A stretch of 64,000 nucleotides of DNA, from NCBI RefSeq assembly GCF_046105845.1, contig NZ_CP151004.1; one strand, written 5' to 3'. The notes under the pieces are model-generated. The model did no database searches, was not told the origin of the DNA, and saw only the letters and a list, made by a program, of their open reading frames with translations. Below are positions 1 through 64,000 of this stretch, in pieces; within the stretch, counting starts at the first letter, position 1; the number at the start of each line of letters is the position of its first letter. Origin of the DNA: Escherichia coli. Lineage in GTDB: Bacteria; Pseudomonadota; Gammaproteobacteria; Enterobacterales; Enterobacteriaceae. The translations under genes and the position numbers were made by a program.

Positions 1-285
1 GCTGAACTGCCGTACTCCGTGACCGTGGAGATCGAACGTTTCGTCTCTAACGAACGCGGTGGTTATGACATCAATGGTTTGATTCTCGTTGAGCGTGAAG
101 GGCAGAAGAAGATGGTTATTGGCAACAAAGGGGCCAAGATCAAAACCATCGGGATTGAAGCGCGTAAAGACATGCAGGAAATGTTCGAAGCGCCTGTCCA
201 CCTTGAACTGTGGGTAAAAGTGAAATCCGGTTGGGCCGACGACGAACGCGCACTGCGCAGTCTCGGTTACGTTGACGATCTTTAA
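1..285 (+). CDS. era: GTPase Era, C-terminal part (5' end lies outside the window)
   Basis: Frame-1 translation ends ...[20 protein letters not shown], which I recognise as the Era C-terminus (KH domain region); stop at 283-285; followed by recO as in the rnc-era-recO operon. Confidence 0.9.
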
Positions 286-296
286 GAGTAACTCCG

Positions 297-1025
297 ATGG
301 AAGGCTGGCAGCGCGCATTTGTCCTGCATAGTCGCCCGTGGAGCGAAACCAGCCTGATGCTGGACGTCTTCACGGAGGAATCGGGTCGCGTGCGTCTGGT
401 TGCCAAAGGCGCACGCTCTAAACGCTCTACTCTGAAAGGTGCATTACAGCCTTTCACCCCTCTCTTGCTACGTTTCGGCGGGCGTGGTGAAGTCAAAACG
501 CTGCGCAGTGCTGAAGCTGTCTCGCTGGCGCTGCCATTAAGCGGTATCACGCTTTACAGCGGTCTGTACATCAACGAACTTCTCTCCCGCGTACTGGAAT
601 ACGAGACGCGCTTCTCTGAACTCTTTTTCGATTACTTGCACTGCATTCAGTCTCTTGCAGGTGCCACTGGTACGCCAGAACCCGCGCTGCGCCGCTTTGA
701 ACTGGCACTGCTCGGGCATCTGGGCTATGGCGTCAATTTTACCCATTGCGCGGGTAGCGGCGAGCCGGTAGATGACACCATGACGTATCGTTATCGCGAA
801 GAAAAAGGGTTTATCGCAAGCGTCGTTATCGACAATAAAACGTTCACCGGAAGGCAGTTAAAAGCGTTAAACGCGCGGGAATTTCCTGACGCAGACACAC
901 TGCGCGCCGCGAAACGCTTTACCCGCATGGCGCTTAAGCCGTATCTTGGCGGTAAACCATTAAAGAGCAGGGAACTGTTCCGGCAGTTTATGCCTAAGCG
1001 AACGGTGAAAACACATTATGAATGA
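297..1025 (+). CDS. recO: DNA repair protein RecO
   Basis: 242-aa [31 protein letters not shown]... recognised as RecO; position between era and pdxJ. Confidence 0.95.
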
Positions 1026-1036
1026 TGAGGATTGTC

Positions 1037-1768
1037 ATGGCTGAATTACTGTTAGGCGTCAACATTGACCATATTGCAACGCTGCGTAATGCACGCGGTA
1101 CTGCTTACCCGGATCCGGTGCAGGCGGCGTTTATTGCCGAGCAGGCGGGAGCAGACGGCATTACCGTGCATTTACGTGAAGATCGCCGCCACATTACTGA
1201 CCGCGATGTGCGCATCCTGCGTCAGACGCTGGATACCCGCATGAATCTGGAGATGGCGGTGACCGAAGAGATGCTGGCGATCGCCGTTGAGACGAAGCCA
1301 CATTTTTGCTGCCTGGTACCGGAAAAGCGTCAGGAAGTAACAACCGAAGGCGGCCTGGACGTCGCAGGGCAGCGTGAAAAAATGCGCGATGCCTGCAAAC
1401 GTCTGGCGGAGGCCGGGATCCTGGTTTCTCTGTTTATCGACGCCGATGAAGAGCAGATCAAAGCTGCGGCAGAGGTTGGCGCACCGTTTATCGAGATCCA
1501 CACCGGTTGCTATGCTGATGCCAAAACTGACGCCGAACAGGCGCAAGAGCTGGCGCGTATCGCCAAAGCCGCGACCTTTGCCGCTAGTCTCGGTCTGAAA
1601 GTTAACGCTGGTCACGGTCTGACCTATCACAACGTGAAAGCCATTGCAGCCATCCCTGAGATGCATGAACTGAATATCGGTCATGCCATTATTGGTCGTG
1701 CAGTGATGACCGGACTGAAAGATGCGGTGGCAGAAATGAAGCGTCTGATGCTGGAAGCGCGTGGCTAA
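1037..1768 (+). CDS. pdxJ: Pyridoxine 5'-phosphate synthase PdxJ
   Basis: ORF track starts at 1022 ([10 protein letters not shown]...); I place the start at the ATG at 1037 ([21 protein letters not shown]...), giving the expected 243 aa. Confidence 0.92.
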
Positions 1769-2148
1769 TGGCAATATTAGGTTTAGGTACGGATATTGTG
1801 GAGATCGCTCGCATAGAAGCGGTGATCGCCCGATCCGGTGAGCGCCTGGCACGCCGCGTATTAAGCGATAACGAATGGGCAATCTGGAAAACGCACCACC
1901 AGCCGGTGCGTTTTCTGGCGAAGCGTTTTGCTGTGAAAGAAGCGGCGGCAAAAGCGTTTGGCACCGGGATCCGCAATGGTCTGGCGTTTAATCAATTTGA
2001 AGTATTTAACGATGAGCTCGGCAAACCACGGCTACGGCTATGGGGTGAGGCATTAAAACTGGCGGAAAAGCTCGGCGTTGTAAATATGCATGTAACGCTG
2101 GCAGATGAACGCCACTATGCTTGTGCCACGGTAATTATTGAAAGTTAA
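1768..2148 (+). CDS. acpS: Holo-[acyl-carrier-protein] synthase
   Basis: 126-aa [35 protein letters not shown]...; start codon overlaps the pdxJ stop (TAATG). Confidence 0.95.
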
Positions 2149-2164
2149 AAAAATACCGTTCTCT

Positions 2165-2245
2165 TTATAAAGTAAAACCCCCGAACTGGTGAGGAACGGG
2201 GGTTTTACTTTATTTTGTGCAGCACGCACCCTCAATGAGGATAAT
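2165..2245 (-). ncRNA. ohsC: Candidate antisense sRNA OhsC (type I antitoxin partner of shoB); coordinates approximate
   Basis: Minus-strand unit ending at the bidirectional terminator (2171-2216) with a small 5' stem (cctca/tgagg); location upstream of and divergent from shoB matches what I recall of the K-12 shoB/ohsC arrangement. Boundaries inferred, not measured. Confidence 0.3.
2171..2216. terminator. Intrinsic terminator after acpS, bidirectional in shape
   Basis: Inverted repeat agtaaaacccccg ... cgggggttttact followed by ttattttgtg on the plus strand and preceded by an A-rich run, so it could also terminate a minus-strand RNA. Confidence 0.6.
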
Positions 2246-2558
2246 TATGGATCAGTGTGGTTATCTTTTACAAGCAACTTGCAATCTTTAGTATAAAAAC
2301 TCGAGCCTTGACGAAGAAATCGATATTGATGGCAAGATTAACGTGACCGCCAATTCATAAGTACATTAAAATTGGCTTCGTTATTGGAGATTTTGCTGTG
2401 CTTTACACCATGCCACTGAATTCCCCCATTGAAACGAGTGGTGTCGTCAAAGCTCTGGTGTGGAGTGCAGCATGTACCCTCAATAACTCGCACGTTCAGT
2501 TTTGGGGAGATGTAAGGGCTAATCTGAACGGCTGCATTCCTTGTTTAAGGAAAAACGA

Positions 2559-2639
2559 ATGACTGATTGCCGATACCTGATTAAACGGGTCATCAAAATC
2601 ATCATTGCTGTTTTACAGCTGATCCTTCTGTTCTTATAA
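2559..2639 (+). CDS. shoB: Small toxic membrane peptide ShoB (26 aa), type I toxin
   Basis: ATG at 2559 encodes MTDCRYLIKRVIKIIIAVLQLILLFL then TAA; hydrophobic single-helix peptide; too short for the ORF track; lies between acpS and yfhL. Confidence 0.85.
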   Translation: MTDCRYLIKRVIKIIIAVLQLILLFL

Positions 2640-2656
2640 CATAAGGAAACGTACTT

Positions 2657-2696
2657 AAGGCGCGTCAGGTTAACCAGCCAGGCGCGCCTTTAATAA
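2657..2696. terminator. Stem-loop terminator downstream of shoB
   Basis: aaggcgcg...cgcgcctt inverted repeat (8-bp GC-rich stem) followed by ttaataattat. Confidence 0.5.
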
Positions 2697-2832
2697 TTAT
2701 AAATAAATGTCTGGGCAGATATTATATAAATTCATTTTGTGAATAATTATGCCAATGTCATCAATTAAATAAATATAATGGCGTTAAGGCTTTCCTGTAA
2801 AATAATTAATACTCTACTTCCAGAGCAGAATA

Positions 2833-3129
<297 letters not shown>

Positions 3130-3148
3130 TTATACGCGCATTCTTTAC

Positions 3149-3997
3149 TCAGACCAGTTTTTTCACCAGCGCTTCACTATGACGAATACGTTCTGGTGCC
3201 AGTTCCAGATCCTGCTGAATCAGCGCAATGAACAGCAAATCCGTTAACATTCCCTGCGCGTGACAAGCAGAGATTGAAGCACTGTTTGTCGCTTGTTCTT
3301 CGGCAATGGTATACAGGCAATGAGAAGCGCGCTGTTGCAGGGCATTGGGAGTAAAGCCGGTAATCGCCAGCACTTTTCCGCCCACTCGCAGCATCTCATC
3401 TGCCGCCAGGTTTAACTCGCGTCGTACACCGGTGTAAGAAATGGCTAATAACAGATCGTCAGGGGACGACGCCTGTACTGTAGCGAGTAGCGCATGCATA
3501 TCGCGCACTGCGGCAGCATTGAAGCCAATCTTCATCAGCTTCCAGGCAAAGTTTTGAGCCACCAGACCCGAAGCGCCAATACCGGTCAGAATTATCCGCC
3601 GCGCAGAGCGCAACATTGCCACGCACTCATGCAGCTTCTCTTCACTATTAACGTTTAGCGTTGCGTACATGGCGGCAGTATTTTCTTTAATCAGTTTTTC
3701 GCCGACCAGCCGTAACGGATCATCACCGCGGATTTGGTTATGAATGGGCACGGAGGGAGATTCCGGCTGGCTTGCCAGCGCTTCACTCAACGCCAGCTTA
3801 AGCGCCGGAAAACCTTTATAGCCGAGTTTTTGCGCGAACTTCACGACGCTGGACTGACTGACTCCGGCTTCGTTGGCCAGTTGCTGAGAGCTTAAATGGC
3901 GCGCCGTATCAGGTTGTAGCAGCAGATAATCTGCCAGTTTTTTATCACTCTGGGCAAGCCCCTGGTAACGCTGACGGATACGAAGTAATCCGTTCAT
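3149..3997 (-). CDS. yfhH: RpiR/MurR-family transcriptional regulator (HTH plus SIS domain)
   Basis: Translation MNGLLRIRQRYQGLAQSDKKLADYLL... with an N-terminal HTH and a sugar-isomerase-like C-terminal part; start at the ATG at 3995-3997 (282 aa) rather than the extended ORF. Confidence 0.85.
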   Translation of the reverse strand: MNGLLRIRQRYQGLAQSDKKLADYLLLQPDTARHLSSQQLANEAGVSQSSVVKFAQKLGYKGFPALKLALSEALASQPESPSVPIHNQIRGDDPLRLVGEKLIKENTAAMYATLNVNSEEKLHECVAMLRSARRIILTGIGASGLVAQNFAWKLMKIGFNAAAVRDMHALLATVQASSPDDLLLAISYTGVRRELNLAADEMLRVGGKVLAITGFTPNALQQRASHCLYTIAEEQATNSASISACHAQGMLTDLLFIALIQQDLELAPERIRHSEALVKKLV

Positions 3998-4205
3998 ATC
4001 TTTCCTCGCGATGAAATAGTGGCAACAACAGGCAATATGAGACAAACGCGAGTGAATTTTATATTCCATTGCCGCTAATTGCCATGAATTAAAAATTCCA
4101 GTTAGCCATGATGCGGTCGATTGTTGCCGGAAAAGTGATGATCTATCTGTTAGGCTATGTAGTAGCGAAAATTAATCAGGATGTTTCAGTCCAGAGGAGT
4201 ATGGT

Positions 4206-4841
4206 TTGGCAACTCACGAGCGTCGTGTGGTGTTTTTTGACTTAGATGGAACATTGCATCAGCAGGATATGTTCGGCAGTTTTTTGCGTTATTTACTGCG
4301 TCGCCAACCGCTGAATGCGTTGCTTGTCCTGCCGTTGTTGCCGATCATAGCCATTGCGTTATTGATAAAAGGCCGTGCGGCACGCTGGCCGATGAGTCTG
4401 CTTCTGTGGGGATGCACTTTTGGTCACAATGAAGCGCGTTTGCAGGCGTTGCAGGCCGATTTCGTACGCTGGTTTCGTGACAATGTTACCGCCTTTCCGC
4501 TGGTTCAGGAGCGATTAACCACCTACCTGTTAAGTTCCGATGCTGATATCTGGTTGATTACCGGCTCTCCGCAGCCGCTGGTTGAAGCGGTTTATTTCGA
4601 TACGCCCTGGCTGCCGCGGGTTAATCTTATCGCCAGTCAGATTCAGCGTGGCTATGGTGGTTGGGTATTGACGATGCGTTGCCTCGGGCATGAGAAGGTC
4701 GCGCAACTGGAGCGTAAAATCGGCACGCCACTGCGGTTGTACAGTGGCTATAGCGACAGTAATCAGGACAACCCGCTGCTTTATTTCTGTCAGCATCGTT
4801 GGCGAGTAACCCCGCGCGGTGAACTCCAGCAACTGGAATAG
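4206..4841 (+). CDS. pgpC: Phosphatidylglycerophosphatase C (HAD-like)
   Basis: 211-aa ORF MATHERRVVFFDLDGTLHQQD... with the HAD motif DLDGT; apparent TTG start at 4206 preceded by GAGGAG 6 nt upstream. Confidence 0.85.
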   Translation: MATHERRVVFFDLDGTLHQQDMFGSFLRYLLRRQPLNALLVLPLLPIIAIALLIKGRAARWPMSLLLWGCTFGHNEARLQALQADFVRWFRDNVTAFPLVQERLTTYLLSSDADIWLITGSPQPLVEAVYFDTPWLPRVNLIASQIQRGYGGWVLTMRCLGHEKVAQLERKIGTPLRLYSGYSDSNQDNPLLYFCQHRWRVTPRGELQQLE

Positions 4842-4853
4842 AGTAAAGCATAG

Positions 4854-6955
<2,102 letters not shown>

Positions 6956-7120
6956 TTAGTTAATTCTCTGTGTCGTGCACGTCCCAGCTTGAAAAAACGT
7001 AATAATAGTGAAAGGTTTACTCATAAATGAGCGGCATTTTGCGTAAACCTGCGCCAGTTGGCAACTTATTACAGCCATTGGCGGCACGCGTTGCTAATTC
7101 ACGATGGTGATTTTATTTCC

Positions 7121-7136
7121 ACGCAAACGGTTTCGT
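7121..7136. promoter_or_regulatory. PurR operator (pur box) in the purL control region
   Basis: acgcaaacggtttcgt matches the PurR box consensus (ACGCAAACGTTTTCNT-like palindrome), about 80 bp upstream of the purL start; a tataat hexamer lies at 7154-7159. Confidence 0.6.
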
Positions 7137-7212
7137 CAGCGCATCAGATTCTTTATAATGACGCCCGTTTCCCCCCCTTGGGTACACCGAAAGCTTAGAA
7201 GACGAGAGACTT

Positions 7213-10200
7213 ATGATGGAAATTCTGCGTGGTTCGCCTGCATTGTCGGCATTCCGAATCAACAAACTGCTGGCACGTTTTCAGGCTGCCAGGCTCCCGG
7301 TTCACACTATTTACGCCGAGTATGTCCATTTTGCTGACCTCAATGCGCCGTTAAACGATGATGAGCACGCACAACTTGAACGCCTGCTGAAATATGGCCC
7401 GGCACTCGCCAGCCACGCCCCGCAAGGCAAACTCCTGCTGGTGACCCCGCGTCCTGGCACCATCTCTCCCTGGTCTTCGAAAGCGACCGATATTGCCCAT
7501 AACTGCGGGCTGCAACAGGTAAACCGCCTTGAGCGCGGCGTTGCTTACTATATAGAAGCCGGTACGCTGACCAATGAACAATGGCAGCAGGTTACCGCTG
7601 AACTGCACGACCGCATGATGGAAACGGTCTTTTTTGCTTTAGATGATGCAGAGCAGCTGTTTGCACACCATCAACCGACTCCGGTCACCAGCGTTGATTT
7701 GCTGGGGCAGGGCCGTCAGGCGCTAATCGACGCTAACCTGCGTCTTGGCCTGGCACTGGCGGAAGATGAAATTGACTATTTGCAGGATGCTTTCACAAAG
7801 CTTGGTCGTAACCCGAACGACATCGAACTGTATATGTTTGCCCAGGCGAACTCCGAGCACTGCCGCCACAAAATTTTTAACGCCGACTGGATTATCGACG
7901 GTGAACAGCAGCCGAAATCGCTGTTTAAGATGATCAAAAACACCTTCGAAACCACGCCGGATCACGTTCTCTCTGCTTATAAAGATAACGCCGCCGTAAT
8001 GGAAGGTTCTGAAGTGGGCCGCTACTTTGCTGACCACGAAACGGGCCGCTACGATTTCCATCAGGAACCTGCGCATATCCTGATGAAAGTTGAAACTCAC
8101 AACCACCCGACGGCGATTTCTCCGTGGCCGGGCGCGGCGACCGGTTCCGGCGGTGAAATCCGCGATGAAGGTGCCACCGGGCGCGGCGCGAAGCCGAAAG
8201 CTGGTCTGGTCGGTTTCTCCGTGTCCAACCTGCGAATTCCTGGCTTCGAACAACCGTGGGAAGAAGATTTCGGTAAGCCTGAGCGCATTGTCACCGCGCT
8301 GGACATCATGACCGAAGGCCCGCTGGGTGGCGCGGCATTTAACAACGAATTTGGTCGTCCGGCACTGAACGGCTACTTCCGTACTTATGAAGAAAAAGTG
8401 AATAGCCACAATGGCGAAGAGCTGCGCGGTTATCACAAACCGATCATGCTGGCGGGCGGGATCGGCAACATTCGCGCCGATCACGTACAAAAAGCCGAGA
8501 TCAACGTTGGTGCGAAGCTGGTCGTTCTCGGCGGCCCGGCAATGAACATCGGTCTTGGCGGCGGCGCGGCGTCTTCCATGGCGTCTGGTCAGTCTGATGC
8601 CGACCTCGACTTTGCTTCCGTACAGCGCGACAACCCGGAGATGGAGCGTCGCTGCCAGGAAGTGATCGACCGTTGCTGGCAGCTTGGTGATGCCAACCCA
8701 ATCCTGTTTATCCACGACGTCGGCGCTGGCGGTCTTTCTAACGCCATGCCGGAACTGGTGAGCGACGGCGGGCGCGGCGGTAAATTCGAACTGCGCGATA
8801 TCCTGAGCGACGAACCGGGCATGAGCCCGCTGGAAATCTGGTGTAACGAATCCCAGGAACGCTACGTGCTGGCGGTTGCTGCCGATCAGTTACCGCTGTT
8901 TGACGAACTGTGTAAGCGTGAGCGCGCGCCATACGCGGTGATTGGTGAAGCGACCGAAGAACTGCATCTTTCTTTGCACGATCGTCATTTTGATAATCAG
9001 CCGATCGATCTGCCGCTGGACGTACTGCTTGGTAAAACGCCGAAGATGACCCGCGAAGTACAAACGCTGAAAGCGAAGGGTGATGCGCTGGTTCGTGAAG
9101 GGATTACCATTGCTGACGCGGTGAAACGCGTGCTGCACCTGCCGACCGTGGCGGAGAAAACTTTCCTGGTGACCATTGGTGACCGCAGCGTAACCGGCAT
9201 GGTAGCGCGCGATCAGATGGTGGGTCCGTGGCAGGTGCCGGTCGCTAACTGCGCGGTCACTACCGCCAGCCTCGATAGCTACTACGGCGAAGCGATGGCG
9301 ATTGGCGAGCGTGCGCCGGTTGCGCTGCTGGATTTCGCCGCTTCTGCCCGTCTGGCGGTCGGTGAAGCGTTAACCAACATCGCCGCAACACAAATTGGCG
9401 ATATCAAACGCATTAAACTTTCCGCGAACTGGATGGCGGCGGCAGGCCACCCTGGTGAAGATGCGGGCCTGTATGAAGCCGTTAAAGCTGTGGGCGAAGA
9501 ACTTTGTCCGGCGCTGGGCCTGACGATCCCGGTGGGTAAAGACTCTATGTCGATGAAAACCCGCTGGCAGGAAGGTAACGAAGAGCGCGAAATGACGTCG
9601 CCGCTGTCGCTGGTGATTTCTGCATTTGCCCGCGTGGAAGATGTACGTCACACCATTACGCCGCAGCTTTCTACCGAAGATAACGCACTGCTGCTGATTG
9701 ATTTGGGCAAAGGCAATAACGCGCTGGGCGCAACGGCGCTGGCGCAGGTTTATCGTCAGCTTGGCGACAAACCGGCAGATGTACGCGATGTTGCCCAACT
9801 GAAAGGCTTCTATGACGCGATTCAGGCGCTGGTTGCACAGCGTAAGCTGCTGGCGTATCACGACCGCTCTGATGGCGGCCTGCTGGTAACGCTGGCGGAA
9901 ATGGCCTTTGCTGGTCATTGTGGCATTGACGCGGATATCGCCACTCTGGGTGACGATCGCCTGGCTGCATTGTTTAGCGAAGAACTGGGTGCGGTGATTC
10001 AGGTTCGAGCCGCTGACCGTAAAGCAGTTGAAGCGGTACTGGCACAGCATGGGCTTGCTGATTGCGTCCATTATGTTGGCCAGGCGGTTTCCGGTGACCG
10101 TTTTGTGATTACCGCCAACGGGCAGACTGTATTCAGCGAAAGCCGCACTACGTTGCGTGTCTGGTGGGCAGAAACTACCTGGCAGATGCAGCGCCTGCGT

Positions 10201-11100
10201 GACAACCCGGAGTGTGCCGATCAGGAGCATCAGGCGAAATCAAACGACGCCGATCCGGGCCTGAATGTAAAACTGTCGTTCGATATCAACGAAGATGTGG
10301 CAGCACCGTATATTGCCACTGGCGCACGTCCGAAAGTTGCTGTGCTGCGTGAGCAGGGCGTGAACTCGCATGTTGAAATGGCGGCAGCTTTCCACCGTGC
10401 AGGCTTCGATGCTATCGACGTGCATATGAGCGACCTGCTGGCTGGACGCACGGGCCTGGAGGATTTCCACGCCCTGGTCGCGTGCGGTGGTTTCTCCTAC
10501 GGTGATGTGCTGGGTGCCGGTGAAGGTTGGGCGAAGTCTATCCTGTTCAATGACCGTGTACGCGATGAGTTTGCAACCTTCTTCCACCGTCCGCAAACGC
10601 TGGCGCTGGGGGTATGTAACGGTTGCCAGATGATGTCTAATCTGCGCGAACTGATCCCAGGTAGTGAGTTGTGGCCACGTTTTGTGCGCAATACCTCCGA
10701 TCGCTTTGAAGCGCGTTTCAGCCTGGTTGAAGTAACCCAAAGCCCGTCTCTGCTGTTGCAGGGGATGGTGGGCTCGCAAATGCCGATTGCTGTCTCTCAT
10801 GGTGAAGGGCGCGTGGAAGTGCGTGATGCGGCGCATCTGGCGGCACTGGAAAGCAAAGGGCTGGTGGCACTGCGCTATGTCGATAACTTCGGCAAAGTCA
10901 CTGAAACCTACCCGGCTAACCCGAACGGTTCTCCGAATGGTATTACGGCAGTCACGACTGAAAGTGGTCGAGTCACCATTATGATGCCGCACCCGGAACG
11001 TGTTTTCCGTACTGTCAGCAACTCCTGGCATCCGGAAAACTGGGGCGAGGATGGCCCATGGATGCGCATTTTCCGCAATGCGCGTAAGCAGTTGGGGTAA
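7213..11100 (+). CDS. purL: Phosphoribosylformylglycinamidine synthase
   Basis: 1295-aa [29 protein letters not shown]... recognised as large single-chain PurL with a C-terminal glutamine amidotransferase region (GVCNGCQMM). Confidence 0.96.
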
Positions 11101-11157
11101 GTCGTCAGCCCATTGGTTTTGCAGCCGGATGAGGCATTAAGCACCAACCACTATTAT

Positions 11158-11186
11158 AAGCTCCCAACTTCGGGAGCTTTTTTGTG
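11158..11186 (+). terminator. Rho-independent terminator of purL
   Basis: agctcccaacttcgggagct hairpin followed by tttttgtg. Confidence 0.65.
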
Positions 11187-11298
11187 TCTGTAAATCACGA
11201 CAATGGGTGGTTTACCGTGTCGCTTTATGGCGACACTTAACTCATTGATTTTAATGGCATCTAATAAGTTTATCTTAAGTTGTCTCTTTTTAGCGACA
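11185..11298. promoter_or_regulatory. Three TGTC-N10-GACA inverted repeats (GlrR/QseF-type activator sites) upstream of glmY
   Basis: tgtctgtaaatcacgaca (11185-11202), tgtcgctttatggcgaca (11218-11235) and tgtctctttttagcgaca (11281-11298), spaced as expected for an enhancer-binding-protein site cluster upstream of a sigma54 promoter. Confidence 0.55.
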
Positions 11299-11387
11299 CA
11301 GTGGCTGATTTACAGCCAAATAGCGAAGAAGCCATAAATCCCTCAAAGCAGCGTATAATCAGTACGTTACCAAACTATTTTCTTTAT

Positions 11388-11403
11388 TGGCACAGTTACT
11401 GCA
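11388..11403 (+). promoter_or_regulatory. Sigma54 (-24/-12) promoter of glmY, overlapping a sigma70-like -10
   Basis: tggcac-agtta-ctgca matches TGGCAC-N5-TTGCA; the GC of the -12 element sits about 13 nt before the predicted RNA 5' end; ataata at 11403-11408 could serve as an overlapping sigma70 -10. Confidence 0.65.
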
Positions 11404-11414
11404 TAATAGTAACC

Positions 11415-11598
11415 AGTGGCTCATTCACCGACTTATGTCAGCCCCTTCGGGACGTGCTACATAAAATTCGAATGACGCACAACAAGGTGCCTGCCGTCCA
11501 ACTTCTGATATCAGCGTAGCTATATCAATCATCGGGCGAAACGTCGAGTTAGGCACCGCCTTATTCCATAACAAAGCCGGGTAATTCCCGGCTTTGTT
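11415..11598 (+). ncRNA. glmY: Small RNA GlmY (activator of the GlmZ/glmS pathway)
   Basis: Sequence beginning agtggctcattcaccgacttatgtcagccccttcggg matches my recollection of GlmY; about 184 nt; ends in hairpin aaagccgggtaattcccggcttt plus a U-rich tail; lies upstream of glrK with a sigma54 promoter and GlrR-type sites. Confidence 0.8.
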
Positions 11599-11656
11599 GT
11601 ATCTGAACTTCCCCTCGGTTAGCATCAGGCTATTCGCGTCTGACGAGAGTAACACC

Positions 11657-13084
11657 TTGAAACGCTGGCCCGTTTTTCCCCGCTCATTACGACAACTGGT
11701 AATGCTGGCATTTTTGCTGATTCTGCTGCCCCTGTTGGTGCTGGCATGGCAAGCCTGGCAAAGCCTGAATGCGCTTAGCGATCAGGCGGCGCTGGTTAAC
11801 CGCACTACGCTTATTGATGCCCGGCGCAGTGAAGCGATGACCAACGCGGCGCTGGAGATGGAGCGTAGTTACCGTCAGTATTGCGTGCTGGACGACCCAA
11901 CCCTGGCGAAGGTTTATCAAAGCCAGCGCAAGCGTTACAGCGAAATGCTCGATGCCCACGCAGGCGTGCTGCCGGACGATAAACTCTACCAGGCATTGCG
12001 TCAGGACTTGAACAATCTGGCTCAACTTCAGTGTAACAACAGCGGTCCCGATGCCGCCGCCGCCGCACGTCTTGAAGCCTTTGCCAGTGCCAATACCGAA
12101 ATGGTACAGGCCACGCGCACAGTGGTGTTCTCTCGTGGGCAGCAGCTTCAGCGTGAAATCGCCGAACGTGGGCAATATTTTGGTTGGCAATCGCTGGTGC
12201 TATTTCTGGTGAGTCTGGTGATGGTACTGCTTTTCACACGGATGATTATCGGGCCGGTGAAAAATATCGAGCGCATGATCAACCGTCTGGGGGAAGGGCG
12301 TTCTCTGGGCAATAGCGTCTCGTTCAGTGGACCGAGCGAGTTACGCTCGGTTGGGCAACGTATTCTTTGGTTAAGTGAGCGCCTGTCATGGCTGGAATCC
12401 CAACGTCATCAATTCTTAAGACATTTATCTCATGAATTAAAAACGCCACTGGCGAGTATGCGCGAGGGCACTGAATTACTGGCTGACCAGGTTGTCGGGC
12501 CGCTTACGCCAGAGCAAAAAGAGGTGGTGAGCATCCTTGATAGCAGTAGCCGCAATTTGCAAAAACTGATCGAACAACTGCTTGATTACAACCGTAAACA
12601 AGCGGACAGTGCGGTGGAGCTGGAGAATGTTGAATTAGCACCGCTGGTGGAGACAGTAGTTTCTGCTCATAGCCTGCCAGCACGGGCTAAAATGATGCAT
12701 ACCGACGTCGATCTCAAAGCAACAGCTTGCCTGGCGGAGCCAATGCTGCTGATGAGCGTACTGGATAATCTTTACTCCAATGCGGTGCACTACGGGGCTG
12801 AATCCGGTAACATTTGCCTTCGCAGCAGCTTACATGGCGCGCGGGTTTATATTGATGTCATCAATACAGGCACACCCATTCCGCAAGAGGAACGCGCCAT
12901 GATCTTCGAACCCTTTTTTCAGGGAAGCCACCAGCGAAAAGGGGCGGTGAAGGGCAGCGGTCTGGGATTAAGCATTGCCAGGGATTGTATTCGCCGTATG
13001 CAAGGGGAACTGTATCTGGTCGACGAGAGCGGGCAAGACGTTTGCTTCCGCATTGAATTGCCGTCGTCGAAAAACACGAAATAA
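11657..13084 (+). CDS. glrK: Sensor histidine kinase GlrK (QseE)
   Basis: Start taken at TTG 11657 (MKRWPVFPRSLRQLVMLAF...; 475 aa) because the 5'-extended ORF-track start at 11594 would run through the glmY terminator; H-box HELKTPLASM; HATPase region. Confidence 0.85.
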   Translation: MKRWPVFPRSLRQLVMLAFLLILLPLLVLAWQAWQSLNALSDQAALVNRTTLIDARRSEAMTNAALEMERSYRQYCVLDDPTLAKVYQSQRKRYSEMLDAHAGVLPDDKLYQALRQDLNNLAQLQCNNSGPDAAAAARLEAFASANTEMVQATRTVVFSRGQQLQREIAERGQYFGWQSLVLFLVSLVMVLLFTRMIIGPVKNIERMINRLGEGRSLGNSVSFSGPSELRSVGQRILWLSERLSWLESQRHQFLRHLSHELKTPLASMREGTELLADQVVGPLTPEQKEVVSILDSSSRNLQKLIEQLLDYNRKQADSAVELENVELAPLVETVVSAHSLPARAKMMHTDVDLKATACLAEPMLLMSVLDNLYSNAVHYGAESGNICLRSSLHGARVYIDVINTGTPIPQEERAMIFEPFFQGSHQRKGAVKGSGLGLSIARDCIRRMQGELYLVDESGQDVCFRIELPSSKNTK

Positions 13085-13248
13085 TGCTAACAGCCTATCC
13101 CATCAGGCTATTTTATTTGCCAGTTCGGCCCTGGGCAGTGCTCGAAATCCTCACGTACGACGTGTACGCTCCGGTTTCTCCGCGCTGTCCATGTCCAAAC
13201 TGTCTGCAACAACTACGCCCACTGGGAAAGGCGCTAAGTCTGGTGAAT

Positions 13249-13962
13249 ATGCGACACATTTTTCAACGATTATTGCCCCGACGGCTGTGGCTGGCAGGGC
13301 TGCCATGTCTGGCATTGCTGGGTTGCGTGCAGAGTCACAATAAACCAGCCATTGATACGCCAGCAGAAGAAAAAATTCCGGTTTATCAACTGGCTGACTA
13401 TCTTTCTACCGAATGTAGCGACATCTGGGCGCTGCAAGGTAAATCAACCGAAACCAATCCGCTTTACTGGCTGCGGGCGATGGATTGTGCTGATCGTTTA
13501 ATGCCTGCGCAGTCGCGTCAGCAAGCTCGCCAATATGACGACGGCAGCTGGCAAAAGACCTTTAAACAAGGGATTTTGCTCGCCGACGCCAAAATTACGC
13601 CGTATGAGCGCCGCCAGCTGGTCGCGCGCATTGATGCGTTAAGTACCGAGATCCCGGCACAGGTTCGCCCACTGTATCAACTCTGGCGCGACGGTCAGGC
13701 GCTGCAACTGCAACTGGCGGAAGAGCGCCAACGCTACGGCAAGCTCCAGCAATCCAGCGACAGCGAGCTGGATACATTGCGCCAGCAACATCACGTTCTA
13801 CAGCAGCAACTGGAACTCACCACCCGCAAGCTGGAAAACCTGACTGATATTGAACGCCAGCTCTCGACCCGCAAACCGGCTGGAAATTTCTCGCCGGATA
13901 CGCCGCACGAGGGTGAAAAGCCCGCGCCATCCACCCATGAGGTCACTCCTGATGAGCCATAA
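13249..13962 (+). CDS. qseG: Lipoprotein QseG (YfhG), accessory to the GlrK/GlrR two-component system
   Basis: Internal ATG at 13249 gives MRHIFQRLLPRRLWLAGLPCLALLGCVQ... with lipobox LLGC (237 aa); the ORF track's 5' extension overlaps glrK's end and is rejected. Confidence 0.85.
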   Translation: MRHIFQRLLPRRLWLAGLPCLALLGCVQSHNKPAIDTPAEEKIPVYQLADYLSTECSDIWALQGKSTETNPLYWLRAMDCADRLMPAQSRQQARQYDDGSWQKTFKQGILLADAKITPYERRQLVARIDALSTEIPAQVRPLYQLWRDGQALQLQLAEERQRYGKLQQSSDSELDTLRQQHHVLQQQLELTTRKLENLTDIERQLSTRKPAGNFSPDTPHEGEKPAPSTHEVTPDEP

Positions 13963-15286
13963 ACCTGCGCATTTATTATTGGTCGATGACGATCCGGGAT
14001 TGCTGAAACTGCTTGGCCTGCGCCTGACCAGCGAAGGCTACAGCGTGGTCACGGCGGAAAGTGGTGCTGAAGGATTACGGGTACTGAATCGCGAAAAAGT
14101 AGATTTAGTCATCAGCGACCTGCGGATGGATGAAATGGACGGTATGCAGCTGTTTGCTGAAATTCAGAAAGTCCAGCCTGGAATGCCAGTAATTATTCTT
14201 ACCGCGCATGGTTCTATTCCCGATGCCGTTGCAGCAACACAGCAGGGCGTGTTCAGTTTCCTCACCAAGCCTGTCGATAAAGACGCGCTATATCAGGCAA
14301 TTGATGATGCGCTGGAGCAGTCCGCGCCAGCCACCGACGAACGCTGGCGCGAAGCAATTGTCACCCGCAGCCCGCTGATGCTGCGTTTGCTGGAACAGGC
14401 GCGGCTGGTGGCGCAATCAGACGTCAGCGTTTTGATTAATGGCCAGAGCGGCACCGGGAAAGAGATTTTCGCCCAGGCTATCCACAACGCCAGCCCGCGC
14501 AATAGCAAACCATTTATTGCTATTAACTGTGGTGCATTGCCCGAGCAATTGCTGGAGTCGGAGCTGTTTGGTCATGCGCGTGGCGCGTTTACTGGCGCTG
14601 TCAGCAATCGCGAAGGTTTATTCCAGGCGGCGGAAGGCGGTACGCTATTTCTCGATGAGATTGGCGATATGCCCGCACCGTTGCAGGTTAAACTGCTGCG
14701 CGTGTTGCAGGAGCGTAAAGTGCGCCCGCTGGGCAGTAACCGCGATATTGATATCGACGTGCGGATTATTTCCGCCACTCACCGCGACCTGCCAAAAGCG
14801 ATGGCGCGCGGGGAATTCCGTGAAGATCTCTATTACCGCCTCAACGTTGTCAGCCTGAAAATTCCGGCTCTGGCAGAGCGCACAGAAGACATTCCGCTAC
14901 TGGCAAATCACCTGTTGCGCCAGGCGGCAGAGCGACATAAACCGTTTGTCCGCGCGTTCTCCACCGATGCGATGAAACGCCTGATGACCGCTAGCTGGCC
15001 GGGTAATGTACGCCAGTTGGTCAACGTGATTGAACAGTGCGTGGCGCTGACCTCATCTCCGGTGATTAGCGATGCATTAGTAGAGCAGGCGCTGGAGGGC
15101 GAAAACACGGCGCTGCCAACCTTTGTTGAGGCGCGTAATCAGTTTGAACTCAACTACTTGCGTAAGCTGCTGCAAATTACCAAAGGCAACGTCACCCACG
15201 CGGCGAGAATGGCGGGGCGCAACCGGACAGAATTTTATAAACTGCTATCCCGACACGAGCTGGATGCAAACGATTTCAAGGAATGA
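13952..15286 (+). CDS. glrR: Sigma54-dependent response regulator GlrR (QseF)
   Basis: [18 protein letters not shown]... receiver domain, AAA+ sigma54-interaction domain with GAFTGA (HARGAFTGA) and a C-terminal HTH; start overlaps the qseG stop; 444 aa. Confidence 0.92.
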
Positions 15287-15310
15287 ATTGGCGTTATGTG
15301 TTACGTTTAG

Positions 15311-15685
<375 letters not shown>

Positions 15686-15697
15686 ACCGCGTCAAGG

Positions 15698-15723
15698 GTT
15701 GCCGGATGTTTCCATCCGGCAAC
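15698..15723. terminator. Hairpin between the convergent glnB and hmp genes
   Basis: gttgccggatg-tttc-catccggcaac perfect 11-bp stem; the U tracts are weak on both sides, so terminator function is inferred from position only. Confidence 0.4.
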
Positions 15724-15729
15724 ATCAAA

Positions 15730-16920
15730 TCACAGCACCTTATGCGGGCCAAAGCATTCGTAATGAATGTTTTCCTGCTTCACGCCCAGATCCACTAACT
15801 GTTTCGCGGCAAACTGCATGAAGCCAACCGGGCCGCAGAGATAGAACTGCATTGTCGGATCGCTGAACGCACCTTCCAGTTTGCTCAAATCCATCAGACC
15901 TTCGCTATCAAACTGACCTTTAGCGCGATCGGCTTCGCTCGGCTGACGATACCAGGTGTGCGCGGTAAAGCGCGGCAGTGCTTGCCCCAGTTCCTTAACT
16001 TCATCGGCAAAGGCGTGAACATCGCCATTTTCTGCCGCATGGAACCAGTTCACTTGTGCTGTGTGGCCAGCTTTTGCCAGCGTGTCGAGCATTGCCAGCA
16101 TTGGTGTTTGACCGACACCGGCAGAGATTAACGTCACTGGTGTGTCATCTGCGACAGCCATAAAGAAATCACCTGCTGGAGCGACCAGTTTCACGACATC
16201 GCCAACATTGGCGTGATTGTGCAGCCAGTTGGATACCTGCCCGCCATCTTCGCGTTTCACCGCAATACGATAGCCTTTGCCATCCGGTTTGCGAGTCAAA
16301 GAGTACTGACGAATTTCCTGATGCGGGAAACCTTCCGGCTTCAGCCAGACGCCGAGATATTGCCCCGGACGGTATTCTGCCACTGCGCCACCGTCGACCG
16401 GCTCCAGTTCGAAGCTGGTGATAAGTGCGCTGCGCGGTGTTTTAGCCACAATGCGGAAATCGCGAGTACCTTCCCAGCCACCGGCTTTGCTGGCGTTTTC
16501 GTTATAGATTTCCGCCTCGCGATTGATAAATACATTAGCCAGTACGCCATAGGCTTTACCCCACGCGTCCAGCACTTCCTGGCCCGGGCTGAACATTTCG
16601 TCCAGCGTCGCCAACAGGTGTTCGCCGACGATGTTGTACTGTTCCGGTTTGATCTGGAAACTGGTGTGCTTCTGCGCGATTTTTTCTACCGCTGGCAGCA
16701 GCGCAGGCAGGTTTTCAATATTACTGGCGTAGGCGGCAATGGCGTTAAACAGGGCTTCACGTTGATCGCCATTACGCTGGTTACTCATGTTAAAAATTTC
16801 TTTGAGTTCTGGGTTATGAGTAAACATACGGTCGTAGAAATGGGCGGTTAACTTTGGCCCTGTTTCCACCAGTAAAGGGATGGTGGCTTTTACTGTAGCG
16901 ATGGTTTGAGCGTCAAGCAT
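15730..16920 (-). CDS. hmp: Flavohemoglobin (nitric oxide dioxygenase)
   Basis: 396-aa [51 protein letters not shown]... with globin domain plus FAD/NAD-binding reductase domain. Confidence 0.96.
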
Positions 16921-16942
16921 ATGGTCTTCCTTTTTTGCATCT

Positions 16943-16970
16943 TAATTGATGTATCTCAAATGCATCTTAT
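16943..16970. promoter_or_regulatory. NsrR-type operator in the hmp promoter
   Basis: gcatcttaattgatgtatctcaaatgcatctt contains AAGATGCATTT-like half-sites in imperfect inverted arrangement immediately upstream of the hmp start. Confidence 0.45.
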
Positions 16971-17113
16971 AAAAAATAGCCCTGCAATGTAAATGGTTCT
17001 TTGGTGTTTTTCAGAAAGAATGTGATGAAGTGAAAAATTTACATCACAAACCTGAAAAGAAATCCGTTTCCGGTTGCAAGCTCTTTATTCTCCAAAGCCT
17101 TGCGCAGCCTGAA

Positions 17114-17130
17114 GGTAATCGTTTGCGTAA
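17114..17130. promoter_or_regulatory. Possible PurR box upstream of glyA
   Basis: ggtaatcgtttgcgtaa contains CGTTTGCGT, matching the conserved core of the pur-box palindrome; weaker than the purL site. Confidence 0.3.
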
Positions 17131-17246
17131 ATTCCTTTGTCAAGACCTGTTATCGCACAATGATTCGGTTATACTGTTCGCCGTTGTCCAACAGGACCGC
17201 CTATAAAGGCCAAAAATTTTATTGTTAGCTGAGTCAGGAGATGCGG

Positions 17247-18500
17247 ATGTTAAAGCGTGAAATGAACATTGCCGATTATGATGCCGAACTGTGGCAGGCT
17301 ATGGAGCAGGAAAAAGTACGTCAGGAAGAGCACATCGAACTGATCGCCTCCGAAAACTACACCAGCCCGCGCGTAATGCAGGCGCAGGGTTCTCAGCTGA
17401 CCAACAAATATGCTGAAGGTTATCCGGGCAAACGCTACTACGGCGGTTGCGAATATGTTGATATCGTTGAACAACTGGCGATCGATCGTGCGAAAGAATT
17501 GTTCGGCGCTGACTACGCTAACGTCCAGCCGCACTCCGGCTCCCAGGCTAACTTTGCGGTGTACACCGCGCTGCTGGAACCAGGTGATACCGTTCTGGGT
17601 ATGAACCTGGCGCATGGCGGTCACCTGACTCACGGTTCTCCGGTTAACTTCTCCGGTAAACTGTACAACATCGTTCCTTACGGTATCGATGCTAGCGGTC
17701 ATATCGACTACGCCGATCTGGAAAAACAAGCCAAAGAACACAAACCGAAAATGATTATCGGTGGCTTCTCTGCATATTCCGGCGTGGTTGACTGGGCGAA
17801 AATGCGTGAAATCGCTGACAGCATCGGTGCTTACCTGTTCGTTGATATGGCGCACGTTGCGGGCCTGGTTGCAGCTGGCGTCTACCCGAACCCGGTTCCT
17901 CATGCTCACGTTGTTACTACCACCACTCACAAAACCCTGGCGGGTCCGCGCGGCGGCCTGATCCTGGCGAAAGGTGGTAGCGAAGAGCTGTACAAAAAAC
18001 TGAACTCTGCCGTTTTCCCTGGTGGTCAGGGCGGTCCGTTGATGCACGTAATCGCCGGTAAAGCGGTTGCTCTGAAAGAAGCGATGGAGCCTGAGTTCAA
18101 AACTTACCAGCAGCAGGTCGCTAAAAACGCTAAAGCGATGGTAGAAGTGTTCCTGGAACGCGGCTACAAAGTGGTTTCCGGCGGCACTGATAACCACCTG
18201 TTCCTGGTTGATCTGGTTGATAAAAACCTGACCGGTAAAGAAGCAGACGCCGCTCTGGGCCGTGCTAACATCACCGTCAACAAAAACAGCGTACCGAACG
18301 ATCCGAAGAGCCCGTTTGTGACCTCCGGTATTCGCGTGGGTACTCCGGCGATTACGCGTCGCGGCTTCAAAGAAGCAGAAGCGAAAGAACTGGCTGGCTG
18401 GATGTGTGACGTGCTGGACAGCATCAATGATGAAGCGGTTATTGAGCGCATCAAAGGTAAAGTTCTCGACATCTGTGCACGTTACCCGGTTTACGCATAA
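17247..18500 (+). CDS. glyA: Serine hydroxymethyltransferase
   Basis: [49 protein letters not shown]... (417 aa); the PLP-lysine context [14 protein letters not shown] is present; start at the second ATG of the ORF-track model. Confidence 0.96.
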
Positions 18501-18519
18501 GCGAAACGGTTAATCTGTT

Positions 18520-18550
18520 GAAAAAAGGCTTCCTTCGGGAAGCCTTTCTA
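18520..18550. terminator. Bidirectional intrinsic terminator shared by glyA and yphH
   Basis: aaaaaa-aggcttcc-ttcg-ggaagcct: 8-bp stem with an A-run upstream, which is a T-run for the minus strand. Confidence 0.6.
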
Positions 18551-18563
18551 CGTTATCGCGCCA

Positions 18564-19757
18564 TCAAATCTGCCGTAACTGCGCCTCAACATACAAATAG
18601 CCAATCCCCAGCACCTGTTGTGCGCGGCTTAATTGCCCAAAGCCAATTTTCGTCGCTTTCACGCTCGGTCCTTCGTCGCGGTCGAACGGGTTAAATCCCG
18701 TCTGGCGAATAATGGTATTAAGCCAGTGCTCACCAAAGGCACAACTGCGACCGTACAACCAAATCTGATTAATATTGAGGATGTTGAGGAAGTTATACAG
18801 ACTCAAACCAATGGCGTTGGCAGAGCGATCAACCCAACTGGTGATCCACGGTTCTCCACTCTGCCAGGCAGCGATTAACTGCGCGGTAGTCAGTTTTTCA
18901 GGATCAAGCTGAGTATTAACCGGTTGTGATTTTAGCCATACCCGCGCCTGTTTTTTTAATGCGCTTAACGAGGCGACGGTTTCCAGGCAGCCGTAACGCC
19001 CGCAGTCGCAGACGACGCCATCCGGATTAACGATGGTGTGACCAATCTGTCCGCTACCATACAAACTGCCGCGATAAATTTGCTCGTTAATCACGAACGA
19101 CGAGCCAATGCCGTAATCAACGTTGATCACGCAGAAATCCCGTTCCTGCGAATTATTTTGCCATTTCTCCGCCAGCGCCAGCATCACGCAGTCATTATCG
19201 ACCATCACCCGAATGCCGAGCTTCTCTTCCAGCAGATACTTTACCTCAACCGGCGTTGTCCACGGCGCTTGCGGCATGGTTTGCGACACGCCAGTCACCG
19301 GATCAACCTGACCGTGGATTGCCAGCGCCAGGTTGATGGTACGGTCCGGCCACAATTTACGGTGGCGATGCCAGCATTTTTCGATTTCGGACAGCAGCGC
19401 CTGCGGCGTCGGTGCATCAATCTGTAAATACTCAAATTCACCTTTCGGACTTAAACAAGCATTAGCAACCTGACACTCAATACTGGTGGGCGTCACGTTC
19501 AGGCACAGCGTCCAGTCACCTTCCGGCGCAATCAGCCATGTACCGCTACTATGCCCGCGCGTATGGCTTTCATCGTCGATATTCACCACCCGTTTTTCGC
19601 TTTCCAGTTCCTGCAAAATATTACTGACCGCCGGAATCGAAATTTGCGCCAGCCGGGCCAGGGTTGATTTATTGGCGCGCTTTTGCCGGTACAGCAGTTC
19701 CAGAATCACGCATTTGTTATGGTGGCGGATCTGTTGATTGTTAATGCAGGCTCTCAT
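18564..19757 (-). CDS. yphH: ROK-family (NagC/XylR-like) transcriptional regulator
   Basis: 397-aa ORF with N-terminal HTH (KSTLARLAQISIPAVSNILQELE) and the ROK zinc motif GHTIVNPDGVVCDCGRYGCLE. Confidence 0.88.
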   Translation of the reverse strand: MRACINNQQIRHHNKCVILELLYRQKRANKSTLARLAQISIPAVSNILQELESEKRVVNIDDESHTRGHSSGTWLIAPEGDWTLCLNVTPTSIECQVANACLSPKGEFEYLQIDAPTPQALLSEIEKCWHRHRKLWPDRTINLALAIHGQVDPVTGVSQTMPQAPWTTPVEVKYLLEEKLGIRVMVDNDCVMLALAEKWQNNSQERDFCVINVDYGIGSSFVINEQIYRGSLYGSGQIGHTIVNPDGVVCDCGRYGCLETVASLSALKKQARVWLKSQPVNTQLDPEKLTTAQLIAAWQSGEPWITSWVDRSANAIGLSLYNFLNILNINQIWLYGRSCAFGEHWLNTIIRQTGFNPFDRDEGPSVKATKIGFGQLSRAQQVLGIGYLYVEAQLRQI

Positions 19758-19874
19758 CTTTACTAAACCTTGTTTAGTTAATTGCGTGATTATTCCGCGA
19801 AAACATTGCCAGATTGTTCAATACACTGCCACAAATCTTTTAATTCAGTATGTCTTGTTAATATTGAGGGCACC

Positions 19875-22800
19875 ATGACTCCAGTAAAAGTGTGGCAAGA
19901 GCGCGTTGAGATCCCGACCTATGAAACCGGGCCACAGGATATACATCCCATGTTCCTGGAAAATCGCGTTTATCAGGGATCGTCCGGCGCGGTTTATCCC
20001 TACGGCGTGACCGATACGCTGAGCGAGCAGAAAACCCTGAAATCCTGGCAGGCTGTGTGGCTGGAAAACGACTACATCAAAGTGATGATCCTGCCGGAAC
20101 TGGGCGGTCGGGTGCATCGCGCATGGGATAAAGTGAAACAGCGCGATTTTGTCTATCACAATGAAGTCATTAAACCTGCGCTGGTGGGGCTGCTGGGACC
20201 GTGGATCTCCGGTGGGATTGAGTTTAACTGGCCGCAACACCATCGCCCGACCACCTTTATGCCCGTTGATTTCACCCTCGAAGCCCATGAAGACGGTGCA
20301 CAGACGGTGTGGGTCGGCGAAACGGAGCCGATGCATGGTTTACAGGTGATGACAGGTTTCACCCTGCGCCCTGACCGGGCGGCGCTGGAAATCGCCAGCC
20401 GCGTCTATAACGGCAACGCCACGCCGCGTCATTTCTTGTGGTGGGCCAACCCGGCAGTGAAAGGGGGTGAAGGGCATCAGAGCGTTTTCCCACCGGATGT
20501 GACTGCGGTGTTTGATCACGGCAAACGGGCCGTCTCCGCTTTCCCCATCGCCACCGGCACTTACTACAAAGTGGACTACTCCGCCGGAGTGGACATTTCT
20601 CGCTATAAAAATGTGCCTGTTCCAACCTCATATATGGCCGAAAAATCGCAGTACGATTTTGTCGGCGCGTGGTGTCACGATGAAGATGGCGGTTTGCTAC
20701 ACGTTGCCAACCACCATATTGCGCCAGGTAAAAAACAGTGGAGCTGGGGACACAGTGAATTCGGCCAGGCGTGGGATAAGAGCCTGACTGACAATAACGG
20801 CCCGTATATCGAACTGATGACCGGTATTTTTGCCGATAACCAGCCTGATTTTACCTGGCTTGATGCTTACGAAGAGAAGCGTTTTGAGCAGTATTTCCTG
20901 CCTTACCATTCTTTGGGCATGGTGCAAAACGCCTCCCGCGATGCGGTGATTAAACTCCAGCGTAGCGAGCGGGGGATTGAGTGGGGGGTGTATGCCATCT
21001 CTCCGTTGAAAGGATACCGTCTGGCGATCCGCGAAATCGGCAAATGCAACGCGTTGCTCGATGATGCCGTGACCCTGACACCAGCGACCGCCATCCAGGG
21101 CGTGTTGCACGGTATCAATCCTGAAAGGCTGACCATTGAACTCTCCGATGCCGACGGCAATATCATACTGAGTTATCAGGAACATCAGCCGCAAGAGTTG
21201 CCGTTGCCGGACGTCGCCAAAGCGCCACTGGCAGCACAAGACATTACCAGTACAGATGAAGCCTGGTTTATCGGTCAGCATCTGGAGCAATATCATCACG
21301 CCAGCCGTTCACCGTTCGATTACTACCTGCGCGGCGTGGCGCTGGATCCGCTGGATTATCGCTGTAACCTGGCGCTGGCGATGCTGGAATATAACCGCGC
21401 CGATTTCCCGCAAGCGGTGGCGTATGCCACTCAGGCGCTGAAACGCGCACATGCGCTGAACAAAAATCCGCAGTGCGGACAGGCCAGTTTGATTCGCGCC
21501 AGTGCTTACGAACGTCAGGGACAATATCAACAAGCCGAAGAGGATTTCTGGCGTGCGGTCTGGAGCGGCAATAGTAAAGCAGGCGGCTATTATGGTCTGG
21601 CACGACTGGCGACGCGTAATGGTCACTTCGATGCTGGTCTGGATTTTTGCCAACAAAGTCTTCGCGCCTGCCCAACCAATCAGGAAGTGCTTTGCCTGCA
21701 TAATCTGCTGCTGGTGTTAAGTGGTCGTCAGGACAACGCGCGTTTGCAGCGCGAGAAACTGCTGCGCGATTATCCGCTGAACGCCACTCTGTGGTGGCTG
21801 AACTGGTTCGATGGTCGTAGCGAATCAGCCCTCGCGCAGTGGCGCGGTCTGTGTCAGGGACGCGACGTTAACGCCCTGATGACCGCCGGGCAACTGATTA
21901 ACTGGGGAATGCCCACCCTGGCGGCAGAGATGCTGAACGCACTGGACTGCCAGCGCACGCTGCCGCTTTACCTGCAAGCCAGCTTGCTGCCGAAAGCCGA
22001 ACGCGGCGAACTGGTCGCAAAAGCCATTGATGTCTTCCCGCAGTTTGTCCGTTTCCCGAATACGCTGGAAGAAGTGGCGGCGCTGGAGAGTATTGAAGAG
22101 TGCTGGTTTGCCCGTCATTTACTGGCCTGCTTCTACTACAACAAGCGCAGCTACAACAAAGCCATTACTTTATGGCAACGTTGCGTAGAGATGTCGCCGG
22201 AGTTTGCCGACGGCTGGCGCGGGTTAGCGATCCATGCGTGGAATAAGCAACACGATTATGAGCTGGCCGCGCGTTATCTTGATAATGCTTATCAGCTTGC
22301 GCCGCAGGATGCACGTCTGCTTTTCGAACGGGATTTGCTGGATAAGTTAAGCGGAGCCACACCGGAGAAACGACTGGCGCGTCTGGAAAATAATCTGGAA
22401 ATTGCGCTGAAACGCGACGACATGACCGCAGAACTGCTCAATTTGTGGCATCTCACGGGTCAGGCAGACAAAGCGGCGGACATTCTCGCCACGCGCAAAT
22501 TCCACCCGTGGGAAGGCGGGGAAGGGAAGATCACCAGTCAGTTTATCCTCAACCAGTTATTACGCGCCTGGCAGCATCTTGATGCCAGAGAGCCGCAGCA
22601 GGCCAGCGAACTGCTTCATGCCGCGTTGCATTATCCGGAGAATTTAAGCGAAGGCCGTTTACCGGGGCAAACTGACAACGACATCTGGTTCTGGCAGGCG
22701 ATATGCGCCAACGCGCAGGGCGATGAAACTGAAGCGACGCGTTGTTTACGTCTGGCGGCGACCGGCGATCGCACCATTAACATCCACAGTTATTACAACG

Positions 22801-23165
22801 ATCAGCCGGTTGATTATCTCTTCTGGCAAGGAATGGCGCTGCGACTGCTGGGCGAACAACACACCGCACAGCAACTGTTTAGTGAAATGAAACAGTGGGC
22901 GCAAGAGATGGCGAAAACCAGTATCGAGGCGGATTTCTTTGCCGTCTCGCAGCCTGACTTGTTGTCGCTGTATGGCGATTTACAACAGCAACATAAAGAA
23001 AAATGCCTGATGGTGGCGATGCTGGCGTCCGCAGGACTCGGGGAGGTTGCGCAATATGAATCTGCTCGCGCTGAATTGACGGCGATTAATCCGGCCTGGC
23101 CGAAAGCAGCATTATTCACCACCGTGATGCCTTTTATTTTAACCGCGTTCACTAAACCTTATTAA
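19875..23165 (+). CDS. yphG: Large uncharacterized protein with TPR-like repeats in the C-terminal two-thirds
   Basis: Start taken at ATG 19875 (MTPVKVWQERVEIPTYETGPQD...; GAGGG ribosome-binding site 5 nt upstream) rather than the ORF-track start at 19782, which would leave no room for the divergent yphH promoter. Confidence 0.8.
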   Translation: MTPVKVWQERVEIPTYETGPQDIHPMFLENRVYQGSSGAVYPYGVTDTLSEQKTLKSWQAVWLENDYIKVMILPELGGRVHRAWDKVKQRDFVYHNEVIKPALVGLLGPWISGGIEFNWPQHHRPTTFMPVDFTLEAHEDGAQTVWVGETEPMHGLQVMTGFTLRPDRAALEIASRVYNGNATPRHFLWWANPAVKGGEGHQSVFPPDVTAVFDHGKRAVSAFPIATGTYYKVDYSAGVDISRYKNVPVPTSYMAEKSQYDFVGAWCHDEDGGLLHVANHHIAPGKKQWSWGHSEFGQAWDKSLTDNNGPYIELMTGIFADNQPDFTWLDAYEEKRFEQYFLPYHSLGMVQNASRDAVIKLQRSERGIEWGVYAISPLKGYRLAIREIGKCNALLDDAVTLTPATAIQGVLHGINPERLTIELSDADGNIILSYQEHQPQELPLPDVAKAPLAAQDITSTDEAWFIGQHLEQYHHASRSPFDYYLRGVALDPLDYRCNLALAMLEYNRADFPQAVAYATQALKRAHALNKNPQCGQASLIRASAYERQGQYQQAEEDFWRAVWSGNSKAGGYYGLARLATRNGHFDAGLDFCQQSLRACPTNQEVLCLHNLLLVLSGRQDNARLQREKLLRDYPLNATLWWLNWFDGRSESALAQWRGLCQGRDVNALMTAGQLINWGMPTLAAEMLNALDCQRTLPLYLQASLLPKAERGELVAKAIDVFPQFVRFPNTLEEVAALESIEECWFARHLLACFYYNKRSYNKAITLWQRCVEMSPEFADGWRGLAIHAWNKQHDYELAARYLDNAYQLAPQDARLLFERDLLDKLSGATPEKRLARLENNLEIALKRDDMTAELLNLWHLTGQADKAADILATRKFHPWEGGEGKITSQFILNQLLRAWQHLDAREPQQASELLHAALHYPENLSEGRLPGQTDNDIWFWQAICANAQGDETEATRCLRLAATGDRTINIHSYYNDQPVDYLFWQGMALRLLGEQHTAQQLFSEMKQWAQEMAKTSIEADFFAVSQPDLLSLYGDLQQQHKEKCLMVAMLASAGLGEVAQYESARAELTAINPAWPKAALFTTVMPFILTAFTKPY

Positions 23166-23251
23166 CTGTAATATTTGAGCGGCACGCGCTGCCGCTCACG
23201 CTCAAATAATTAAAATAAGCCGTTGTAAATAAAAACCCTACAGGAGGCACT

Positions 23252-24235
23252 ATGCCTAAAAAAATGAGAACAACCCGTAATCTATTATTAATGGCTACGC
23301 TATTAGGTAGCGCACTATTTGCCAGGGCTGCGGATAAAGAAATGACCATTGGCGCAATATACCTTGATACCCAGGGATATTACGCTGGCGTGCGTCAGGG
23401 CGTTCAGGATGCGGCAAAAGATTCTTCAGTACAGGTACAGTTAATTGAAACTAACGCCCAGGGTGATATTTCGAAAGAAAGTACCTTTGTTGATACCCTC
23501 GTGGCGCGTAATGTCGATGCCATTATTTTATCGGCAGTGTCTGAAAATGGCAGTAGCCGTACCGTTCGTCGCGCCAGTGAAGCGGGTATTCCGGTGATTT
23601 GCTACAACACCTGTATTAATCAAAAAGGTGTCGATAAATATGTCTCGGCGTATCTGGTCGGCGATCCGCTGGAATTTGGTAAAAAACTGGGTAACGCTGC
23701 CGCCGATTATTTTATTGCCAACAAAATTGACCAGCCGAAAATTGCCGTCATCAATTGCGAAGCCTTTGAAGTTTGTGTGCAGCGCCGTAAAGGATTTGAA
23801 GAAGTATTAAAAATCCGTGTTCCCGGCGCGCAAATTGTCGCTAATCAGGAAGGGACTGTTTTAGATAAAGCGATTTCCGTTGGTGAAAAACTAATTATCT
23901 CCACGCCGGATCTCAACGCCATTATGGGAGAATCGGGCGGTGCGACACTCGGCGCGGTAAAAGCGGTACGTAATCAAAATCAGACCGGAAAAATTGCTGT
24001 TTTCGGTTCGGATATGACCACTGAAATTGCTCAGGAGCTGGAAAACAATCAGGTGTTGAAAGCGGTGGTGGATATTTCCGGTAAGAAAATGGGCAATGCT
24101 GTTTTCGCGCAAACTTTGAAGGTTATCAATAAACAAGCCGACGGTGAAAAAGTGATTCAGGTGCCTATCGATCTCTATACCAAAACGGAAGACGGTAAAC
24201 AGTGGCTGGCAACGCACGTTGATGGTCTGCCCTAA
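23252..24235 (+). CDS. yphF: Periplasmic sugar-binding protein of an ABC transporter (RbsB/LacI-type fold)
   Basis: Signal peptide MPKKMRTTRNLLLMATLLGSALFARA followed by a periplasmic binding-protein-like domain; adjacent to the ATPase and permease genes. Confidence 0.88.
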   Translation: MPKKMRTTRNLLLMATLLGSALFARAADKEMTIGAIYLDTQGYYAGVRQGVQDAAKDSSVQVQLIETNAQGDISKESTFVDTLVARNVDAIILSAVSENGSSRTVRRASEAGIPVICYNTCINQKGVDKYVSAYLVGDPLEFGKKLGNAAADYFIANKIDQPKIAVINCEAFEVCVQRRKGFEEVLKIRVPGAQIVANQEGTVLDKAISVGEKLIISTPDLNAIMGESGGATLGAVKAVRNQNQTGKIAVFGSDMTTEIAQELENNQVLKAVVDISGKKMGNAVFAQTLKVINKQADGEKVIQVPIDLYTKTEDGKQWLATHVDGLP

Positions 24236-24257
24236 TCGCTGATTCGCAGAGGTCCCT

Positions 24258-25769
24258 ATGTTCACGGCAACAGAGGCAGTCCCGGTAGCAAAAGTGGTGG
24301 CAGGAAATAAGCGTTATCCCGGCGTCGTTGCGTTGGATAACGTTAACTTCACGCTCAATAAAGGCGAAGTTCGTGCGCTGTTAGGCAAAAACGGCGCGGG
24401 CAAATCGACCCTCATTCGAATGCTTACCGGCAGTGAACGTCCGGATAGCGGTGATATCTGGATTGGCGAGACGCGACTGGAAGGTGACGAAGCTACGTTG
24501 ACTCGCCGTGCCGCTGAACTGGGGGTTCGTGCGGTTTATCAGGAGTTAAGTCTGGTGGAGGGATTGACGGTGGCGGAAAACCTCTGCCTCGGTCAGTGGC
24601 CCCGCCGCAACGGCATGATTGATTACCTGCAAATGGCGCAGGATGCCCAACGTTGCTTACAGGCGCTGGGCGTTGACGTTAGCCCTGAACAACTTGTTTC
24701 AACGCTAAGCCCGGCGCAAAAGCAACTGGTGGAAATTGCGCGGGTGATGAAGGGCGAGCCGCGCGTGGTCATTCTTGATGAACCTACCAGTTCGCTTGCC
24801 AGTGCGGAAGTTGAACTGGTGATCAGCGCGGTTAAAAAGATGTCGGCACTGGGCGTGGCGGTGATTTATGTCAGCCACCGGATGGAAGAAATTCGCCGCA
24901 TTGCCTCCTGTGCCACCGTTATGCGCGATGGTCAGGTGGCGGGCGATGTGATGCTCGAAAACACCTCCACGCATCATATTGTGTCGCTAATGCTCGGGCG
25001 CGATCACGTTGATATTGCGCCGGTTTCCCCTCAGGAAATTGTCGATCAGGCCGTGCTGGAAGTCCGTGCGTTACGCCATAAGCCCAAGCTGGAGGATATC
25101 AGCTTTACGCTCCGTCGTGGCGAAGTACTCGGCATTGCTGGCCTGCTGGGGGCAGGGCGCAGTGAATTGTTGAAAGCCATAGTTGGGCTGGAGACGTATG
25201 AACAGGGCGAAATTGTTATCAACGGCGAGAAAATCACGCGCCCCGATTACGGCGACATGCTGAAACGCGGCATTGGCTATACGCCAGAAAACCGCAAAGA
25301 AGCGGGGATCATTCCCTGGCTGGGCGTTGACGAAAATACAGTGCTGACCAATCGGCAAAAAATCAGCGCCAACGGTGTGCTGCAATGGTCCACCATCCGC
25401 CGCCTGACCGAAGAGGTGATGCAGCGGATGACGGTCAAGGCCGCCAGTAGCGAAACGCCCATCGGCACGCTTTCTGGCGGCAATCAGCAAAAAGTGGTGA
25501 TCGGTCGTTGGGTCTATGCCGCCAGCCAGATTTTGTTGCTCGACGAGCCAACGCGTGGCGTCGATATCGAAGCCAAACAGCAGATTTACCGTATTGTCCG
25601 CGAGCTGGCTGCCGAAGGAAAAAGCGTGGTGTTTATCTCCAGTGAAGTGGAGGAGTTGCCGCTGGTGTGCGACCGCATTCTGTTGTTACAGCACGGTACG
25701 TTCTCGCAGGAGTTTCACGCTCCGGTCAATGTGGATGAGCTGATGTCCGCCATTCTGTCTGTGCACTGA
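24258..25769 (+). CDS. yphE: ABC transporter ATP-binding protein with duplicated nucleotide-binding domains (sugar importer type)
   Basis: Walker A GKNGAGKST, signature LSGGNQQKV and a second nucleotide-binding domain; 503 aa. Confidence 0.9.
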   Translation: MFTATEAVPVAKVVAGNKRYPGVVALDNVNFTLNKGEVRALLGKNGAGKSTLIRMLTGSERPDSGDIWIGETRLEGDEATLTRRAAELGVRAVYQELSLVEGLTVAENLCLGQWPRRNGMIDYLQMAQDAQRCLQALGVDVSPEQLVSTLSPAQKQLVEIARVMKGEPRVVILDEPTSSLASAEVELVISAVKKMSALGVAVIYVSHRMEEIRRIASCATVMRDGQVAGDVMLENTSTHHIVSLMLGRDHVDIAPVSPQEIVDQAVLEVRALRHKPKLEDISFTLRRGEVLGIAGLLGAGRSELLKAIVGLETYEQGEIVINGEKITRPDYGDMLKRGIGYTPENRKEAGIIPWLGVDENTVLTNRQKISANGVLQWSTIRRLTEEVMQRMTVKAASSETPIGTLSGGNQQKVVIGRWVYAASQILLLDEPTRGVDIEAKQQIYRIVRELAAEGKSVVFISSEVEELPLVCDRILLLQHGTFSQEFHAPVNVDELMSAILSVH

Positions 25770-25792
25770 TGAATTTTACCGAGGAACCTAAG

Positions 25793-26791
25793 ATGTCTGC
25801 TTCGTCATTACCATTGCCGCAGGGCAAGAGCGTCTCGCTCAAACAATTTGTCAGTCGCCATATTAATGAGATCGGTTTGCTGGTGGTGATCGCCATTCTT
25901 TATCTGGTCTTCTCCCTGAACGCGCCTGGCTTTATCTCATTGAATAACCAGATGAACGTGCTGCGCGATGCCGCCACCATCGGGATCGCCGCATGGGCGA
26001 TGACGCTGATTATTATCTCCGGTGAAATTGATGTCAGCGTTGGGCCGATGGTGGCTTTTGTCTCGGTGTGCCTGGCATTTTTGCTGCAATTTGAAGTTCC
26101 GCTGGCGGTGGCGTGTCTGCTGGTGTTGCTGTTAGGCGCGCTGATGGGAACGCTCGCCGGGGTGCTGCGCGGCGTGTTTAACGTGCCAAGTTTTGTTGCC
26201 ACGCTGGGTTTATGGAGCGCCCTGCGCGGAATGGGGCTGTTTATGACCAACGCCTTGCCAGTGCCGATTGATGAAAACGAAGTGCTGGACTGGCTGGGGG
26301 GACAATTTCTCGGTGTGCCGGTATCCGCGCTGATCATGATGGTGTTGTTTGCGCTGTTTGTGTTCATCAGCCGCAAAACCGCCTTCGGGCGCTCGGTTTT
26401 TGCCGTTGGCGGTAATGCCACGGCGGCGCAGTTGTGCGGTATTAACGTTCGTCGGGTACGCATTCTTATCTTTACCCTTTCGGGATTATTAGCGGCGGTG
26501 ACCGGCATTTTGTTGGCGGCGCGCCTCGGTTCCGGTAACGCAGGTGCCGCAAACGGTCTGGAGTTTGACGTCATCGCCGCGGTCGTGGTTGGCGGTACGG
26601 CGCTTTCCGGTGGTCGCGGCTCGTTGTTCGGTACGCTGCTTGGCGTACTGGTGATTACGCTAATCGGTAACGGTCTGGTGCTGCTCGGGATTAACTCCTT
26701 TTTCCAGCAGGTGGTGCGCGGCGTCATCATCGTGGTGGCGGTGCTGGCGAATATCTTGCTGACTCAGCGAAGCAGTAAAGCGAAACGCTAA
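25793..26791 (+). CDS. yphD: ABC transporter permease (RbsC-like, multiple transmembrane helices)
   Basis: Hydrophobic polytopic protein; start at ATG 25793 (MSASSLPL...; GAGGAA 8 nt upstream) giving 332 aa; the alternative start at 25769 overlaps the yphE stop. Confidence 0.82.
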   Translation: MSASSLPLPQGKSVSLKQFVSRHINEIGLLVVIAILYLVFSLNAPGFISLNNQMNVLRDAATIGIAAWAMTLIIISGEIDVSVGPMVAFVSVCLAFLLQFEVPLAVACLLVLLLGALMGTLAGVLRGVFNVPSFVATLGLWSALRGMGLFMTNALPVPIDENEVLDWLGGQFLGVPVSALIMMVLFALFVFISRKTAFGRSVFAVGGNATAAQLCGINVRRVRILIFTLSGLLAAVTGILLAARLGSGNAGAANGLEFDVIAAVVVGGTALSGGRGSLFGTLLGVLVITLIGNGLVLLGINSFFQQVVRGVIIVVAVLANILLTQRSSKAKR

Positions 26792-26856
26792 ACCTAAACG
26801 CCCCTGGCGCGGGTGCGGCAGGGATGAAAATTAATCGTATTGTTAATGAGGGATTT

Positions 26857-27918
26857 ATGAAAACGATGCTGGCAGCTTATTTACCAGGAAATTCGACCGT
26901 CGATCTGCGGGAAGTTGCGGTGCCGACGCCGGGGATTAACCAGGTACTGATCAAAATGAAATCATCCGGAATTTGCGGAAGCGATGTCCACTATATCTAC
27001 CACCAGCACCGTGCTACGGCGGCGGCACCCGATAAACCGTTATACCAGGGATTTATCAACGGTCATGAACCGTGCGGGCAAATTGTGGCGATGGGGCAAG
27101 GCTGCCGCCATTTTAAAGAGGGCGACCGTGTGCTGGTGTATCATATTTCTGGCTGTGGTTTTTGCCCGAACTGCCGCCGCGGCTTTCCTATCTCTTGTAC
27201 TGGCAAAGGAAAAGCGGCTTACGGCTGGCAGCGTGACGGCGGTCATGCCGAATATCTGCTGGCGGAAGAAAAAGATCTGATCCTCCTGCCGGATGCGCTG
27301 AGCTACGAAGATGGTGCGTTTATCAGTTGCGGCGTTGGCACGGCCTATGAAGGGATTTTGCGCGGCGAAGTTTCCGGCAGCGATAACGTGCTGGTGGTCG
27401 GTCTGGGGCCGGTCGGCATGATGGCGATGATGCTGGCGAAAGGTCGCGGTGCAAAACGGATCATCGGCGTTGATATGCTGCCGGAACGTCTGGCGATGGC
27501 AAAACAGTTAGGGGTGATGGATCACGGCTATTTAGCAACGACCGAAGGTCTGTCGCAGATTATCGCCGAACTCACCCACGGCGGCGCGGATGTTGCGCTC
27601 GATTGTTCCGGTAATGCCGCAGGTCGCTTGCTGGCACTGCAATCCACTGCTGACTGGGGACGGGTGGTTTACATCGGGGAAACCGGAAAAGTGGAATTCG
27701 AGGTTAGCGCTGATCTGATGCATCATCAACGGCGGATTATTGGCTCCTGGGTGACCAGTCTATTCCATATGGAAAAATGCGCCCACGATTTAACGGACTG
27801 GAAACTGTGGCCGCGTAATGCCATTACCCATCGCTTCTCACTGGAACAGGCAGGAGATGCCTATGCGCTGATGGCGAGCGGTAAATGCGGGAAAGTTGTG
27901 ATTAACTTCCCGGATTAA
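26857..27918 (+). CDS. yphC: Zinc-dependent alcohol/polyol dehydrogenase (MDR family)
   Basis: GHEPCGQIV catalytic-zinc motif, a CGFCPNCRRGFPISC structural-zinc cysteine cluster and a GLGPVGMMAM Rossmann motif; internal start with GAGGG ribosome-binding site (353 aa). Confidence 0.85.
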   Translation: MKTMLAAYLPGNSTVDLREVAVPTPGINQVLIKMKSSGICGSDVHYIYHQHRATAAAPDKPLYQGFINGHEPCGQIVAMGQGCRHFKEGDRVLVYHISGCGFCPNCRRGFPISCTGKGKAAYGWQRDGGHAEYLLAEEKDLILLPDALSYEDGAFISCGVGTAYEGILRGEVSGSDNVLVVGLGPVGMMAMMLAKGRGAKRIIGVDMLPERLAMAKQLGVMDHGYLATTEGLSQIIAELTHGGADVALDCSGNAAGRLLALQSTADWGRVVYIGETGKVEFEVSADLMHHQRRIIGSWVTSLFHMEKCAHDLTDWKLWPRNAITHRFSLEQAGDAYALMASGKCGKVVINFPD

Positions 27919-27929
27919 GGAGTCAGCGG

Positions 27930-28802
27930 ATGACCATCTATACCTTATCTCACGGGCCGCTAAAGCTGGACGTTTCTGACCGGGGCGGCGTCATCGAAGG
28001 CTTCTGGCGTGACGCGACGCCGCTCTTACGTCCCGGTAAAAAAAGCGGTGTGGCAACCGATGCCTCTTGTTTTCCGCTGGTGCCGTTTGCAAACCGGGTG
28101 AGCGGCAATCGTTTTGTCTGGCAGGGGCGTGAGTATCAACTGCAACCGAATGTTGAGTGGGATGCGCACTATCTGCACGGCGACGGCTGGCTGGGGCAGT
28201 GGCAATGTGTCTCGCGCAGCGAAGATAGCTTGTGTCTGGTGTATGAACATCGCAGCGGTGTTTATCACTATCGGGTAAGTCAGGCGTTTCATTTAACGGC
28301 AGATACGCTGACGGTGACGCTCTCTGTCACCAATCAAGGGGCAGAGACGCTGCCATTTGGTACCGGCTGGCATCCTTATTTTCCGTTGTCACCACAAACG
28401 CGGATTCAGGCGCAGGCGAGCGGTTACTGGCTGGAGCGGGAGCAGTGGCTGGCGGGTGAGTTTTGCGAGCAGCTACCGCAAGAGCTGGATTTCAACCAGC
28501 TCGCGCCGTTGCCGTGCCAGTGGGTAAACAATGGCTTTGCCGGATGGAATGGTCAGGCCCGCATCGAGCAGCCGCAGGAGGGTTATGCCATCATCATGGA
28601 AACGACGCCACCTGCACCATGTTATTTCATCTTTGTTTCCGACCCGGCGTTTGATAAAGGATATGCGTTTGATTTCTTCTGTCTGGAACCGATGAGCCAT
28701 GCGCCGGATGACCATCATCGCCCGGAAGGGGGTGATCTCATTGCGCTTGCACCAGGGGAATCAACAACTTCAGAGATGTCGTTGCGGGTTGCGTTACTGT
28801 AA
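27930..28802 (+). CDS. yphB: Aldose 1-epimerase-family protein
   Basis: 290-aa ORF MTIYTLSHGPLKLDVSDRGGVIEGFWRDATPLL... of mutarotase-like length; assignment by recollection of YphB. Confidence 0.85.
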   Translation: MTIYTLSHGPLKLDVSDRGGVIEGFWRDATPLLRPGKKSGVATDASCFPLVPFANRVSGNRFVWQGREYQLQPNVEWDAHYLHGDGWLGQWQCVSRSEDSLCLVYEHRSGVYHYRVSQAFHLTADTLTVTLSVTNQGAETLPFGTGWHPYFPLSPQTRIQAQASGYWLEREQWLAGEFCEQLPQELDFNQLAPLPCQWVNNGFAGWNGQARIEQPQEGYAIIMETTPPAPCYFIFVSDPAFDKGYAFDFFCLEPMSHAPDDHHRPEGGDLIALAPGESTTSEMSLRVALL

Positions 28803-28811
28803 TTTATAAAA

Positions 28812-28845
28812 TGCCGGATAAGGCGTTCACGCCGCATCCGGCATC
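28812..28845. repeat. REP (repetitive extragenic palindrome) element
   Basis: gccggataaggcgttcacgccgcatccggc: classic REP palindrome between the convergent yphB and yphA. Confidence 0.55.
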
Positions 28846-28849
28846 TTTC

Positions 28850-29272
28850 CTAACGCCGATCGAGAGAAATTGCCCCCGGCCCGGTAATTGCCAACAGCAG
28901 GAATGCGCCAGCGATACTGACATTCTTCCAGAAATTAATCATATTTGGCCCAATCGCATCGCCGGTCATATCCCAGTAATGGTGACCAATTACCGCTGTA
29001 CCCAGCGTGTAGAAAATAAACAGCACCGCCAGCGGACGGGTGAAAAAGCCAAGCACGATTAATATCGCGGCGGGCACTTCCATAACTACCGCAATAATAG
29101 CTGCCAGCATCGGCATCGGCGCGCCCAGCGAGGCCATATATTGGACCGTACCGTCAAAGCCCATCATTTTGGGAAAACCAAAAATAATGAAAATTAAGAT
29201 GACGGCGATACGGGCAATTAATAACAAAACGGGGCGGGCAGCACCAAAATCAAAATAACGTAGTGAGTTCAT
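28850..29272 (-). CDS. yphA: DoxX-family inner membrane protein
   Basis: [41 protein letters not shown]...; four hydrophobic segments; internal start giving 140 aa. Confidence 0.85.
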
Positions 29273-29368
29273 AACCAATCCCTTTGCAAGATAATGTGAT
29301 TTAAACGTAATACACACTCTGGTACCTCGCCACGCCCCAGGCGTTGAGATATTCGCTAATTATCCTGG

Positions 29369-30580
<1,212 letters not shown>

Positions 30581-31393
30581 TTAAAGATCCAGCCCAGCCG
30601 CTACGTGGCGAATGCCGCGAATCGCTAAACCCGCATCAGCGTTGATCATCACACCGCTTAATGCGCGATTATTGCGCCGCGATGCCAACATCACATACGG
30701 ACCCGTAAAATCCGCCGGTTGCGGGAAAAATTGCAGCGGTAAAATGGCGGCAATTTTCTCCGGCGTCAGAGACTGCATTATCGAGGTTTCACTTTGCCCG
30801 AGCGCCTGTGGGCCGCGCAGGTCGCTGGCCATACCACACGGGCCGACGCCATTCACCCGCACTTTCGGTGCCAATTCATAAGCCAGTTGGCGAATAAGTC
30901 CGGTTGCGGCATGTTTACTGGCGGTGTACAGCGGGCCACCGCCGCCGGGATACCAGGCGGCATTTGACAGTGTGAAAATCATGCTGCCTTCACTGGCGAT
31001 TAACGCCGGAGCGCAGGCTTTTGCGCCCAGCAGGTAACCGAGTACGTTGACATTAAACAGCTCGTGGAAGCCGGTTTCGAGCGTCTCTGCGGGAGTGTTA
31101 ACCAGTGAGGCATTGTGATCCCAGATGCCCGCATTGCCGATAAAACAATCCAGCTTGCCAGAACGAGTCAGGATCTGATCGACCGCGCGTTGATAATCGG
31201 CATAGCAGGTCACGTTACCTTCCACCGCCAGAATATGTTCGCCAAATCGCTGACGCAGACTGGCGACTTTTGCCGCCGACAGTTCCAGCGTGGCAACCTG
31301 CGCGCCTTCTTCGATAAATCGCTCGACCAGCGCCAGGCCTAACCCCGATCCGCCGCCGGTAATAAAGATGGACTCGTTATGCAGATCGCTCAT
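30581..31393 (-). CDS. hcaB: 2,3-dihydroxy-2,3-dihydrophenylpropionate dehydrogenase (SDR family)
   Basis: [26 protein letters not shown]...; the SDR catalytic motif YTASKHA is present. Confidence 0.92.
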
Positions 31394-31709
31394 GGCTGCG
31401 CCTCCGGTAAGTCGATGAAGATGTCACCACCTTCAACGTGTACTGGATAAGTGGTTAGCGGATCGGTGGCGGGCAGGCATAATGCTTTCCCCGTTTTCAG
31501 GCAAAAACTGGCGGCGTGCAGCGGGCACTCCACCGTGGCGTCATCTTCCAGATACCCTTCTGACATCGACGCATTACCATGGCTGCAACGATCGTTAATG
31601 GCATAAAACTCGCCGCCCACGTTGAACAAGGCGATGACGGGCGAGGTATCGATCCGGAGAGCCTCACCCTCCGGCACATCCGCAACGGGACACGCATAAA
31701 TTCGATTCA

Positions 31710-31710
<1 letters not shown>
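31390..31710 (-). CDS. hcaC: Rieske-type ferredoxin of 3-phenylpropionate dioxygenase
   Basis: 106 aa with Rieske motifs [11 protein letters not shown] ... CPLHAASF. Confidence 0.92.
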
Positions 31711-33622
<1,912 letters not shown>

Positions 33623-33721
33623 CTATTTTTGTGCCATAAGGATGTTGCTGGTTGGTTGCTGATATGTGAAATAGTTAATTTCTACCAGCTGAGACGTTTT
33701 TTCGATAACAAGGGGAAGGTG

Positions 33722-34612
33722 ATGGAACTACGGCATTTACGCTATTTCGTCGCAGTGGCGCAGGCACTGAACTTTACCCGTGCGGCGGAAAAACTGCATA
33801 CCTCACAGCCTTCGTTAAGCAGCCAGATCCGCGATCTTGAAAACTGTGTCGGTGTTCCGTTACTGGTGAGGGATAAGCGCAAAGTCGCGTTGACGGCGGC
33901 GGGAGAATGTTTTCTCCAGGACGCGCTGGCAATCCTCGAACAAGCGGAAAATGCCAAATTACGGGCGCGGAAAATTGTTCAGGAAGACAGACAATTAACC
34001 ATTGGCTTTGTGCCATCGGCGGAAGTGAATTTACTGCCAAAAGTATTACCGATGTTTCGTCTCAGACAGCCAGATACCTTAATTGAGCTGGTGAGTTTAA
34101 TCACCACGGAACAGGAAGAAAAAATTCGCCGTGGTGAACTCGACGTCGGCTTAATGCGCCATCCTGTTTATAGCCCGGAGATTGATTATCTGGAGCTTTT
34201 TGACGAACCATTAGTGGTGGTGTTACCGGTTGATCACCCTTTAGCACATGAAAAAGAGATCACTGCCGCGCAACTGGATGGCGTGAATTTCGTCAGTACT
34301 GATCCAGCGTATTCCGGTTCGCTTGCGCCGATCGTTAAAGCGTGGTTTGCGCAAGAAAACAGCCAGCCAAATATCGTCCAGGTGGCAACGAATATTCTGG
34401 TGACCATGAATCTGGTGGGGATGGGGCTGGGCGTCACTTTGATACCCGGTTATATGAATAATTTTAATACCGGCCAGGTGGTATTTCGACCCATTGCCGG
34501 AAATGTGCCTTCCATTGCTTTACTGATGGCGTGGAAGAAAGGGGAGATGAAGCCGGCATTACGCGATTTCATCGCCATTGTGCAGGAACGTTTGGCAAGC
34601 GTAACGGCATAA
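33722..34612 (+). CDS. hcaR: LysR-type transcriptional activator of the hca operon
   Basis: MELRHLRYFVAVAQALNFTRAAEKLHTSQPSLSSQIRDLE (LysR HTH); internal start giving 296 aa; divergent from hcaE. Confidence 0.9.
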   Translation: MELRHLRYFVAVAQALNFTRAAEKLHTSQPSLSSQIRDLENCVGVPLLVRDKRKVALTAAGECFLQDALAILEQAENAKLRARKIVQEDRQLTIGFVPSAEVNLLPKVLPMFRLRQPDTLIELVSLITTEQEEKIRRGELDVGLMRHPVYSPEIDYLELFDEPLVVVLPVDHPLAHEKEITAAQLDGVNFVSTDPAYSGSLAPIVKAWFAQENSQPNIVQVATNILVTMNLVGMGLGVTLIPGYMNNFNTGQVVFRPIAGNVPSIALLMAWKKGEMKPALRDFIAIVQERLASVTA

Positions 34613-34771
34613 TTACGCATTATTTTTGCAAAACGCGTCGCGGATCGCAGTTTTTTAGTGCTTGTGAACTGGCGTTACAGACATCGGGAAGCAGGCTCGA
34701 ATATTCTTATTTTTCAACTTGCACCAACATTCGATTAACCCCAGACTAACGCCTCCTGACGGGAGGGACTC

Positions 34772-35911
34772 ATGGTTTTGCAATCCACGCGCTGGTTGGC
34801 GCTCGGCTATTTCACATACTTTTTTAGTTACGGCATTTTTCTACCTTTCTGGAGCGTCTGGCTTAAGGGGATTGGTTTAACGCCAGAAACCATCGGCCTG
34901 TTATTGGGGGCAGGTCTGGTTGCCCGTTTTCTCGGGAGCTTGCTCATCGCGCCCCGCGTCAGCGATCCTTCTCGCCTGATTTCCGCCTTGCGCGTGCTGG
35001 CACTGCTGACACTTCTCTTTGCTGTCGCCTTCTGGGCGGGGGCGCACGTAGCGTGGCTGATGCTGGTGATGATTGGCTTTAACCTCTTTTTCTCACCGCT
35101 GGTACCGTTGACCGATGCACTGGCGAATACGTGGCAAAAGCAGTTCCCGCTTGATTACGGCAAAGTGCGATTGTGGGGCTCGGTAGCGTTTGTCATTGGC
35201 TCGGCGCTGACGGGCAAACTGGTCAGTATGTTTGATTATCGGGTGATCCTCGCGCTGTTGACGTTGGGCGTGGCATCCATGCTGCTCGGCTTTCTCATCC
35301 GTCCGACGATTCAGCCACAAGGGGCAAGCCGCCAGCAGGAGAGCACCGGTTGGTCTGCGTGGTTGGCGTTGGTTCGCCAGAACTGGCGCTTTCTGGCCTG
35401 CGTTTGTTTATTGCAGGGGGCGCATGCGGCCTATTACGGTTTTAGCGCCATTTACTGGCAGGCTGCTGGCTATTCGGCCTCGGCGGTGGGCTATTTGTGG
35501 TCGCTGGGCGTGGTGGCGGAAGTCATTATCTTTGCGCTGAGTAATAAACTTTTCCGCCGTTGTAGTGCACGCGATATGCTGTTGATCTCAGCGATTTGCG
35601 GCGTAGTGCGCTGGGGCATTATGGGAGCAACTACGGCGTTGCCGTGGTTGATAGTGGTGCAAATTCTGCATTGTGGCACCTTCACGGTCTGCCACCTGGC
35701 CGCCATGCGCTATATTGCCGCTCGCCAGGGTAGCGAAGTCATCCGTTTACAGGCGGTTTACTCTGCCGTCGCGATGGGCGGCAGTATCGCTATCATGACC
35801 GTTTTCGCCGGTTTCCTGTATCAATATCTGGGCCACGGCGTGTTCTGGGTGATGGCGCTGGTGGCGCTTCCGGCAATGTTTTTGCGCCCGAAAGTTGTTC
35901 CCTCATGCTGA
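34772..35911 (+). CDS. hcaT: MFS transporter (probable 3-phenylpropionate transporter)
   Basis: 379-aa polytopic membrane protein MVLQSTRWLALGYFTYFFSYGIFLPFWSVWL... Confidence 0.9.
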   Translation: MVLQSTRWLALGYFTYFFSYGIFLPFWSVWLKGIGLTPETIGLLLGAGLVARFLGSLLIAPRVSDPSRLISALRVLALLTLLFAVAFWAGAHVAWLMLVMIGFNLFFSPLVPLTDALANTWQKQFPLDYGKVRLWGSVAFVIGSALTGKLVSMFDYRVILALLTLGVASMLLGFLIRPTIQPQGASRQQESTGWSAWLALVRQNWRFLACVCLLQGAHAAYYGFSAIYWQAAGYSASAVGYLWSLGVVAEVIIFALSNKLFRRCSARDMLLISAICGVVRWGIMGATTALPWLIVVQILHCGTFTVCHLAAMRYIAARQGSEVIRLQAVYSAVAMGGSIAIMTVFAGFLYQYLGHGVFWVMALVALPAMFLRPKVVPSC

Positions 35912-37183
35912 TTCGAGCATTTTGCGGATCTGCTCCTGTTGATGTGTTGTCAACGTCAGGTCCGTATAGATCAGCGGTGGTGAAAAGAGCGGTAACGGCA
36001 TGGTATAAGGAGCAATAATCAGTGCCGCGCTGCGCGGAGCGCCTGTCTGCAAAAATACCTTTACCGACATATGTTTAATGTTGAGCGGCAGTAACGTTAG
36101 TTCGCGTAGCTGCTGCTCAATCTGCGCTTCTCGCTCGCTATCATTCCCGGTCAGTAGAATAATCTGTTTCTTATGCAGGTCGTTTTCCTGCATTAGCCAG
36201 GCACCGAAAATCACCGCGACCAGACCGCTTTCCTCATCAGAAAGATGGACGCCGTATTCACTTTCAAATCCGGCCAGCGCCGCGCGGGTGGTGCGCACCA
36301 GGCGTGGATACAGGCGGGCGAACTCTTCCGGCAGGGTGTTATCAATACCGATGGCAAACAAACTGCGATTTAACGCCTGGGCGAGGTGGGTATAAAGCTG
36401 ATCGCATAACCCTTGTTCATCATAAAAACGAACATTTCCCAGCTCACGAAAGTGGTTTACCAGACGTTTGATAGACTGACGCAGTTGTCTGTCCCGCTGA
36501 TGCGCATCCCGCAGTGGATCGGGAACCCGCAACATGGAAAAAAGTAATGCCATAAACAGTGGCTCATCAGGCGGTACAGGCTGGAGCGCCCGACGCTGCC
36601 AGTGGCGTCCAATTTCCTGCGCTACCTGAAATTCAAGGCAGGATTCCGCCCAGCGACGTTGGAGCGGATTAAACTGAGGCGTAATTCCAGCGTGGTGTTG
36701 CAGCAAACAATATTGCAGATACAGACACAGGAAATGAATATCGCGTGTTTCAAAGCGTTTTTGCAGCCGTCGGGAGCAGAGATTCACTAACGCTTGTAGA
36801 TTGGTATCGTCGTAAAAGTTACGCGCAATTCCGCGCCGCTTCAGTTCACTCTTCAGGGCGGGGGTGAAATGGCTGGTAATAAATGACGGACAGAGACGGA
36901 AACCACGTCGTAGCCAGTGAAATAAACACAAACGTTGGTTAAGCACTGTACCTTCAACCCGGTAGCTACCGTCATAACCAGTAGTCAGTGTGAGTTGATG
37001 ATAGCGCAGGATCTCCCGTCCTGTTTCGCTGATATCAAGACTGGCAATATCATCATCCACACCATTAAGCTCGCTGAAAGTTGCCGTGGTGGCGGTCAAC
37101 CCCGGCTGAAAGAGCGTCAGCAAGATCTGGCAGCGGCGCTGGGGAGCCGAAAGGACAGATGGTGGAGCAAGCGTAGGCATCAT
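35903..37183 (-). CDS. csiE: Stationary-phase-inducible protein CsiE
   Basis: Start at the internal ATG (MMPTLAPPSVLSAPQRRCQILLTLFQPG...; 426 aa); 3' end overlaps hcaT by 9 bp (convergent). Confidence 0.85.
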   Translation of the reverse strand: MMPTLAPPSVLSAPQRRCQILLTLFQPGLTATTATFSELNGVDDDIASLDISETGREILRYHQLTLTTGYDGSYRVEGTVLNQRLCLFHWLRRGFRLCPSFITSHFTPALKSELKRRGIARNFYDDTNLQALVNLCSRRLQKRFETRDIHFLCLYLQYCLLQHHAGITPQFNPLQRRWAESCLEFQVAQEIGRHWQRRALQPVPPDEPLFMALLFSMLRVPDPLRDAHQRDRQLRQSIKRLVNHFRELGNVRFYDEQGLCDQLYTHLAQALNRSLFAIGIDNTLPEEFARLYPRLVRTTRAALAGFESEYGVHLSDEESGLVAVIFGAWLMQENDLHKKQIILLTGNDSEREAQIEQQLRELTLLPLNIKHMSVKVFLQTGAPRSAALIIAPYTMPLPLFSPPLIYTDLTLTTHQQEQIRKMLESA

Positions 37184-37373
37184 CTGTAGATCTCCCATAA
37201 GCATAATTGATAAGAATAGCTAAAGTTTGCTCAGGGAAATGGCGAAGGGAATGCTAATCATCAGAAATGTTGGCAAGCGTCACAGAATTTTTCTCATCTT
37301 AAACTGTTCTGACCAGTGGATTAGCATGTCTTAAGGTAGTTTTGTGAATGATTATCGTGCTAGCGATCATGGG

Positions 37374-38228
37374 TTAGTTCTGCGGATTCAACGCGCTAAG
37401 GATAAAATCCACTATCTGTTCGCGATAAACATCGCCGTGACGATCGGAAAAAGCATCAATGTGTTCGCCATCCGGGATTAGGATCAACCGTTTTGGCTCT
37501 TTTGCCAGGCTATACAACTTTTCGCTGTGCTGCCATGGGATAACGTGATCAGCTTTACCGTGAATCAGTAAAAGCGGGATCGGGCTGACGCTGGCGATGT
37601 AATTTTCGCCGCTGTAACTCTCATCAAGTAAGTAGCCACTGCCGGGGATCATCTGGTTGGCGATGGTCGCATAAGAGGCAAATGTGGAGTCGAGGATCAC
37701 CGCACGTATGCCTTCACGATCACCCTGACCAATAACATCCAGAATATTCGCCCCGCCAATACTCTGCCCGAACAGCACCAGCCGTTGTGGGTTTACATCA
37801 CTGCGATGGCGCACCACATTGATGGCACTTTGCGTATCGTCCAGCAATCCGGCCTGGGACGGCGTGCCTTTTGATTTACCAAACCCGCGATAATCAAACA
37901 TAAAAACGTTGAAATTACGCTCGGGTAACCAACTGACCAGCGGCCAGTGGGCGGACATATTTCCGGCATTGCCGTGAGCATGAATAATGGTAGCAATGGC
38001 GTTATCAGCAGGGCCCGTCGAAGAAGGGATAAACCAGCCTTGCAGATGAGTACCGTCCTTAGCCGTAAATTCGACGGATTCCGCCGACCAGGGTTCGGGA
38101 CCGTAAATTTTGTCGTCAGGATAATAGAAGAAATTGATGGCGATGCGCGGTATTAAATAAATGCAGAAGGCAACAACAAAGAGAATAAACAGAATTTTGA
38201 GAACGCGTTTGTTCACTGGCAGCGCCAT
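37374..38228 (-). CDS. yfhR: Alpha/beta-hydrolase-fold protein (putative peptidase/esterase)
   Basis: GxSxG nucleophile motif (LFGQSIGG) and HGNAGN oxyanion region; N-terminal transmembrane segment; start at the internal ATG 38228 with AAGGAAAGG ribosome-binding site (the 5'-extended ORF start at 38255 has none). Confidence 0.8.
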   Translation of the reverse strand: MALPVNKRVLKILFILFVVAFCIYLIPRIAINFFYYPDDKIYGPEPWSAESVEFTAKDGTHLQGWFIPSSTGPADNAIATIIHAHGNAGNMSAHWPLVSWLPERNFNVFMFDYRGFGKSKGTPSQAGLLDDTQSAINVVRHRSDVNPQRLVLFGQSIGGANILDVIGQGDREGIRAVILDSTFASYATIANQMIPGSGYLLDESYSGENYIASVSPIPLLLIHGKADHVIPWQHSEKLYSLAKEPKRLILIPDGEHIDAFSDRHGDVYREQIVDFILSALNPQN

Positions 38229-38372
38229 AACCTTTCCTTGCGACTTCTTTATCATCCATTAATCGGGGAAAGATGGTGGGAGAGTGGCGAAAGAAAGTAA
38301 AGCGGTGAGGAAGTATTTCGGAATAGCGCCTGAAAGGCGAGGGCGGGTGAGTGACATCACCCGCCAGAGTCA

Positions 38373-39176
38373 TTAACGCTTCAGGGCGTCGCTTAACTCG
38401 TCACGCATATTCGCCAGCATGGCTTTAACAACGCGCGGGTTACCAGCAACGATGTTACCGGTCAGCATGTAGTTATGACCACCGGTGAAGTCGCTGACGA
38501 TGCCGCCCGCTTCACGAACCAGCAGCTCGCCTGCGGCGAAATCCCACGGACGCAGACCGATTTCAAAGAAACCGTCAACGCGACCCGCAGCAACGTAAGC
38601 CAGATCCAGCGCCGCAGAACCGGTACGACGGAAGTCTGCACATTCGTTGAACAGTTTGCCGACGATGTTGATGTAGGTGGTGGCGTACTGTTTTGCTTTG
38701 AACGGGAAGCCGGTCGCCAGAATAGTACCGTCGAGATCGCGAGCGGTGCTGCCGCGCAGACGGTAGCCGTTCAGCTGTGCGCCCTGACCGCGAGTGGCGG
38801 TGAACAGTTCGTTACGCATAGGATCGTAAACCACAGCAACTTCAGTGCGGCCTTTGATACGAACGGCGATAGATACCGCGAAGTGCGGCAGACGTTTGAT
38901 AAAGTTGGTAGTGCCATCCAGTGGATCGATAACCCATTGAACATCCTGATCAGTACCTTCAAGTTCACCGCTTTCTTCGGTGATGATGGTGTGCTGTGGG
39001 TAAGATTTACGAATCGTGTCGATAATCACCGCTTCGGCAGCTTTATCTACGTTGGTCACGAAGTCGTTACTGCCTTTCTGGCTCGCTTCTACAGCGTCCG
39101 GGGTTTCATAGTTTTTGGCAATTAAATTACCCGCCTTGCGCGCTGCGCGCACGGCGATGTTCAGCATCGGATGCAT
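38373..39176 (-). CDS. suhB: Inositol-1-monophosphatase
   Basis: 267-aa ORF MHPMLNIAVRAARKAGNLIAKNYE... with IMPase motifs (WVIDPLDGT). Confidence 0.95.
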   Translation of the reverse strand: MHPMLNIAVRAARKAGNLIAKNYETPDAVEASQKGSNDFVTNVDKAAEAVIIDTIRKSYPQHTIITEESGELEGTDQDVQWVIDPLDGTTNFIKRLPHFAVSIAVRIKGRTEVAVVYDPMRNELFTATRGQGAQLNGYRLRGSTARDLDGTILATGFPFKAKQYATTYINIVGKLFNECADFRRTGSAALDLAYVAAGRVDGFFEIGLRPWDFAAGELLVREAGGIVSDFTGGHNYMLTGNIVAGNPRVVKAMLANMRDELSDALKR

Positions 39177-39294
39177 CGGTCTCTCTCACTGGATGTTAAA
39201 GAACGGGAAAACGGCGCAGAGTATAGCAGCGAGATCGGCATCTGTCTTCGTTTTATGATAAGATGCGCGAATAATCTTTAGACGAAGAAAGACA

Positions 39295-40035
39295 ATGCTG
39301 CAAAATATTCGAATTGTGCTGGTGGAGACGTCACACACCGGCAATATGGGTTCTGTTGCCCGTGCCATGAAAACAATGGGATTAACCAATCTGTGGCTGG
39401 TTAATCCACTGGTGAAACCTGACTCCCAGGCGATTGCCCTGGCAGCAGGGGCCAGCGATGTGATTGGTAATGCTCATATCGTCGATACGCTCGACGAAGC
39501 GTTAGCCGGTTGTAGCCTGGTGGTGGGCACCAGCGCACGCTCCCGCACGCTGCCGTGGCCGATGCTCGACCCGCGCGAATGCGGTCTGAAAAGCGTCGCT
39601 GAAGCGGCAAATACCCCGGTGGCGCTGGTTTTTGGTCGCGAGCGCGTCGGCTTGACCAATGAAGAGTTGCAGAAATGCCATTATCATGTCGCGATTGCCG
39701 CTAACCCGGAATACAGTTCGCTGAACCTGGCGATGGCGGTTCAGGTTATTGCCTATGAAGTGCGCATGGCCTGGCTTGCAACTCAGGAAAATGGTGAGCA
39801 GGTCGAGCATGAAGAGACGCCGTATCCGCTGGTCGATGATCTGGAGCGTTTTTATGGTCATCTGGAACAAACGCTGCTGGCAACCGGTTTTATCCGTGAA
39901 AACCATCCGGGGCAGGTGATGAATAAATTGCGTCGTCTGTTTACCCGTGCGCGCCCGGAAAGCCAGGAATTGAATATCCTGCGCGGGATTCTGGCTTCTA
40001 TAGAGCAGCAGAATAAAGGTAATAAGGCCGAATAA
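39295..40035 (+). CDS. trmJ: tRNA (cytidine/uridine-2'-O)-methyltransferase TrmJ (SPOUT family)
   Basis: 246-aa [39 protein letters not shown]... Confidence 0.93.
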
Positions 40036-40039
40036 TAGT

Positions 40040-40135
40040 GGTTGCCTGATGCGACGCTTAACGCGTCTTATCAGGCCTGCAGTGCACAGAGCCTCAGGTC
40101 GGATAAGGCGTTCACGTCGCATCCGACAACAGGTA
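40040..40135. repeat. REP/BIME cluster (two REP palindromes)
   Basis: gcctgatgcgacgcttaacgcgtcttatcaggcc and ggataaggcgttcacgtcgcatccgaca: REP-family palindromes between trmJ and iscR. Confidence 0.55.
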
Positions 40136-40168
40136 CAAACGCCACGATAAAAAAATGGCACTGAAGGT

Positions 40169-40225
40169 TAAATACCCGACTAAATCAGTCAAGTAAATAG
40201 TTGACCAATTTACTCGGGAATGTCA
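40169..40225. promoter_or_regulatory. Probable IscR (type 1) autoregulatory sites in the iscR promoter
   Basis: aaatacccgactaaatcagtcaagtaaat and atagttgaccaatttactcgggaatg resemble the ATASYYGACTRwwwYAGTCRRSTAT-type motif as I recall it; upstream of iscR. Confidence 0.45.
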
Positions 40226-40304
40226 GACTTGACCCTGCTATGCAATACCCCCACTTTTACAATAAAAAACCCCGGGCAGGGGCGAGTTTGAGGTGAAGTA
40301 AGAC

Positions 40305-40793
40305 ATGAGACTGACATCTAAAGGGCGCTATGCCGTGACCGCAATGCTTGACGTTGCGCTCAACTCTGAAGCGGGCCCGGTACCGTTGGCTGATATTTCC
40401 GAACGTCAGGGAATTTCTCTTTCTTATCTGGAACAACTGTTTTCCCGTCTGCGTAAAAATGGTCTGGTTTCCAGCGTACGTGGACCAGGCGGTGGTTATC
40501 TGTTAGGCAAAGATGCCAGCAGCATCGCCGTTGGCGAAGTGATTAGCGCCGTTGACGAATCTGTAGATGCCACCCGTTGTCAGGGTAAAGGCGGCTGCCA
40601 GGGCGGCGATAAATGCCTGACCCACGCGCTGTGGCGTGATTTGAGCGACCGTCTCACCGGTTTTCTCAACAACATTACTTTAGGCGAACTGGTTAATAAC
40701 CAGGAAGTGCTGGATGTGTCTGGTCGTCAGCATACTCACGACGCGCCACGCACCCGCACACAAGACGCGATCGACGTTAAGTTACGCGCTTAA
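40305..40793 (+). CDS. iscR: Fe-S cluster assembly transcriptional regulator IscR (Rrf2 family)
   Basis: 162-aa [49 protein letters not shown]... with cluster-ligand cysteines ([13 protein letters not shown]). Confidence 0.95.
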
Positions 40794-41033
40794 TTTAACC
40801 GTCCTGTTTCGTGTTGCATCTGCGTTGACTGCACATACTCACTCTGGTCACTTACTTATGTAAGCTCCCGGAGATTCGTAAGTTTGTCAACTTGCTGAAA
40901 CCCGAAACAGTTAGGTTAAAGATAACAAGATATTAGAATCAGGCCGGGGCGTATCGCGCTCCGTAAACACGGTCGTACATCCAGCCGGTAGCCTGGTTCC
41001 TTGCATTGAGTGATGTACGGAGTTTATAGAGCA

Positions 41034-42248
41034 ATGAAATTACCGATTTATCTCGACTACTCCGCAACCACGCCGGTGGACCCGCGTGTTGCCGAGAAAA
41101 TGATGCAGTTTATGACGATGGACGGAACCTTTGGTAACCCGGCCTCCCGTTCTCACCGTTTCGGCTGGCAGGCTGAAGAAGCGGTAGATATCGCCCGTAA
41201 TCAGATTGCCGAACTGGTCGGCGCTGACCCGCGTGAAATCGTCTTTACCTCTGGTGCAACCGAATCTGACAACCTGGCGATCAAAGGTGCAGCCAACTTT
41301 TATCAGAAAAAAGGCAAGCACATCATCACCAGTAAAACCGAACACAAAGCGGTACTGGATACCTGCCGTCAGCTGGAGCGCGAAGGTTTCGAAGTCACCT
41401 ACCTGGCACCGCAGCGTAATGGCATTATCGACCTGAAAGAACTGGAAGCAGCGATGCGTGACGACACCATCCTCGTTTCCATCATGCACGTAAATAACGA
41501 AATCGGCGTGGTGCAGGATATCGCGGCTATCGGCGAAATGTGCCGTGCTCGCGGCATTATCTATCACGTTGATGCAACCCAGAGCGTGGGCAAACTGCCT
41601 ATCGACCTGAGCCAGTTGAAAGTTGACCTGATGTCATTCTCCGGTCACAAAATCTATGGCCCGAAAGGTATCGGTGCGCTATATGTGCGTCGTAAACCGC
41701 GCGTACGCATCGAAGCGCAAATGCACGGCGGCGGTCACGAGCGCGGTATGCGTTCCGGCACTCTGCCTGTTCACCAGATCGTTGGTATGGGCGAAGCCTA
41801 TCGCATCGCAAAAGAAGAGATGGCGACCGAGATGGAACGTCTGCGCGGCCTGCGTAACCGTCTGTGGAACGGCATCAAAGATATCGAAGAAGTTTACCTG
41901 AACGGTGACCTGGAACACGGTGCGCCGAACATTCTCAACGTCAGCTTCAACTACGTTGAAGGTGAGTCGCTGATTATGGCGCTGAAAGACCTCGCGGTTT
42001 CTTCAGGTTCCGCCTGTACGTCAGCAAGCCTCGAACCGTCCTACGTGCTGCGCGCGCTGGGGCTGAACGACGAGCTGGCACATAGCTCTATCCGTTTCTC
42101 TTTAGGTCGTTTTACTACTGAAGAAGAGATCGACTACACCATCGAGTTAGTTCGTAAATCCATCGGTCGTCTGCGTGACCTTTCTCCGCTGTGGGAAATG
42201 TACAAGCAGGGCGTGGATCTGAACAGCATCGAATGGGCACATCATTAA
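41034..42248 (+). CDS. iscS: Cysteine desulfurase IscS
   Basis: [31 protein letters not shown]... (404 aa); PLP-lysine context [12 protein letters not shown]; active-site SSGSACTS; start at the internal ATG 41034. Confidence 0.96.
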
Positions 42249-42275
42249 TCGGTATCGGAATCAGGAGAATTTATA

Positions 42276-42662
42276 ATGGCTTACAGCGAAAAAGTTATCG
42301 ACCATTACGAGAATCCGCGTAACGTGGGTTCCTTTGACAACAACGACGAGAACGTCGGCAGCGGCATGGTGGGTGCACCGGCATGTGGCGACGTGATGAA
42401 GTTGCAGATTAAAGTCAACGATGAAGGTATCATTGAAGACGCGCGTTTTAAAACTTACGGCTGCGGTTCTGCTATCGCTTCCAGCTCCCTGGTCACCGAA
42501 TGGGTGAAAGGGAAGTCTCTCGACGAAGCGCAGGCGATCAAAAACACCGATATTGCTGAAGAACTTGAACTGCCTCCGGTGAAAATTCACTGTTCTATTC
42601 TGGCAGAAGACGCGATCAAAGCCGCCATTGCGGACTATAAAAGCAAACGTGAAGCAAAATAA
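42276..42662 (+). CDS. iscU: Fe-S cluster scaffold protein IscU
   Basis: 128-aa ORF MAYSEKVIDHYENPRNVGSFDNNDENVGSGMVGAPACGDVMKLQIKVN... with the LPPVK motif. Confidence 0.96.
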   Translation: MAYSEKVIDHYENPRNVGSFDNNDENVGSGMVGAPACGDVMKLQIKVNDEGIIEDARFKTYGCGSAIASSSLVTEWVKGKSLDEAQAIKNTDIAEELELPPVKIHCSILAEDAIKAAIADYKSKREAK

Positions 42663-42678
42663 GAGTTGAGGTTTGGTT

Positions 42679-43002
42679 ATGTCGATTACACTGAGCGACA
42701 GTGCAGCAGCGCGAGTAAATACCTTTCTGGCTAACCGCGGCAAAGGGTTTGGCCTGCGTCTGGGCGTGAGAACCTCCGGATGTTCAGGTATGGCTTATGT
42801 ACTGGAATTTGTTGACGAACCGACGCCGGAAGACATCGTGTTTGAAGACAAAGGCGTGAAAGTCGTGGTCGATGGCAAAAGCCTGCAATTTCTGGACGGT
42901 ACGCAGCTGGACTTCGTAAAAGAAGGCCTGAACGAAGGGTTTAAATTCACCAACCCGAACGTCAAAGATGAGTGTGGTTGCGGCGAAAGCTTCCACGTTT
43001 GA
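42679..43002 (+). CDS. iscA: Fe-S cluster insertion protein IscA (A-type carrier)
   Basis: [40 protein letters not shown]...CGCGESF (107 aa); start at ATG 42679. Confidence 0.95.
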
Positions 43003-43097
43003 TGCGCATACCGATAACCCCACCGTGGTCGCCTGCGCGTGGGGTTTGTTTTACCTGATTCGCCGTTATCGCGGCGGATCGCAGCCCTGAGAATGTT

Positions 43098-43613
43098 ATG
43101 GATTACTTCACCCTCTTTGGCTTGCCTGCCCGTTATCAACTCGATACCCAGGCACTGAGCCTGCGTTTTCAGGATCTACAACGTCAGTATCATCCTGATA
43201 AATTCGCCAGCGGAAGCCAGGCGGAACAACTCGCCGCCGTACAGCAATCTGCAACCATTAACCAGGCCTGGCAAACGCTGCGTCATCCGTTAATGCGCGC
43301 GGAATATTTGCTTTCTTTGCACGGTTTTGATCTCGCCAGCGAGCAGCATACTGTGCGCGACACCGCGTTCCTGATGGAACAGCTGGAACTGCGCGAAGAA
43401 CTGGACGAGATCGAACAGGCGAAAGATGAAGCGCGGCTGGAAAGCTTTATCAAACGTGTGAAAAAGATGTTTGATACCCGCCATCAGTTGATGGTTGAAC
43501 AGTTAGACAACGAGACGTGGGACGCGGCGGCGGATACCGTGCGTAAGCTGCGTTTTCTCGATAAACTGCGAAGCAGTGCCGAACAACTCGAAGAAAAACT
43601 GCTCGATTTTTAA
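43098..43613 (+). CDS. hscB: Co-chaperone HscB (J-domain protein)
   Basis: 171 aa [36 protein letters not shown]... with the HPD J-domain motif. Confidence 0.95.
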
Positions 43614-43629
43614 TTTCTGGAAGCTAAAC

Positions 43630-45480
43630 ATGGCCTTATTACAAATTAGTGAACCTGGTTTGAGTGCTGCGCCGCATCAGCGTCGTCTGGCGGCCGGTAT
43701 CGACCTGGGCACAACCAACTCGCTGGTGGCGACAGTGCGCAGCGGTCAGGCCGAAACGTTAGCCGACCATGAAGGCCGTCACCTGCTGCCGTCTGTTGTT
43801 CACTATCAACAGCAAGGGCATTCGGTGGGTTATGACGCGCGTACTAACGCAGCGCTTGATACCGCCAACACCATTAGTTCTGTTAAACGCCTGATGGGGC
43901 GCTCGCTGGCTGATATCCAGCAACGCTATCCGCATCTGCCTTATCAATTCCAGGCCAGCGAAAACGGCCTGCCGATGATTGAAACGGCGGCGGGGCTGCT
44001 GAACCCGGTGCGCGTTTCTGCGGACATCCTCAAAGCACTGGCGGCGCGGGCAACTGAAGCCCTGGCAGGCGAGCTGGATGGTGTAGTTATCACCGTTCCG
44101 GCGTACTTTGACGATGCCCAGCGTCAGGGCACCAAAGACGCGGCGCGTCTGGCGGGCCTTCACGTCCTGCGCTTACTTAACGAACCGACCGCTGCGGCTA
44201 TCGCCTACGGGCTGGATTCCGGTCAGGAAGGCGTGATCGCCGTTTATGACCTCGGTGGCGGGACGTTTGATATTTCCATTCTGCGCTTAAGTCGCGGCGT
44301 GTTTGAAGTGCTGGCGACCGGCGGTGATTCCGCGCTCGGCGGCGATGATTTCGACCATCTGCTGGCGGATTACATTCGCGAGCAGGCGGGCATTCCTGAT
44401 CGTAGCGATAACCGCGTTCAGCGTGAACTGCTGGATGCCGCCATTGCAGCCAAAATCGCGCTGAGCGATGCGGACTCCGTGACCGTTAACGTTGCGGGCT
44501 GGCAGGGCGAAATCAGCCGTGAACAATTCAATGAACTGATCGCGCCACTGGTAAAACGAACCTTACTGGCTTGTCGTCGCGCGCTGAAAGACGCTGGCGT
44601 AGAAGCTGATGAAGTGCTGGAAGTGGTGATGGTTGGCGGTTCTACTCGCGTGCCGCTGGTGCGTGAACGAGTAGGCGAATTTTTCGGTCGTCCACCGCTG
44701 ACTTCTATCGACCCGGATAAAGTCGTCGCTATTGGCGCGGCGATTCAGGCGGATATTCTGGTGGGTAACAAGCCGGACAGCGAAATGCTGTTGCTGGATG
44801 TGATCCCGCTGTCGCTGGGCCTCGAAACGATGGGCGGCCTGGTGGAGAAAGTGATTCCGCGTAATACCACTATTCCGGTGGCGCGCGCTCAGGATTTCAC
44901 CACCTTTAAAGATGGTCAGACGGCGATGTCTATCCATGTAATGCAGGGTGAGCGTGAACTGGTGCAGGACTGCCGCTCGCTGGCGCGTTTTGCACTGCGT
45001 GGTATCCCGGCGCTACCGGCTGGCGGCGCGCATATTCGCGTAACGTTCCAGGTCGATGCCGACGGTCTTTTGAGCGTGACGGCGATGGAGAAATCCACCG
45101 GCGTTGAGGCGTCTATTCAGGTCAAACCGTCTTACGGTCTGACCGATAGCGAAATCGCTTCGATGATCAAAGACTCAATGAGCTATGCCGAGCAGGACGT
45201 AAAAGCCCGTATGCTGGCAGAACAAAAAGTAGAAGCGGCGCGTGTGCTGGAAAGTCTGCACGGCGCGCTGGCTGCTGATGCCGCGCTGTTAAGCGCCGCA
45301 GAACGTCAGGATATCGACGATGCTGCCGCTCACCTGAGTGAAGTGGCGCAGGGCGATGATGTTGACGCCATCGAACAAGCGATTAAAAACGTAGACAAAC
45401 AAACCCAGGATTTCGCCGCTCGCCGCATGGACCAGTCGGTTCGTCGTGCGCTGAAAGGCCATTCCGTGGACGAGGTTTAA
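43630..45480 (+). CDS. hscA: Hsp70-type chaperone HscA
   Basis: [34 protein letters not shown]... (616 aa); Hsp70 ATPase motifs; start at the internal ATG 43630, since the ORF-track start lies inside hscB. Confidence 0.95.
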
Positions 45481-45481
45481 T

Positions 45482-45817
45482 ATGCCAAAGATTGTTATTT
45501 TGCCTCATCAGGATCTCTGCCCTGATGGCGCTGTTCTGGAAGCGAATAGTGGTGAAACCATTCTCGACGTTGCGCTGCGTAACGGTATCGAGATTGAACA
45601 CGCCTGTGAAAAATCCTGTGCTTGCACCACCTGCCACTGCATCGTTCGCGAAGGTTTTGACTCGCTGCCGGAAAGCTCAGAGCAGGAAGACGACATGCTG
45701 GACAAAGCCTGGGGACTGGAGCCGGAAAGCCGTTTAAGCTGCCAGGCGCGCGTTACCGACGAAGATTTAGTGGTCGAAATCCCGCGTTACACTATCAACC
45801 ATGCGCGTGAGCATTAA
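45482..45817 (+). CDS. fdx: [2Fe-2S] ferredoxin of the isc operon
   Basis: 111 aa [53 protein letters not shown]... Confidence 0.95.
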
Positions 45818-45828
45818 CAGAGGTTAGT

Positions 45829-46029
45829 ATGGGACTTAAGTGGACCGATAGCCGCGAAATTGGCGAAGCACTGTACGATGCGTATCCCGATCTTGATCCG
45901 AAAACGGTTCGATTCACCGATATGCATCAGTGGATTTGCGATCTGGAAGATTTCGACGACGACCCGCAGGCATCCAACGAGAAAATCCTCGAAGCGATTT
46001 TGTTAGTCTGGCTGGACGAAGCCGAATAA
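45829..46029 (+). CDS. iscX: Fe-S assembly protein IscX
   Basis: 66 aa [47 protein letters not shown]... Confidence 0.93.
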
Positions 46030-46245
46030 TTTCCGCGTCATGCTTCACGCCGCAGATGCGTTGGCTGCGCTCGTTCACCCCAGTCACATAGTTATCTATG
46101 CTCCTGGGGCTTCACTCACTTGCCGCGTGATTCGGCCTTTTGGCCTCACCCCTCCGGGGCCAGCGCAAGCGCTGTTCAAAACGCAATGCGTTTTGTCCTG
46201 CAACGCGAATCATTTAGCGGAAAAATCCTGGGGCTGCCAACTGGC
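46030..46245 (-). repeat. ERIC (IRU) element
   Basis: The reverse complement of 46040-46130 reads GTGAAGCCCCAGGAGCATAGATAACTATGTGACTGGGGTGAACGAGCGCAGCCAACGCATCTGCGGCGTGAAGCAT, a close match to the ERIC consensus (GTGAATCCCCAGGAGCTTACATAAGTAAGTGACTGGGGTGAGCG...) as I recall it; abuts the iscX stop. Confidence 0.65.
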
Positions 46246-46273
46246 GGCCCTTTTACAAAGAAGGATAACTAGA

Positions 46274-47557
46274 ATGACAGAAGCGATGAAGATTACCCTC
46301 TCTACCCAACCTGCCGACGCGCGCTGGGGAGAAAAAGCGACTTACAGCATTAATAATGATGGCATTACCCTGCATTTGAACGGGACAGACGATCTGGGGC
46401 TGATCCAGCGTGCGGCGCGCAAGATTGACGGTCTGGGCATCAAGCATGTTCAGTTAAGCGGTGAAGACTGGGATGCGGATCGCTGCTGGGCATTCTGGCA
46501 AGGTTACAAAGCCCCGAAAGGCACACGTAAAGTGGAGTGGCCGGATCTGGACGATGCCCAGCGCCAGGAACTGGATAACCGCCTGATGATCATCGACTGG
46601 GTGCGTGACACCATTAACGCACCGGCGGAAGAGCTGGGTCCATCGCAACTGGCACAGCGTGCTGTTGATCTGATCAGCAACGTCGCAGGCGATCGTGTGA
46701 CTTATCGGATCACCAAAGGTGAAGATCTGCGTGATCAAGGTTATATGGGGCTGCACACGGTCGGGCGCGGTTCAGAACGTTCTCCGGTATTGCTGGCGCT
46801 GGATTACAACCCAACAGGCGATAAAGAAGCGCCAGTGTACGCGTGCCTGGTTGGTAAAGGCATCACCTTTGATTCCGGCGGCTACAGCATCAAACAGACC
46901 GCATTTATGGACTCGATGAAGTCGGACATGGGCGGCGCGGCAACGGTTACCGGAGCGCTGGCGTTTGCCATTACGCGCGGACTGAACAAGCGCGTGAAGC
47001 TGTTCCTCTGCTGTGCGGATAACCTGATCAGCGGCAATGCGTTCAAGCTGGGCGATATCATTACCTATCGCAACGGTAAAAAAGTTGAAGTGATGAACAC
47101 CGATGCGGAAGGGCGTCTGGTGCTGGCCGATGGCCTGATTGATGCCAGTGCGCAGAAACCGGAACTGATCATTGATGCGGCGACCCTCACCGGGGCGGCG
47201 AAAACTGCGCTGGGTAATGATTATCACGCGCTGTTCAGTTTTGACGATGCGCTTGCCGGTCGCTTGCTGGCGAGTGCCGCGCAGGAGAATGAACCGTTCT
47301 GGCGTCTGCCGCTGGCGGAGTTCCACCGCAGCCAGCTGCCGTCTAACTTTGCGGAACTGAACAATACCGGAAGCGCGGCGTATCCGGCAGGCGCGAGCAC
47401 GGCGGCGGGCTTCCTGTCGCACTTTGTTGAGAACTATCAGCAAGGCTGGCTGCATATCGACTGCTCGGCGACTTACCGTAAAGCGCCGGTTGAACAGTGG
47501 TCTGCGGGTGCTACGGGACTTGGTGTGCGCACGATTGCTAATCTGTTAACGGCGTAA
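46274..47557 (+). CDS. pepB: Peptidase B (M17 leucyl aminopeptidase family)
   Basis: [30 protein letters not shown]... (427 aa); M17 signature NTDAEGRL; AAGGA ribosome-binding site 8 nt upstream; the ORF-track 5' extension runs through the ERIC element and is rejected. Confidence 0.93.
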
Positions 47558-47559
47558 AC

Positions 47560-47650
47560 GTCTTATTTGGCCTACAAAATTGCGAAAATCCAATAGATTG
47601 AGATTCCCTTGTAGGCCTGATAAGCGTAGCGCATCAGGCACTTGTGCCCC
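47560..47650. repeat. REP-like palindromic elements between pepB and sseB
   Basis: ttggcctacaa ... ttgtaggcctgataagcgtagcgcatcaggca: REP-family sequence with an inverted copy fragment. Confidence 0.45.
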
Positions 47651-47675
47651 GAACGTTGAATGAATTGTGGTTCTT

Positions 47676-48452
47676 ATGTCCGAAACAAAAAACGAACTTG
47701 AAGATCTGCTGAAAAAAGCAGCAATCGAACCGGCGCACCGCCCGGCCTTTTTCCGTACTCTACTGGAATCCACCGTCTGGGTGCCGGGTACGGCGGCGCA
47801 GGGCGAGGCTGTGGTTGAAGATAGCGCGCTTGATTTACAGCACTGGGAAAAAGAAGACGGCACCAGCGTCATTCCTTTTTTTACCTCGTTAGAAGCACTT
47901 CAACAGGCGGTTGAAGACGAACAGGCATTTGTCGTAATGCCCGTTCGCACATTGTTTGAGATGACCCTTGGCGAAACGCTCTTCCTTAATGCCAAACTGC
48001 CAACCGGTAAAGAATTTATGCCGCGTGAAATCAGTTTGTTGATTGGTGAAGAAGGAAATCCGCTGAGCAGCCAGGAAGTACTGGAGGGCGGTGAATCGCT
48101 GATATTATCGGAAGTCGCAGAGCCACCAGCACAAATGATTGATTCTCTCACCACCTTATTTAAAACTATTAAGCCGGTGAAGCGTGCTTTTATTTGTTCA
48201 ATTAAAGAGAACGAAGAGGCACAGCCTAATTTACTTATTGGCATTGAAGCCGATGGTGATATCGAAGAAATTATTCAGGCGGCGGGAAGTGTAGCGACCG
48301 ATACATTACCTGGCGATGAACCCATCGATATTTGTCAAGTGAAAAAAGGGGAAAAAGGAATTAGCCACTTTATTACCGAACATATTGTGCCATTCTATGA
48401 ACGTCGCTGGGGTGGTTTTTTGCGTGACTTTAAACAGAACCGGATAATCTAA
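47676..48452 (+). CDS. sseB: SseB (enhanced serine sensitivity protein B)
   Basis: MSETKNELEDLLKKAAIEPAHRPAFFRTLLESTVWVPG... (258 aa); start at ATG 47676. Confidence 0.88.
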   Translation: MSETKNELEDLLKKAAIEPAHRPAFFRTLLESTVWVPGTAAQGEAVVEDSALDLQHWEKEDGTSVIPFFTSLEALQQAVEDEQAFVVMPVRTLFEMTLGETLFLNAKLPTGKEFMPREISLLIGEEGNPLSSQEVLEGGESLILSEVAEPPAQMIDSLTTLFKTIKPVKRAFICSIKENEEAQPNLLIGIEADGDIEEIIQAAGSVATDTLPGDEPIDICQVKKGEKGISHFITEHIVPFYERRWGGFLRDFKQNRII

Positions 48453-48454
48453 AA

Positions 48455-48754
48455 TATGCCGCCCCAAAGGGCGGCATTCGGGCTTACCTGCTGTTCTGAA
48501 GGTTGTTAACCACCAATAAATTGTTGCCGGAGAGATTCCGGTTATTATTTACCTCGGTTAACAGCGCACCAGAAACAATAAGTACGATACAAAAGCACCG
48601 TATCTTCATTGTGCGGTCCATGCGAAGACCGCATCACGACAGCACCACTGGCGATATTGCCGCGATAGCAAGCGCTGAGACGCGCGTGCCCTAACGGTCG
48701 CGGAACATCCTTTCCTTAAGCCAGCGCCCGCTTGCGAGACGGCGGAAAGGTCCG
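48455..48754 (-). ncRNA. ryfA: ryfA-like transcript (about 300 nt) carrying a small hydrophobic ORF; boundaries inferred
   Basis: On the minus strand there is a -10-like TATTAT at 48766-48761 and a terminator hairpin gccgccc-tttg-gggcggc followed by atatttt ending near 48455; length and location between sseB and sseA fit what I recall of RyfA. Confidence 0.5.
48484..48609 (-). CDS. Small hydrophobic protein (41 aa; TimP-like candidate type I toxin) within the ryfA-like transcript
   Basis: Minus-strand ORF MKIRCFCIVLIVSGALLTEVNNNRNLSGNNLLVVNNLQNSR then TAA; hydrophobic N-terminal helix; in-frame alternative ATG four codons upstream (48621, giving MDRTMKIR...); below the ORF-track length cutoff. 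Confidence 0.45.
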   Translation of the reverse strand: MKIRCFCIVLIVSGALLTEVNNNRNLSGNNLLVVNNLQNSR

Positions 48755-48797
48755 CAGTGGATAATACACTAACAGAACAATAATAACTCTCTTTTGC

Positions 48798-48826
48798 TTG
48801 ACAAAAAGAGGGTTACTGGCGAGTAT
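48798..48826 (+). promoter_or_regulatory. Sigma70-like promoter of sRNA-like unit A
   Basis: TTGACA (48798-48803), 17-bp spacer, GAGTAT (48821-48826); the same architecture is repeated 276 bp downstream. Confidence 0.4.
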
Positions 48827-48832
48827 TGTCTC

Positions 48833-48930
48833 CGCTGAGACGCGCTTGCATTACTACGGTAATACAACCTGCTGGAAAGGCCGCGAACCGGACCAGCAAC
48901 AAAAAACCGCCTGATTTTGGCGGTTTTTTG
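48833..48930 (+). ncRNA. Candidate sRNA, unit A (putative antitoxin RNA pairing with the ryfA-like mRNA)
   Basis: Predicted 5' end about 48833; ends at terminator aaaaaaccgcc-tgatttt-ggcggtttttt (48901-48929); its first 13 nt (CGCUGAGACGCGC) are perfectly complementary to the minus-strand transcript at 48673-48685. Confidence 0.45.
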
Positions 48931-49073
48931 TTGTTTAAAGAAAATGAAATTACACGTTTAAGTAATATCTTTTACCAGTTAGTATATTTTAATATTAAGC
49001 GGGATTTTTTTATATTTGTCTGAATTCGGACTGATAAGCCAAATGAATTCAAAATCTATCCTTTTTTATCTAC

Positions 49074-49102
49074 TTGACATCGTTGATGCATAAAGCGAGT
49101 AT
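49074..49102 (+). promoter_or_regulatory. Sigma70-like promoter of sRNA-like unit B
   Basis: TTGACA (49074-49079), 17-bp spacer, GAGTAT (49097-49102); paralogous to the unit A promoter. Confidence 0.4.
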
Positions 49103-49108
49103 TGAGTA

Positions 49109-49197
49109 GACGAGATACACTTGCAGTAATACAACCTGCTGGAAAGGCCGCGAACCAGACCAGCAATAAAAAAACCGCCAAATTCGGCGGTTTTTTT
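49109..49197 (+). ncRNA. Candidate sRNA, unit B (tandem paralog of unit A with a diverged 5' region)
   Basis: The body gtaatacaacctgctggaaaggccgcgaacc-gaccagcaa is nearly identical to unit A; terminator aaaaaaaccgcc-aaattc-ggcggttttttt (49165-49197) has a different loop but a conserved stem; this terminator is also positioned to serve the convergent sseA. Confidence 0.4.
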
Positions 49198-49213
49198 ATT
49201 GCCTGTAAAAAGC

Positions 49214-50059
49214 TTATTTCAATGGCTCAACCGGTAAATCTGCCCGTGCGCCCCATTCACTCCATGCGCCGTCGTACAGTTTCACGTTTGGCACATCCAG
49301 CGTCGCGAGTGCCAACAAAACCACGGCTGCCGTTACACCAGAGCCGCAGCTGACGATAATCGGTTTGTCATAGCTGACGCCGCGACCAAAAAATATCGCA
49401 TCCAGTTCATCGGTCGTTTTTAGTTCGCCTTCGCGCACCAGTTCCGTCCACGGAACGTTCAATGCACCGGGAATATGTCCGCGACGTAAACCTGGGCGAG
49501 GTTCATCAACTTCTGCGTTAAAACGTGCAGCCGGGCGGGCATCAATAATTTGCGCCGTATTTTCATGGCTTGCCAATAACACATCGGTGACTTTCACCAC
49601 GGCTTCAGGATTAAACGTGGCGTTAAACTCTCCTTCCGGCAGCTCTACTGCCCCTTCTTCTAACAGCAGATCATCACGCTGCCAGCCTGCAAGTCCACCC
49701 CCCAGAATCGACACTTTCTCTACACCAAAGGTGCGCAGCATCCACCATGCTCGTGGGGCTGAGAATAGATTACCTTCGTCATAGATAATCAGGTGCTTAT
49801 CCTGGTTAACGCCTAATTCACGCATCGCCACGGCGAACGTTTCCGGGCGCGGCAGCATGTGCGGAAGCGGGGAAGTGTGATCAGAAAGCGCTTCGATATC
49901 AAAAAATACTGCGCCGGGAATATGTCCATTCAGATACTCCTGAGCAACGTTACGATCTTCCTGTCCAGGCGACGCCATGCGGGCATCGATAATCTGAATT
50001 TCCGGGTCATCAATATGTTCGGCGAGCCAGTCGGCTCCTACAAACCATGTCGTGGACAT
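49214..50059 (-). CDS. sseA: 3-mercaptopyruvate sulfurtransferase (tandem rhodanese domains)
   Basis: MSTTWFVGADWLAEHIDDPEIQIIDARMASPGQEDRNVAQEYLNGHIPGAVFFD... (281 aa); active-site context SCGSGVTA; start at the internal ATG 50059, not the 334-aa ORF-track start. Confidence 0.9.
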   Translation of the reverse strand: MSTTWFVGADWLAEHIDDPEIQIIDARMASPGQEDRNVAQEYLNGHIPGAVFFDIEALSDHTSPLPHMLPRPETFAVAMRELGVNQDKHLIIYDEGNLFSAPRAWWMLRTFGVEKVSILGGGLAGWQRDDLLLEEGAVELPEGEFNATFNPEAVVKVTDVLLASHENTAQIIDARPAARFNAEVDEPRPGLRRGHIPGALNVPWTELVREGELKTTDELDAIFFGRGVSYDKPIIVSCGSGVTAAVVLLALATLDVPNVKLYDGAWSEWGARADLPVEPLK

Positions 50060-50265
50060 AGGCATCTCCATTTTTGCCGGGGTTAGGCTAAATTGTCGGA
50101 TGTTTAGTGAAAGGCGACAAGCAAAAGAGGCTGATTTGGCTGTCTGAGCCACAATTCTCACTAAAATTCGGATTGTATGGGCGTGATACTGAATTACATA
50201 ACGTAAATTCTCACGCATAATAATTATTCGACGTTGCTAACGGGCCATTGTGGCAGGGATGAAAA

Positions 50266-53200
50266 ATGAAAAAGTTACGCGTAGCCGCCTGCATACTAAT
50301 GCTGGCGCTGGCAGGGTGCGACAACAACGATAACGCGCCAACAGCGGTGAAAAAAGATGCGCCTTCTGAAGTTACTAAAGCGGCCTCTTCAGAAAACGTG
50401 AGTTCAGCAAAACTTTCCGCGCCGGAGCGACAAAAACTGGCCCAACAGAGTGCCGGTAAGGCGCTGACATTGCTGGATCTCTCTGAAGTTCAACTTGATG
50501 GCGCAGCCACGCTGGTGCTGACGTTCTCCATTCCTCTCGACCCGGATCAGGATTTCTCACGCGTTATCCATGTCGTCGATAAGAAAATCGGCAAAGTGGA
50601 TGGTGCCTGGGAGCTGTCAGATAATCTTAAAGAGTTGCGTTTACGCCACCTCGAACCGAAACGTGATTTGATCGTCACTATTGGCAAGGAGGTCAAAGCA
50701 CTCAACAACGCAACCTTCAGTAAAGATTACGAAAAAACTATAACTACCCGCGATATCCAACCCAGCGTAGGTTTTGCCAGCCGTGGCTCGTTGTTACCTG
50801 GTAAAGTTATTGAAGGGCTGCCGGTAATGGCGCTCAACGTTAACAATGTCGATGTTAACTTCTTCCGTGTGAAGCCCGAATCTCTGCCTGCATTCATTAG
50901 CCAATGGGAATACCGCAATTCGCTGGCGAACTGGCAGTCTGACAAACTGCTGCAGATGGCGGATCTGGTCTACACCGGACGGTTTGATCTCAATCCTGCG
51001 CGTAACACCCGTGAAAAATTATTGCTGCCGCTGGGCGATATCAAACCGCTTCAGCAGGCAGGCGTGTATCTGGCTGTGATGAATCAGGCTGGACGTTACG
51101 ATTACAGTAATCCCGCGACGCTGTTTACGTTAAGTGATATCGGCGTTTCAGCTCACCGTTATCACAATCGTCTGGATATCTTTACCCAAAGTCTGGAAAA
51201 CGGCGCGGCCCAGCAAGGAATAGAAGTCTCTTTATTAAATGAGAAAGGGCAGACTCTGACTCAGGCAACCAGTGATGCTCAGGGGCATGTGCAGCTGGAA
51301 AATGATAAAAATGCGGCATTACTGCTGGCGCGTAAAGACGGTCAGACAACGCTACTCGATTTAAAACTTCCGGCGCTGGACTTAGCAGAATTTAACATTG
51401 CTGGCGCGCCAGGCTATAGCAAACAGTTTTTCATGTTTGGCCCGCGCGATCTTTATCGCCCAGGTGAAACAGTCATCCTCAATGGTTTATTGCGTGATGC
51501 AGATGGTAAAGCATTGCCCGATCAACCCATCAAGTTAGACGTGATTAAACCCGACGGGCAGGTACTCAGGAGCGTCGTTAGTCAGCCGGAGAATGGCCTC
51601 TACCACTTTACCTGGCCACTCGATAGCAATGCGGCAACCGGTATGTGGCATATTCGCGCTAACACGGGCGATAACCAGTATCGGATGTGGGATTTCCACG
51701 TCGAAGATTTTATGCCAGAGCGCATGGCGCTGAATCTGACCGGTGAGAAAACCCCGCTAACGCCGAAAGATGAAGTGAAATTCTCCGTGGTGGGGTACTA
51801 CCTGTATGGTGCACCTGCTAATGGTAATACTTTGCAAGGGCAACTTTTCCTGCGCCCACTGCGTGAAGCTGTGTCAGCCTTACCTGGTTTTCAATTCGGC
51901 GATATAGCTGCCGAAAATCTTTCCCGCACGCTGGATGAAGTTCAGTTGACGCTGGATGATAAAGGGCGTGGCGAAGTTTCTACAGAAACCCAGTGGAAGG
52001 AAACGCATTCCCCATTACAGGTTATTTTCCAGGGTAGTTTGCTGGAATCGGGCGGTCGCCCGGTGACGCGCCGCGCTGAGCAGGCTATCTGGCCTGCCGA
52101 TGCATTGCCGGGGATCCGTCCGCAGTTCGCCTCGAAATCGGTTTACGATTATCGCACTGACAGCACGGTGAAACAGCCCATTGTTGATGAAGGCAGTAAC
52201 GCCGCTTTTGACATCGTTTATAGCGATGCGCAAGGCGTAAAAAAAGCCGTGTCGGGCTTGCAGGTGCGCCTGATTCGCGAACGCCGCGATTACTACTGGA
52301 ACTGGTCAGAAGATGAAGGCTGGCAGTCACAGTTTGATCAAAAAGATCTGATTGAAAATGAACAAACTCTGGATCTTCAGGCGGATGAAACCGGTAAGGT
52401 CAGTTTCCCGGTAGAGTGGGGCGCTTATCGTCTGGAAGTCAAAGCGCCGAATGAAGCGGTCAGTAGTGTGCGTTTCTGGGCTGGCTATAGCTGGCAGGAC
52501 AACAGCGACGGGAGCGGTGCCGTGCGACCTGACCGTGTCACGCTGAAACTGGATAAAGCCAGTTATCGCCCTGGCGATACCATTAAGTTGCATATTGCCG
52601 CGCCAACGGCGGGTAAAGGTTATGCGATGGTCGAGTCCAGTGAAGGGCCGCTGTGGTGGCAAGAGATTGATGTTCCGGCTCAAGGGCTGGATCTGACGAT
52701 TCCGGTCGATAAAACCTGGAATCGTCATGATCTGTATTTAAGTACGCTGGTGGTACGTCCTGGCGATAAATCTCGCTCCGCGACGCCAAAACGTGCGGTT
52801 GGGGTGTTGCATCTGCCGCTTGGTGATGAAAACCGTCGCCTCGATCTGGCGCTGGAAACCCCCACCAAAATGCGCCCCAATCAGCCATTAACCGTGAAAA
52901 TTAAAGCCAGCAATAAAAACGGTGAGATGCCAAAACAGGTGAATGTGCTGGTGTCTGCCGTTGATAGCGGTGTGCTGAATATTACTGATTACGTTACCCC
53001 CGATCCGTGGCAGGCGTTCTTTGGTCAGAAACGCTATGGTGCAGACATTTACGATATTTACGGTCAGGTCATTGAAGGTCAGGGGCGTCTGGCAGCTCTG
53101 CGTTTTGGTGGCGATGGTGATGAGCTGAAACGTGGTGGTAAACCGCCGGTCAATCACGTCAATATTGTCGCGCAGCAGGCGCTGCCGGTAACGCTCAACG

Positions 53201-55227
53201 AACAGGGTGAAGGCTCGGTTACACTGCCGATTGGCGATTTTAACGGTGAATTGCGCGTCATGGCGCAAGCCTGGACGGCAGATGACTTCGGTAGCAACGA
53301 AAGGAAAGTGATAGTTGCCGCACCGGTGATTGCTGAACTGAACATGCCGCGTTTTATGGCGAGTGGCGATACCTCGCGCCTGACGCTGGATATCACTAAT
53401 CTTACCGATAAACCGCAAAAACTAAACGTTGCCCTGACCGCCAGTGGTTTGCTTGAACTGGTCAGCGATTCACCCGCAGCCGTTGAATTAGCGCCAGGCG
53501 TACGTACTACGCTGTTTATCCCGGTGCGAGCATTGCAAGGTTATGGCGATGGAGAAATTCAGGCCTCCATTAGTGGGTTAGCGTTACCAGGTGAAACCGT
53601 TGCCGACCAGCATAAGCAGTGGAAAATCGGCGTCCGTCCAGCGTTCCCGGCACAAACGGTTAATTACGGTACGGCGTTGCAGCCTGGTGAAACCTGGGCG
53701 CTCCCGGCGGATGGATTGCAAAACTTCTCGCCTGTTACGCTGCAAGGTCAGCTATTGTTGAGCGGCAAACCACCGCTGAACATCGCACGTTATATCAAAG
53801 AGTTAAAAGCGTATCCGTACGGCTGTCTCGAGCAAACCGCCAGCGGCCTGTTCCCGTCACTTTATACCAACGCAGCCCAACTGCAGTCGTTGGGCATCAA
53901 AGGCGACAGTGATGAGAAACGCCGTGCATCGGTCGATATCGGTATTTCCCGTTTGCTGCAAATGCAACGTGATAACGGCGGCTTTGCGCTGTGGGATAAA
54001 AACGGTGACGAAGAGTACTGGCTGACGGCTTACGTGATGGATTTCCTGGTCCGCGCAGGCGAACAGGGTTACAGCGTGCCGACAGACGCCATTAACCGGG
54101 GTAATGAGCGTCTGCTGCGCTATTTACAAGATCCGGGCATGATGTCGATCCCGTACGCGGATAATCTCAAAGCCAGTAAATTCGCCGTACAGTCTTACGC
54201 TGCGCTGGTGTTGGCCCGTCAGCAAAAGGCACCGCTGGGTGCGCTGCGTGAAATCTGGGAGCATCGTGCAGATGCCGCTTCTGGTTTACCGCTGCTGCAA
54301 CTTGGCGTTGCGCTGAAAACCATGGGTGATGCGACGCGTGGTGAAGAAGCAATTGCGTTGGCGCTGAAAACGCCGCGTAATAGTGATGAGCGGATATGGC
54401 TGGGTGATTACGGTAGTCCACTGCGCGACAACGCGTTGATGCTCTCCTTGCTGGAAGAAAATAAACTGCTACCCGATGAGCAGAACACTTTGCTGAACAC
54501 GCTTTCGCAGCAGGCATTTGGTGAACGCTGGCTATCGACCCAGGAAAGTAACGCGTTGTTCCTGGCTGCCCGTACGGTTCAGGATTTACCCGGTAAATGG
54601 CAGGCGCAAACCTCTTTCTCAGCTGAGCCGCTGACAGGCGAGAAAGCGCAAAACAGTAATCTGAATAGCGATCAACTTGCTACCTTACAGGTGACCAACA
54701 GTGGCGATCAGCCGTTATGGCTGCGTGTGGATGCCAGCGGTTATCCTCAATCCGCACCTTTACCGGCGAACAATGTGCTGCAAATCGAGCGTCATATTCT
54801 TGGTACTGATGGTAAGAGCAAATCGCTGGACTCGTTACGTAGCGGCGATCTGGTGCTGGTCTGGTTGCAGGTAAAAGCCAGTAACAGCGTGCCGGATGCG
54901 TTAGTCGTGGATCTGCTGCCTGCGGGTCTGGAACTGGAAAACCAGAATCTGGCGAACGGTAGCGCCAGCCTGGAGCAAAGTTGTGGCGAAGTGCAGAACT
55001 TACTGAACCAGATGCAGCAGGCGAGTATTAAGCACATTGAGTTCCGTGACGATCGCTTTGTGGCGGCGGTTGCCGTTGATGAATACCAACCGGTAACGCT
55101 GGTGTATCTGGCGCGGGCGGTGACGCCGGGAACGTATCAGGTGCCGCAGCCTATGGTGGAATCGATGTATGTTCCCCAATGGCGGGCGACCGGCGCGGCT
55201 GAAGATTTGCTGATTGTCAGACCGTAA
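50266..55227 (+). CDS. yfhM: Alpha-2-macroglobulin family lipoprotein
   Basis: 1653 aa; lipoprotein signal MKKLRVAACILMLALAGCDNN (lipobox LAGC); thioester motif CLEQ present (AYPYGCLEQTASG); immediately followed by pbpC. Confidence 0.93.
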   Translation: MKKLRVAACILMLALAGCDNNDNAPTAVKKDAPSEVTKAASSENVSSAKLSAPERQKLAQQSAGKALTLLDLSEVQLDGAATLVLTFSIPLDPDQDFSRVIHVVDKKIGKVDGAWELSDNLKELRLRHLEPKRDLIVTIGKEVKALNNATFSKDYEKTITTRDIQPSVGFASRGSLLPGKVIEGLPVMALNVNNVDVNFFRVKPESLPAFISQWEYRNSLANWQSDKLLQMADLVYTGRFDLNPARNTREKLLLPLGDIKPLQQAGVYLAVMNQAGRYDYSNPATLFTLSDIGVSAHRYHNRLDIFTQSLENGAAQQGIEVSLLNEKGQTLTQATSDAQGHVQLENDKNAALLLARKDGQTTLLDLKLPALDLAEFNIAGAPGYSKQFFMFGPRDLYRPGETVILNGLLRDADGKALPDQPIKLDVIKPDGQVLRSVVSQPENGLYHFTWPLDSNAATGMWHIRANTGDNQYRMWDFHVEDFMPERMALNLTGEKTPLTPKDEVKFSVVGYYLYGAPANGNTLQGQLFLRPLREAVSALPGFQFGDIAAENLSRTLDEVQLTLDDKGRGEVSTETQWKETHSPLQVIFQGSLLESGGRPVTRRAEQAIWPADALPGIRPQFASKSVYDYRTDSTVKQPIVDEGSNAAFDIVYSDAQGVKKAVSGLQVRLIRERRDYYWNWSEDEGWQSQFDQKDLIENEQTLDLQADETGKVSFPVEWGAYRLEVKAPNEAVSSVRFWAGYSWQDNSDGSGAVRPDRVTLKLDKASYRPGDTIKLHIAAPTAGKGYAMVESSEGPLWWQEIDVPAQGLDLTIPVDKTWNRHDLYLSTLVVRPGDKSRSATPKRAVGVLHLPLGDENRRLDLALETPTKMRPNQPLTVKIKASNKNGEMPKQVNVLVSAVDSGVLNITDYVTPDPWQAFFGQKRYGADIYDIYGQVIEGQGRLAALRFGGDGDELKRGGKPPVNHVNIVAQQALPVTLNEQGEGSVTLPIGDFNGELRVMAQAWTADDFGSNERKVIVAAPVIAELNMPRFMASGDTSRLTLDITNLTDKPQKLNVALTASGLLELVSDSPAAVELAPGVRTTLFIPVRALQGYGDGEIQASISGLALPGETVADQHKQWKIGVRPAFPAQTVNYGTALQPGETWALPADGLQNFSPVTLQGQLLLSGKPPLNIARYIKELKAYPYGCLEQTASGLFPSLYTNAAQLQSLGIKGDSDEKRRASVDIGISRLLQMQRDNGGFALWDKNGDEEYWLTAYVMDFLVRAGEQGYSVPTDAINRGNERLLRYLQDPGMMSIPYADNLKASKFAVQSYAALVLARQQKAPLGALREIWEHRADAASGLPLLQLGVALKTMGDATRGEEAIALALKTPRNSDERIWLGDYGSPLRDNALMLSLLEENKLLPDEQNTLLNTLSQQAFGERWLSTQESNALFLAARTVQDLPGKWQAQTSFSAEPLTGEKAQNSNLNSDQLATLQVTNSGDQPLWLRVDASGYPQSAPLPANNVLQIERHILGTDGKSKSLDSLRSGDLVLVWLQVKASNSVPDALVVDLLPAGLELENQNLANGSASLEQSCGEVQNLLNQMQQASIKHIEFRDDRFVAAVAVDEYQPVTLVYLARAVTPGTYQVPQPMVESMYVPQWRATGAAEDLLIVRP

Positions 55228-57540
55228 ATGCCTCGCCAGTTAACAAAACGCGGCTGCTGGATAATGCTGGCAGCTGCGCCCTTTCTCCTTTTTCTTGCAG
55301 CGTGGGGAGCTGATAAACTCTGGCCTCTACCGCTGCATGAAGTCAATCCCGCACGCGTGGTTGTGGCTCAGGATGGGACGCCGCTCTGGCGCTTTGCCGA
55401 TGCGGACGGCATCTGGCGTTATCCGGTAACAATCGAAGATGTTTCTCCACGTTACCTTGAAGCGCTGATCAATTATGAAGATCGCTGGTTCTGGAAGCAT
55501 CCGGGGGTGAATCCATTCTCGGTGGCGCGCGCAGCATGGCAAGATCTCACTTCGGGAAGAGTTATTTCCGGTGGCAGCACGCTCACTATGCAGGTTGCTC
55601 GTCTGCTTGATCCTCACCCCAAAACATTTGGCGGCAAAATTCGCCAGCTCTGGCGCGCGTTGCAACTGGAGTGGCATCTGTCTAAGCGTGAAATTCTGAC
55701 CTTGTATCTTAACCGCGCTCCGTTTGGCGGTACGTTGCAGGGGATCGGTGCGGCAAGTTGGGCTTATCTCGGAAAATCGCCTGCGAATTTAAGCTATTCC
55801 GAGGCGGCAATGCTGGCGGTGTTGCCGCAAGCGCCCAGCCGACTACGCCCGGATCGCTGGCCGGAACGTGCCGAAGCCGCGCGTAATAAAGTTCTCGAAC
55901 GGATGGCCGTGCAAGGTGTGTGGTCCCGTGAGCAGGTAAAAGAGTCAAGGGAAGAACCCATCTGGCTGGCACCCCGACAAATGCCGCAATTGGCACCGCT
56001 GTTTTCGCGCATGATGCTCGGTAAAAGCAAAAGCGACAAAATCGTTACTACGCTGGATGCCGGTCTTCAACGACGTCTGGAAGAACTGGCGCAAAACTGG
56101 AAAGGACGATTACCACCGCGCAGCTCACTGGCGATGATCGTGGTTGATCATACCGATATGCGTGTTCGCGGCTGGGTGGGTTCGGTTGATCTCAACGATG
56201 ATTCACGCTTTGGTCATGTTGATATGGTCAATGCGATCCGATCGCCAGGATCGGTGCTCAAACCATTTGTTTATGGTCTGGCGCTGGATGAAGGCTTGAT
56301 CCACCCGGCATCACTGCTGCAAGACGTTCCCCGGCGCACCGGTGATTATCGACCAGGTAACTTTGATAGCGGTTTTCATGGCCCGATCAGCATGAGCGAG
56401 GCGCTGGTGCGCTCGCTGAATTTACCTGCTGTGCAGGTGCTGGAAGCCTATGGACCGAAACGGTTTGCGGCAAAATTACGCAATGTTGGATTGCCGTTGT
56501 ATCTGCCCAACGGCGCTGCGCCGAATCTTTCGCTCATTCTCGGCGGCGCTGGTGCAAAACTGGAAGATATGGCGGCAGCGTATACCGCGTTTGCTCGCCA
56601 CGGCAAGGCAGGCAAATTGCGCTTACAGCCGGGCGATCCGCTGCTTGAACGGCCTTTAATGTCGTCGGGGGCTGCGTGGATCATTCGCCGGATTATGGCT
56701 GATGAAGCGCAACCCTTGCCGGATGGTGCCTTGCCGCGCGTCGCCCCACTGGCATGGAAAACGGGCACCAGCTATGGCTATCGTGATGCCTGGGCGATTG
56801 GGGTTAACGCTCGCTATGTCATTGGGATCTGGACTGGCAGACCGGACGGCACGCCCGTTGTTGGTCAGTTTGGCTTTGCCAGCGCCGTACCATTGTTGAA
56901 TCAGGTTAATAATATCTTACTGTCGCGCAGTGCGAATCTGCCGGAAGACCCACGTCCTGACTCTGTAAGTCGTGGCGTTATCTGCTGGCCGGGCGGACAG
57001 TCTTTGCCGGAAGGTGACGGTAACTGCCGCCGCCGCCTGGCAACCTGGCTGCTGGACGGGAGTCAGCCGCCAACTCTATTACTGCCGGAGCAGGAAGGCA
57101 TTAATGGCATTCGTTTCCCCATCTGGCTGGATGAAAACGGCAAACGTGTTGCCGCTGATTGCCCTCAGGCGCGACAAGAAATGATAAATGTCTGGCCGCT
57201 ACCGCTGGAACCCTGGTTGCCCGCATCAGAACGCCGCGCTGTGCGCTTACCACCGGCCTCGACAATTTGCCCGCCATACGGTCACGATGCACAACTCCCG
57301 CTGCAGCTGACAGGCGTGCGCGATGGCGCGATTATTAAACGCTTACCGGGTGCAGCGGAAGCGACTTTGCCGTTGCAATCAAGTGGAGGGGCAGGTGAAC
57401 GCTGGTGGTTTCTGAATGGCGAACCGTTAACTGAACGCGGGCGCAACGTGACCCTGCATTTGATGGATAAAGGCGATTATCAATTGCTGGTGATGGATGA
57501 GGTGGGGCAAATCGCGACAGTGAAATTTGTCATGCAATAG
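55228..57540 (+). CDS. pbpC: Penicillin-binding protein 1C (class A, transglycosylase plus transpeptidase)
   Basis: 770 aa; N-terminal membrane anchor MPRQLTKRGCWIMLAAAPFLLFLAA; glycosyltransferase-family-51 motifs; transpeptidase-like C-domain; ATG directly abuts the yfhM stop. Confidence 0.93.
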   Translation: MPRQLTKRGCWIMLAAAPFLLFLAAWGADKLWPLPLHEVNPARVVVAQDGTPLWRFADADGIWRYPVTIEDVSPRYLEALINYEDRWFWKHPGVNPFSVARAAWQDLTSGRVISGGSTLTMQVARLLDPHPKTFGGKIRQLWRALQLEWHLSKREILTLYLNRAPFGGTLQGIGAASWAYLGKSPANLSYSEAAMLAVLPQAPSRLRPDRWPERAEAARNKVLERMAVQGVWSREQVKESREEPIWLAPRQMPQLAPLFSRMMLGKSKSDKIVTTLDAGLQRRLEELAQNWKGRLPPRSSLAMIVVDHTDMRVRGWVGSVDLNDDSRFGHVDMVNAIRSPGSVLKPFVYGLALDEGLIHPASLLQDVPRRTGDYRPGNFDSGFHGPISMSEALVRSLNLPAVQVLEAYGPKRFAAKLRNVGLPLYLPNGAAPNLSLILGGAGAKLEDMAAAYTAFARHGKAGKLRLQPGDPLLERPLMSSGAAWIIRRIMADEAQPLPDGALPRVAPLAWKTGTSYGYRDAWAIGVNARYVIGIWTGRPDGTPVVGQFGFASAVPLLNQVNNILLSRSANLPEDPRPDSVSRGVICWPGGQSLPEGDGNCRRRLATWLLDGSQPPTLLLPEQEGINGIRFPIWLDENGKRVAADCPQARQEMINVWPLPLEPWLPASERRAVRLPPASTICPPYGHDAQLPLQLTGVRDGAIIKRLPGAAEATLPLQSSGGAGERWWFLNGEPLTERGRNVTLHLMDKGDYQLLVMDEVGQIATVKFVMQ

Positions 57541-57688
57541 TCTGTTTTGTCCCTGATTGTTGCTTAAACTAGGTTTATTTTAAAAAAATGTTACCTTCAT
57601 CAATAGTCAACGGCCCTGTTGCTCATTATAATCCGCGCCATCTCGTACGCTGGTACAGACAACAACAGAACAATTTACAGAGGTAAAA

Positions 57689-58120
57689 ATGGCTATTGAA
57701 CGTACTTTTTCCATCATCAAACCGAACGCGGTAGCAAAAAACGTCATTGGTAATATCTTTGCGCGCTTTGAAGCTGCAGGGTTCAAAATTGTCGGCACCA
57801 AAATGCTGCACCTGACCGTTGAACAGGCTCGTGGCTTTTATGCTGAACACGATGGAAAACCGTTCTTTGATGGTCTGGTTGAATTCATGACCTCTGGCCC
57901 GATCGTGGTTTCCGTGCTGGAAGGTGAAAACGCCGTTCAGCGTCACCGCGATCTGCTGGGCGCGACCAATCCGGCAAATGCACTGGCCGGTACTCTGCGC
58001 GCTGATTACGCTGACAGCCTGACCGAAAACGGTACCCACGGTTCTGATTCCGTCGAATCTGCCGCTCGCGAAATCGCTTATTTCTTCGGCGAAGGCGAAG
58101 TGTGCCCGCGCACCCGTTAA
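57689..58120 (+). CDS. ndk: Nucleoside diphosphate kinase
   Basis: 143 aa [36 protein letters not shown]... with active-site NGTHGSDS. Confidence 0.96.
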
Positions 58121-58269
58121 TAATTTCGTAAATGCCGCGTGCAAACGTGGCATCCATGCGCCAGAATTTGTACAATGCAGCGCCCCCGGACGAGCAGCCG
58201 CTCACCGGGGCGTTTCTTTTTTCAACCCTCCAGGGGCCATAACGTGTAATAACGAGGCCGGAATAGCAT

Positions 58270-59424
58270 ATGTCTGAACAATTAGTCACACCTGAAAACG
58301 TCACCACGAAAGATGGAAAAATCAACCTGCTGGATCTCAACCGTCAGCAGATGCGGGAGTTTTTTAAAGATTTAGGTGAAAAACCCTTCCGCGCCGATCA
58401 GGTGATGAAGTGGATGTATCACTATTGCTGCGACAACTTTGATGAGATGACCGACATCAATAAAGTGTTGCGCGGCAAACTGAAAGAGGTGGCGGAAATC
58501 CGTGCACCGGAAGTGGTTGAAGAACAGCGTTCATCTGACGGCACCATTAAATGGGCGATCGCCGTTGGCGATCAGCGCGTTGAAACGGTGTATATCCCGG
58601 AAGACGACCGTGCCACGCTCTGCGTCTCTTCGCAGGTAGGGTGTGCGCTGGAGTGTAAATTCTGTTCCACCGCCCAGCAGGGCTTTAACCGCAACCTGCG
58701 GGTATCGGAAATTATCGGCCAGGTGTGGCGTGCGGCGAAAATTGTCGGCGCAGCAAAAGTCACCGGTCAGCGCCCAATCACTAACGTAGTGATGATGGGC
58801 ATGGGCGAGCCGCTGCTCAACCTGAACAATGTCGTTCCGGCGATGGAAATCATGTTGGATGACTTTGGCTTTGGTCTGTCTAAACGTCGCGTGACGCTTT
58901 CCACTTCCGGTGTAGTTCCGGCGCTGGATAAACTGGGCGATATGATCGACGTTGCACTGGCAATTTCCCTGCACGCGCCGAACGATGAAATTCGTGACGA
59001 AATTGTGCCGATCAACAAAAAGTACAATATCGAAACGTTCCTTGCTGCGGTGCGCCGTTATCTGGAGAAATCCAACGCCAATCAGGGCCGAGTCACTATT
59101 GAATACGTGATGCTTGACCACGTTAACGACGGCACTGAACACGCGCACCAACTGGCGGAGCTACTGAAAGATACGCCGTGTAAGATCAACCTGATCCCGT
59201 GGAACCCGTTCCCTGGCGCGCCGTATGGACGCAGTTCGAACAGCCGTATCGACCGTTTCTCAAAAGTGCTGATGAGCTACGGTTTCACCACTATTGTGCG
59301 TAAAACTCGTGGTGATGATATCGATGCTGCCTGTGGACAGTTGGCGGGCGATGTTATCGACCGTACGAAACGTACTCTGCGTAAACGGATGCAGGGTGAA
59401 GCCATCGACATTAAAGCGGTCTGA
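58270..59424 (+). CDS. rlmN: Radical-SAM rRNA/tRNA adenine-C2 methyltransferase RlmN
   Basis: 384 aa; radical-SAM CxxxCxxC motif (CALECKFC). Confidence 0.95.
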
Positions 59425-59429
59425 TAGCC

Positions 59430-59470
59430 ATTACGCCACGGTTACTTTATGTACCGTGGCGTAATCTTTT
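59430..59470 (+). terminator. Intrinsic terminator after rlmN
   Basis: attacgccacggt ... accgtggcgtaat: 13-bp stem followed by cttttat. Confidence 0.55.
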
Positions 59471-59708
59471 ATGAATGAAGTATTAAGTTGCAATTGTCTG
59501 GTCAATATTAACGGTGCGTTTTTGCTGACTTTAAGGCAGTATGTAACGATGCAACAGTAAGTTAGCCTTAGTGAATGTGGGCTTTGTCACGAGCACACAG
59601 ACGGTCTTATACTGTATGATAACGGTTAACTTAACGGATGTTTCGCGGTGTGGGTGAGCATGATGGTTCACCGGCATCTCAATTCTCATTTAAACGTACC
59701 TGCAGCGA

Positions 59709-60722
59709 ATGAATACTGAAGCCACGCACGACCAAAATGAAGCACTTACTACCGGCGCTCGCCTGCGTAATGCTCGCGAACAACTAGGACTTAGTCAGCA
59801 GGCCGTTGCCGAGCGACTTTGCCTGAAGGTTTCCACGGTACGCGACATTGAAGAAGATAAGGCACCCGCCGATCTTGCTTCAACATTCCTGCGCGGATAT
59901 ATCCGCTCTTATGCGCGTCTGGTACATATTCCAGAAGAAGAACTGCTGCCAGGGCTGGAAAAGCAGGCTCCACTACGGGCTGCAAAAGTTGCGCCGATGC
60001 AGAGTTTTTCCCTCGGTAAACGCCGCAAAAAACGCGACGGCTGGCTGATGACCTTCACCTGGCTGGTGTTGTTTGTTGTCATTGGCCTGAGCGGTGCCTG
60101 GTGGTGGCAAGACCACAAAGCTCAGCAGGAAGAGATCACCACTATGGCCGATCAATCTTCGGCGGAACTGAGCAGTAATAGCGAGCAGGGGCAGAGTGTT
60201 CCGTTAAATACGTCGACAACTACAGACCCGGCTACAACGTCCACGCCGCCAGCGTCTGTGGATACTACCGCAACCAACACGCAAACACCTGCCGTAACTG
60301 CGCCAGCACCAGCTGTTGATCCGCAACAGAATGCGGTTGTTTCACCTTCACAGGCAAATGTTGATACTGCTGCGACCCCGGCACCAACGGCAACAATAAC
60401 GCCAGATGGTGCTGCGCCGTTGCCAACCGATCAGGCAGGCGTGACTACGCCGGCGGCTGATCCGAATGCGCTGGTGATGAACTTTACTGCCGATTGCTGG
60501 CTGGAGGTCACTGATGCTACCGGTAAAAAACTGTTTAGCGGGATGCAGCGTAAAGACGGTAATTTGAATTTAACCGGCCAGGCACCGTATAAACTGAAAA
60601 TTGGTGCGCCAGCCGCAGTACAGATCCAGTATCAAGGGAAACCTGTCGATCTGAGTCGTTTTATCAGAACTAACCAGGTTGCGCGTCTGACCCTCAATGC
60701 CGAACAATCACCGGCGCAGTAA
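59709..60722 (+). CDS. rodZ: Cytoskeleton protein RodZ (HTH, transmembrane segment, periplasmic domain)
   Basis: 337 aa [37 protein letters not shown]... with an HTH, one transmembrane helix ([21 protein letters not shown]) and a Thr/Pro/Ala-rich linker. Confidence 0.93.
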
Positions 60723-60748
60723 CAGACGGGTAACGCGGGAGATTTTTC

Positions 60749-61867
60749 ATGCATAACCAGGCTCCAATTCAACGTAGAAAATCAACACGTATTTACGTTG
60801 GGAATGTGCCGATTGGCGATGGTGCTCCCATCGCCGTACAGTCCATGACCAATACGCGCACGACAGACGTCGAAGCAACGGTCAATCAAATCAAGGCGTT
60901 GGAACGTGTTGGCGCTGATATCGTCCGTGTCTCCGTACCGACGATGGACGCGGCAGAAGCGTTCAAACTCATCAAACAGCAGGTTAACGTGCCGCTGGTG
61001 GCTGACATCCATTTCGACTATCGCATTGCGCTGAAAGTAGCGGAATACGGCGTCGATTGTCTGCGTATTAACCCTGGCAATATCGGTAATGAAGAGCGTA
61101 TTCGCATGGTGGTTGACTGTGCGCGCGATAAAAACATTCCGATCCGTATTGGCGTTAACGCCGGATCGCTGGAAAAAGATCTGCAAGAAAAGTATGGCGA
61201 ACCGACGCCGCAGGCGTTGCTGGAATCCGCCATGCGTCATGTTGATCATCTCGATCGCCTGAACTTCGATCAGTTCAAAGTCAGCGTGAAAGCGTCAGAC
61301 GTCTTCCTCGCTGTTGAGTCTTATCGTTTGCTGGCAAAACAGATCGATCAGCCGCTGCATCTGGGGATCACCGAAGCGGGTGGTGCGCGCAGCGGGGCGG
61401 TTAAATCCGCCATTGGTTTAGGTCTGCTGCTGTCTGAAGGCATCGGCGACACGCTGCGCGTATCGCTGGCGGCCGATCCGGTCGAAGAGATCAAAGTCGG
61501 TTTCGATATTTTGAAATCGCTGCGTATCCGTTCGCGAGGGATCAACTTCATCGCCTGCCCGACCTGTTCGCGTCAGGAATTTGATGTTATCGGTACGGTT
61601 AACGCGCTGGAGCAACGCCTGGAAGATATCATCACTCCAATGGACGTTTCGATTATCGGCTGCGTGGTGAATGGCCCAGGTGAGGCGCTGGTTTCTACAC
61701 TCGGCGTCACCGGCGGCAACAAGAAAAGCGGCCTCTATGAAGATGGCGTGCGCAAAGACCGTCTGGACAACAACGATATGATCGACCAGCTGGAAGCACG
61801 CATTCGTGCGAAAGCCAGTCAGCTGGACGAAGCGCGTCGAATTGACGTTCAGCAGGTTGAAAAATAA
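60749..61867 (+). CDS. ispG: 4-hydroxy-3-methylbut-2-en-1-yl diphosphate synthase
   Basis: 372 aa [36 protein letters not shown]... with cluster cysteines (FIACPTCSR ... GCVVNGPGE). Confidence 0.96.
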
Positions 61868-61977
61868 TAACGTGATGGGAAGCGCCTCGCTTCCCGTGTA
61901 TGATTGAACCCGCATGGCTCCCGAAACATTGAGGGAAGCGTTGAGGGTTCATTTTTATATTCAGAAAGAGAATAAAC

Positions 61978-63252
61978 GTGGCAAAAAACATTCAAGCCAT
62001 TCGCGGCATGAACGATTACCTGCCTGGCGAAACGGCCATCTGGCAGCGCATTGAAGGCACACTGAAAAACGTGCTCGGCAGCTACGGTTACAGTGAAATC
62101 CGCTTGCCGATTGTAGAGCAGACCCCGCTATTCAAACGTGCGATTGGTGAAGTCACCGACGTGGTTGAAAAAGAGATGTACACCTTTGAGGATCGCAATG
62201 GCGACAGCCTGACTCTGCGCCCTGAAGGGACGGCGGGCTGTGTACGCGCCGGCATCGAGCATGGTCTTCTGTACAATCAGGAACAGCGTCTGTGGTATAT
62301 CGGGCCGATGTTCCGTCACGAGCGTCCGCAGAAAGGACGTTATCGTCAGTTCCATCAGTTGGGCTGCGAAGTTTTCGGTCTGCAAGGTCCGGATATCGAC
62401 GCTGAACTGATTATGCTCACTGCCCGCTGGTGGCGCGCGCTGGGTATTTCCGAGCACGTAACACTTGAGCTGAACTCTATCGGTTCGCTGGAAGCTCGTG
62501 CGAATTACCGCGATGCGCTGGTGGCATTCCTTGAGCAGCATAAAGAAAAGCTGGACGAAGACTGCAAACGCCGCATGTACACTAACCCGCTGCGCGTGCT
62601 GGATTCAAAAAATCCGGAAGTGCAGGCGCTTCTCAACGATGCTCCGGCATTAGGCGATTATCTGGACGAGGAATCTCGTGAGCATTTTGCCGGTCTGTGC
62701 AAACTGCTTGAGAGCGCGGGGATCGCTTACACCGTAAACCAGCGTCTGGTGCGTGGTCTGGATTACTATAACCGTACCGTTTTCGAGTGGGTGACTAACA
62801 GCCTCGGCTCTCAGGGCACCGTGTGTGCAGGCGGTCGTTATGACGGTCTGGTGGAACAACTGGGCGGTCGTGCAACACCGGCTGTCGGTTTTGCGATGGG
62901 CCTCGAACGTCTTGTATTGTTAGTACAGGCCGTTAATCCGGAATTTAAAGCCGATCCTGTTGTCGATATATACCTGGTGGCTTCAGGTGCTGATACACAA
63001 TCTGCGGCTATGGCATTAGCAGAGCGTCTGCGTGATGAATTACCGGGCGTGAAACTGATGACCAACCACGGCGGCGGCAACTTTAAGAAACAGTTTGCCC
63101 GTGCTGATAAATGGGGTGCCCGCGTTGCTGTGGTGCTGGGTGAGTCTGAAGTGGCTAACGGCACAGCAGTAGTGAAGGATTTGCGCTCTGGTGAGCAAAC
63201 GGCAGTCGCGCAGGATAGCGTAGCCGCGCATTTGCGCACGTTACTGGGTTAA
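61978..63252 (+). CDS. hisS: Histidine--tRNA ligase
   Basis: 424 aa [49 protein letters not shown]... with class II synthetase motifs. Confidence 0.96.
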
Positions 63253-63269
63253 GGAAGGAGAAGGACAGC

Positions 63270-63890
63270 GTGGAAATTTACGAGAACGAAAACGACCAGG
63301 TTGAAGCGGTTAAACGCTTTTTTGCTGAAAATGGCAAAGCACTGGCTGTTGGGGTGATTTTGGGCGTTGGTGCACTGATTGGCTGGCGCTACTGGAACAG
63401 CCATCAGGTTGATTCTGCACGCTCCGCTTCTCTTGCCTATCAAAATGCGGTTACCGCAGTGAGCGAAGGCAAACCGGATAGCATTCCGGCGGCGGAAAAA
63501 TTTGCTGCTGAAAATAAAAATACTTATGGTGCGCTGGCTTCTTTGGAACTTGCGCAGCAATTTGTTGACAAAAATGAACTAGAGAAAGCTGCCGCCCAGT
63601 TACAACAGGGGCTGGCAGACACGAGCGATGAAAATCTCAAAGCCGTGATAAATCTGCGTCTTGCTCGCGTTCAGGTTCAGCTCAAGCAGGCTGATGCCGC
63701 GCTGAAAACCCTTGATACCATCAAAGGTGAAGGGTGGGCTGCCATTGTTGCCGACCTGCGTGGTGAAGCATTGCTGAGCAAAGGTGATAAGCAAGGTGCG
63801 CGTAGTGCATGGGAAGCAGGCGTGAAAAGCGATGTTACCCCGGCACTGAGCGAAATGATGCAGATGAAAATTAATAATTTGTCCATCTGA
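63270..63890 (+). CDS. yfgM: Membrane-anchored TPR-like protein YfgM
   Basis: 206 aa, GTG start; MEIYENENDQVEAVKRFFAENGKALAVGVILGVGALIGWRYW...; single transmembrane segment. Confidence 0.9.
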   Translation: MEIYENENDQVEAVKRFFAENGKALAVGVILGVGALIGWRYWNSHQVDSARSASLAYQNAVTAVSEGKPDSIPAAEKFAAENKNTYGALASLELAQQFVDKNELEKAAAQLQQGLADTSDENLKAVINLRLARVQVQLKQADAALKTLDTIKGEGWAAIVADLRGEALLSKGDKQGARSAWEAGVKSDVTPALSEMMQMKINNLSI

Positions 63891-63900
63891 GAGGGACCCG

Positions 63901-64000
63901 ATGCAATTGCGTAAATTACTGCTGCCAGGACTGCTTTCCGTTACCCTTTTAAGCGGCTGTTCGCTGTTTAACAGCGAAGAAGATGTGGTAAAGATGTCCC
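63901..64000 (+). CDS. bamB: Outer membrane protein assembly factor BamB, N-terminal part (3' end outside the window)
   Basis: MQLRKLLLPGLLSVTLLSGCSLFNSEEDVVKMS: lipoprotein signal with lipobox LSGC; expected position downstream of yfgM. Confidence 0.9.
   Translation, partial: MQLRKLLLPGLLSVTLLSGCSLFNSEEDVVKMS

Follow-up and report, generated by a model that had tools for sequence, protein, structure and literature searches.

ShoB/OhsC between acpS and yfhL: a rare allele of a known Escherichia coli type I toxin–antitoxin locus and the co-varying pairing of its antitoxin RNA with the toxin leader

The gap between acpS and yfhL in the 64-kb stretch of Escherichia coli DNA analyzed here (“the window”) raises two questions: do its 26-codon open reading frame and the small RNA unit proposed on the opposite strand form the chromosomal ShoB/OhsC type I toxin–antitoxin system, and, if so, how would the RNA keep the toxin from being made? 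A bare ORF of this size is uninformative, because the first 5 kb of the window contain 77 ORFs of 20 aa or more. We are nonetheless highly confident that the locus is the chromosomal ShoB/OhsC pair of E. coli, in which pairing of the OhsC seed with the shoB leader prevents ShoB synthesis. The original prediction, which had named this pair, is borne out by an identical ShoB peptide, an Rfam match above the gathering score, synteny, divergent non-overlapping transcription units, and 20 nt of complementarity between the antitoxin RNA and the toxin leader. Identity, boundaries (by homology), complementarity, and covariation are established here; for the toxicity of ShoB, its repression by OhsC, cleavage by RNase III, and the finding that full-length mRNA is inactive, we draw on the K-12 literature.

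The ShoB/OhsC locus and its transcription units

The shoB ORF occupies positions 2559–2639 of the plus strand, and its 26 codons plus stop encode the peptide that had been predicted, MTDCRYLIKRVIKIIIAVLQLILLFL. Its DNA does not differ from that of K-12 shoB (b4687), and the peptide is identical to K-12 YP_002791251.1 and to RefSeq WP_000128776.1, under which RefSeq names this ORF “type I toxin-antitoxin system toxin ShoB”. The N-terminal half of the 26 residues is polar and basic, and the C-terminal half is hydrophobic. A scan of the peptide found no ShoB model among the Pfam and NCBIfam HMMs, and the identity therefore rests on direct sequence comparison. Among 100,044 species genomes, a back-translated, degenerate ShoB pattern matched E. 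coli and Escherichia sp. MOD1-EC7003 alone, a range too narrow to follow covariation deeper in phylogeny. In K-12, overproduced ShoB depolarizes the inner membrane (PMC8309996), and OhsC represses ShoB synthesis (PMC5397157).

The setting is that of K-12. The ORF map and alignment to the K-12 record (b4608, b4687) place the pair in the same slot between acpS and yfhL, and the order recO-pdxJ-acpS-ohsC-shoB-yfhL-yfhH is the same in the window and in annotated records (K-12, GF4-3). The two genes are divergent and non-overlapping, with starts approximately 143 nt apart, and, as judged from the ORF map, annotations, and alignment, ohsC and acpS end at one common terminator in a K-12-like position. 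All five published hexamers (shoB GTGACC/TAAAAT, ohsC TTGTAA/CATAAT, and the ribosome-binding site AAGGAA; PMC11264685, Table 2) are found at the expected spacing. Peptide, ORF DNA, gene slot, promoter hexamers, ribosome-binding site, divergent layout, and the position of the leader pairing are thus those of K-12 ShoB/OhsC, and the shoB leader is 97–99% identical. RefSeq (PGAP) records annotate shoB and leave ohsC without annotation. Of 5,426 complete E. coli genomes, 5,425 have a match to the locus. The K-12 pair, formerly RyfB/RyfC, goes back to Kawano 2005 and Fozo 2008, as cited in PMC3919570 and PMC5066626.

The antitoxin gene ohsC lies on the minus strand at 2236–2167. Rfam RF02495 (ohsC_RNA) matches 2233–2169 of that strand with 70.5 bits (gathering score 50, E = 1.4e-10), spanning the full model (1–77), interrupted by deletions of 3 and of 9 positions. 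The 5′ end, A2236, was set by homology to the K-12 +1 after alignment of the K-12 ncRNA (b4608, 2700520–2700598) to the window, and the RNA ends in the U-rich terminator tail. A minus-strand sRNA ending at the terminator is what had been predicted; its length, however, comes to about 70 nt rather than about 80. The 79-nt RNA of K-12 is longer because 9 nt of its linker (TTAACTTTA on the plus strand) are missing from the window gene, and with them the outer stem of the Rfam 5′ hairpin. The RNA begins with A where K-12 has G, and a further difference lies between the ohsC −10 box and +1. The RNA still folds into a small 5′ hairpin and the terminator (−29.4 kcal/mol, z = −5.0). OhsC with this 9-nt linker deletion is found in only 14 of the 5,425 complete genomes. 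Its promoter, located by scanning and with hexamers as published (PMC11264685, Table 2), has a −35 box TTGTAA at 2273–2268, an 18-nt spacer, and a −10 box CATAAT at 2249–2244 of the minus strand.

The terminator shared by acpS (plus strand) and ohsC (minus strand) extends over 2167–2213, beginning 19 nt past the acpS stop codon (2148). It consists of a perfect, GC-cored 17-bp stem with arms at 2167–2183 and 2197–2213 around a 13-nt loop, and we read this inverted repeat as a bidirectional intrinsic terminator because T-rich tails follow it on both strands. Its proposed existence is confirmed, and its limits are moved from the predicted 2171–2216. A terminator scan of the minus strand matched the core of the same stem. 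A weak plus-strand Rfam ohsC match at 2165–2211 is the palindrome of this terminator, and the other Rfam matches over it (Thr_leader at 35.7 bits against 55, His_leader, STnc370, OrzO-P, and several miRNA families) were rejected as far below gathering and driven by the hairpin.

For shoB, the promoter scan places a σ70-like promoter on the plus strand, with −35 GTGACC at 2343–2348, an 18-nt spacer, and −10 TAAAAT at 2367–2372; these boxes are the published ones, 99.9% and 99.6% conserved, respectively (PMC11264685). With a start at about 2379, inferred as 7 nt past the −10 box, and an end placed beyond the 3′ hairpin, the primary transcript (formerly RyfB) would cover 2379–2697, approximately 319 nt, as promoter geometry and the published lengths indicate. 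With a promoter of its own, shoB has a leader of about 180 nt (≈2379–2558), not the more than 300 nt counted from the acpS terminator in the original prediction. Two shoB RNAs of about 320 and 280 nt have been reported, the shorter with a 5′ end 41 nt downstream, approximately 2420 here, and lacZ activity was obtained only from the processed, shorter mRNA (PMC5397157, PMC5066626). The whole transcript folds with −108.2 kcal/mol (z = −4.9). Its 3′ hairpin, a terminator at 2657–2690 of the plus strand (AAGGCGCG...CGCGCCUU, followed by a U/A-rich tail), was found by folding and as an inverted repeat; the simple terminator scan missed it, its T-run being weak. The stem is another allele than that of K-12, with changes that are compensatory or wobble-preserving (GGCGCG/CGCGCC in the window, GGTGCG/CGCACC in K-12). 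Scanning for CpxR boxes (GTAAA-N5-GTAAA) with at most two mismatches returned 2392–2406 (minus strand, one mismatch) and 2204–2218 (minus strand, two mismatches), from 63 matches in the whole window, modestly more than in shuffled sequence (46 ± 7); we assign neither to the published CB1 or CB2.

Two readings would deny the locus this organization. According to one, shoB lacks a promoter of its own and is expressed by read-through from acpS, with a leader that exceeds 300 nt and is fully antisense to OhsC. The shoB ORF does begin 411 nt downstream of the acpS stop codon on the same strand, and any such RNA would be perfectly complementary to OhsC (self-antisense match −43.7 kcal/mol), but it would have to pass the 17-bp terminator behind acpS, the conserved promoter at 2343–2372 speaks against it, and the published transcripts of about 320 and 280 nt are not of the >500 nt that it entails; we hold it to be scarcely credible. 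The other takes ORF and hairpin for unexpressed relics, a chance resemblance or a decayed pseudo toxin–antitoxin pair. Loss does occur, as in strain EC96, where IS1 stands in place of shoB, and in GCA_041897015.1, where a 198-nt deletion has taken the shoB promoter and leader, and the window OhsC itself carries the 9-nt deletion and two wobble pairs. In the window, however, the promoter hexamers, ribosome-binding site, and ORF are all intact, as are the seed/target pairing and both terminators; the duplex loses only about 2.7 kcal/mol relative to that of K-12, and the haplotype persists in 14 complete genomes, so that decay seems to us just as hard to believe.

Pairing of OhsC with the shoB leader

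Nucleotides 1–20 of OhsC, the seed AUUGAGGGUGCGUGCUGCAC (2217–2236, minus strand), are complementary to GUGCAGCAUGUACCCUCAAU in the shoB 5′ UTR (2465–2484, plus strand), 75–94 nt upstream of the AUG. The boundaries of ohsC and the pairing region, which had been considered impossible to fix from sequence alone, are thus given by sequence together with comparison. The duplex has 18 Watson–Crick and two G·U pairs (U2473 and U2475 opposite G12 and G10 of OhsC), whereas in K-12 the pairing is 19 contiguous Watson–Crick pairs. For K-12, complementarity of the OhsC 5′ end to the shoB leader over 19 nt has been described (PMC3919570). On the DNA, a repeat search recovers the two sites as 20-nt direct copies that are 90% identical. 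The predicted duplex energy of −38.7 kcal/mol (about −37 to −39) lies approximately 9 standard deviations below that of shuffled seeds (−17.3 ± 2.4), 0 of 1000 shuffles reach it, and 2465–2484 is the best non-self site for the OhsC seed across the 64-kb window. A second contact, of the OhsC terminator G-run with CCCCC at about 2424–2428, appeared in the duplex prediction for full-length OhsC against the mRNA and was discounted, as that calculation ignores the stable intramolecular terminator.

The complementarity that the original prediction had asked to see between OhsC and the shoB leader is therefore present, and it also co-varies. Among 20 Escherichia loci there are seven distinct seed/target pairs, which fall into two co-varying allele classes: class A, K-12-like and including the window, and class B, found in O157:H7, B2/UPEC, and ST131 and making up about 31% of complete E. 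coli genomes. Class B shares with the window its architecture, its ORF, and its leader outside the target site, but differs at 7 of the 20 seed positions and at the matching target positions (seed GUUGGAAUCGUGUGCUGCAC, target GUGCAGCACUCGAUUCCAAU), with one internal U·U mismatch in the middle of the duplex. Cognate duplexes in the 20 loci are predicted at −31 to −39 kcal/mol, against −16 to −20 kcal/mol for duplexes across classes, including those of class B with the class A partner of the window. Five pairs are changed on both sides and are compensatory, while five are changed on one side in a wobble-compatible manner; all of the compensatory changes belong to the one A/B split, which may be a single event, and gene conversion between the direct repeats, instead of stepwise selection, could have produced them. 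In the true register 98.1% of the cells are paired, compared with 24–52% in slid registers. The target site forms an island of 35–40% divergence between the classes in a leader that is otherwise at most 5% diverged. In vivo, an RNase III cleavage site lies within the putative shoB/OhsC duplex (PMC6212723).

Leader structure and the proposed control of translation

Two elements in the leader could keep the primary transcript silent. At its 5′ end, an inhibitory segment (2382–2410, plus strand) is predicted to bury the OhsC target: in the minimum free energy fold 2394–2410 pairs with 2456–2472 (17 bp) and 2382–2387 with 2480–2485, with a model probability of 0.99 in the window, K-12, O157, and Escherichia sp. 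MOD1 alleles alike. Where 2406 is naturally changed from C to T, this helix retains a G·U pair, and the reported processing at +41 takes the segment away. Close to the ORF, folding gives a hairpin at 2537–2552 in which UUCCUU (2537–2542) pairs across a GUUU loop with the Shine-Dalgarno sequence AAGGAA (2547–2552), 6 nt ahead of the AUG. An obvious adjacent Shine-Dalgarno sequence, which had been found wanting in the original prediction, is thus there, and it is 100% conserved in E. coli (PMC11264685). The hairpin has 6 A/U-rich pairs and is predicted in every form of the mRNA with a probability of 0.53–0.87.

A 10-bp alternative helix, 2462–2471 with 2531–2540, connects the target region to the anti-Shine-Dalgarno side, and when it is forced in folding the Shine-Dalgarno sequence is left more than 0.92 unpaired. 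It would cost about 9–11 kcal/mol in the full-length RNA and 0.6–3.7 kcal/mol in the +41 form, and it is impossible with the OhsC site occupied. We therefore picture three states, all of them modeled. The ≈319-nt mRNA transcribed from the shoB promoter, with its structured ≈180-nt leader and its 26-residue hydrophobic peptide, would be inert at first, its own 5′ end (2382–2410) hiding the target and the Shine-Dalgarno sequence held in the UUCCUU/AAGGAA hairpin. Removal of about 41 nt from the 5′ end would free 2462–2471 to pair with 2531–2540, including the anti-Shine-Dalgarno sequence, and so open the Shine-Dalgarno sequence. Finally, OhsC, transcribed divergently as an sRNA of about 70 nt ending at the terminator common with acpS, would pair through nucleotides 1–20 with 2465–2484, exclude the alternative helix, let the hairpin close again, and so prevent ShoB synthesis; the 20-bp duplex may in addition be a substrate for RNase III.

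The model does not behave uniformly across alleles. The predicted occupancy of the alternative helix ranges from 0.00 to 0.37, and the probability of an unpaired Shine-Dalgarno sequence goes, from full-length to +41 form, from 0.10 to 0.38 in the window, from 0.19 to 0.22 in K-12, and from 0.13 to 0.08 in O157. The full course, from 0.10 to 0.38 on processing and then to 0.08, is seen only in the window and is not cleanly general to K-12 and O157. Because opening of the Shine-Dalgarno sequence by processing depends on the allele in the model, the switch is energetically allowed and not predicted outright. What does rise on processing in every allele tested is the accessibility of the target, from 0.16–0.32 to 0.34–0.45. 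The mode of the translation block, be it a switch that closes the Shine-Dalgarno sequence or a blocked standby site, with or without RNase III cleavage, is thus something that we infer from these models.

A pure standby-site block as in tisB/IstR-1, in which the 30S subunit waits at 2465–2484 and OhsC occupies that site without any refolding, is a real possibility, though we lean against it. This is the mechanism proposed for shoB by Fozo's group (PMC5397157; PMC4147584), and it fits the position of the target, 75–94 nt upstream of the AUG, much as the standby site of tisB lies about 100 nt upstream (PMC7708055). It also fits the general gain in target accessibility just described and a ribosome-binding site that stays mostly shut even after processing. 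A hairpin of six A/U-rich pairs is, however, a weak barrier, and the 10-bp helix between the target region and the anti-Shine-Dalgarno sequence, which a pure standby mechanism does not need, is invariant or wobble-preserving in the 20 loci. Much further from our expectation, and very improbable, is a coupling as in hok/mok, by which a translated 54-codon upstream ORF (2398–2562) would feed ribosomes to shoB and OhsC would block them. This ORF, with an ATG at 2410, spans the OhsC site, overlaps the shoB ATG with its TGA (ATGA), and is open in both allele classes, and a review (PMC4147584) leaves room for “another translational element, like Sok”. Unlike mok, it fails as a translated leader ORF: GTG2398 and ATG2410 have no preceding Shine-Dalgarno sequence, are both buried in the helix of P = 0.99, and are absent from the +41 form, the only translationally active one. 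The change from Cys-Thr-Leu to Leu-Asp-Ser between classes A and B is radical, which suggests that the peptide is not under selection, and its Pfam matches are all below threshold (Phage_spike_2, 18.8 bits against 25) and were rejected as noise.

ShoB/OhsC among related systems and the two allele classes

In several features shoB/ohsC resembles tisB/istR-1, zorO/orzO, and dinQ/agrB: the sRNA gene is divergent and does not overlap the toxin gene, the 5′ end of the sRNA is complementary over 18–21 nt to a site in a long 5′ UTR well away from the ribosome-binding site, and the duplex is cut by RNase III. Activation of an inactive primary mRNA by 5′ processing is likewise common, at +42 in tisB, +44 in dinQ, and +41 in shoB. 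The standby or switch mechanism has been demonstrated for tisB, zorO, and dinQ, whereas for shoB it is hypothesized. The toxins and sRNAs of these pairs have no sequence similarity to ShoB/OhsC (23.8 bits for Rfam OrzO-P, whose gathering score is 60), and shoB has no known LexA control, CpxR having been proposed instead. With hok/sok it has in common that the membrane toxin is small, that the primary mRNA is structured and inert, and that an upstream ORF overlaps the region of the toxin start; Sok, however, acts in cis on a target that it overlaps, blocking the translation of mok, whereas OhsC is non-overlapping.

The pair in the window is an already described system, known since 2005–2008 and carried by about 99% of E. 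coli genomes. Nothing about it is new as a locus, and the window carries it in a rare allele that has a shorter antitoxin RNA and is otherwise ordinary. The pairing region is highly variable, and the pairing potential across shoB-ohsC variants was listed as still to be validated in a 2024 survey (PMC11264685), and the present comparison, with pairing kept in 20 of 20 loci and in two co-varying classes, directly supports the predicted OhsC-shoB duplex. The three-state picture, in which the 5′ end masks the target, processing at +41 allows a helix that opens the Shine-Dalgarno sequence, and OhsC forbids that helix, could decide between standby and switch. More tentatively, and on balance unlikely in our view, classes A and B may represent two orthogonal specificities, each of which gene conversion between the two 20-bp direct DNA repeats could keep matched, with the rare window haplotype (an OhsC shorter by 9 nt and two G·U pairs) being either a retuned, weaker antitoxin or an intermediate toward a further specificity. 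If that were true, a class A antitoxin would not silence a class B toxin, nor a class B antitoxin a class A toxin.

The shoB/ohsC locus and its rare allele

Over the first 5000 nt of the window the plus strand carries era', recO, pdxJ and acpS, followed on the minus strand by yfhL (ferredoxin) and yfhH/murR, and the 684-nt gap between the acpS stop (2148) and the yfhL stop (2833) is the shoB/ohsC interval. The 26-codon ORF of the original prediction is present there at 2559–2639 (+), in both the ORF map and the sequence, and its proposed identity as ShoB is borne out: its DNA aligns to K-12 shoB with no difference, the leader is 97–99% identical, and the order acpS–ohsC–shoB–yfhL is that of K-12, where the MG1655 RefSeq record lists acpS, the ncRNA ohsC (b4608, 2700520–2700598), the CDS shoB (b4687, “toxic peptide ShoB”) and yfhL. 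The RefSeq product name of the 26-codon ORF is “type I toxin-antitoxin system toxin ShoB”; neither Pfam nor NCBIfam holds a ShoB model, so membership rests on direct identity.

Starting 19 nt past the acpS stop, a perfect 17-nt inverted repeat (arms 2167–2183 and 2197–2213, 13-nt loop) found by repeat search is a bidirectional terminator, because T-runs flank it on both strands. The ohsC_RNA model (RF02495) matches 2233–2169 (−) at 70.5 bits (gathering score 50, E = 1.4e-10) and is also recovered when the entire 64-kb window is scanned with Rfam at gathering thresholds, while the ends of K-12 ohsC align to 2236 (5′) and 2167 (3′). The proposed minus-strand sRNA at the terminator is thus found, though not at its proposed length of about 80 nt: OhsC is about 70 nt here rather than 77–79 nt, and nine linker nucleotides of K-12 (TTAACTTTA on the plus strand) are missing.

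The two genes are divergent and non-overlapping, with starts about 143 nt apart. Promoter scans give an intact ohsC promoter on the minus strand (−35 TTGTAA at 2273–2268, −10 CATAAT at 2249–2244), which would put the ohsC +1 near 2236, and a shoB promoter on the plus strand (−35 GTGACC at 2343–2348, 18-nt spacer, −10 TAAAAT at 2367–2372) with the published boxes, 99.9% and 99.6% conserved (PMC11264685). From the latter the primary shoB transcript should start near 2379, giving a leader of about 180 nt instead of the more than 300 nt first supposed, and running through the 3′ hairpin (2657–2690, +) it would measure about 319 nt, in agreement with the published species of about 320 nt (PMC5397157, PMC5066626). 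Nor does shoB lack an obvious Shine-Dalgarno (SD) sequence, as had been thought: AAGGAA, the 100% conserved shoB ribosome-binding site (PMC11264685), lies at 2547–2552, 6 nt 5′ of the AUG.

A 661-nt locus query matched 5,425 of 5,426 complete E. coli genomes, in every case on the chromosome. The ohsC region (2165–2300, 136 nt) reaches at least 99% identity in 14 of these 5,425, one being strain GF4-3 (guinea fowl, Gambia), and at most 90% in all others; the entire window resembles E. coli, its first 20 kb sharing 98.7% identity with the closest complete genome and 95–99% with all 5,425. The rare haplotype combines the 9-nt linker deletion with an A at +1, an altered −10-to-+1 sequence and an extra U2475 in the OhsC target. 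Judged by sequence, then, the locus is the known ShoB/OhsC pair in a rare allele, every defining feature open to such a test having been found; expression, toxicity and repression are known only from K-12 work. Among 100,044 species representatives, a degenerate ShoB pattern matched in E. coli and one cryptic-clade Escherichia only, a narrow distribution in agreement with PMC2887945.

OhsC pairing and the folding of the shoB mRNA

Each gene carries one copy of a 20-nt direct DNA repeat, at 2217–2236 (GTGCAGCACGCACCCTCAAT) and 2465–2484 (GTGCAGCATGTACCCTCAAT), and because ohsC lies on the opposite strand, OhsC nucleotides 1–20 (the seed) are complementary to the shoB leader, as the original prediction required, at a target 75–94 nt upstream of the AUG. 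Both DNA differences yield G·U pairs (OhsC G10 with U2475, G12 with U2473), so the duplex comprises 18 Watson–Crick and two G·U pairs. RNAduplex gave −38.7 kcal/mol for the 22-nt OhsC 5′ end against shoB mRNA, compared with −17.3 ± 2.4 kcal/mol for shuffled seeds (n = 1000, none as low), and of all OhsC sites in the 64-kb window, leaving aside the trivial self-antisense one, the shoB leader ranks first, the runner-up reaching −29.9 kcal/mol. By prediction the duplex falls short of the K-12 one by only about 2.7 kcal/mol, and it agrees with the 19 nt of complementarity described there between the OhsC 5′ end and the shoB 5′ UTR (PMC3919570); in vivo mapping has placed a cleavage site of RNase III inside the putative duplex (PMC6212723). 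OhsC itself is predicted to fold into a small 5′ hairpin and the terminator (−29.4 kcal/mol, z = −5.0), leaving nucleotides 1–7 unpaired as a toehold.

The shoB mRNA folds at −108.2 kcal/mol (z = −4.9 against shuffles). For the full-length mRNA, folding predicts a 17-bp helix of 2394–2410 with 2456–2472 (P = 0.99 for the alleles of the window, of K-12, of O157 and of Escherichia sp. MOD1-EC7003) and a short one of 2382–2387 with 2480–2485; by these two helices the mRNA's own 5′ end would cover the OhsC target, and the SD is predicted to lie within a hairpin, UUCCUU-GUUU-AAGGAA (2537–2552). K-12 full-length shoB mRNA gave no reporter activity, and the form with its 5′ end 41 nt downstream was active (PMC5397157, PMC5066626); in the window this +41 form would start near 2420, without the masking segment. 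An alternative helix of 10 bp, 2462–2471 with 2531–2540, removes the anti-SD from the SD, which is more than 0.92 unpaired if the helix is forced. Its predicted cost is about 9–11 kcal/mol in full-length RNA and 0.6–3.7 kcal/mol in the +41 form, and it is impossible with OhsC bound at 2465–2484.

Removal of the 41 nt might thus act as a switch: the full-length mRNA would keep the target masked and the SD in its hairpin, processing would remove the masking segment, make the alternative helix affordable and free the SD, and bound OhsC would exclude that helix. The alternative helix corresponds to the proposal by Kristiansen et al. (PMC5066626) of a dinQ-like four-element switch in shoB. In the +41 form the helix has a predicted occupancy of 0.37 in the window and 0.08–0.09 in K-12 and MOD1, against 0.00 in O157; since occupancy differs by allele, the switch is allowed by the modelling but not proven. 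A serious alternative is that OhsC blocks a standby site, as in tisB (PMC4147584, PMC5397157); we would put the switch, whether or not RNase III cleavage is part of it, slightly above a pure standby mechanism. By mechanism ShoB/OhsC falls among the divergent type I pairs (tisB/istR-1, zorO/orzO, dinQ/agrB), to which it is unrelated in sequence.

Translation of a 54-codon upstream ORF at 2398–2562 (+; GTG at 2398, ATG at 2410), which spans the OhsC target, could instead feed shoB in the manner of hok/mok, and its TGA stop does overlap the shoB ATG (ATGA). This is unlikely, however: the ORF is without an SD, its start codons sit inside the P = 0.99 helix and are missing from the active +41 form, and its codon changes between the K-12-like and O157-like classes of the locus (A and B) are radical. 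It is probably untranslated, like tisA.

Natural variants and other elements of the window

In one comparison locus (L027; GCA_041897015.1, ABUPAC010000110.1) a 198-nt deletion, equivalent to about 2327–2524, takes away the shoB promoter, nearly all of the leader and the OhsC target and keeps ohsC, the SD and the shoB ORF, that is, a toxin gene without promoter beside an intact antitoxin. In E. coli EC96 (L020; NZ_CP060748.1, 1580–2480) IS1B stands in place of the shoB promoter, leader and ORF, and ohsC is retained, the “antitoxin-only” type of strain mentioned in PMC11264685. PGAP annotates the shoB CDS in every RefSeq record behind comparison loci L002 and L005–L019, and the ohsC ncRNA in none; ohsC is annotated in the curated MG1655 record only, though the Rfam model detects it easily.

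Elsewhere, a strong Rfam match to ryfA (RF00126, 48451–48755 (−), 308 bits) adjoins one to IS128 (RF00125, 48887–49065 (−), 167 bits); Salmonella ryfA codes for TimP, a small toxic protein under repression by TimR (PMC7667032), and a second toxin/sRNA locus of a type I-like kind may lie here. At gathering thresholds Rfam also placed GlmY (11415–11562 (+), 147 bits), the iscRS stability element (40923–41032 (+), 118 bits), sroE (61867–61958 (+), 117 bits) and, marginally, AaHKsRNA22 (46131–46203 (−), 45.3 bits against a gathering score of 39.8), and an ARAGORN search of the 64 kb gave no tRNA gene. A candidate CpxR box at 2392–2406 (−), GTAAAGCACAGCAAA, has one mismatch to GTAAA-N5-GTAAA and lies just within the shoB transcribed region; matches of this kind occur often across the window. 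Regulation by CpxR has been reported for both shoB and ohsC (PMC9600279).

Pairing across two allele classes

We compared 20 loci: K-12, the GTDB E. coli representative, MOD1-EC7003 and 17 further E. coli picked to span the identity range. Seven different seed/target combinations occur in them and fall into two classes, class A (K-12, the window) with the seed (A/G)UUGAGGGUGC(A/G)UGCUGCAC and class B (O157:H7, UPEC/B2, ST131) with GUUGGAAUCGUGUGCUGCAC and a target altered to match. Duplex energies are −31 to −39 kcal/mol for cognate and −16 to −20 kcal/mol for cross-class combinations. Sorted into identity bands, the complete genomes divide into about 69% class A-like and about 31% class B-like, a division that fits the published proportions of the ohsC −35 box (TTGTAA 66.8%, TTGTAC 33.1%; PMC11264685). 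Between K-12 and O157, target and seed each diverge by 35%, the leader flanking the target by 1–5% and the ORF by 0%. The intergenic promoter block (2237–2378; equivalents in L005–L007, L011–L012 and L016–L019), which includes a proposed CpxR site overlapping the ohsC −35 box, is about 18–20% diverged between A and B, and the adjoining shoB leader and ORF 0–5%; the block is an old polymorphism with sharp borders.

On a chimeric seed-linker-target alignment, standard pairs occupy 98.1% of cells, against 24–52% in slid registers. Five pairs have changed on both sides, five others on one side only and there always wobble-compatibly, and one pair of the class B duplex is U·U. Because all five compensatory pairs fall on the single A/B split they may be one event, and because seed and target are direct DNA repeats, gene conversion could copy changes between them. 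However the changes arose, pairing is preserved in all 20 loci examined; in a 2024 survey (PMC11264685), preserved pairing across variants was not yet established for shoB-ohsC.

Follow-up and report, generated by a model that had tools for sequence, protein, structure and literature searches.

Several described systems provide points of comparison for the yph locus of Escherichia coli. The xyl, fuc, rha and rbs operons share a layout of transporter, mutarotase and first enzyme, and CUT2-type monosaccharide operons are served by enzymes that convert ring forms, such as the RbsD pyranase, FucU, RhaM and XylM. The aldose-1-epimerases (GalM, YeaD, YihR and YphB; PF01263, EC 5.1.3.x) adopt the galactose-mutarotase supersandwich fold. 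A mutarotase-like supersandwich is also joined to a large helical-hairpin array in GH15, GH65, GH94 and PL8-type lyases, which are associated with glycan-degradation loci. The yih sulfoquinovose cluster of E. coli, which remained an orphan until its proper substrate was tried, comprises a transporter, the glycosidase YihQ, the mutarotase YihR, the isomerase YihS and the reductase YihU, with yihO, yihQ and yihR representing a transporter, a hydrolase and a mutarotase.

The yph cluster resembles these systems in part. Like rbs-like CUT2 operons, it encodes a binding protein, a tandem ATPase and a permease together with a dedicated repressor and a proposed ring- or anomer-converting cytoplasmic enzyme; unlike them, it lacks a kinase and possesses a zinc-dependent dehydrogenase, and the converting proteins of rbs-like operons have a different fold. 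Both yih and yph are E. coli y-gene sugar clusters in which a dedicated regulator accompanies a transporter, an oxidoreductase and a small member of the aldose-1-epimerase family; yih differs in using another transporter class and a DeoR regulator, in having its own kinase and aldolase, and in containing no DUF5107 or TPR protein.

Within the window (the whole stretch of 64,000 nucleotides analysed), open reading frames and RefSeq annotation place the yphH/yphGFEDCB/yphA region at 18564-29272, flanked by glyA and hcaD. The gene inventory given in an earlier note on this DNA proved correct, with all genes in place and their family assignments upheld by Pfam and NCBIfam. When a 12-kb query across the region was searched against 5426 complete E. 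coli genomes, 5425 gave a match and 5368 held at least 80% of it. Strong purifying selection acts on all seven genes from yphH to yphB, with dN/dS values of 0.01-0.14 in comparisons with E. albertii and an Enterobacter species, and the yph genes are intact with no pseudogenes among them, which disposes of the possibility, raised earlier, that yphG is a pseudogene. None of the yph proteins reached an NCBIfam equivalog cut-off, so that no substrate can be assigned to the cluster by this route, and the literature searched contained no paper naming a yph substrate and none treating DUF5107. The cluster is therefore an orphan, as had been proposed.

The importer genes follow yphG on the plus strand. 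YphF (23252-24235) is the periplasmic substrate-binding protein of a CUT2 (monosaccharide-class) ABC importer, its N-terminus MPKKMRTTRNLLLMATLLGSALFARA reading as a Sec signal. Its best NCBIfam matches are AlsB (65 bits) and MglB (60 bits), its closest solved structure is 5hsg (E 5e-24), and its PDB relatives comprise ribose-, galactose-, allose- and galactofuranose-binding proteins. YphE (24258-25769, plus strand) is a fused tandem ABC ATPase of the CUT2 type (AraG 455 bits, XylG 435, AlsA 424, MglA 414), and YphD (25793-26791, plus strand, start codon as in RefSeq) is a single permease of the RbsC/AraH type (RbsC 227 bits, AraH 221 bits). YphFED thus shows the full CUT2 composition, namely an RbsB/MglB-type binding protein with a signal peptide, one tandem-ATPase gene and one RbsC/AraH-type permease; all of these NCBIfam matches fall well under the curated cut-offs, and no substrate-specific equivalog was found. 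YphF has been detected by proteomics and was 3-4.6 fold more abundant on levoglucosan than on fructose (PMC8753852).

Two putative accessory enzymes are encoded downstream. YphC (26824-27918, plus strand) is a zinc-dependent medium-chain dehydrogenase of the polyol/threonine-dehydrogenase branch, whose translation contains GICGSDVH, GHEPCG, the structural-zinc motif CGFCPNCRRGFPISC and GLGPVG, thereby providing the catalytic and structural zinc ligands and the GxGxxG NAD site. NCBIfam gives Tdh (173 bits) and IolM (170 bits), both under cut-offs, and dehydrogenases acting on xylitol, sorbitol and threonine are among its closest entries in the PDB. YphB (27930-28802, plus strand) is a small aldose-1-epimerase-family protein, near-identical over its full length to PDB 3nre ('aldose 1-epimerase', b2544; E 1.5e-201), with the aldose-1-epimerase fold and the His/His/Glu motif in LHGDG, WHPYF and CLEP. 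The yphA gene (28850-29272, minus strand; RefSeq annotation), encoding a DoxX-family membrane protein, is a doubtful part of the system: its sole NCBIfam match, to the HvfX family, scores a weak 41.6 bits where the cut-off is 80, and it adjoins the cluster in Escherichia only, lying upstream of yphH in two other genera.

The regulator gene yphH (18564-19757, minus strand; dN/dS 0.04-0.06) is divergent from yphG. YphH combines an N-terminal HTH with a ROK sugar-binding domain and shows the full-length similarity expected of ROK repressors, aligning with Mlc over residues 9-334 and with NagC over 118-342; judged by scores far under the equivalog cut-offs (NagC 111.5 bits, Mlc 108.5 bits), it is not an equivalog of either. 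It has been described as the third, uncharacterised ROK repressor of E. coli (PMC4288165). The yphH/yphG divergent control region (19758-19874) retains 84% column identity over five genera, while dS of the flanking genes exceeds 1. It contains several conserved blocks and a palindrome, CTAAAC-N3-GTTTAG (19763-19777), which occurs once in the window against 0.07 occurrences expected by chance. These elements are candidate operator/promoter sequences; a generic sigma-70 scan gave no signal above chance.

The signature protein of the cluster is YphG (19875-23165, plus strand; 1096 aa from the RefSeq start), which belongs to a family of approximately 3900 clusters at 50% identity without a characterised member. 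The protein is unusual, as the earlier note held. Every structural neighbour in AFDB50 is labelled 'DUF5107 domain-containing protein', which is also the RefSeq name of YphG, and a profile search of the PDB returned 5cd6 only. This solved DUF5107 structure, BDI_1685 of Parabacteroides distasonis (a structural-genomics 'TPR-domain containing protein'), is a short form of 575 aa that includes just the start of the TPR solenoid and is about 20% identical to YphG. Three parts can be distinguished in YphG. The N-terminal domain (aa 1-345; 19875-20909, plus strand) matches DUF5107 (PF17128) over aa 39-324 (E 3.1e-55) and adopts the galactose-mutarotase-type beta-supersandwich fold. The middle beta-sandwich (aa 350-435; 20922-21179, plus strand; strands at 357-435 by DSSP of the AF2 model) is poorly conserved, with a mean frequency of 0.34 for the commonest residue, and is probably a structural spacer. 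The C-terminal part (aa 460-1091; 21252-23147, plus strand) consists of tandem helix-turn-helix repeats, about 36 helices in all, that build a TPR solenoid (Pfam TPR_16, E 3e-6) interrupted by conserved non-helical loops (RFP 726-728, FHPWEGGEG 876-884, YPENL 920-924). Since the helices cover 58% of the protein by DSSP of the AF2 model, the earlier description of a TPR-like C-terminal two-thirds was roughly right.

The accompanying statement that YphG has no obvious catalytic motif holds in part. YphG contains 98 positions conserved at 90% or more, 73 of which lie in the mutarotase-fold N-terminal domain, the presumed sugar site. Among them are H122, H123, R124, E116, N192, D208, H215, D240, K287, E313, D321 and D325; little or no variation is seen at E313, H215 and H122/H123, and 5cd6 shares E313, H215 and H123. 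In both YphG and YphB (CLEP...APD), a PD loop comes after the beta-strand that bears the Glu, E313 in YphG and the catalytic residue in YphB. H123, H215 and E313 are candidates for a mutarotase-type His/His/Glu set, a correspondence that rests on order and position, as sequence homology to mutarotases is lacking: Pfam detected no Aldose_epim (PF01263) match in YphG, and hhalign against GalM and YphB profiles gave probabilities below 1%. Compared with the aldose-1-epimerases, YphG shares the fold but is three times their size, carries a beta-sandwich and a 630-aa solenoid in addition, and has no mapped counterpart of the second catalytic His.

Taken together with gene neighbourhoods, these features suggest that YphG is probably a sugar-converting enzyme rather than a polysaccharide processor. 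Our preferred reading is that YphG works in the cytoplasm on the anomeric centre of a small galactose-type sugar after its import, tentatively as a ring-opening isomerase or anomerase, or, only slightly less probably, as a new glycosidase for small galactosides. In the isomerase version, the operon would, under the control of YphH, bring in a small sugar or sugar alcohol, probably of the galactose type, by way of YphFED and convert it in the cytoplasm. The N-terminal domain of YphG would bind the sugar while the conserved loops of the solenoid close the pocket, and the ring of the free monosaccharide would be opened at the anomeric centre and then re-closed or isomerised, giving an anomer, ring-form, aldose-ketose or epimer conversion. 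YphB may provide or remove the needed anomer, and YphC may couple the matching polyol or keto form via NAD(H). The end product would be a common hexose passed to housekeeping kinases, which would account for an operon without a kinase or aldolase.

This reading draws on 81 loci with YphG homologues from four phyla. XylE-like sugar-porter MFS transporters occur in 43 of them and CUT2 ATPases in 16, with one or the other present in 54. Between Gammaproteobacteria and Bacteroidota the linked MFS proteins are 56-59% identical and the YphG proteins 41-44%, and the better conservation of the transporter suggests that the pair is one inherited module. In 23 of the 81 loci a small mutarotase lies near the homologue: GalM, YphB or a member of a third family (cluster c56, apparently a DUF4432/Aldose_epim match). 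A galactose-type substrate is suggested by GH2, GH35, GH36 or GH97 genes in 44 of the 81 loci, and a cytoplasmic site of action by the lack of a signal peptide in YphG and all 80 close homologues. In the ten other gammaproteobacterial loci, a ROK regulator always adjoins the YphG homologue and YphB-like genes accompany it in nine. A compact unit of ROK, YphG, MFS and YphB in Aeromonas, Hafnia and Citrobacter, without glycosidase or kinase, mirrors the transporter, mutarotase and first-enzyme operons. In a Dorea MAG, a CUT2 ABC importer, a YphC-like Zn-ADH (354 bits) adjoining the YphG homologue, a ROK regulator and YphG appear in a different gene order, and the E. coli-like set thus seems to recur there as an independent re-assembly.

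Several observations speak against an isomerase. The conserved solenoid of about 630 aa far exceeds the needs of known monosaccharide isomerases and mutarotases, and canonical mutarotases are found alongside YphG instead of giving way to it, so that simple galactose mutarotation by YphG would be redundant. In addition to the lack of detectable homology to GalM and YphB profiles, H186, which lies opposite the YphB catalytic His in a weak hhalign alignment, is not conserved in the family, and a kinase, GalK or GalT is linked in none of the 81 loci. Moreover, secretion is seen for about 15% of the representatives of the family, including a distant member with a CBM9 module, which fits a glycan-active enzyme better than an isomerase.

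The slightly less probable version, itself well short of an even chance, is that YphG founds a new cytoplasmic family of glycoside-cleaving enzymes (hydrolases or phosphorylases) acting on small galactose-type glycosides with a small aglycone. A galactosyl-polyol, galactosyl-glycerol or short galactoside would fit monosaccharide-class importers, given that E. coli MglB handles methyl-galactoside and galactosyl-glycerol; YphB would anomerise the freed sugar and YphC oxidise the freed polyol. With some 1100 aa arranged as supersandwich, beta-sandwich and helical repeat, YphG appears closer in layout to large glycosidases and phosphorylases such as GH15, GH65 and GH94, which are of similar size, than to isomerases, and a cleaving YphG would give the cluster the transporter, hydrolase and mutarotase logic of yihO, yihQ and yihR. 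GH2, GH35, GH36 or GH97 galactosidases are present in 44 of the 81 loci, among them a BT4151-like exo-beta-1,4-galactosidase of GH2 (1420 bits). Stand-alone pairs of AraC and YphG are common in Firmicutes (AraC in 27 of 32 loci, usually divergent), an arrangement typical of glycosidase genes. Dehydrogenases of two unrelated families recur beside YphG homologues (Zn-ADH in 8 loci; SDR next to P0254 and at L078). Six loci carry CUT1 oligosaccharide-type permeases and three carry GPH transporters, and the secreted branch includes, besides the CBM9 fusion, a member in a SusC/D locus with GH16 and sulfatases. However, neither Pfam nor NCBIfam detected a glycosidase catalytic domain in YphG, and to our knowledge no mutarotase-type supersandwich houses the catalytic centre of a glycoside hydrolase. 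Open TPR solenoids, and not (alpha/alpha)6 catalytic barrels, are what the helical part matches, and the transporters linked to YphG are dominated by monosaccharide porters; we know of no bacterial sugar-porter-family members that act as glycoside carriers.

A role for YphG as a non-enzymatic cytoplasmic sugar sensor or adaptor, whose mutarotase-fold domain would bind the imported sugar while the solenoid docks on a partner (regulator, transporter or enzyme) and thereby tunes uptake or transcription, is considered improbable. Protein-protein interaction is the classical role of TPR solenoids, and the helical part is matched best by OGT, SPINDLY, APC/C subunits and Rap/PilF-type proteins. The divergent gene immediately next to the homologue mostly encodes a transcription regulator (AraC in 50 loci, ROK in 12), and no sequence-level tie of YphG to any enzyme family was found by Pfam, NCBIfam or hhalign. 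On the other hand, regulator families vary by phylum (AraC, ROK and, in one locus, a hybrid of a periplasmic-binding-protein-type sugar-binding domain and an AraC-type HTH) while YphG is conserved, which argues against a specific regulator contact. The invariant His, Asp, Glu, Lys and Trp residues of the N-terminal domain are denser than sugar binding alone usually requires, the solenoid is most conserved in its non-helical loops rather than on the concave peptide-binding face, and a secreted branch exists.

That YphG opens the E. coli pathway by processing a polysaccharide or large glycan, in line with the function suggested in the earlier note, is very improbable: although SusC/D genes (12 loci, beside Bacteroidota homologues only), GH16, GH30, sulfatases and esterases mark some related loci as polysaccharide-utilisation-type, and the CBM9 module is carried by a distant secreted member, no signal peptide was found in YphG or any of 80 close homologues, which assigns it to the cytoplasm, CUT2 importers carry monosaccharide-size ligands, open reading frames, RefSeq and NCBIfam reveal no glycoside hydrolase, SusC/D, secretion or outer-membrane import component in the E. 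coli cluster, and most glycan-cleaving neighbours in Bacteroidota have signal peptides whereas YphG and GalM do not. The suggested link to glycans is not supported for the E. coli protein and survives in part in other phyla, where the surrounding galactosidases, the minority secreted branch and CBM9 connect the family with the breakdown of glycans, in which it most likely serves a late step on small sugars.

It is possible, if still short of an even chance, that YphG and its approximately 3900 clusters represent an unrecognised enzyme class, in which a catalytic supersandwich capped by a TPR solenoid carries out a widespread galactose-type step together with a XylE-like porter. If so, this step could convert an unusual ring, anomer or epimer form, or split small galactosyl-polyols, for example galactosyl-glycerol or floridoside. 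Its users would be gut Bacteroidota, Lachnospiraceae, Paenibacillus, marine Flavobacteriia and Enterobacterales, and E. coli would offer a tractable model.

Under a ROK regulator, the yph operon of E. coli encodes a CUT2-type uptake system (a monosaccharide-class ABC importer), two proteins of mutarotase fold and a dehydrogenase of polyol type, and it was rated as an operon for sugar uptake and catabolism that centres on an uncharacterised enzyme architecture. The cluster lies on the chromosome with glyA on one side and the hca genes on the other, and a 12-kb query over the region found a match in 5425 of 5426 complete E. coli genomes, with at least 80% of the query covered in 5368. Assignment from the ORF list and the RefSeq annotation of a 99.9% identical strain gave yphH (18564-19757, minus strand; ROK regulator), yphG (19875-23165, plus strand; a DUF5107 domain-containing protein of 1096 aa), yphF (23252-24235; binding protein), yphE (24258-25769; tandem ABC ATPase), yphD (25793-26791; permease), yphC (26824-27918; Zn-dependent dehydrogenase), yphB (27930-28802; aldose-1-epimerase family) and yphA (28850-29272, minus strand; DoxX). 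Both sources bear out the coordinates, gene list and protein size of the earlier note. Its description of the cluster as an orphan also holds: the genes already carry annotation in E. coli, and not one of the eight proteins reached the curated score of a substrate-specific NCBIfam model, so that the databases offer no substrate assignment. The present analysis adds the mutarotase-type fold predicted for the conserved domain of YphG, its likely cytoplasmic location, the size of its family, a cross-phylum porter-YphG module and a galactose theme.

In comparisons with E. albertii and an Enterobacter species, dN/dS was 0.009-0.144 for the seven genes from yphH to yphB, which by evolutionary criteria appear functional and under strong purifying selection. 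No gaps or stops were present in yphG in the same comparisons, and these two results rule out a pseudogene in the window. A divergent Escherichia genome (E. coli strain SCPM-O-B-8794; locus L005, 2379-5670), 92% identical to the window at the nucleotide level, carries a yphG with a premature stop at codon 811 (LAPQDAR to LAP*DAR); the gene is thus inactivated in at least one lineage, though intact in the window. At the downstream end, YphA shows a weak likeness to HvfX-family Cu-binding RiPP maturation proteins (41.6 bits against a cut-off of 80), and since its placement relative to the cluster differs among genera, it probably does not belong to the sugar system. A Pro/Thr/Ser/Ala-rich ORF of 276 aa antisense to yphD (25900-26730, minus strand) is almost certainly a spurious frame opposite a membrane-protein gene; the AT skew of the permease gene is strongly negative (-0.25).

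No functional treatment of the yph genes was found in the literature searched, where yphG appears as a Klebsiella pneumoniae PCR marker and in microarray gene lists. Full-text searches returned zero matches for DUF5107 or PF17128 and unrelated ones for "5CD6", and searches on BT4150-BT4152, or on the combination of mutarotase-like, tetratricopeptide and glycoside hydrolase, yielded nothing useful. YphF protein has been measured by proteomics, and it increased alongside MalE, XylF, MglA, YtfQ and UgpB on levoglucosan (PMC8753852). Levoglucosan was nevertheless rejected as a specific substrate lead, because this joint rise resembles general catabolite derepression rather than specific induction.

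The region between yphH and yphG (19758-19874) retains 84% column identity across Escherichia, an Enterobacter species, strain RIT691 and Budvicia, despite synonymous divergence above 1 in the flanking genes. It contains a palindrome, CTAAAC-N3-GTTTAG (19763-19777), whose exact form is limited to Escherichia, and a conserved TTGCGTGA..ATT..GC..AA block; both are candidate YphH operators or promoter elements, judging from sequence. Promoter and terminator scans gave chance-level results, and inspection of the control region by eye revealed no convincing CRP site. The yphG frame stays open upstream to a TTG at 19782, which would give 1127 aa; the 1096-aa RefSeq start is supported, since homologues of all phyla begin where the ATG at 19875 lies and a conserved TTGAGGG precedes it by 5-11 bases.

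YphG is a DUF5107 member by profile (aa 39-324, E = 3e-55, with weak TPR matches) and, by its predicted fold, a mutarotase supersandwich joined to a TPR solenoid. The AlphaFold2 model is confident (mean pLDDT 94.9, pTM 0.93) and comprises three parts, namely an all-beta N-domain (aa 1-345), a small beta-sandwich (aa 350-435) and a helical part of about 36 helices (aa 460-1091). In an alignment of 71 homologues with identity down to 26%, the N-domain accounts for 73 positions conserved at 90% or more, the TPR part for 23 and the middle sandwich for one. Conserved in the N-domain are, among others, E116, H122, H123, R124, N192, D208, H215, D240, K286, K287, E313, D321, D325 and many Trp; E116, H123, W190, N192, H215, K287, E313 and D321 are also kept in the distant 5cd6, the solved DUF5107 structure of BDI_1685 from Parabacteroides distasonis. 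The best-conserved stretches of the TPR part are non-helical insertions (RFP 726-728, FHPWEGGEG 876-884 and YPENL 920-924), accompanied by W563, R782, E818 and R833, which suggests that the loops contribute to one functional site rather than forming a generic scaffold.

By sequence, YphG falls outside the aldose-1-epimerase family and every known glycosidase family. Alignment of N-domain profiles with hhalign, in shallow and deeper (219-sequence) versions, gave a probability below 1% against GalM and YphB; a profile search of the PDB matched 5cd6 alone, and a fold search of AFDB50, aimed at finding an annotated relative, returned "DUF5107" names alone. A mutarotase-like His/His/Glu constellation is plausible, with residues mapped by position only: E313 sits in a strand that leads into a PD loop, the arrangement also seen in YphB (CLEP...APD). 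As profile homology to GalM and YphB is absent and H186, one candidate catalytic position, is not conserved, the constellation falls short of demonstration, and the residue-level mapping of a catalytic triad onto mutarotases was dropped as unproven.

When the N-terminal 475 residues of YphG served as the query in an exhaustive search, 3927 clusters (50% identity) reached an E of 0.001 or less, and 894 an E of 1e-30 or less. Among the 150 best hits, the architecture of about 1100 aa is kept down to 35% identity in the N-terminal region. The cluster of full-length E. coli YphG holds 18305 member sequences; shorter forms of 900 aa (1109 members) and 692 aa (1402 members) among clusters P0009 and P0033, from run-level assemblies, may be contig-end fragments or truncated alleles. 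Close homologues at 80 loci from species-representative genomes (Enterobacterales, Aeromonas, Photobacterium, many Bacteroidota, Paenibacillus, Lachnospiraceae, Ruminococcaceae and Bifidobacterium) all begin directly at a conserved M..VKVWEE.V.IPTY segment, and a conserved, cytoplasmic YphG is accordingly predicted. Signal-peptide-like N-termini mark a secreted branch of 18 of 122 full-length family representatives (about 15%), of which P0266 (1417 aa) carries a C-terminal CBM9_1 module and P0242 (1399 aa) ends in an Exo_endo_phos domain. One secreted-branch member lies within a SusC/D locus with GH16 and sulfatases, another has AraC, Aldose_epim, GH36 and a sugar porter as neighbours, and a third Aldose_epim and an SDR.

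Across phyla, YphG goes together with importers of the monosaccharide class, with enzymes that release galactose and with small mutarotases. This was seen in 81 non-redundant loci (80 from genomes, less two Escherichia duplicates, plus metagenome contigs L002-L004), in which naively called ORFs within 8 kb were clustered and the clusters typed from single representatives by NCBIfam and Pfam. An AraC regulator, usually adjacent and divergent, occurs in 50 loci, and a XylE-like sugar porter of the MFS, mostly adjacent on the same strand, in 43 (34 of 38 in Bacteroidota and 8 of 10 in Gammaproteobacteria); CUT2 ABC ATPases are present in 16. A GH2 close to the exo-beta-1,4-galactosidase BT4151 of Bacteroides thetaiotaomicron (1420 bits against a cut-off of 1500) was found in 30 loci, any of GH2, GH35, GH36 and GH97 in 44, and a small mutarotase (GalM, YphB-like, or cluster c56, a presumed DUF4432/Aldose_epim match) in 23. 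Less frequent neighbours are sulfatases (9, of which 8 in Bacteroidota), Zn-ADHs (8) and GDSL esterases (7, all Bacteroidota). In the Bacteroidota loci, most glycosidases carry signal peptides but YphG and GalM do not. A motif search of the 81 loci found no GalK- or GalT-like neighbours, and the CUT2 binding proteins beside Firmicute homologues gave only generic RbsB/XylF-like NCBIfam matches. Three Firmicute loci (L032, L052 and L069) encode a protein of about 140-155 aa directly downstream of the YphG homologue, probably the source of a weak cupin-type Ureidogly_lyase match (E = 6e-5) in a bundled Pfam scan. In a Dorea sp. MAG (L078, 449-17592), a YphG homologue and AraC are accompanied by a CUT2 ABC system, an SDR, two Zn-ADHs (one YphC-like, 354 bits to YphC), two ROK proteins and a xylulokinase-like FGGY kinase; this locus independently recreates the E. 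coli gene set in a different order and looks like a polyol-utilisation locus.

The YphG-adjacent porters of Hafnia, Aeromonas and Budvicia share 56-59% identity with those of Bacteroides fragilis and Alkalitalea, whereas the YphG proteins of the same loci share 41-44%, from which porter and YphG look to have been inherited as a single module. Aeromonas, Hafnia and Citrobacter carry a second paralogue group of the Gammaproteobacteria, 54-58% identical to YphG, with a minimal unit of ROK regulator, YphG, porter and YphB-like protein; the E. coli type is this unit with the ABC system and YphC added, the porter having been lost in Escherichia. A DNA-level homologue of the porter is absent from the 5426 E. 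coli genomes. In Enterobacter sp. BIGb0383, RIT691 and Budvicia (L007, L008 and L009), yphGFEDCB is followed, downstream of yphB, by the XylE-like porter gene that neighbours YphG homologues of other phyla.

Operon content, the conserved and presumably cytoplasmic YphG and the cross-phylum coupling together suggest that YphG would be the signature enzyme of the pathway, acting on the anomeric centre of a small, imported sugar of galactose type; the galactose theme derives from gene neighbourhoods of other phyla, and need not hold for the paralogue in E. coli. The tentatively preferred reading is that YphG performs ring-opening chemistry on a free monosaccharide (anomer, ring-form, or aldose-ketose/epimer conversion), with YphB feeding or removing the anomer and YphC connecting a polyol or keto form. 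In its favour are the likeness of the fold to that of catalytic mutarotases, the classes of transporter, the location in the cytoplasm, and the parallel with known operons that combine a transporter, a mutarotase and a first enzyme. Nearly level with it, as a slightly weaker possibility, stands a new kind of enzyme that would cleave small galactosides, galactosyl-polyols for example; this reading accounts better for the size of the protein, the stand-alone pairs of AraC and YphG, the dehydrogenases that recur as neighbours, and the relatives that are secreted or bear CBM9. The TPR solenoid would suit a non-catalytic sensor or adaptor, but regulator families change between phyla and a secreted branch exists, leaving this role doubtful. 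Polysaccharide processing, which the earlier note had proposed for E. coli YphG, is very unlikely for a cytoplasmic protein whose linked importers are of the monosaccharide class. Also set aside were a galactofuranose-to-pyranose converter, as the linked GH2, GH35, GH36 and GH97 families are typically pyranosidases, and a lactonase in an oxidative galactose route or a galactose-tagatose isomerase, as a linked kinase or aldolase is absent.

The yph cluster is among the few carbohydrate clusters of the E. coli core genome still without a substrate. The ligand search now narrows to small galactosides and to monosaccharides of galactose type with their polyols, E313, H215 and H123 are named as candidate catalytic residues, and species with the minimal four-gene unit are identified for study. 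An orphan sugar operon would not in itself astonish a specialist; YphG is no E. coli oddity, and belongs to a very large, ecologically prominent family without a characterised member, found within the galactoside-utilisation loci of major glycan degraders from gut, soil and sea and now experimentally approachable in E. coli. Assigning its activity would annotate thousands of genes together and show what the union of a mutarotase fold and a TPR solenoid does, and might uncover a step in the cytoplasm, missing so far, that follows the galactosidases.

Follow-up and report, generated by a model that had tools for sequence, protein, structure and literature searches.

The window analysed here is a stretch of 64,000 nucleotides from Escherichia coli, and the feature under study lies in it between iscX and pepB. 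The iscX coding sequence occupies positions 45829-46029 on the plus strand, according to the ORF list and the RefSeq annotation of identical and near-identical E. coli records. Its stop codon TAA (46027-46029) and the pepB ATG at 46274 enclose a spacer of 244 bp, and over the 572 bp surrounding the feature the sequence matches E. coli strain ST2747 at 100% identity. Most of the spacer is taken up by a composite repeat (46030-46223), in which a 127-bp ERIC/IRU element is split by a nested 69-nt cassette, as delimited by terminal inverted repeats, an alignment of three alleles and the family consensus. The classical ERIC consensus reads on the minus strand. Read along the plus strand, the ERIC left arm and central core (46030-46126) begin with the 7-nt terminal repeat TTTCCGC (46030-46036) and contain the central inverted repeat (46072-46115); they are followed by the cassette with its four small hairpins (46127-46195, plus strand) and by the end of the ERIC right arm (46196-46223), which closes with the terminal repeat GCGGAAA (46217-46223). 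Beyond the repeat lie a GC-rich hairpin, GGGGCUGCC-AACU-GGCGGCCCU followed by UUU (46230-46254, plus strand), a putative isc terminator or attenuator that is not part of the ERIC, and the pepB Shine-Dalgarno sequence AAGGA (46261-46265) with the true start codon (46274-46276). The pepB ORF has a 78-codon extension at its 5' end (46040-46273, plus strand), open through ERIC, cassette and hairpin, that is spurious and not conserved.

The element behind the iscX stop codon is an ERIC/IRU, a known kind of repeat, and no new kind of system. As ERIC probes we used the ERIC2 and ERIC1R primer sequences, which we take to be those of Versalovic (1991). Each primer matches the 64-kb window once with 19/22 identities, the two sites lying back to back at 46072-46093 (minus strand) and 46094-46115 (plus strand) within the central inverted repeat; 100 shuffled sequences gave no match. 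The 127-bp element shares 83.5% identity with an empirical ERIC consensus derived from 14 unrelated, non-orthologous copies (mean identity among those copies is 88.8%). Its length is the same in the K-12 allele and in the window once the cassette is removed. The terminal inverted repeats (46030-46055 and 46198-46223) form 26-nt arms that are 73% complementary; the outermost TTTCCGC and GCGGAAA are perfectly complementary, and this terminal helix covaries across genera. The family consensus has the termini TATAC.../...GGTATA, and the window copy has TT and AA instead, such that the TA duplication is no longer recognisable. This is the only ERIC copy in the 64-kb window. It is intergenic, and its first base (46030) directly follows the iscX TAA.

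These data bear out the initial annotation in its assignment of the element to the ERIC family, here by successful alignment to independent copies, and in placing the ERIC consensus on the minus strand. The span proposed there, 46030-46245, has the correct start, flush with the iscX stop codon, but the true end is at 46223; 46245 overshoots because 46230-46251 belongs to a separate hairpin that is present in relatives with or without the ERIC. The stretch had also been taken as ERIC throughout, which holds for 127 bp but not for 46127-46195, the nested cassette, which had been overlooked and is missing from the K-12 allele. Two Rfam families returned partial matches far below their thresholds: RF02818 (V_AS5) at 46065-46129 on the minus strand, with V_AS5 positions 36-104 falling on the ERIC core and a score far below the gathering threshold, and RF02798 (CssrA) at 45963-46084, also on the minus strand. 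The V_AS5 family of Vibrio antisense RNAs and the CssrA family of Shigella small RNAs thus seem to include ERIC-derived sequence. The K-12 MG1655 record carries no annotated repeat feature in the iscX-pepB spacer, and ERICs are unannotated in the RefSeq records of E. coli that we examined.

We defined the limits of the iscX-pepB alleles by aligning the window with K-12 and with two short-spacer strains, and counted the alleles in 5,426 complete E. coli genomes. A 58-bp spacer without ERIC, which holds little beyond the GC hairpin with its U-rich tail and the pepB ribosome-binding site, is found in ∼39% of the genomes (about 2,138/5,426). The 177-bp spacer of K-12, O157 and O111, with the 127-bp ERIC directly after the stop codon, accounts for ∼53%, and the 244-bp spacer of the window, with ERIC and cassette, for 7.8% (424/5,426). 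The ERIC is thus present in one form or the other in 3,287-3,288 of the 5,426 genomes (∼60%), and the anticipated presence/absence polymorphism is found in the form of three spacer lengths. Compared with the 177-bp allele, the 244-bp allele carries 69 nt in place of a CT dinucleotide, a net gain of 67 bp.

The cassette folds into hairpins at about 46127-46149, 46150-46160, 46161-46174 and 46177-46195. Four hairpins are predicted by minimum free energy for 19 of 34 unique cassette copies; RNAalifold on a MAFFT alignment of the cassettes recovered only two, the loops being misaligned. Compensatory changes account for stem variants such as GGCC/GGCC, GGCT/AGCC, GAGACGCAT/ATGCGTCTC, CCCC/GGGG, CCCT/AGGG and CTCC/GGAG. 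Any detectable copy is present in 436 of the 5,426 E. coli genomes, never more than one per genome, and it occupies either the iscX-pepB spacer (424 genomes) or an ERIC between yjfN and bsmA (12 genomes), with no genome having both. In E. coli 06-00048 the yjfN-bsmA copy is 80% identical and lies inside a consensus-like ERIC (L005, 1405-1600). The cassette form of the iscX-pepB spacer, a minority allele in E. coli, is found also in E. whittamii and Leclercia. Searching metagenomes with a 19-nt cassette motif gave 112 stretches, comprising about 100 real copies and a handful of chance matches. Cassettes of this type thus occur almost exclusively in ERICs, at fixed internal positions. Nearly all metagenomic cassettes are located in the ERIC right arm, between ...GCCGC|G and |TCCTGCAAC, and in one orientation; the same junctions are common to the window, the E. 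coli yjfN-bsmA locus, Leclercia and E. whittamii. A second, related cassette occurs in the left arm of three ERICs (L014, L199, L160). In Klebsiella pneumoniae downstream of speB and in Salmonella near gyrA, the central core of the ERIC has been lost and the cassette kept.

Recombination or gene conversion with a second ERIC that already bore a cassette is the probable route by which the cassette reached the resident element, rather than ordinary transposition. Derivation of the K-12 short form by deletion of the cassette was rejected, since the consensus CT of the short form is missing from the cassette junctions. We also considered an IS200/IS605-like origin, since many copies begin with TTAC, but abandoned the idea as the short ERIC lacks a TTAC target at this position. 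The matches labelled as plasmids, for the cassette and for IscX alike, proved to be mislabelled chromosomes, and they revealed no plasmid or phage that could have donated the cassette. A scan of viral contigs with the four-hairpin pattern returned 17 stretches, almost all of them chance matches; the only real ERIC among these was L014, with two cassettes. Where there is a cassette in each arm, as in L014 (5590-5850, minus strand), L199, L160 and L123, the two have the same orientation and are not mirrored. The orthologous ERIC of Salmonella enterica arizonae carries a different, three-hairpin cassette of ∼70 nt, which follows GGGGATT (L101, 1785-1854), and one metagenomic ERIC (L180) contains the arizonae-type and the window-type cassettes together.

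To place the iscX copy in a phylogenetic context, we scanned one genome per species using IscX as an anchor, which yielded 79 iscX-pepB spacers. In 10 species of 7-8 genera, an ERIC begins with the base that directly follows the iscX stop codon. Identity to the K-12 copy is 98% in E. albertii, 90.6% in S. enterica arizonae (where the different cassette occupies another internal site), 90% in Enterobacter asburiae, 89-91% in Kluyvera genomosp. 3, 88% in Citrobacter youngae ATCC 29220, 86% in Enterobacter sp. ENT03 and 70% in the more diverged copy of Raoultella. E. whittamii has the long form, with a cassette identical in 69/69 positions, Leclercia adecarboxylata also has a long form, and the core is deleted in S. 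enterica diarizonae. Ever smaller ERIC remnants starting with TAATTT(T/C)CG... are present in Klebsiella oxytoca, K. grimontii, Kluyvera intermedia, K. cryocrescens, Enterobacter JUb54 and Raoultella BIGb0138. In the alignment 88 of 127 columns are invariant, and 12 substitutions relative to the family consensus are common to all seven genera. These shared substitutions point to a single insertion, as separate insertions from the ERIC pool of each species would not produce them. As judged from these alignments, the comparison shows one landing of the ERIC before Escherichia, Salmonella, Citrobacter, Enterobacter, Kluyvera, Leclercia and Raoultella split, after which it would have been kept, eroded or lost. 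A recent event, implied when the element was first described as "inserted", is at odds with a copy that is orthologous across at least seven genera.

We next assessed structure and constraint. The ERIC folds more stably than shuffled sequences, with z-scores of -4.1 for the K-12 version and -5.3 for the window version. Covariation was analysed in 11 ERIC copies (10 orthologues and one paralogue) on a 35-pair consensus hairpin, in which 96.3% of the cells are paired. Double-sided compensatory changes are found in 12 of the 35 pairs; column-shuffled alignments gave 3.8 ± 1.4 such pairs, and slid controls 1-3. Of the 12 locus-specific substitutions, ten combine into five compensatory pairs, three of them in the 7-bp terminal helix (TATACCC/GGGTATA to TTTCCGC/GCGGAAA). 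Mean identity of the ERIC between genera is 86.4%; in the genes that flank it (fdx, iscX and pepB), four-fold sites are 51-55% identical and thus saturated, and codon positions 1 and 2 are 92-95% identical. Substitution in the noncoding ERIC is therefore several times slower than at nearby silent sites. Slow change together with compensatory pairing argues that at least the iscX-pepB copy is under constraint, which leaves its element type unchanged.

The hairpin downstream of the ERIC (46230-46251) has a predicted 9-bp GC-rich stem, starts six bases beyond the ERIC end and is followed by a short run of 3-4 U residues. The same hairpin, with variable loops, is found in 79/79 iscX-pepB spacers examined, with or without an ERIC. 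A consensus promoter and terminator scan of 45400-46700 called no terminator, missing the hairpin with its run of only 4 U residues, and found no sigma-70-like promoter on either strand. Two sequence families of this terminator and pepB leader can be distinguished (window 46224-46273; L002/L003 502-559; L025-L104 spacers). The first, GGCGGCCC(G/T)TTT(GCT/ACA)AA.AAGG, occurs with or without an ERIC in many genera. The second, GGT(A/G)GCCCGTTTT(G/C)CTGT...CGAA.AAGG, is never accompanied by an ERIC and is found in the ERIC-less alleles of E. coli and in several Citrobacter. That both families recur in two genera points either to an old polymorphism or to lateral exchange.

In iscR mutants of Yersinia pseudotuberculosis, derepression of the isc genes extends to pepB and sseB (PMC4055776), and that report cites Giel et al. 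for the same effect on pepB and sseB in E. coli iscR mutants. Given this co-derepression, the spacer probably lies between cistrons of one message, a weak terminator being read through in part, rather than forming a pure 3' untranslated region. In K-12, a MazF-processed pepB 5' end maps 19 nt upstream of the ATG (PMC5001579), which implies a longer pepB leader. An ACA at 46255-46257, after the U run of the hairpin and 19 nt upstream of the pepB ATG, corresponds to this MazF site. The ERIC should be transcribed with isc, since it lies upstream of the conserved hairpin and has no promoter-like site nearby. The E. coli 3'-end tables of Adams et al. 2021, which are possibly incomplete, contain no entry for iscX, pepB, hscA or iscR and no coordinate in the spacer.

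Yersinia ERICs that are co-transcribed with flanking genes cause an orientation-dependent, RNase E-linked change in the stability of the upstream mRNA, according to the reviews PMC2229807 and PMC3184786, which summarise De Gregorio et al. (2005). Three other stop-adjacent ERICs in our collection (L112, L133/L006 and L187) have the same orientation as the iscX copy. Stop-codon-adjacent ERICs of Yersinia reportedly share one orientation. A point against a Yersinia-type role here is that GAAUU, the strongest RNase E candidate in the right repeat of the consensus, is changed to GAAUC in the window copy.

We propose that the ERIC would be transcribed with iscRSUA-hscBA-fdx-iscX and, by read-through, also with pepB-sseB. 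Its RNA is predicted to fold into a long branched hairpin, the base of which would abut the iscX stop codon, so that ribosomes terminating on iscX would open the lower stem. The ERIC might then act in cis as an RNA structure that tunes processing or decay at the iscX-pepB junction. Following the model from Yersinia, ribosomes would expose an RNase E site within the distal terminal repeat and so lower the level of the upstream relative to the downstream message. Any such effect would be modulatory, and it would be dispensable, because ∼39% of E. coli and most genera have no ERIC here and several lineages have decaying copies. By analogy, a modulatory role for a co-transcribed RNA structure at the junction is plausible. 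We lean, if only slightly, towards the account as a whole, in which an old, resident, composite ERIC would act as a cis RNA element between iscX and pepB. Against a role at the RNA level, compensatory changes in a DNA palindrome can arise without selection, by template-switch correction.

The last point is the core of the main alternative, according to which the ERIC is a selfish relic that has no role for the host. Its pairing would be kept by DNA palindrome processes (hairpin-templated template switching or mismatch correction), and the similarity between genera would reflect lateral spread of ERIC-bearing spacers. The frequent loss of the element and its stepwise internal deletions fit such a relic, as does its patchy presence within genera: C. 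youngae ATCC 29220 has the ERIC, CCUG 30791 lacks it, and among three Leclercia genomes a single one carries it. The ERIC identities are also out of step with taxonomy, with 96.8% between Kluyvera genomosp. 3 and S. arizonae, and the two terminator/leader haplotype families common to Escherichia and Citrobacter point the same way. The excess of G.U over A.C pairs on the isc-sense strand, 5 versus 2, is a weak pointer to RNA rather than DNA pairing given the small numbers. However, four-fold sites of the adjacent iscX gene are saturated in these same genome pairs, and lateral transfer would thus require breakpoints at the ERIC edges in many lineages. Template switching does not explain why positions in unpaired loops and bulges are conserved as well, as seen in the 88 invariant columns, and it should yield perfect pairs, whereas G.U pairs persist (T33.G96 is kept in 8/11 copies). 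On balance we regard a neutral relic as possible, but rather unlikely.

A stronger version of the preferred account, that of a cis-acting ERIC, would see in it a domesticated noncoding isc-pepB element, selected for sequence and hairpin since before the split of Escherichia, Salmonella and Enterobacter. The cassette would have been exchanged without a resident donor, by gene conversion from incoming ERICs or by an unfamiliar site-specific mechanism, and the three alleles would differ in the balance between Fe-S assembly and pepB-sseB mRNAs. This combination of claims is tentative and, on balance, unlikely.

An improbable reading is that the ERIC serves pepB and not isc, as a promoter or regulatory 5' leader for pepB-sseB. 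The element lies 50 bp upstream of the pepB start, the pepB leader in K-12 extends beyond -19, and Serratia has independent ERICs between the hairpin and pepB. Yet the region from 45400 to 46700 returned no sigma-70-like promoter on either strand, the conserved hairpin separates the ERIC from pepB, and pepB tracks isc regulation. The ERIC-less 58-bp alleles, which are nearly all hairpin and ribosome-binding site, must still express pepB.

It is less probable still that the cassette encodes a small RNA, read from the minus strand and antisense to the isc mRNA. The idea derives from Rfam RF02902 (AaHKsRNA22, Aggregatibacter sRNA 22), which matches the window at 46131-46203 on the minus strand with 45.3 bits, above its gathering threshold of 39.8, and the E. 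whittamii copy with 44.4 bits. However, other cassette copies fall short of it (34.4 bits in Leclercia) or go undetected. Only two of eight cassette or ERIC loci tested pass, such that the match is marginal for the cassette family overall; it also takes in flanking ERIC bases, and palindromic hairpins make the call of the strand weak. No promoter-like site was found in 45400-46700, and the cassette always sits in an ERIC arm in one fixed orientation, as expected of a repeat module rather than a gene. RF02902 is probably a repeat-derived family, in which case the match is no evidence for a small-RNA gene.

We give practically no credence to a PepB protein with a 78-residue N-terminal extension encoded by the repeat: an uninterrupted frame does run from ATG 46040 in the pepB frame, and open frames are known in ERICs (PMC2229807), but the extension is allele-specific, is absent from the 39% of strains with the 58-bp spacer, and is contradicted by a good AAGGA ribosome-binding site 8 nt ahead of ATG 46274, by the RefSeq record of the identical strain ST2747, in which the pepB start maps to this short site, and by the PepB N-terminus MTEAMKITL, for which the alignment starts at residue 1 in most of the 79 species (ATG in 60 of them) and at residue 2 in the others. 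The suggestion that the ERIC explains the longer ORF proved correct, as ATG 46040 falls in the left arm, within the terminal repeat region, and ERIC, cassette and hairpin happen to be open in the pepB frame; in the K-12 allele the 67-bp difference shifts the left arm to another frame, with no ATG available. For annotation, the ERIC at iscX thus yields a false 78-codon pepB extension in naive ORF calls.

In its general features the iscX copy resembles the ERIC, IRU or RU-1 elements of Sharples & Lloyd (1990) and Hulton, Higgins & Sharp (1991), which are reviewed in PMC2229807 and PMC3184786. It is an imperfect palindrome of 127 bp that carries inverted repeats at its ends and a conserved one at its centre, is intergenic in what appears to be a transcription unit, and is predicted to fold into a long hairpin. 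Unlike a typical ERIC, it is diverged (83.5% identity to the consensus, with 12 locus-specific substitutions), has the termini TT...AA instead of a TA...TA duplication, and is orthologous across genera, whereas ERIC sites are usually said to differ between species. Like the stability ERICs of Yersinia, it adjoins a stop codon between genes that are apparently co-transcribed, with a hairpin base within reach of terminating ribosomes; it differs in that the AU-rich motif of the distal repeat is altered. REP/BIME and Correia/NEMIS elements, co-transcribed hairpins with a part in mRNA protection or processing, are comparable as repeated palindromes in operon spacers, where the iscX ERIC would likewise shape segmental mRNA decay, but they are unrelated sequence families, and sizes and nucleases differ.

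Sharp (1997, "Insertions within ERIC sequences") and Cromie, Collins & Leach (1997) reportedly described internal ERIC insertions of ∼70 bp. The iscX cassette is similar in its size of ∼70 nt, its construction from hairpins and its fixed internal ERIC site; in contrast to those insertions, it is dimorphic at one orthologous locus within one species and is the sole copy in carrier genomes. It fits the RF02902 covariance model of four small hairpins above threshold, yet with two of eight loci passing for RF02902, and V_AS5 and CssrA scoring far below their thresholds, it differs from these families as small RNAs. The empty, ERIC and ERIC-plus-cassette spacers form a natural allele series in thousands of E. 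coli, inside the Fe-S cluster assembly operon. Together with the deep orthology and strong conservation of the copy, this series makes the iscX-pepB locus well suited to asking whether an ERIC is of any use to its host.

The iscX stop codon itself (TAA, TGA or TAG) differs within and between species regardless of the presence of an ERIC (window 46027-46029 compared with L003, L025, L026 and L029). At the E. coli locus that carries the yjfN-bsmA cassette, a stretch between aidB and yjfN (L005, 914-951) shows a weak Rfam match to naRNA4/CssrE, a REP-derived nucleoid-associated RNA (37.1 bits compared with a gathering threshold of 59.5). Independent ERICs are located between the hairpin and pepB in Serratia, in one orientation in three species (L030, L064 and L068, ∼1750-1870) and in the opposite orientation in two further species (L100 and L088), one of which has the core deleted. 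As these lie downstream of the hairpin, the spacer has been struck more than once and is a recurrent landing site for ERICs. In Klebsiella indica (L037, 1765-1925), the right terminal repeat of the ERIC remnant next to the iscX stop codon is interrupted by another element of ∼150 bp with the inverted ends AGTCTATCCCA...TGGGATAGGCT.

Follow-up and report, generated by a model that had tools for sequence, protein, structure and literature searches.

The described systems closest to the locus studied here include the type I toxin-antitoxin module timPR of Salmonella, which has been characterised through toxicity, a start-codon mutant, inner-membrane localisation, compensatory TimR/timP mutants and in vitro translation (PMC7667032). 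TimR represses timP translation in vivo and in vitro (PMC7667032, PMC11228461), and the pseudoknot and the TimR mechanism have been worked out in Salmonella, where the pseudoknot is needed for timP translation (PMC11228461). The role of stem-loop SL4 has likewise been shown there (PMC11228461, PMC13000454), as has the switch formed by sites 1-4 (PMC13000454).

TimP toxicity, inner-membrane localisation and leakage have been published for the Salmonella protein only (PMC7667032), and for no Escherichia or Shigella allele (PMC5333039, PMC8205139, PMC13188913). Overproduction of RyfA1 did not slow the growth of Shigella dysenteriae, and a 5'UTR-gfp fusion gave no protein; the start fused there was another predicted one, that of a 30-aa ORF, and the promoter was heterologous (PMC5333039). 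The same study described the variable region of SL2 and found that RyfB1 lowers RyfA1 but not RyfA2 (PMC5333039), and deletion of timR in APEC had little effect (PMC13188913).

We analysed a locus between sseB and sseA in a 64,000-nt stretch of Escherichia coli DNA (hereafter the window), which a first-pass annotation had picked out as a candidate type I toxin. The locus is, in all likelihood, timPR (ryfA/ryfB) as it occurs in Escherichia, a type I toxin-antitoxin module, here with the CGCGT specificity allele. It is already described and annotated as timP/TimR (ryfA/ryfB) in E. coli, and there is nothing new in the locus itself; the first-pass annotation had confined novelty to the state of the locus in this genome, and we judge that correct.

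Results

Identity and setting of the locus

The Rfam ryfA covariance model (RF00126) matched the minus strand at 48755..48451 with 308.2 bits (gathering threshold 80), over model positions 1-296, full length and untruncated. K-12 ryfA (b4440, 2653855-2654158) aligned base for base to the same interval, and timP, timR and ryfA are annotated in RefSeq and K-12 at the syntenic site between sseB and sseA. The Rfam match at 308 bits bears out the earlier recognition of the locus as ryfA, and the Rfam/K-12 bounds (48451-48755) lie 1-4 nt from the minus-strand transcript first proposed (48455-48754). The ORF list and the syntenic RefSeq/K-12 records place the timP unit between sseB and sseA, convergent with sseB, and in K-12 coordinates the 3' end of the transcript overlaps the sseB stop codon by ~2 nt. 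All other sequence features listed by the first-pass annotation were likewise found at the positions it gave or within a few bases of them (Table 1).

The candidate -10 hexamer of the timP promoter, TATTAT (48766-48761), stands 6-8 nt upstream of the transcript start, whether this is taken from the K-12 annotation (48755) or placed by analogy with Salmonella, whose ORF lies at +145 (48753; PMC7667032), in agreement with the -10-like element previously placed near 48766. The -35 is weak, and a simple promoter scan chose TTGTCA-16-TATTGT at 48804-48777 rather than TATTAT. At the other end, the terminator proposed at about 48455 was seen as a stem-loop at 48477-48456 followed by ATTTTAGATT.

Table 1 Features of the timP/TimR locus in the window (+1 = 48755).
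Feature	Coordinates	Strand	Basis
timP mRNA (= ryfA RNA), ~305 nt	48451..48755	-	Rfam RF00126; base-for-base K-12 ryfA alignment
timP mRNA layout	146-nt 5'UTR, 41-codon ORF, 3'UTR with terminator	-	
Probable -10 of timP promoter, TATTAT (candidate)	48761..48766	-	read from sequence
SL1 (+6..+47)	48709..48750	-	Rfam consensus structure, MFE fold, pair counts
Pseudoknot site 1	48720-48726	-	within SL1
Mini-ORF ATG TTC CGC GAC CGT TAG (MFRDR, stop)	48691..48708	-	read from sequence
Site 2 (GACCGU), can pair with 5' flank of SL4	48694-48699	-	mini-ORF codons 4-5
TimR-binding site (predicted), including 5-nt variable region CGCGT	48673-48689 (+67..+83)	-	duplex calculation
SL2 (+68..+87)	48669..48688	-	direct-repeat family D4, duplex calculations, pair counts
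Lineage-specific A-to-C change at +70	48686	-	pair counts, duplex and fold energies
SL3 (+90..+123), with pseudoknot site 3 at 48646-48652	48633..48666	-	pair counts
SL4 (+124..+143), sequestering GGA Shine-Dalgarno 48617-48619; site 4 = 48627-48632	48613..48632	-	MFE fold, pair counts
Upstream in-frame ATG (45-aa form)	48619..48621	-	overlaps GGA Shine-Dalgarno in 3' strand of SL4
timP ORF, 41 aa + stop	48484..48609	-	ORF list; NF040796 match
timP intrinsic terminator, then ATTTTAGATT	48456..48477	-	terminator scan: 9-bp stem, 7 GC pairs
Unit A promoter (candidate): TTGACA 48798-48803, 17 nt, GAGTAT 48821-48826	48798..48826	+	read by eye
TimR-type antitoxin sRNA gene, ~96 nt (unit A), CGCGT-cognate	48834..48929	+	homology to K-12 timR b4811 sets 5' end
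Unit A terminator, bidirectional hairpin	48901..48929	+	inverted repeat I4, 15-nt arms, 100% complementary; sRNA fold
AT-rich spacer between TimR units, Rfam 'IS128 RNA'	48887..49065	-	RF00125, 166.7 bits vs gathering 80
Unit B promoter (candidate)	TTGACA 49074-49079, 17 nt, GAGTAT 49097-49102	+	read from sequence
Second TimR-like sRNA gene (unit B), orphan	49109..49197	+	repeat family D1

We surveyed the Enterobacteriaceae for ryfA by synteny, next to sseB, at 80 species loci, a sample that does not extend to Serratia, Rahnella and Hafnia, the genera reported elsewhere. Among these loci an essentially complete ryfA beside sseB, with or without a 5' deletion, occurred only in Escherichia, Citrobacter, Salmonella and Superficieibacter; 3'-end fragments were found in Citrobacter sedlakii and at a contig-truncated E. 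albertii locus. No second ryfA copy of the kind present in S. dysenteriae was found in the 64-kb window. Over 20 kb the window shows 98.8% identity to E. coli. The best match to the ryfA segment among complete genomes was 99.4%, and the draft assembly GCA_044249515.1 matched the window at 99.98% over 5 kb.

The timP reading frame

The frame from ATG 48609 to the stop at 48484 encodes MKIRCFCIVLIVSGALLTEVNNNRNLSGNNLLVVNNLQNSR. This 41-aa peptide scored 79.7 bits against NCBIfam NF040796 (toxic_TimP; cutoff 45), its residues 1-39 falling on profile positions 1-39 of 40; together with the RefSeq/K-12 timP annotation at the same position, this match supports the TimP homology proposed for the ORF. 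TimP here has a hydrophobic, Sec-signal-like N-terminus (mean Kyte-Doolittle hydropathy 2.86 over residues 5-17) and an Asn-rich polar tail (-1.07 over residues 21-41). The hydrophobic minus-strand ORF was originally given as 41-45 aa, and both forms are there, the 45-aa one starting at ATG 48621. That ATG is probably not the TimP start: it reads AAG in both Salmonella homologues, the NCBIfam profile begins at residue 5 of the 45-aa form, and RefSeq uses the 41-aa start.

An intact ORF of 38-41 aa was present in 21/21 homologues from four genera, and all between-genus alignment gaps were in frame. Identity to TimP of S. enterica diarizonae (49%, E 3e-12) is concentrated in residues 1-17, the C-terminal half being poorly conserved; in the combined set of Citrobacter and Salmonella sequences ~40% of the CDS nucleotide sites vary. 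Persistence of the open frame is by itself weak evidence, because 20 of the 21 homologues also keep open an ORF in the +2 frame (MRSSHGPHNEDTV..., 27-35 aa). We computed pN/pS for each of the three frames on three sets: Escherichia alone, the N-terminal 21 codons across genera, and the full-length Citrobacter plus Salmonella sequences. The values were 0.53-0.73 in the TimP frame and 0.44-0.78 in the others, a test that the overlapping RNA structure confounds; since the TimP frame was not discriminated, we counted pN/pS as evidence neither way.

Fold of the timP 5'UTR

The switch elements published for Salmonella are all present in the window: SL1-SL4, the 7-bp pseudoknot (sites 1/3) and the 6-bp pairing of sites 2 and 4. 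Across 16 sequences, 98.7% of cells were paired, compared with 34-54% in slid controls, and compensatory changes occurred at four pairs. The lower stem of SL1, CCUUUCC/GGAAAGG (helix 6-12/41-47), was 97.3% paired across the 16 homologues, with compensatory changes at pairs 9-44 and 11-42. The pseudoknot helix (30-36/104-110) was paired in 100% of the 16 sequences with one-sided variation only, the site 2-4 helix was also 100% paired, and all 7 pairs of SL4 were invariant. Every pair of the SL4, pseudoknot and site 2-4 helices can form in the window; because these helices are mostly invariant, what supports them is conservation and not covariation.

By homology to the Salmonella experiments, the timP mRNA would be made more or less constitutively and remain unprocessed. 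In its inactive fold, site 1 would pair with site 2 and the Shine-Dalgarno sequence would be locked in SL4; in the active fold, the pseudoknot would form and site 2 would open SL4. TimR would then bind the active form via SL2, destabilise the pseudoknot and block initiation, such that TimP would accumulate only when TimR falls. Overproduced TimP would be expected to insert into the inner membrane and make it leaky.

The proximal TimR and its predicted pairing

The adjacent sRNA-like unit A of the first-pass annotation is recognisable as a TimR-type antitoxin by its divergence from timP, promoter, terminator and 5'-end complementarity. K-12 has the same sequence (100% identity) as its proximal unit, which is unannotated there. 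Its candidate promoter lies back to back with the timP promoter region, an architecture repeated upstream of a second unit (unit B), and was missed by a simple promoter scan because the weak -10 hexamer matches at 3/6 positions only. No Rfam family for TimR was found above threshold. Sub-threshold Rfam matches (rimP leader, AgrB, RNAI, OrzO-P, Phe/Leu leaders) all lay on terminator hairpins and were treated as chance; OrzO-P, for example, scored 25 bits against a gathering threshold of 60.

The 5' end of unit A, GCUGAGACGCGC, is predicted to pair with the loop and 5' arm of SL2. On one DNA strand, 48673-48685 is identical to 48833-48845 (13 nt), which at the RNA level makes the site complementary to the plus-strand sRNA; ~6.5e-5 such 13-mers are expected by chance. 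The perfect 13-nt match and its position, 5 nt past the stop of an upstream mini-ORF, had both been noted before and are confirmed. Over the full TimR site the complementarity is 16/17 (13 pairs, a C.U mismatch and 3 pairs), with 12-13 bp contiguous, the 17 being perfect in relatives. Because RNAduplex overstated pairing, with gapped interactions, when given long stretches of sRNA and UTR, we assessed pairing from seed-only duplexes and counts of contiguous helix. The seed duplex of unit A with the window site came to -32.1 kcal/mol, and sister alleles have 16-17 contiguous bp. For each of three E. coli allele types there is a TimR seed that matches it, with cognate duplexes at -32 to -37 and non-cognate duplexes at -9 to -26 kcal/mol. 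The allele here being CGCGT, its cognate antitoxin is the proximal TimR and not the sseA-adjacent unit annotated as timR in K-12. CGCGT is the most common allele, occurring in 2,992/5,426 complete E. coli genomes (55%).

The second TimR-like gene and strain-to-strain arrangement

Unit B is 87% identical to unit A in its body and terminator and has a different 5' seed (GACGAGAUACACUUGC). Its longest helix with the timP mRNA is 6 bp (seed duplex -12.5 kcal/mol), and no cognate site was found in the 64-kb window, where matches outside its own antisense strand reached at most 11 bp (2 G.U). Unit B occurs in 394 of the 5,426 E. coli genomes, in which it is unannotated.

The position of the cognate TimR differs between strains: it is proximal in this window and in O103:H2, and distal in K-12, which leaves unit B here and the proximal unit in K-12 as orphan paralogues. 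TimR-like genes in E. coli strains keep an intact promoter and terminator. In the DNA, seed and target form a 17-nt direct repeat; a precise ~160-nt deletion at this repeat, which destroys both genes, was seen in three lineages. Tentatively, and with somewhat less than even confidence, we read the sseB-sseA region as a 'specificity cassette', in which sets of TimR-like genes vary by strain, the single timP matches one of them and orphans persist. If so, orphan TimRs could hit other targets, buffer incoming timP alleles or donate to specificity-switching recombination. The timPR/ryfA papers cited here do describe the variable region and species-level co-variation of seed and site; descriptions of orphan units, chimeric arrangements or the recurrent ~160-nt deletion were not found in them.

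The substitution at 48686

The A-to-C change at 48686 breaks SL2 pair 70-85 and creates the C.U mismatch with TimR; the window is the only one of the 16 sequences with a non-standard 70-85 pair. Contiguous TimR pairing is cut from 16-17 to 12-13 bp, SL2 goes from -17.3 to -13.1 kcal/mol and the seed duplex from -36.3 to -32.1 kcal/mol, a calculated cost of ~4 kcal/mol each. The change was found in 0/5,426 complete E. coli genomes (best match 98.6% over a 71-mer) and is present in the draft assembly GCA_044249515.1. These calculations suggest that the substitution weakens SL2 and TimR pairing but probably abolishes neither.

Discussion

Weighing alternative readings

It is possible, if on balance rather doubtful, that RyfA here is mainly or only a regulatory RNA, which pairs with or sponges TimR and other RNAs and binds ProQ, and that the ORF is not meaningfully translated in Escherichia. 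Such a role would agree with UPEC CFT073, in which ryfA alleles with a destroyed ORF still complemented all ryfA mutant phenotypes (PMC8205139), and with S. dysenteriae, in which RyfA1 overproduction alters ompC mRNA without a growth defect (PMC5333039); it would also agree with an RNA structure far better conserved than the C-terminal half of the peptide and with a pN/pS, confounded by that structure, which does not separate the frames. The start codon, hydrophobic N-terminus and open frame are nevertheless kept in all 21 homologues, the gaps between genera are in frame, ~40% of CDS sites vary in the combined Citrobacter and Salmonella set, and translation and toxicity have both been demonstrated for the Salmonella homologue (PMC7667032). 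Furthermore, SL4, which sequesters the Shine-Dalgarno sequence, is invariant together with the whole translation-activating switch, and this is sensible only if translation matters. As a dual-function RNA, RyfA would partly accommodate both the regulatory and the toxin-antitoxin explanation. A separate and improbable reading is that the module is decaying in this lineage, with the change at 48686 and S25N (48536) marking a hypomorphic or inactive toxin gene kept only as RNA. Neither change occurs in the closest complete E. coli genomes, mutations that destabilise SL2 were loss-of-function in a Salmonella screen (PMC13000454), and inactivation of the whole module by deletion is recurrent in other lineages. 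Here, however, the ORF, start codon, Shine-Dalgarno sequence, SL4, pseudoknot, site 2-4 pairing, terminator and both promoters are intact; residue 25 falls in the variable C-terminal half of TimP; the weakened SL2 (-13.1 kcal/mol) is still more stable than that of K-12 (-10.9) or O157 (-9.2); and a TimR helix of 12-13 contiguous bp with 3 more is similar to that of RyfA1/RyfB1, where 16-of-18 pairing was reported to function (PMC5333039).

The first-pass annotation further likened the 5-codon mini-ORF upstream of timP to the leader or standby-site control of tisB and zorO. On that model the mini-ORF would be a translated leader or standby element, which controls the toxin ORF as in tisB/istR-1 and zorO/orzO and is itself controlled by the sRNA pairing 5 nt downstream. 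The mini-ORF exists, with ATG 48708 preceded by AAGGAAAGG and a TAG ending at 48691, and the ATG is kept in Escherichia, S. diarizonae and Superficieibacter; the control it was given is very improbable. What had been called a strong Shine-Dalgarno sequence is present as a motif, but it forms the 3' side of the lower SL1 stem, base-paired and with compensatory substitutions, and it abuts the ATG directly with no spacer; in the MFE fold the bases flanking the ATG are buried in SL1 as well. The ATG is missing from 4/4 Citrobacter homologues with an intact 5'UTR and ORF, and the length of the mini-ORF varies, being 5 codons in the CGCGT allele only and 24 in the other E. coli alleles and S. diarizonae. 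Codons 4-5 coincide with RNA site 2, which acts via SL4 pairing according to compensatory mutagenesis (PMC13000454). In Salmonella, the timP mRNA is unprocessed, whereas it is processing that exposes the standby sites of tisB and zorO, and deletion of SL2 had no effect on translation in vitro (PMC11228461). Mutation of the start codon of the Salmonella uORF also left translation unchanged (PMC11228461); that ATG is a neighbour 5 nt downstream, absent from the window, so the experiment concerned a codon other than ATG 48708. A conserved, accessible upstream ORF or standby site, as in tisB, zorO and hok/mok, was not found at the mini-ORF. The first-pass interpretation thus stands for ryfA, TimP and the TimR-type unit A, and is not supported for the leader or standby role; any such role for the mini-ORF must first account for SL1 and site 2.

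Meaning and comparison with known systems

The timP/TimR mechanism is already characterised in Salmonella, and RefSeq annotates timP in essentially every E. coli genome. Which gene is timR is strain-dependent: for CGCGT genomes, pairing predicts that the unit nearest timP is the antitoxin. In K-12 the name timR is given to the unit next to sseA, and published phenotypes of E. coli timR deletions need to be read accordingly.

The module of the preferred reading, a timP toxin gene with a divergent TimR, shares with timP/TimR of Salmonella Typhimurium (PMC7667032, PMC11228461, PMC13000454) its synteny next to sseB, a divergent sRNA, a ~300-nt mRNA with the ORF at ~+145, and SL1-SL4, the pseudoknot and the site 2-4 pairing, whose positions differ by 2 nt only. 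In both, the TimR 5' end pairs with the SL2 loop and the N-terminus of TimP is nearly identical (MKIRCFC.VL.VSG.L). The sequences of the SL2 loop and the TimR seed differ, and contiguous TimR pairing is 18 bp in Salmonella and 12-13 bp (16/17) in the window. Salmonella TimP has 38 aa, whereas the 41-aa TimP of the window ends in an unrelated Asn-rich tail (49% identity overall). The window lacks the uORF tested in Salmonella, having its own 5-codon ORF 5 nt upstream, and, unlike Salmonella, has a second, orphan TimR-like gene.

K-12 MG1655 carries the orthologous ryfA/timP (b4440/b4812) and timR (b4811), 94% identical over the transcript, and likewise two TimR-like genes with an IS128-like spacer between them. 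The K-12 site, TGTTT, matches the distal, sseA-adjacent TimR, which is the annotated one, and the identical proximal unit is the orphan there; in the window the CGCGT site matches the proximal unit, and the distal unit has a third seed, unlike that of K-12. K-12 also keeps a remnant of a second ryfA 5' end, which the window lacks.

RyfA1/RyfB1 and RyfA2/RyfB2 of S. dysenteriae belong to the same family; the 5-nt variable region, including CGCGT, was described there, RyfB pairing overlaps it and RyfB1 is specific for RyfA1 (PMC5333039). S. dysenteriae has two complete tandem modules, whereas the window has one full ryfA and two TimR-like genes. For S. dysenteriae it was concluded that no protein is made, and GC-rich variants were linked to enteropathogens (PMC5333039), a link that does not fit a CGCGT-type 5'UTR in 55% of complete E. 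coli genomes.

Finally, the module resembles tisB/istR-1 and zorO/orzO in its divergent sRNA, which does not overlap the toxin gene and is predicted to pair with its 5'UTR at a site far from the structurally sequestered ribosome-binding site, on the upstream side, and in its toxin, a small hydrophobic protein that would likewise lie in the inner membrane. In the tisB and zorO mRNAs, 5' processing is needed to expose a single-stranded standby site, and the antitoxin acts by occupying it; Salmonella timP, unlike these, is unprocessed (PMC7667032, PMC11228461) and uses a pseudoknot switch with no standby site or leader ORF.

Identity and layout of the locus

The region between sseB and sseA is the known, already annotated timP/TimR locus, in which timP (ryfA) is transcribed from the minus strand. 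The Rfam ryfA model (RF00126) covered 48451-48755(-) end to end (308 bits, gathering score 80), as the single ryfA copy in the window, and the NCBIfam TimP model (NF040796) matched the peptide at 79.7 bits (cutoff 45), its alignment beginning at the second ATG. By megablast, the region was present in 5,425 of 5,426 complete E. coli genomes, chromosomal in every case; identity to E. coli/Shigella was 98.8% over 20 kb, and K-12 MG1655 is annotated with ryfA (b4440), timP (b4812, 41 aa) and timR (b4811). These concurring results bear out the ryfA/TimP identity proposed in the first-pass annotation, along with the limited novelty it allowed the locus. The ORF, mini-ORF, -10 element, terminator and 13-nt site that it described were all found in the window sequence; the 13-nt site is complementary to the plus-strand RNA because it is a same-strand DNA repeat (48673-48685 identical to 48833-48845; direct-repeat family D4), a kind of match expected about 6.5e-5 times by chance.

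Features of the timP/TimR locus and other RNA families in the window
Feature	Position	Strand	Basis or remark
OhsC (RF02495)	2169-2233	-	Rfam, 70.5 bits vs 50; antitoxin sRNA of shoB-ohsC
GlmY	11415-11562	+	Rfam, above gathering score
iscRS stability element	40923-41032	+	Rfam, above gathering score
'AaHKsRNA22', marginal	46131-46203	-	Rfam, 45.3 bits vs 39.8; within pepB or upstream of it
sseB	47667-48452	+	flank of timP region
timP terminator hairpin	48477-48456	-	terminator scan
timP ORF, 41-aa form	ATG 48609 to stop 48484	-	product MKIRCFCIVLIVSGALLTEVNNNRNLSGNNLLVVNNLQNSR
In-frame upstream ATG, 45-aa form	48621	-	read from sequence
Mini-ORF MFRDR*, 5 codons	ATG 48708, TAG ending 48691	-	AAGGAAAGG directly before
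-10 element TATTAT	48766-48761	-	read from sequence
Proximal TimR (unit A)	TTGACA 48798-48803, 17 nt, GAGTAT; 5' end ~48834; terminator to 48929	+	read from sequence
Distal unit B	TTGACA 49074-49079, 17 nt, GAGTAT; 5' end ~49109; terminator to 49197	+	adjoins end of sseA
sseA	49214-50059	-	bounds by homology
SroE	61867-61958	+	Rfam, above gathering score

The OhsC match places a second type I toxin-antitoxin locus within the window.

Coding status of timP

The product of Salmonella Typhimurium timP (formerly ryfA) is a 38-aa protein that carries an uncleaved Sec-type signal sequence and is inserted into the inner membrane; its overexpression causes cell death and propidium iodide permeability, and an ATG-to-AAG mutant is harmless (PMC7667032). 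TimR, a divergent sRNA, blocks translation through an 18-nt pairing with the timP 5'UTR; compensatory mutations, together with in vitro translation assays, established this (PMC7667032). TimP of the window was 49% identical overall to S. diarizonae TimP, with near-complete identity in residues 1-17. The start codon was conserved, the frame was intact in 21/21 homologues (indels in frame only), and the translation-control apparatus was invariant among homologues. On the other side, pN/pS did not single out the TimP frame, a second reading frame over timP was also open, and TimP protein or toxicity has been detected by no experiment in Escherichia or Shigella: neither growth defect nor translation was observed for S. 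dysenteriae ryfA (PMC5333039), and in UPEC/APEC ryfA phenotypes were independent of the ORF and timR deletion had little effect (PMC8205139, PMC13188913). Weighing homology, start, frame and invariant control against these points, we consider it very probable that the locus is a timPR family member working as in Salmonella; by inference, TimP may also be toxic in the window strain.

[quoted passage not shown]

Salmonella timP mRNA is unprocessed, with its Shine-Dalgarno sequence locked in stem-loop SL4; for translation to occur, upper SL1 must pair with the SL3 loop in a 7-bp pseudoknot. TimR recognises mRNA that contains the pseudoknot, binding its SL2 loop and destabilising the pseudoknot (PMC11228461). 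To this switch a later screen contributed a further element, 'site 2' (around C57-C58-G59), which pairs with site 1 in the inactive fold and with the SL4 5' flank in the active fold, in which the Shine-Dalgarno is freed (PMC13000454). We aligned 16 distinct 5'UTRs, gapless over +1..+150 (window, nine E. coli alleles, E. whittamii, four Citrobacter, S. enterica diarizonae and Superficieibacter). With +1 at 48755, the Salmonella position equals the window position minus 2, and the published mutations all landed on the expected window base (e.g. C57-G125 on C59-G127). Standard pairs filled 98.7% of cells of the published architecture, against 34-54% with 3' partners slid by 1-3 columns, and four pairs showed both-sided changes. 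The pseudoknot (30-36 with 104-110) and the helix joining sites 2 and 4 (57-62 with 124-129) were each 100% paired; both are nearly invariant, so their support is conservation and not covariation. SL4 was invariant, and the MFE fold of the window 5'UTR reproduced SL1-SL4.

The first-pass annotation had read AAGGAAAGG as the Shine-Dalgarno of the 5-codon mini-ORF, and the arrangement as leader or standby control of timP. We regard this as highly improbable. AAGGAAAGG makes up the 3' side of the lower SL1 stem, paired with CCUUUCC at +6..+12 in a helix that was 97% paired among the 16 5'UTRs with compensatory changes at two pairs, and it runs straight into the mini-ORF ATG without a spacer. That ATG was missing from all four Citrobacter 5'UTRs (GGACATT, GGTCATT, GGTCGTT). 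The length of 5 codons occurs in the CGCGT allele only, because of its TAG; the TGTTT and CACCC alleles and S. diarizonae have 24 codons. Furthermore, codons 4-5 (GAC CGU) coincide with site 2. Mutating the start of a Salmonella upstream ORF (AUG at +53) was without effect (PMC11228461); that ORF, however, uses a different ATG (CC-ATG-GCC), 5 nt downstream, where the window reads CCGCGACC.

Some O157-type and TGTTT-type alleles (L093, L091, L003) have a second upstream ATG (CC-ATG-[AG]CC) at the equivalent of 48702, its frame open through SL2-SL4. By eye, this frame ends in a TGA overlapping the timP start (A-ATG-A), a classic coupling arrangement not found in the window allele.

Changes particular to the window genome

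An A-to-C change at +70 (48686) converts the usual 17-nt perfect TimR match into 13 + C.U mismatch + 3, leaving 12 contiguous bp from the inferred TimR 5' end (seed duplex -32.1 vs -36.3 kcal/mol). It also breaks SL2 pair 70-85 (SL2 -13.1 vs -17.3 kcal/mol), which among the 16 5'UTRs was broken in the window alone. None of the 5,426 complete E. coli genomes carried the +70 C (best 71-mer identity 98.6%). The change is real, since a draft NCBI assembly with the exact TimP sequence, 99.98% identical over 5 kb, carries the same base. We would expect little functional effect, because the weakened SL2 (-13.1) is still predicted to be more stable than that of K-12 (-10.9) or O157 (-9.2). Residue 25 of TimP, within the variable half, is Asn in place of Ser (48536).

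Allele-specific TimR units

The two plus-strand sRNA genes are paralogous, with bodies and terminators 87% identical over 71 nt (direct-repeat family D1). Aligning K-12 to the window showed that its annotated timR is the distal unit, whose 5' end, GCUGUGAAGCACCUGC, matches the K-12 SL2 loop (TGTTT version); the K-12 proximal unit is 100% identical to window unit A and has no match to K-12's own timP. The window is the reverse, its SL2 loop being the CGCGT version, which matches the proximal unit. Among 17 Escherichia loci, we could distinguish three clean types of module (CGCGT, TGTTT and CACCC), each with a matching seed, alongside chimeric loci with two units; in O103:H2 strain 12009, the two units are those of K-12 but timP is CGCGT. 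Seed-level duplexes were -32 to -37 kcal/mol for cognate and -9 to -26 kcal/mol for non-cognate pairs.

The longest helix between the unit B seed, GACGAGAUACACUUGC, and timP mRNA was 6 bp; the seed had no partners beyond chance in the 64-kb window and no match to any timP allele seen. On its sequence, unit B is an orphan TimR-like sRNA gene with predicted promoter (49074-49102) and terminator intact, present in 394/5,426 complete E. coli genomes and unannotated in all records listed. The AT-rich spacer between the units (30% GC; 48887-49065(-)) matched Rfam 'IS128 RNA' (RF00125, 167 bits), a match that overlaps the proximal TimR terminator.

In E. coli P276M (L084), the proximal unit is replaced by a further seed variant (…GCAGTAATGTGCTGTCTCGAAGCGG…); its ryfA match extends only to model position 263, the sseB annotation is that of a frameshifted pseudogene, and no timP CDS is annotated.

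In the DNA, the TimR seed and its target site in timP form a 17-nt direct repeat, and a ~160-nt segment between them (region equivalent to window 48673-48849) was precisely missing in three unrelated lineages: S. enterica subsp. arizonae (L020), Citrobacter amalonaticus (L016) and E. coli 06-00048 (L094). The deletion takes out both promoters together with SL1, fusing the TimR body to SL2-timP, and presumably inactivates the whole timPR module. Some residual interest of the locus lies in this recurrent seed/target-repeat deletion, the strain-dependent cognate antitoxin and the orphan TimR paralogues.

Comparison with ryfA of Shigella and K-12

Shigella dysenteriae carries tandem RyfA1 and RyfA2 with divergent RyfB1 and RyfB2; RyfB1 pairing overlaps a 5-nt 'variable region' known in four versions (TGTTT, CGCGT, CCCCC, CACCC), and RyfB1 lowers RyfA1, not RyfA2 (PMC5333039). 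The same 2017 report confined ryfA1-like variants to enteropathogens (PMC5333039). In our counts (71-mer +31..+101, 5,426 complete genomes), the 'ryfA1-like' CGCGT 5'UTR was the majority allele (CGCGT 2,992; TGTTT 1,975; CACCC 527), occurring in sink, farm-environment and faecal isolates, and confinement to enteropathogens fits poorly with this spread across E. coli. The second TimR-like gene of K-12 (L082), its proximal unit, of the CGCGT-cognate type, is unannotated (regions concerned, 2653690-2653800 and 2653456-2653560). Beside the annotated K-12 timR, a second ryfA promoter survives as a remnant, along with the first ~25 nt of its transcript, which suggests an ancestral tandem duplication, as in S. 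dysenteriae, followed by recombination.

Follow-up and report, generated by a model that had tools for sequence, protein, structure and literature searches.

Tandem TimR-like sRNA genes at the timP/timR (ryfA/ryfB) locus of Escherichia coli: a resident antitoxin and a probable orphan of a third specificity type

The region between sseB and sseA

The region described here belongs to a 64-kb window, by which we mean the whole stretch of 64,000 nucleotides of Escherichia coli DNA that was analysed, with positions counted from its first letter. It is flanked on the left by sseB (47667-48452, plus strand) and on the right by the convergent gene sseA (minus strand, stop codon at 49214-49216). The ryfA RNA, which is the timP mRNA, is encoded on the minus strand (48451-48755). 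It matches the Rfam family RF00126 over its full length with 308 bits, is the sole ryfA copy in the window, and bears a leader allele that we call type 1. The timP open reading frame (48484-48609, minus strand) is intact and encodes a protein of 41 amino acids, MKIRCFCIVLIVSGALLTEVNNNRNLSGNNLLVVNNLQNSR, with an N-terminal half that is hydrophobic in translation and a toxicity that is predicted. The name TimP is given by NCBI to its orthologs, and timP is annotated in RefSeq. The predicted binding site for the antitoxin sRNA TimR is stem-loop SL2 of the timP 5'UTR (48672-48699, minus strand; ryfA nt 57-84), at the position of the SL2/G76 site mapped in Salmonella (PMC13000454), and it contains the core of a direct repeat, D4 (48673-48689, minus strand), shared with the nearer of two sRNA genes. 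These two genes, unit A and unit B, are about 90-100 nt long and sit on the plus strand between ryfA/timP and sseA.

The promoter of unit A (48798-48826, plus strand) consists of a -35 hexamer TTGACA (48798-48803), a 17-nt spacer and a -10 hexamer GAGTAT (48821-48826). The sRNA, of the TimR/RyfB1 antitoxin type, spans 48833-48929 on the plus strand and opens with a type-1 seed (48833-48849); 78 nt separate its start from the 5' end of ryfA, which is encoded on the other strand. It ends in a bidirectional terminator hairpin (48897-48933, inverted repeat I4), with arms of 15+15 nt that are 100% complementary and a minus-strand fold of -23.0 kcal/mol (z -5.9); the unit A RNA as a whole folds at -32.8 kcal/mol (z -3.7). 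Unit B, a TimR paralog of a third type, repeats the layout, with TTGACA at 49074-49079, a 17-nt spacer and GAGTAT at 49097-49102 (promoter 49074-49102, plus strand), an sRNA at 49109-49197 on the plus strand with the seed GACGAGAUACACUUGC at 49109-49124, and a bidirectional terminator at 49163-49202 (inverted repeat I3, 20+20 nt, 95% complementary). Its RNA folds at -27.2 kcal/mol (z -4.8). The 5' ends of both units (48833 and 49109) were placed by analogy with timR b4811 of K-12, which starts at the 7th nucleotide after GAGTAT, and we infer that both units are transcribed in this strain.

From promoter through terminator, the two units have 82% column identity, and the direct repeat D1 joins 71 nt of them at 87% identity (48859-48929 and 49126-49196). 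A 21-nt stretch of the body, CTGCTGGAAAGGCCGCGAACC, occurs exactly twice in the 64 kb where 0 occurrences are expected. The shorter body motif GGAAAGG(N)CCGC occurs three times against 0.09 expected, once inside the ryfA-like region, so that the weaker third copy mentioned in the preliminary description is above chance. Both terminators are hairpins built of an A-run, a GC-stem and a T-run, with strong folds on both strands. In a consensus fold of 11 TimR variants, the family architecture is a single-stranded seed, a small hairpin, a conserved body hairpin and an intrinsic terminator, with 4 base pairs altered on both sides and yet kept. The repeats, the hexamers and the hairpin folds confirm the earlier claim of two sRNA-like repeats, each with its own promoter and terminator.

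A generic promoter and terminator scan of the region reported neither unit. The promoters were missed because GAGTAT matches the consensus TATAAT at just 3 of 6 positions, below the hexamer threshold, although the critical A (position 2) and T (position 6) are retained; the terminators were missed because the A/U pairs absorb the T-run. Since the TTGACA-N17-GAGTAT layout common to both units is conserved in every TimR paralog and species examined, we read the miss as a limitation of the tool. The -10 hexamer of the units is weak by consensus, and this was counted against our main reading. Additionally, the plus-strand intervals 48798-48930 and 49074-49197 gave only sub-threshold, terminator-driven matches to Rfam models; a TimR model appears to be absent from Rfam 15.

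The region is the known enterobacterial timP/timR (ryfA/ryfB) type I toxin-antitoxin locus, in its Escherichia form. This identity follows from the ryfA match in Rfam, the annotation of timP in RefSeq and of timR (b4811) in K-12, the published work on the mechanism, and the sibling modules ryfA1/ryfB1 and ryfA2/ryfB2 of Shigella dysenteriae (PMC5333039). A hydrophobic toxin reading frame on the mRNA targeted by an sRNA, as timP is, is a mark of type I systems. In Salmonella Typhimurium, the product of ryfA is TimP, a toxic protein of the inner membrane (Andresen et al. 2020, PMC7667032), and the divergently encoded sRNA TimR pairs with the 5'UTR and represses TimP translation (PMC7667032). TimR binds SL2 there with a protection around G76, which destabilises the initiation pseudoknot and favours an inactive fold (PMC11228461, PMC13000454). 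The Salmonella locus has the same sseB-ryfA/timP-timR-sseA site as the window, the same divergent arrangement, an sRNA of about 100 nt and a TimP of 41 aa, and in both an sRNA 5' end pairs with SL2 of the timP 5'UTR. However, by the published description Salmonella has one TimR gene, whereas the window has two, the second of which is mismatched to the resident toxin. The antisense pair first noted from the window alone is thus made of real sRNA genes, but it is not new, being the known timP/timR pair.

Pairing of the two units with toxin leaders

The preliminary description had proposed that unit A is antisense to the toxin leader, and the predicted duplex agrees with this. The 5' end of unit A pairs with the resident leader at SL2 (ryfA nt 57-84) at -39.0 kcal/mol by RNAduplex, a value reached by 0 of 500 shuffles; a second run gave -37.3 kcal/mol with 1 of 300 shuffles, and all estimates lie between -33 and -39 kcal/mol. 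Because its 5' end pairs at the SL2 position, unit A is, on sequence, the predicted cognate TimR of the resident timP, in line with the published TimR/RyfB1 mechanism. TimR from unit A would be transcribed divergently from timP, and its single-stranded 5' end would pair with SL2 of the timP 5'UTR. As described for Salmonella, such pairing would destabilise the pseudoknot required for ribosome loading and block TimP synthesis.

The complementarity of 13 nt reported earlier is correct, with 48833-48845 identical to 48673-48685, but the figure reflects a base found only in the window. The match extends to 17 nt with one mismatch (repeat D4), and the mismatched base is the G at 48686; in other type-1 genomes all 17 nt match. 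This G occurs in no complete E. coli genome, where no type-1 leader is identical to the 63-mer of the window, and the equivalent position is a T in N3 and SCU-122. The substitution costs about 4 kcal/mol of pairing and, as read from the sequence, puts a C-U mismatch in the SL2 stem.

Unit B had been said to differ from unit A precisely in the pairing segment, and this is what the comparison gives. The hexamers of the two promoters are identical while the spacers between them agree at only 3 of 17 positions, which argues for an old paralog with kept promoter elements and not a recent decaying copy. The seed differs, and a deletion of 8 nt removes the small hairpin that is present in every other TimR variant examined; the body hairpin and the terminator are kept. 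Loss of the small hairpin could reduce the stability or the activity of the RNA. With the resident leader, unit B pairs at -15.0 kcal/mol (409 of 500 shuffles at least as good) and, in a second run, at -14.4 kcal/mol (231 of 300 shuffles), and all estimates between -12.8 and -15.0 kcal/mol are at shuffle level. Its 5' end is complementary to SL2 of the type-3 leader and not to the resident SL2. Unit B would therefore not control the resident toxin, since pairing with the type-1 leader is lacking.

These values bear on the idea that unit B is a redundant or back-up antitoxin for the resident timP. It has in common with unit A the body, the terminator and the intergenic region between sseB and sseA, and the body motif GGAAAGGCCGC is complementary to the ryfA 5' end; the seed, however, pairs no more strongly with the resident leader than shuffles do, and in S. 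dysenteriae RyfB1 acted on RyfA1 only and not on RyfA2 (PMC5333039). We regard a back-up function as extremely unlikely.

The earlier alternative, that unit B is either decaying or directed to a different target, is best answered in favour of the target. The type-3 leader AAGCGACGAGATACACTTGC, found in MSB1_4I, JNE070796 and E700025, matches the 5' end of unit B at 16 of 16 positions, and the predicted duplex reaches -34.4 kcal/mol at leader nt 60-87, equalled by 0 of 300 shuffles. A match to the string GCGACGAGATACACTTGC in a ryfA-like leader would identify a partner for unit B. We thus predict that unit B targets the same toxin leader in its type-3 form, which other E. coli strains have and the window lacks. 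By homology, unit B is a member of the TimR family, and on its predicted pairing it is an antitoxin that has no resident partner in the 64-kb window. Unit A and the spacer lie between unit B and the toxin. This distal slot is the one occupied by the annotated timR of K-12.

A third possibility is that unit B has been co-opted as a trans-acting sRNA for a different mRNA elsewhere in the chromosome. The gene is intact and has no toxin partner, and a study of avian pathogenic E. coli suggests RyfA-independent effects of TimR (PMC13188913). Within the 64-kb window, however, the unit B seed has no other complementary site of at least 9 nt, and the type-3 allele explains the seed exactly, so that a further target is unneeded. 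A trans-acting role is, in our judgement, very unlikely. Our joint reading, to which we give a probability of about 0.85, is that this is the timP/timR locus, with unit A as the resident TimR and unit B as an intact type-3 orphan TimR. That TimR pairs with the timP leader is already known; what is added here is the detail of a third specificity type and of the orphan pattern, and a broad literature search for an orphan TimR found nothing relevant.

Specificity types and module arrays across E. coli

The distribution of leaders and sRNA units was surveyed in 5,426 complete E. coli genomes, with counts taken from megablast identity bands of 63-106-nt queries and not from per-genome parsing, and with the type-3 leader counted with its native flanks. 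A chimeric query for the type-3 leader had 0 full-length matches at 99% identity or more; this was a false negative caused by guessed flanks, and real leaders exist. In these genomes, type-1 leaders number about 2,986, type-2 leaders about 1,975, type-4 leaders 527 and type-3 leaders 39, with type 1 and type 2 together in about 50-70 genomes. The sRNA units are more widespread, type 1 being found in 4,549 genomes, type 2 in 2,032 and type 3 (unit B) in 394. Since unit B is in 394 genomes and the type-3 leader in 39, at least about 355 genomes have unit B without its toxin allele; by the same comparison (4,549 against about 2,986), at least about 1,560 genomes have a type-1 unit without a type-1 toxin. 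E. coli N3 (NZ_CP031609.1) and 118UI (NZ_CP032515.1) are examples of the layout of the window, and isolate AF10 (NZ_OZ546911.1) is an example of a type-3 strain. The comparison of unit numbers across Escherichia that was suggested in the preliminary description gave one, two or three modules or units, depending on the strain.

Across Escherichia and Citrobacter, changes in the seed go together with changes in the leader, and six specificity types can be told apart. The sRNA 5' ends are CGCUGAGACGCGC for type 1, GCUGUGAAGCACCUGC for type 2, GACGAGAUACAC for type 3 and ACUGUGGGGUG for type 4, and types five and six are both in Citrobacter. In a matrix of predicted duplexes, cognate pairs lie between -32 and -44 kcal/mol and non-cognate pairs between -10 and -31 kcal/mol, with unit B the most orthogonal. 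E. coli would thus have at least four mutually orthogonal types of toxin leader and sRNA. The TimP proteins of a type-1 locus (N3) and a type-3 locus (JNE070796) are identical, so the diversification is at the level of RNA pairing. Every toxin examined has a matching sRNA somewhere in its locus. Single canonical modules are found in S. flexneri and E. whittamii (type 1), in S. sonnei (type 2), and in E. albertii and O157 (type 4). A search with the TimP protein gave matches in Escherichia and Shigella only, and a scan of genome contigs with a 23-base ryfA pattern, which is too strict to reach Salmonella, gave 5 loci.

The survey also weighs on the idea that unit B is a decaying pseudogene, a dead and silent copy of TimR on its way to loss. 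Unit B lacks a target at this locus, the 8-nt deletion has taken out its small hairpin, and in some genomes it is hit by insertion sequences, IS1 at the -35 hexamer and IS200/IS605 at the terminator. However, its -35 and -10 hexamers and its terminator are intact, and 390 of the 394 genomes are at least 99% identical to it over 106 nt. Where it differs from unit A, it does so mostly in the seed, and there it agrees exactly with another allele, an outcome not expected of random decay. In fact, the identical sequence, hairpin deletion included, is the sole cognate antitoxin in type-3 genomes, being the only matching antitoxin in 7 of the 7 that were examined. In 4 of 4 type-3 genomes chosen on the leader alone, unit B occupies the distal slot and has the upstream junction of the window. 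We therefore consider decay improbable and keep to unit B as an intact type-3 orphan.

The origin of such an orphan is best seen against the tandem arrays of E. coli, which hold up to three modules; orphan sRNAs are frequent in the species. GF4-3 has three tandem modules, of types 1, 2 and 4, in which each toxin is followed by its own cognate sRNA. A module there consists of a 3' fragment of sseB, the toxin and the divergent cognate sRNA, and between one module and the next lie the sRNA terminator and about 110 nt of AT-rich spacer. The window has the same inter-module spacer at 48931-49041, a match of 111 nt to that of GF4-3, which breaks off at ATAAGCCA (49041). The preliminary description suggested that a local duplication generated the antisense pair; GF4-3 speaks against this and for two units left over from tandem arrays, in which entire modules, each of its own specificity, were repeated.

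Overlapping the spacer is a match to the Rfam family IS128 (RF00125; 48887-49065, minus strand; 166.7 bits against a threshold of 80), and the IS128 model spans the antisense of the unit A terminator and the array spacer. For the spacer/IS128 region, descent from a second ryfA by decay was rejected, as the local alignment scored 14 where shuffles averaged 16.8, and decay from the 3' end of sseB was rejected too, since its score of 21 was equalled or exceeded by 74 of 500 shuffles. K-12 MG1655 has, before its distal timR, a 59-nt remnant of the 5' end and promoter of a second ryfA, which is absent in the window; this remnant is the only sequence of the spacer region homologous to ryfA. IS128 of K-12 reaches into the remnant, and the window is without about 30 nt of that part. 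IS128 probably marks what is left of a truncated second module rather than an sRNA gene in its own right.

The window would then represent one complete module, the type-1 toxin with unit A, plus the sRNA that remains of a second one after loss or replacement of its toxin; unit B is best read as a relic of that second module. In the simplest and most economical history, a tandem array of modules would first have lost its second toxin, deleted once, and the part next to sseB would later have been swapped by homologous recombination for the type-1 toxin and unit A segment, leaving unit B an orphan. Type-3 genomes and genomes of the window type share one and the same junction upstream of unit B. 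A type-3 toxin directly adjoining unit B was seen in no genome, so the ancestral type-3 module is inferred and not observed. Orphan antitoxins may be tolerated where a toxin without its antitoxin is not, which would explain why orphans accumulate and fits the matching sRNA found for every toxin examined.

The 3' half of unit B may have a further use. On the minus strand, its hairpin folds at -27.2 kcal/mol (z -7.2), begins 13 nt past the stop codon of sseA and has a U-run behind it, in agreement with the earlier remark that the unit B terminator sits where a terminator for sseA would be expected. It probably terminates the convergent sseA as well, and this may help to retain the 3' half of the unit. 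One could go further and propose that unit B, or its 3' half, is kept mainly as the intrinsic terminator of sseA, with the sRNA part as a passenger. The hairpin on the sseA side is orthologous among the single-unit, K-12 and window layouts, which suits this proposal. However, it would leave the intact promoter and seed of unit B unexplained, E. albertii and E. marmotae are without the hairpin, and IS200 takes its place in several type-3 genomes. We hold a terminator function as the main reason for its retention to be possible but doubtful.

Related systems and what the orphan may mean

An sRNA of about 100 nt that represses TimP has been published for Salmonella (PMC7667032), for S. dysenteriae (PMC5333039), and for E. 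coli CFT073 and CH138. TimP toxicity and TimR function are less well established in E. coli than in Salmonella, and deletion of timR in avian pathogenic E. coli had little phenotype (PMC13188913). The closest published parallel to the tandem units is that of S. dysenteriae, where tandem ryfA1 and ryfA2 are each preceded by a divergent sRNA of about 100 nt, RyfB1 or RyfB2 (Fris et al. 2017, PMC5333039). The two sRNAs are about 60% identical, and RyfB1 lowered RyfA1 and not RyfA2 (PMC5333039). There, as at the window locus, what sets the specificity is a short stretch of the RyfA leader that varies (PMC5333039). In S. dysenteriae, however, each sRNA has its own toxin, whereas the second sRNA of the window has none, and the seed of unit B is a third type that the S. 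dysenteriae paper does not describe (PMC5333039). From that description, the toxin and unit A of the window look like the ryfA1/ryfB1 type and those of K-12 like the ryfA2/ryfB2 type.

K-12 MG1655 (NC_000913.3), annotated with timR b4811, ryfA b4440 and timP b4812, has two sRNA units with the same spacer, like the window, and its toxin-proximal unit is identical to unit A. Unlike in the window, the roles are swapped; the leader is of type 2, the annotated cognate timR is the distal unit, and the proximal type-1 unit is an unannotated orphan. The RyfB and RyfC of K-12 (Kawano 2005) may be these two sRNA units.

The zorO-orzO/zorP-orzP family is unrelated to TimP/TimR in both toxin and sRNA, but it is likewise a duplicated divergent type I locus with sRNA-specific pairing (PMC3919570; PMC11264685). 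In E. coli, orphan orz sRNAs that have no toxin are widespread and provide a precedent for unit B, and the 'orz-only' OrzP orphan of MG1655 is expressed (PMC11264685). For zor-orz, we found no description of several orthogonal alleles at one locus or of cognate sRNAs in a distal slot.

The core biology of timP/timR is already established, and the main value of this work is that a reading from sequence alone recognises a type I antitoxin. A current role of unit B, if it has one, might lie in immunity to incoming type-3 alleles or in other targets. A tentative and rather unlikely view is that timPR is a multi-allelic 'lock-and-key' system under diversifying selection, in which orphans are kept as pre-existing immunity. 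At least four orthogonal specificities would then shuffle through tandem arrays and recombination, and orphans, such as unit B here and the copy of unit A in K-12, would neutralise timP alleles that arrive by recombination, or would make it possible for one toxin allele to replace another. If true, this would mirror, at the level of RNA, the orphan immunity genes of polymorphic toxin systems.

The timPR locus of E. coli would present at least four orthogonal RNA specificity types around a toxin protein that is almost unchanged. The sRNA adjacent to the toxin is not always the cognate one, as the distal TimR is cognate in K-12-type genomes (about 1,560) and in type-3 genomes. Two or more TimR-like genes must be present in about 40% of complete E. 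coli genomes, and orphans are common. Results of timR deletion and of 'RyfB' overexpression in different strains should be interpreted with this in mind. Additionally, the natural orthogonal pairs of sRNA and leader offer a set in which the evolution of seed specificity in type I systems can be tested.

Pairing between the toxin leader and its antitoxin RNA

The window carries a G at position 48686, within the TimR binding site and the SL2 stem of the timP leader, a base that none of the complete E. coli genomes (5,426) shows; they have T at this site. With the G, perfect complementarity to unit A, the TimR-type sRNA cognate to the resident type-1 leader, drops from 17 to 13 nt at a cost of about 4 kcal/mol. 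The G also creates a C-U mismatch within the SL2 stem, which, going by published mutational data, could lower translation of the toxin.

The ryfA 5' end, GGAAAGGTCCGC, recurs as a direct repeat in the conserved body motif of the sRNAs, GGAAAGGCCGC (48744-48755 against 48874-48884 and 49141-49151 in the window), with three matches observed against 0.09 expected. Because of this repeat, the TimR body could, to judge from the sequence, pair with ryfA nucleotides 1-12, the 5' arm of SL1, and serve as a second contact. Across species this pairing potential is kept through wobble changes only, with no clear compensatory evidence.

Rearrangement of toxin and sRNA units

In K-12 MG1655 (locus L005, NC_000913.3 2653356-2654158), timR as annotated (b4811) is the distal unit, adjoining sseA, and the toxin-proximal unit, identical in sequence to window unit A, is an orphan without annotation. 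The K-12 leader is of type 2, one of the leader-seed pairing specificities, and the proximal unit has no match to it. The same arrangement, with a mismatched toxin-proximal orphan, is present in about 1,560 complete genomes. Two or more toxin copies are present in roughly 50-70 genomes, and strain GF4-3 (L018, NZ_CP053258.1) bears three timP modules in tandem, of types 1, 2 and 4. In front of every module lies a piece of the sseB 3' end, 87-100 nt long, which is labelled a partial sseB pseudogene in RefSeq.

Among the loci compared, recurrent deletions have also brought the sRNA seed into direct fusion with the timP leader site, with carriers in C. amalonaticus (L007), E. coli 06-00048 (L017), E. 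coli fS54a (L019) and E. marmotae (L020/L021). These amount to at least four cases spanning three specificity types, and they remove the ryfA 5' end together with both promoters. The fusions apparently arose by recombination across a 16-17-nt direct repeat of leader site and seed, which the pairing itself creates. The fusion of fS54a is annotated as a hypothetical protein.

Unit B is the sole cognate antitoxin in type-3 genomes, and insertion sequences have reached it there. In one such strain (MSB1_4I, L012), IS1 has replaced the leading TT of its -35 element, turning TTGACA into CCGACA, and in several others (L013, L014, L027-L029) its terminator is swapped for the hairpin of an IS200/IS605 element. 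The CCGCC/GGCGG terminator hairpin is wholly absent from the sRNA unit of E. albertii (L022/L023) and E. marmotae, which at that place reads AGACCAGCAATAAAAAAC, then TTATTTCAC.

Other RNA matches and the IS128 model

Matches to ohsC (Rfam RF02495, 2169-2233, minus strand, 70.5 bits), which serves as antitoxin sRNA in the type I system shoB-ohsC, and to GlmY (11415-11562), the iscRS element (40923-41032) and sroE (61867-61958) are ordinary content for this chromosomal region. Upstream of pepB (46131-46203, minus strand) there is a marginal match to Aggregatibacter sRNA 22, at 45.3 bits where the threshold is 39.8. It is made up of GC-rich hairpins and resembles a REP-type element rather than a homolog.

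The Rfam IS128 model matches both the window (48887-49065, minus strand) and the K-12 locus. It covers the unit A terminator in antisense and the array spacer, the AT-rich stretch joining tandem modules, and in K-12 also a remnant ryfA promoter and 5' end; in the window, about 30 nt from the 5' part of the model are missing. The "IS128 RNA" may thus originate from a truncated second copy of ryfA, as a transcript ending at the bidirectional terminator of unit A.
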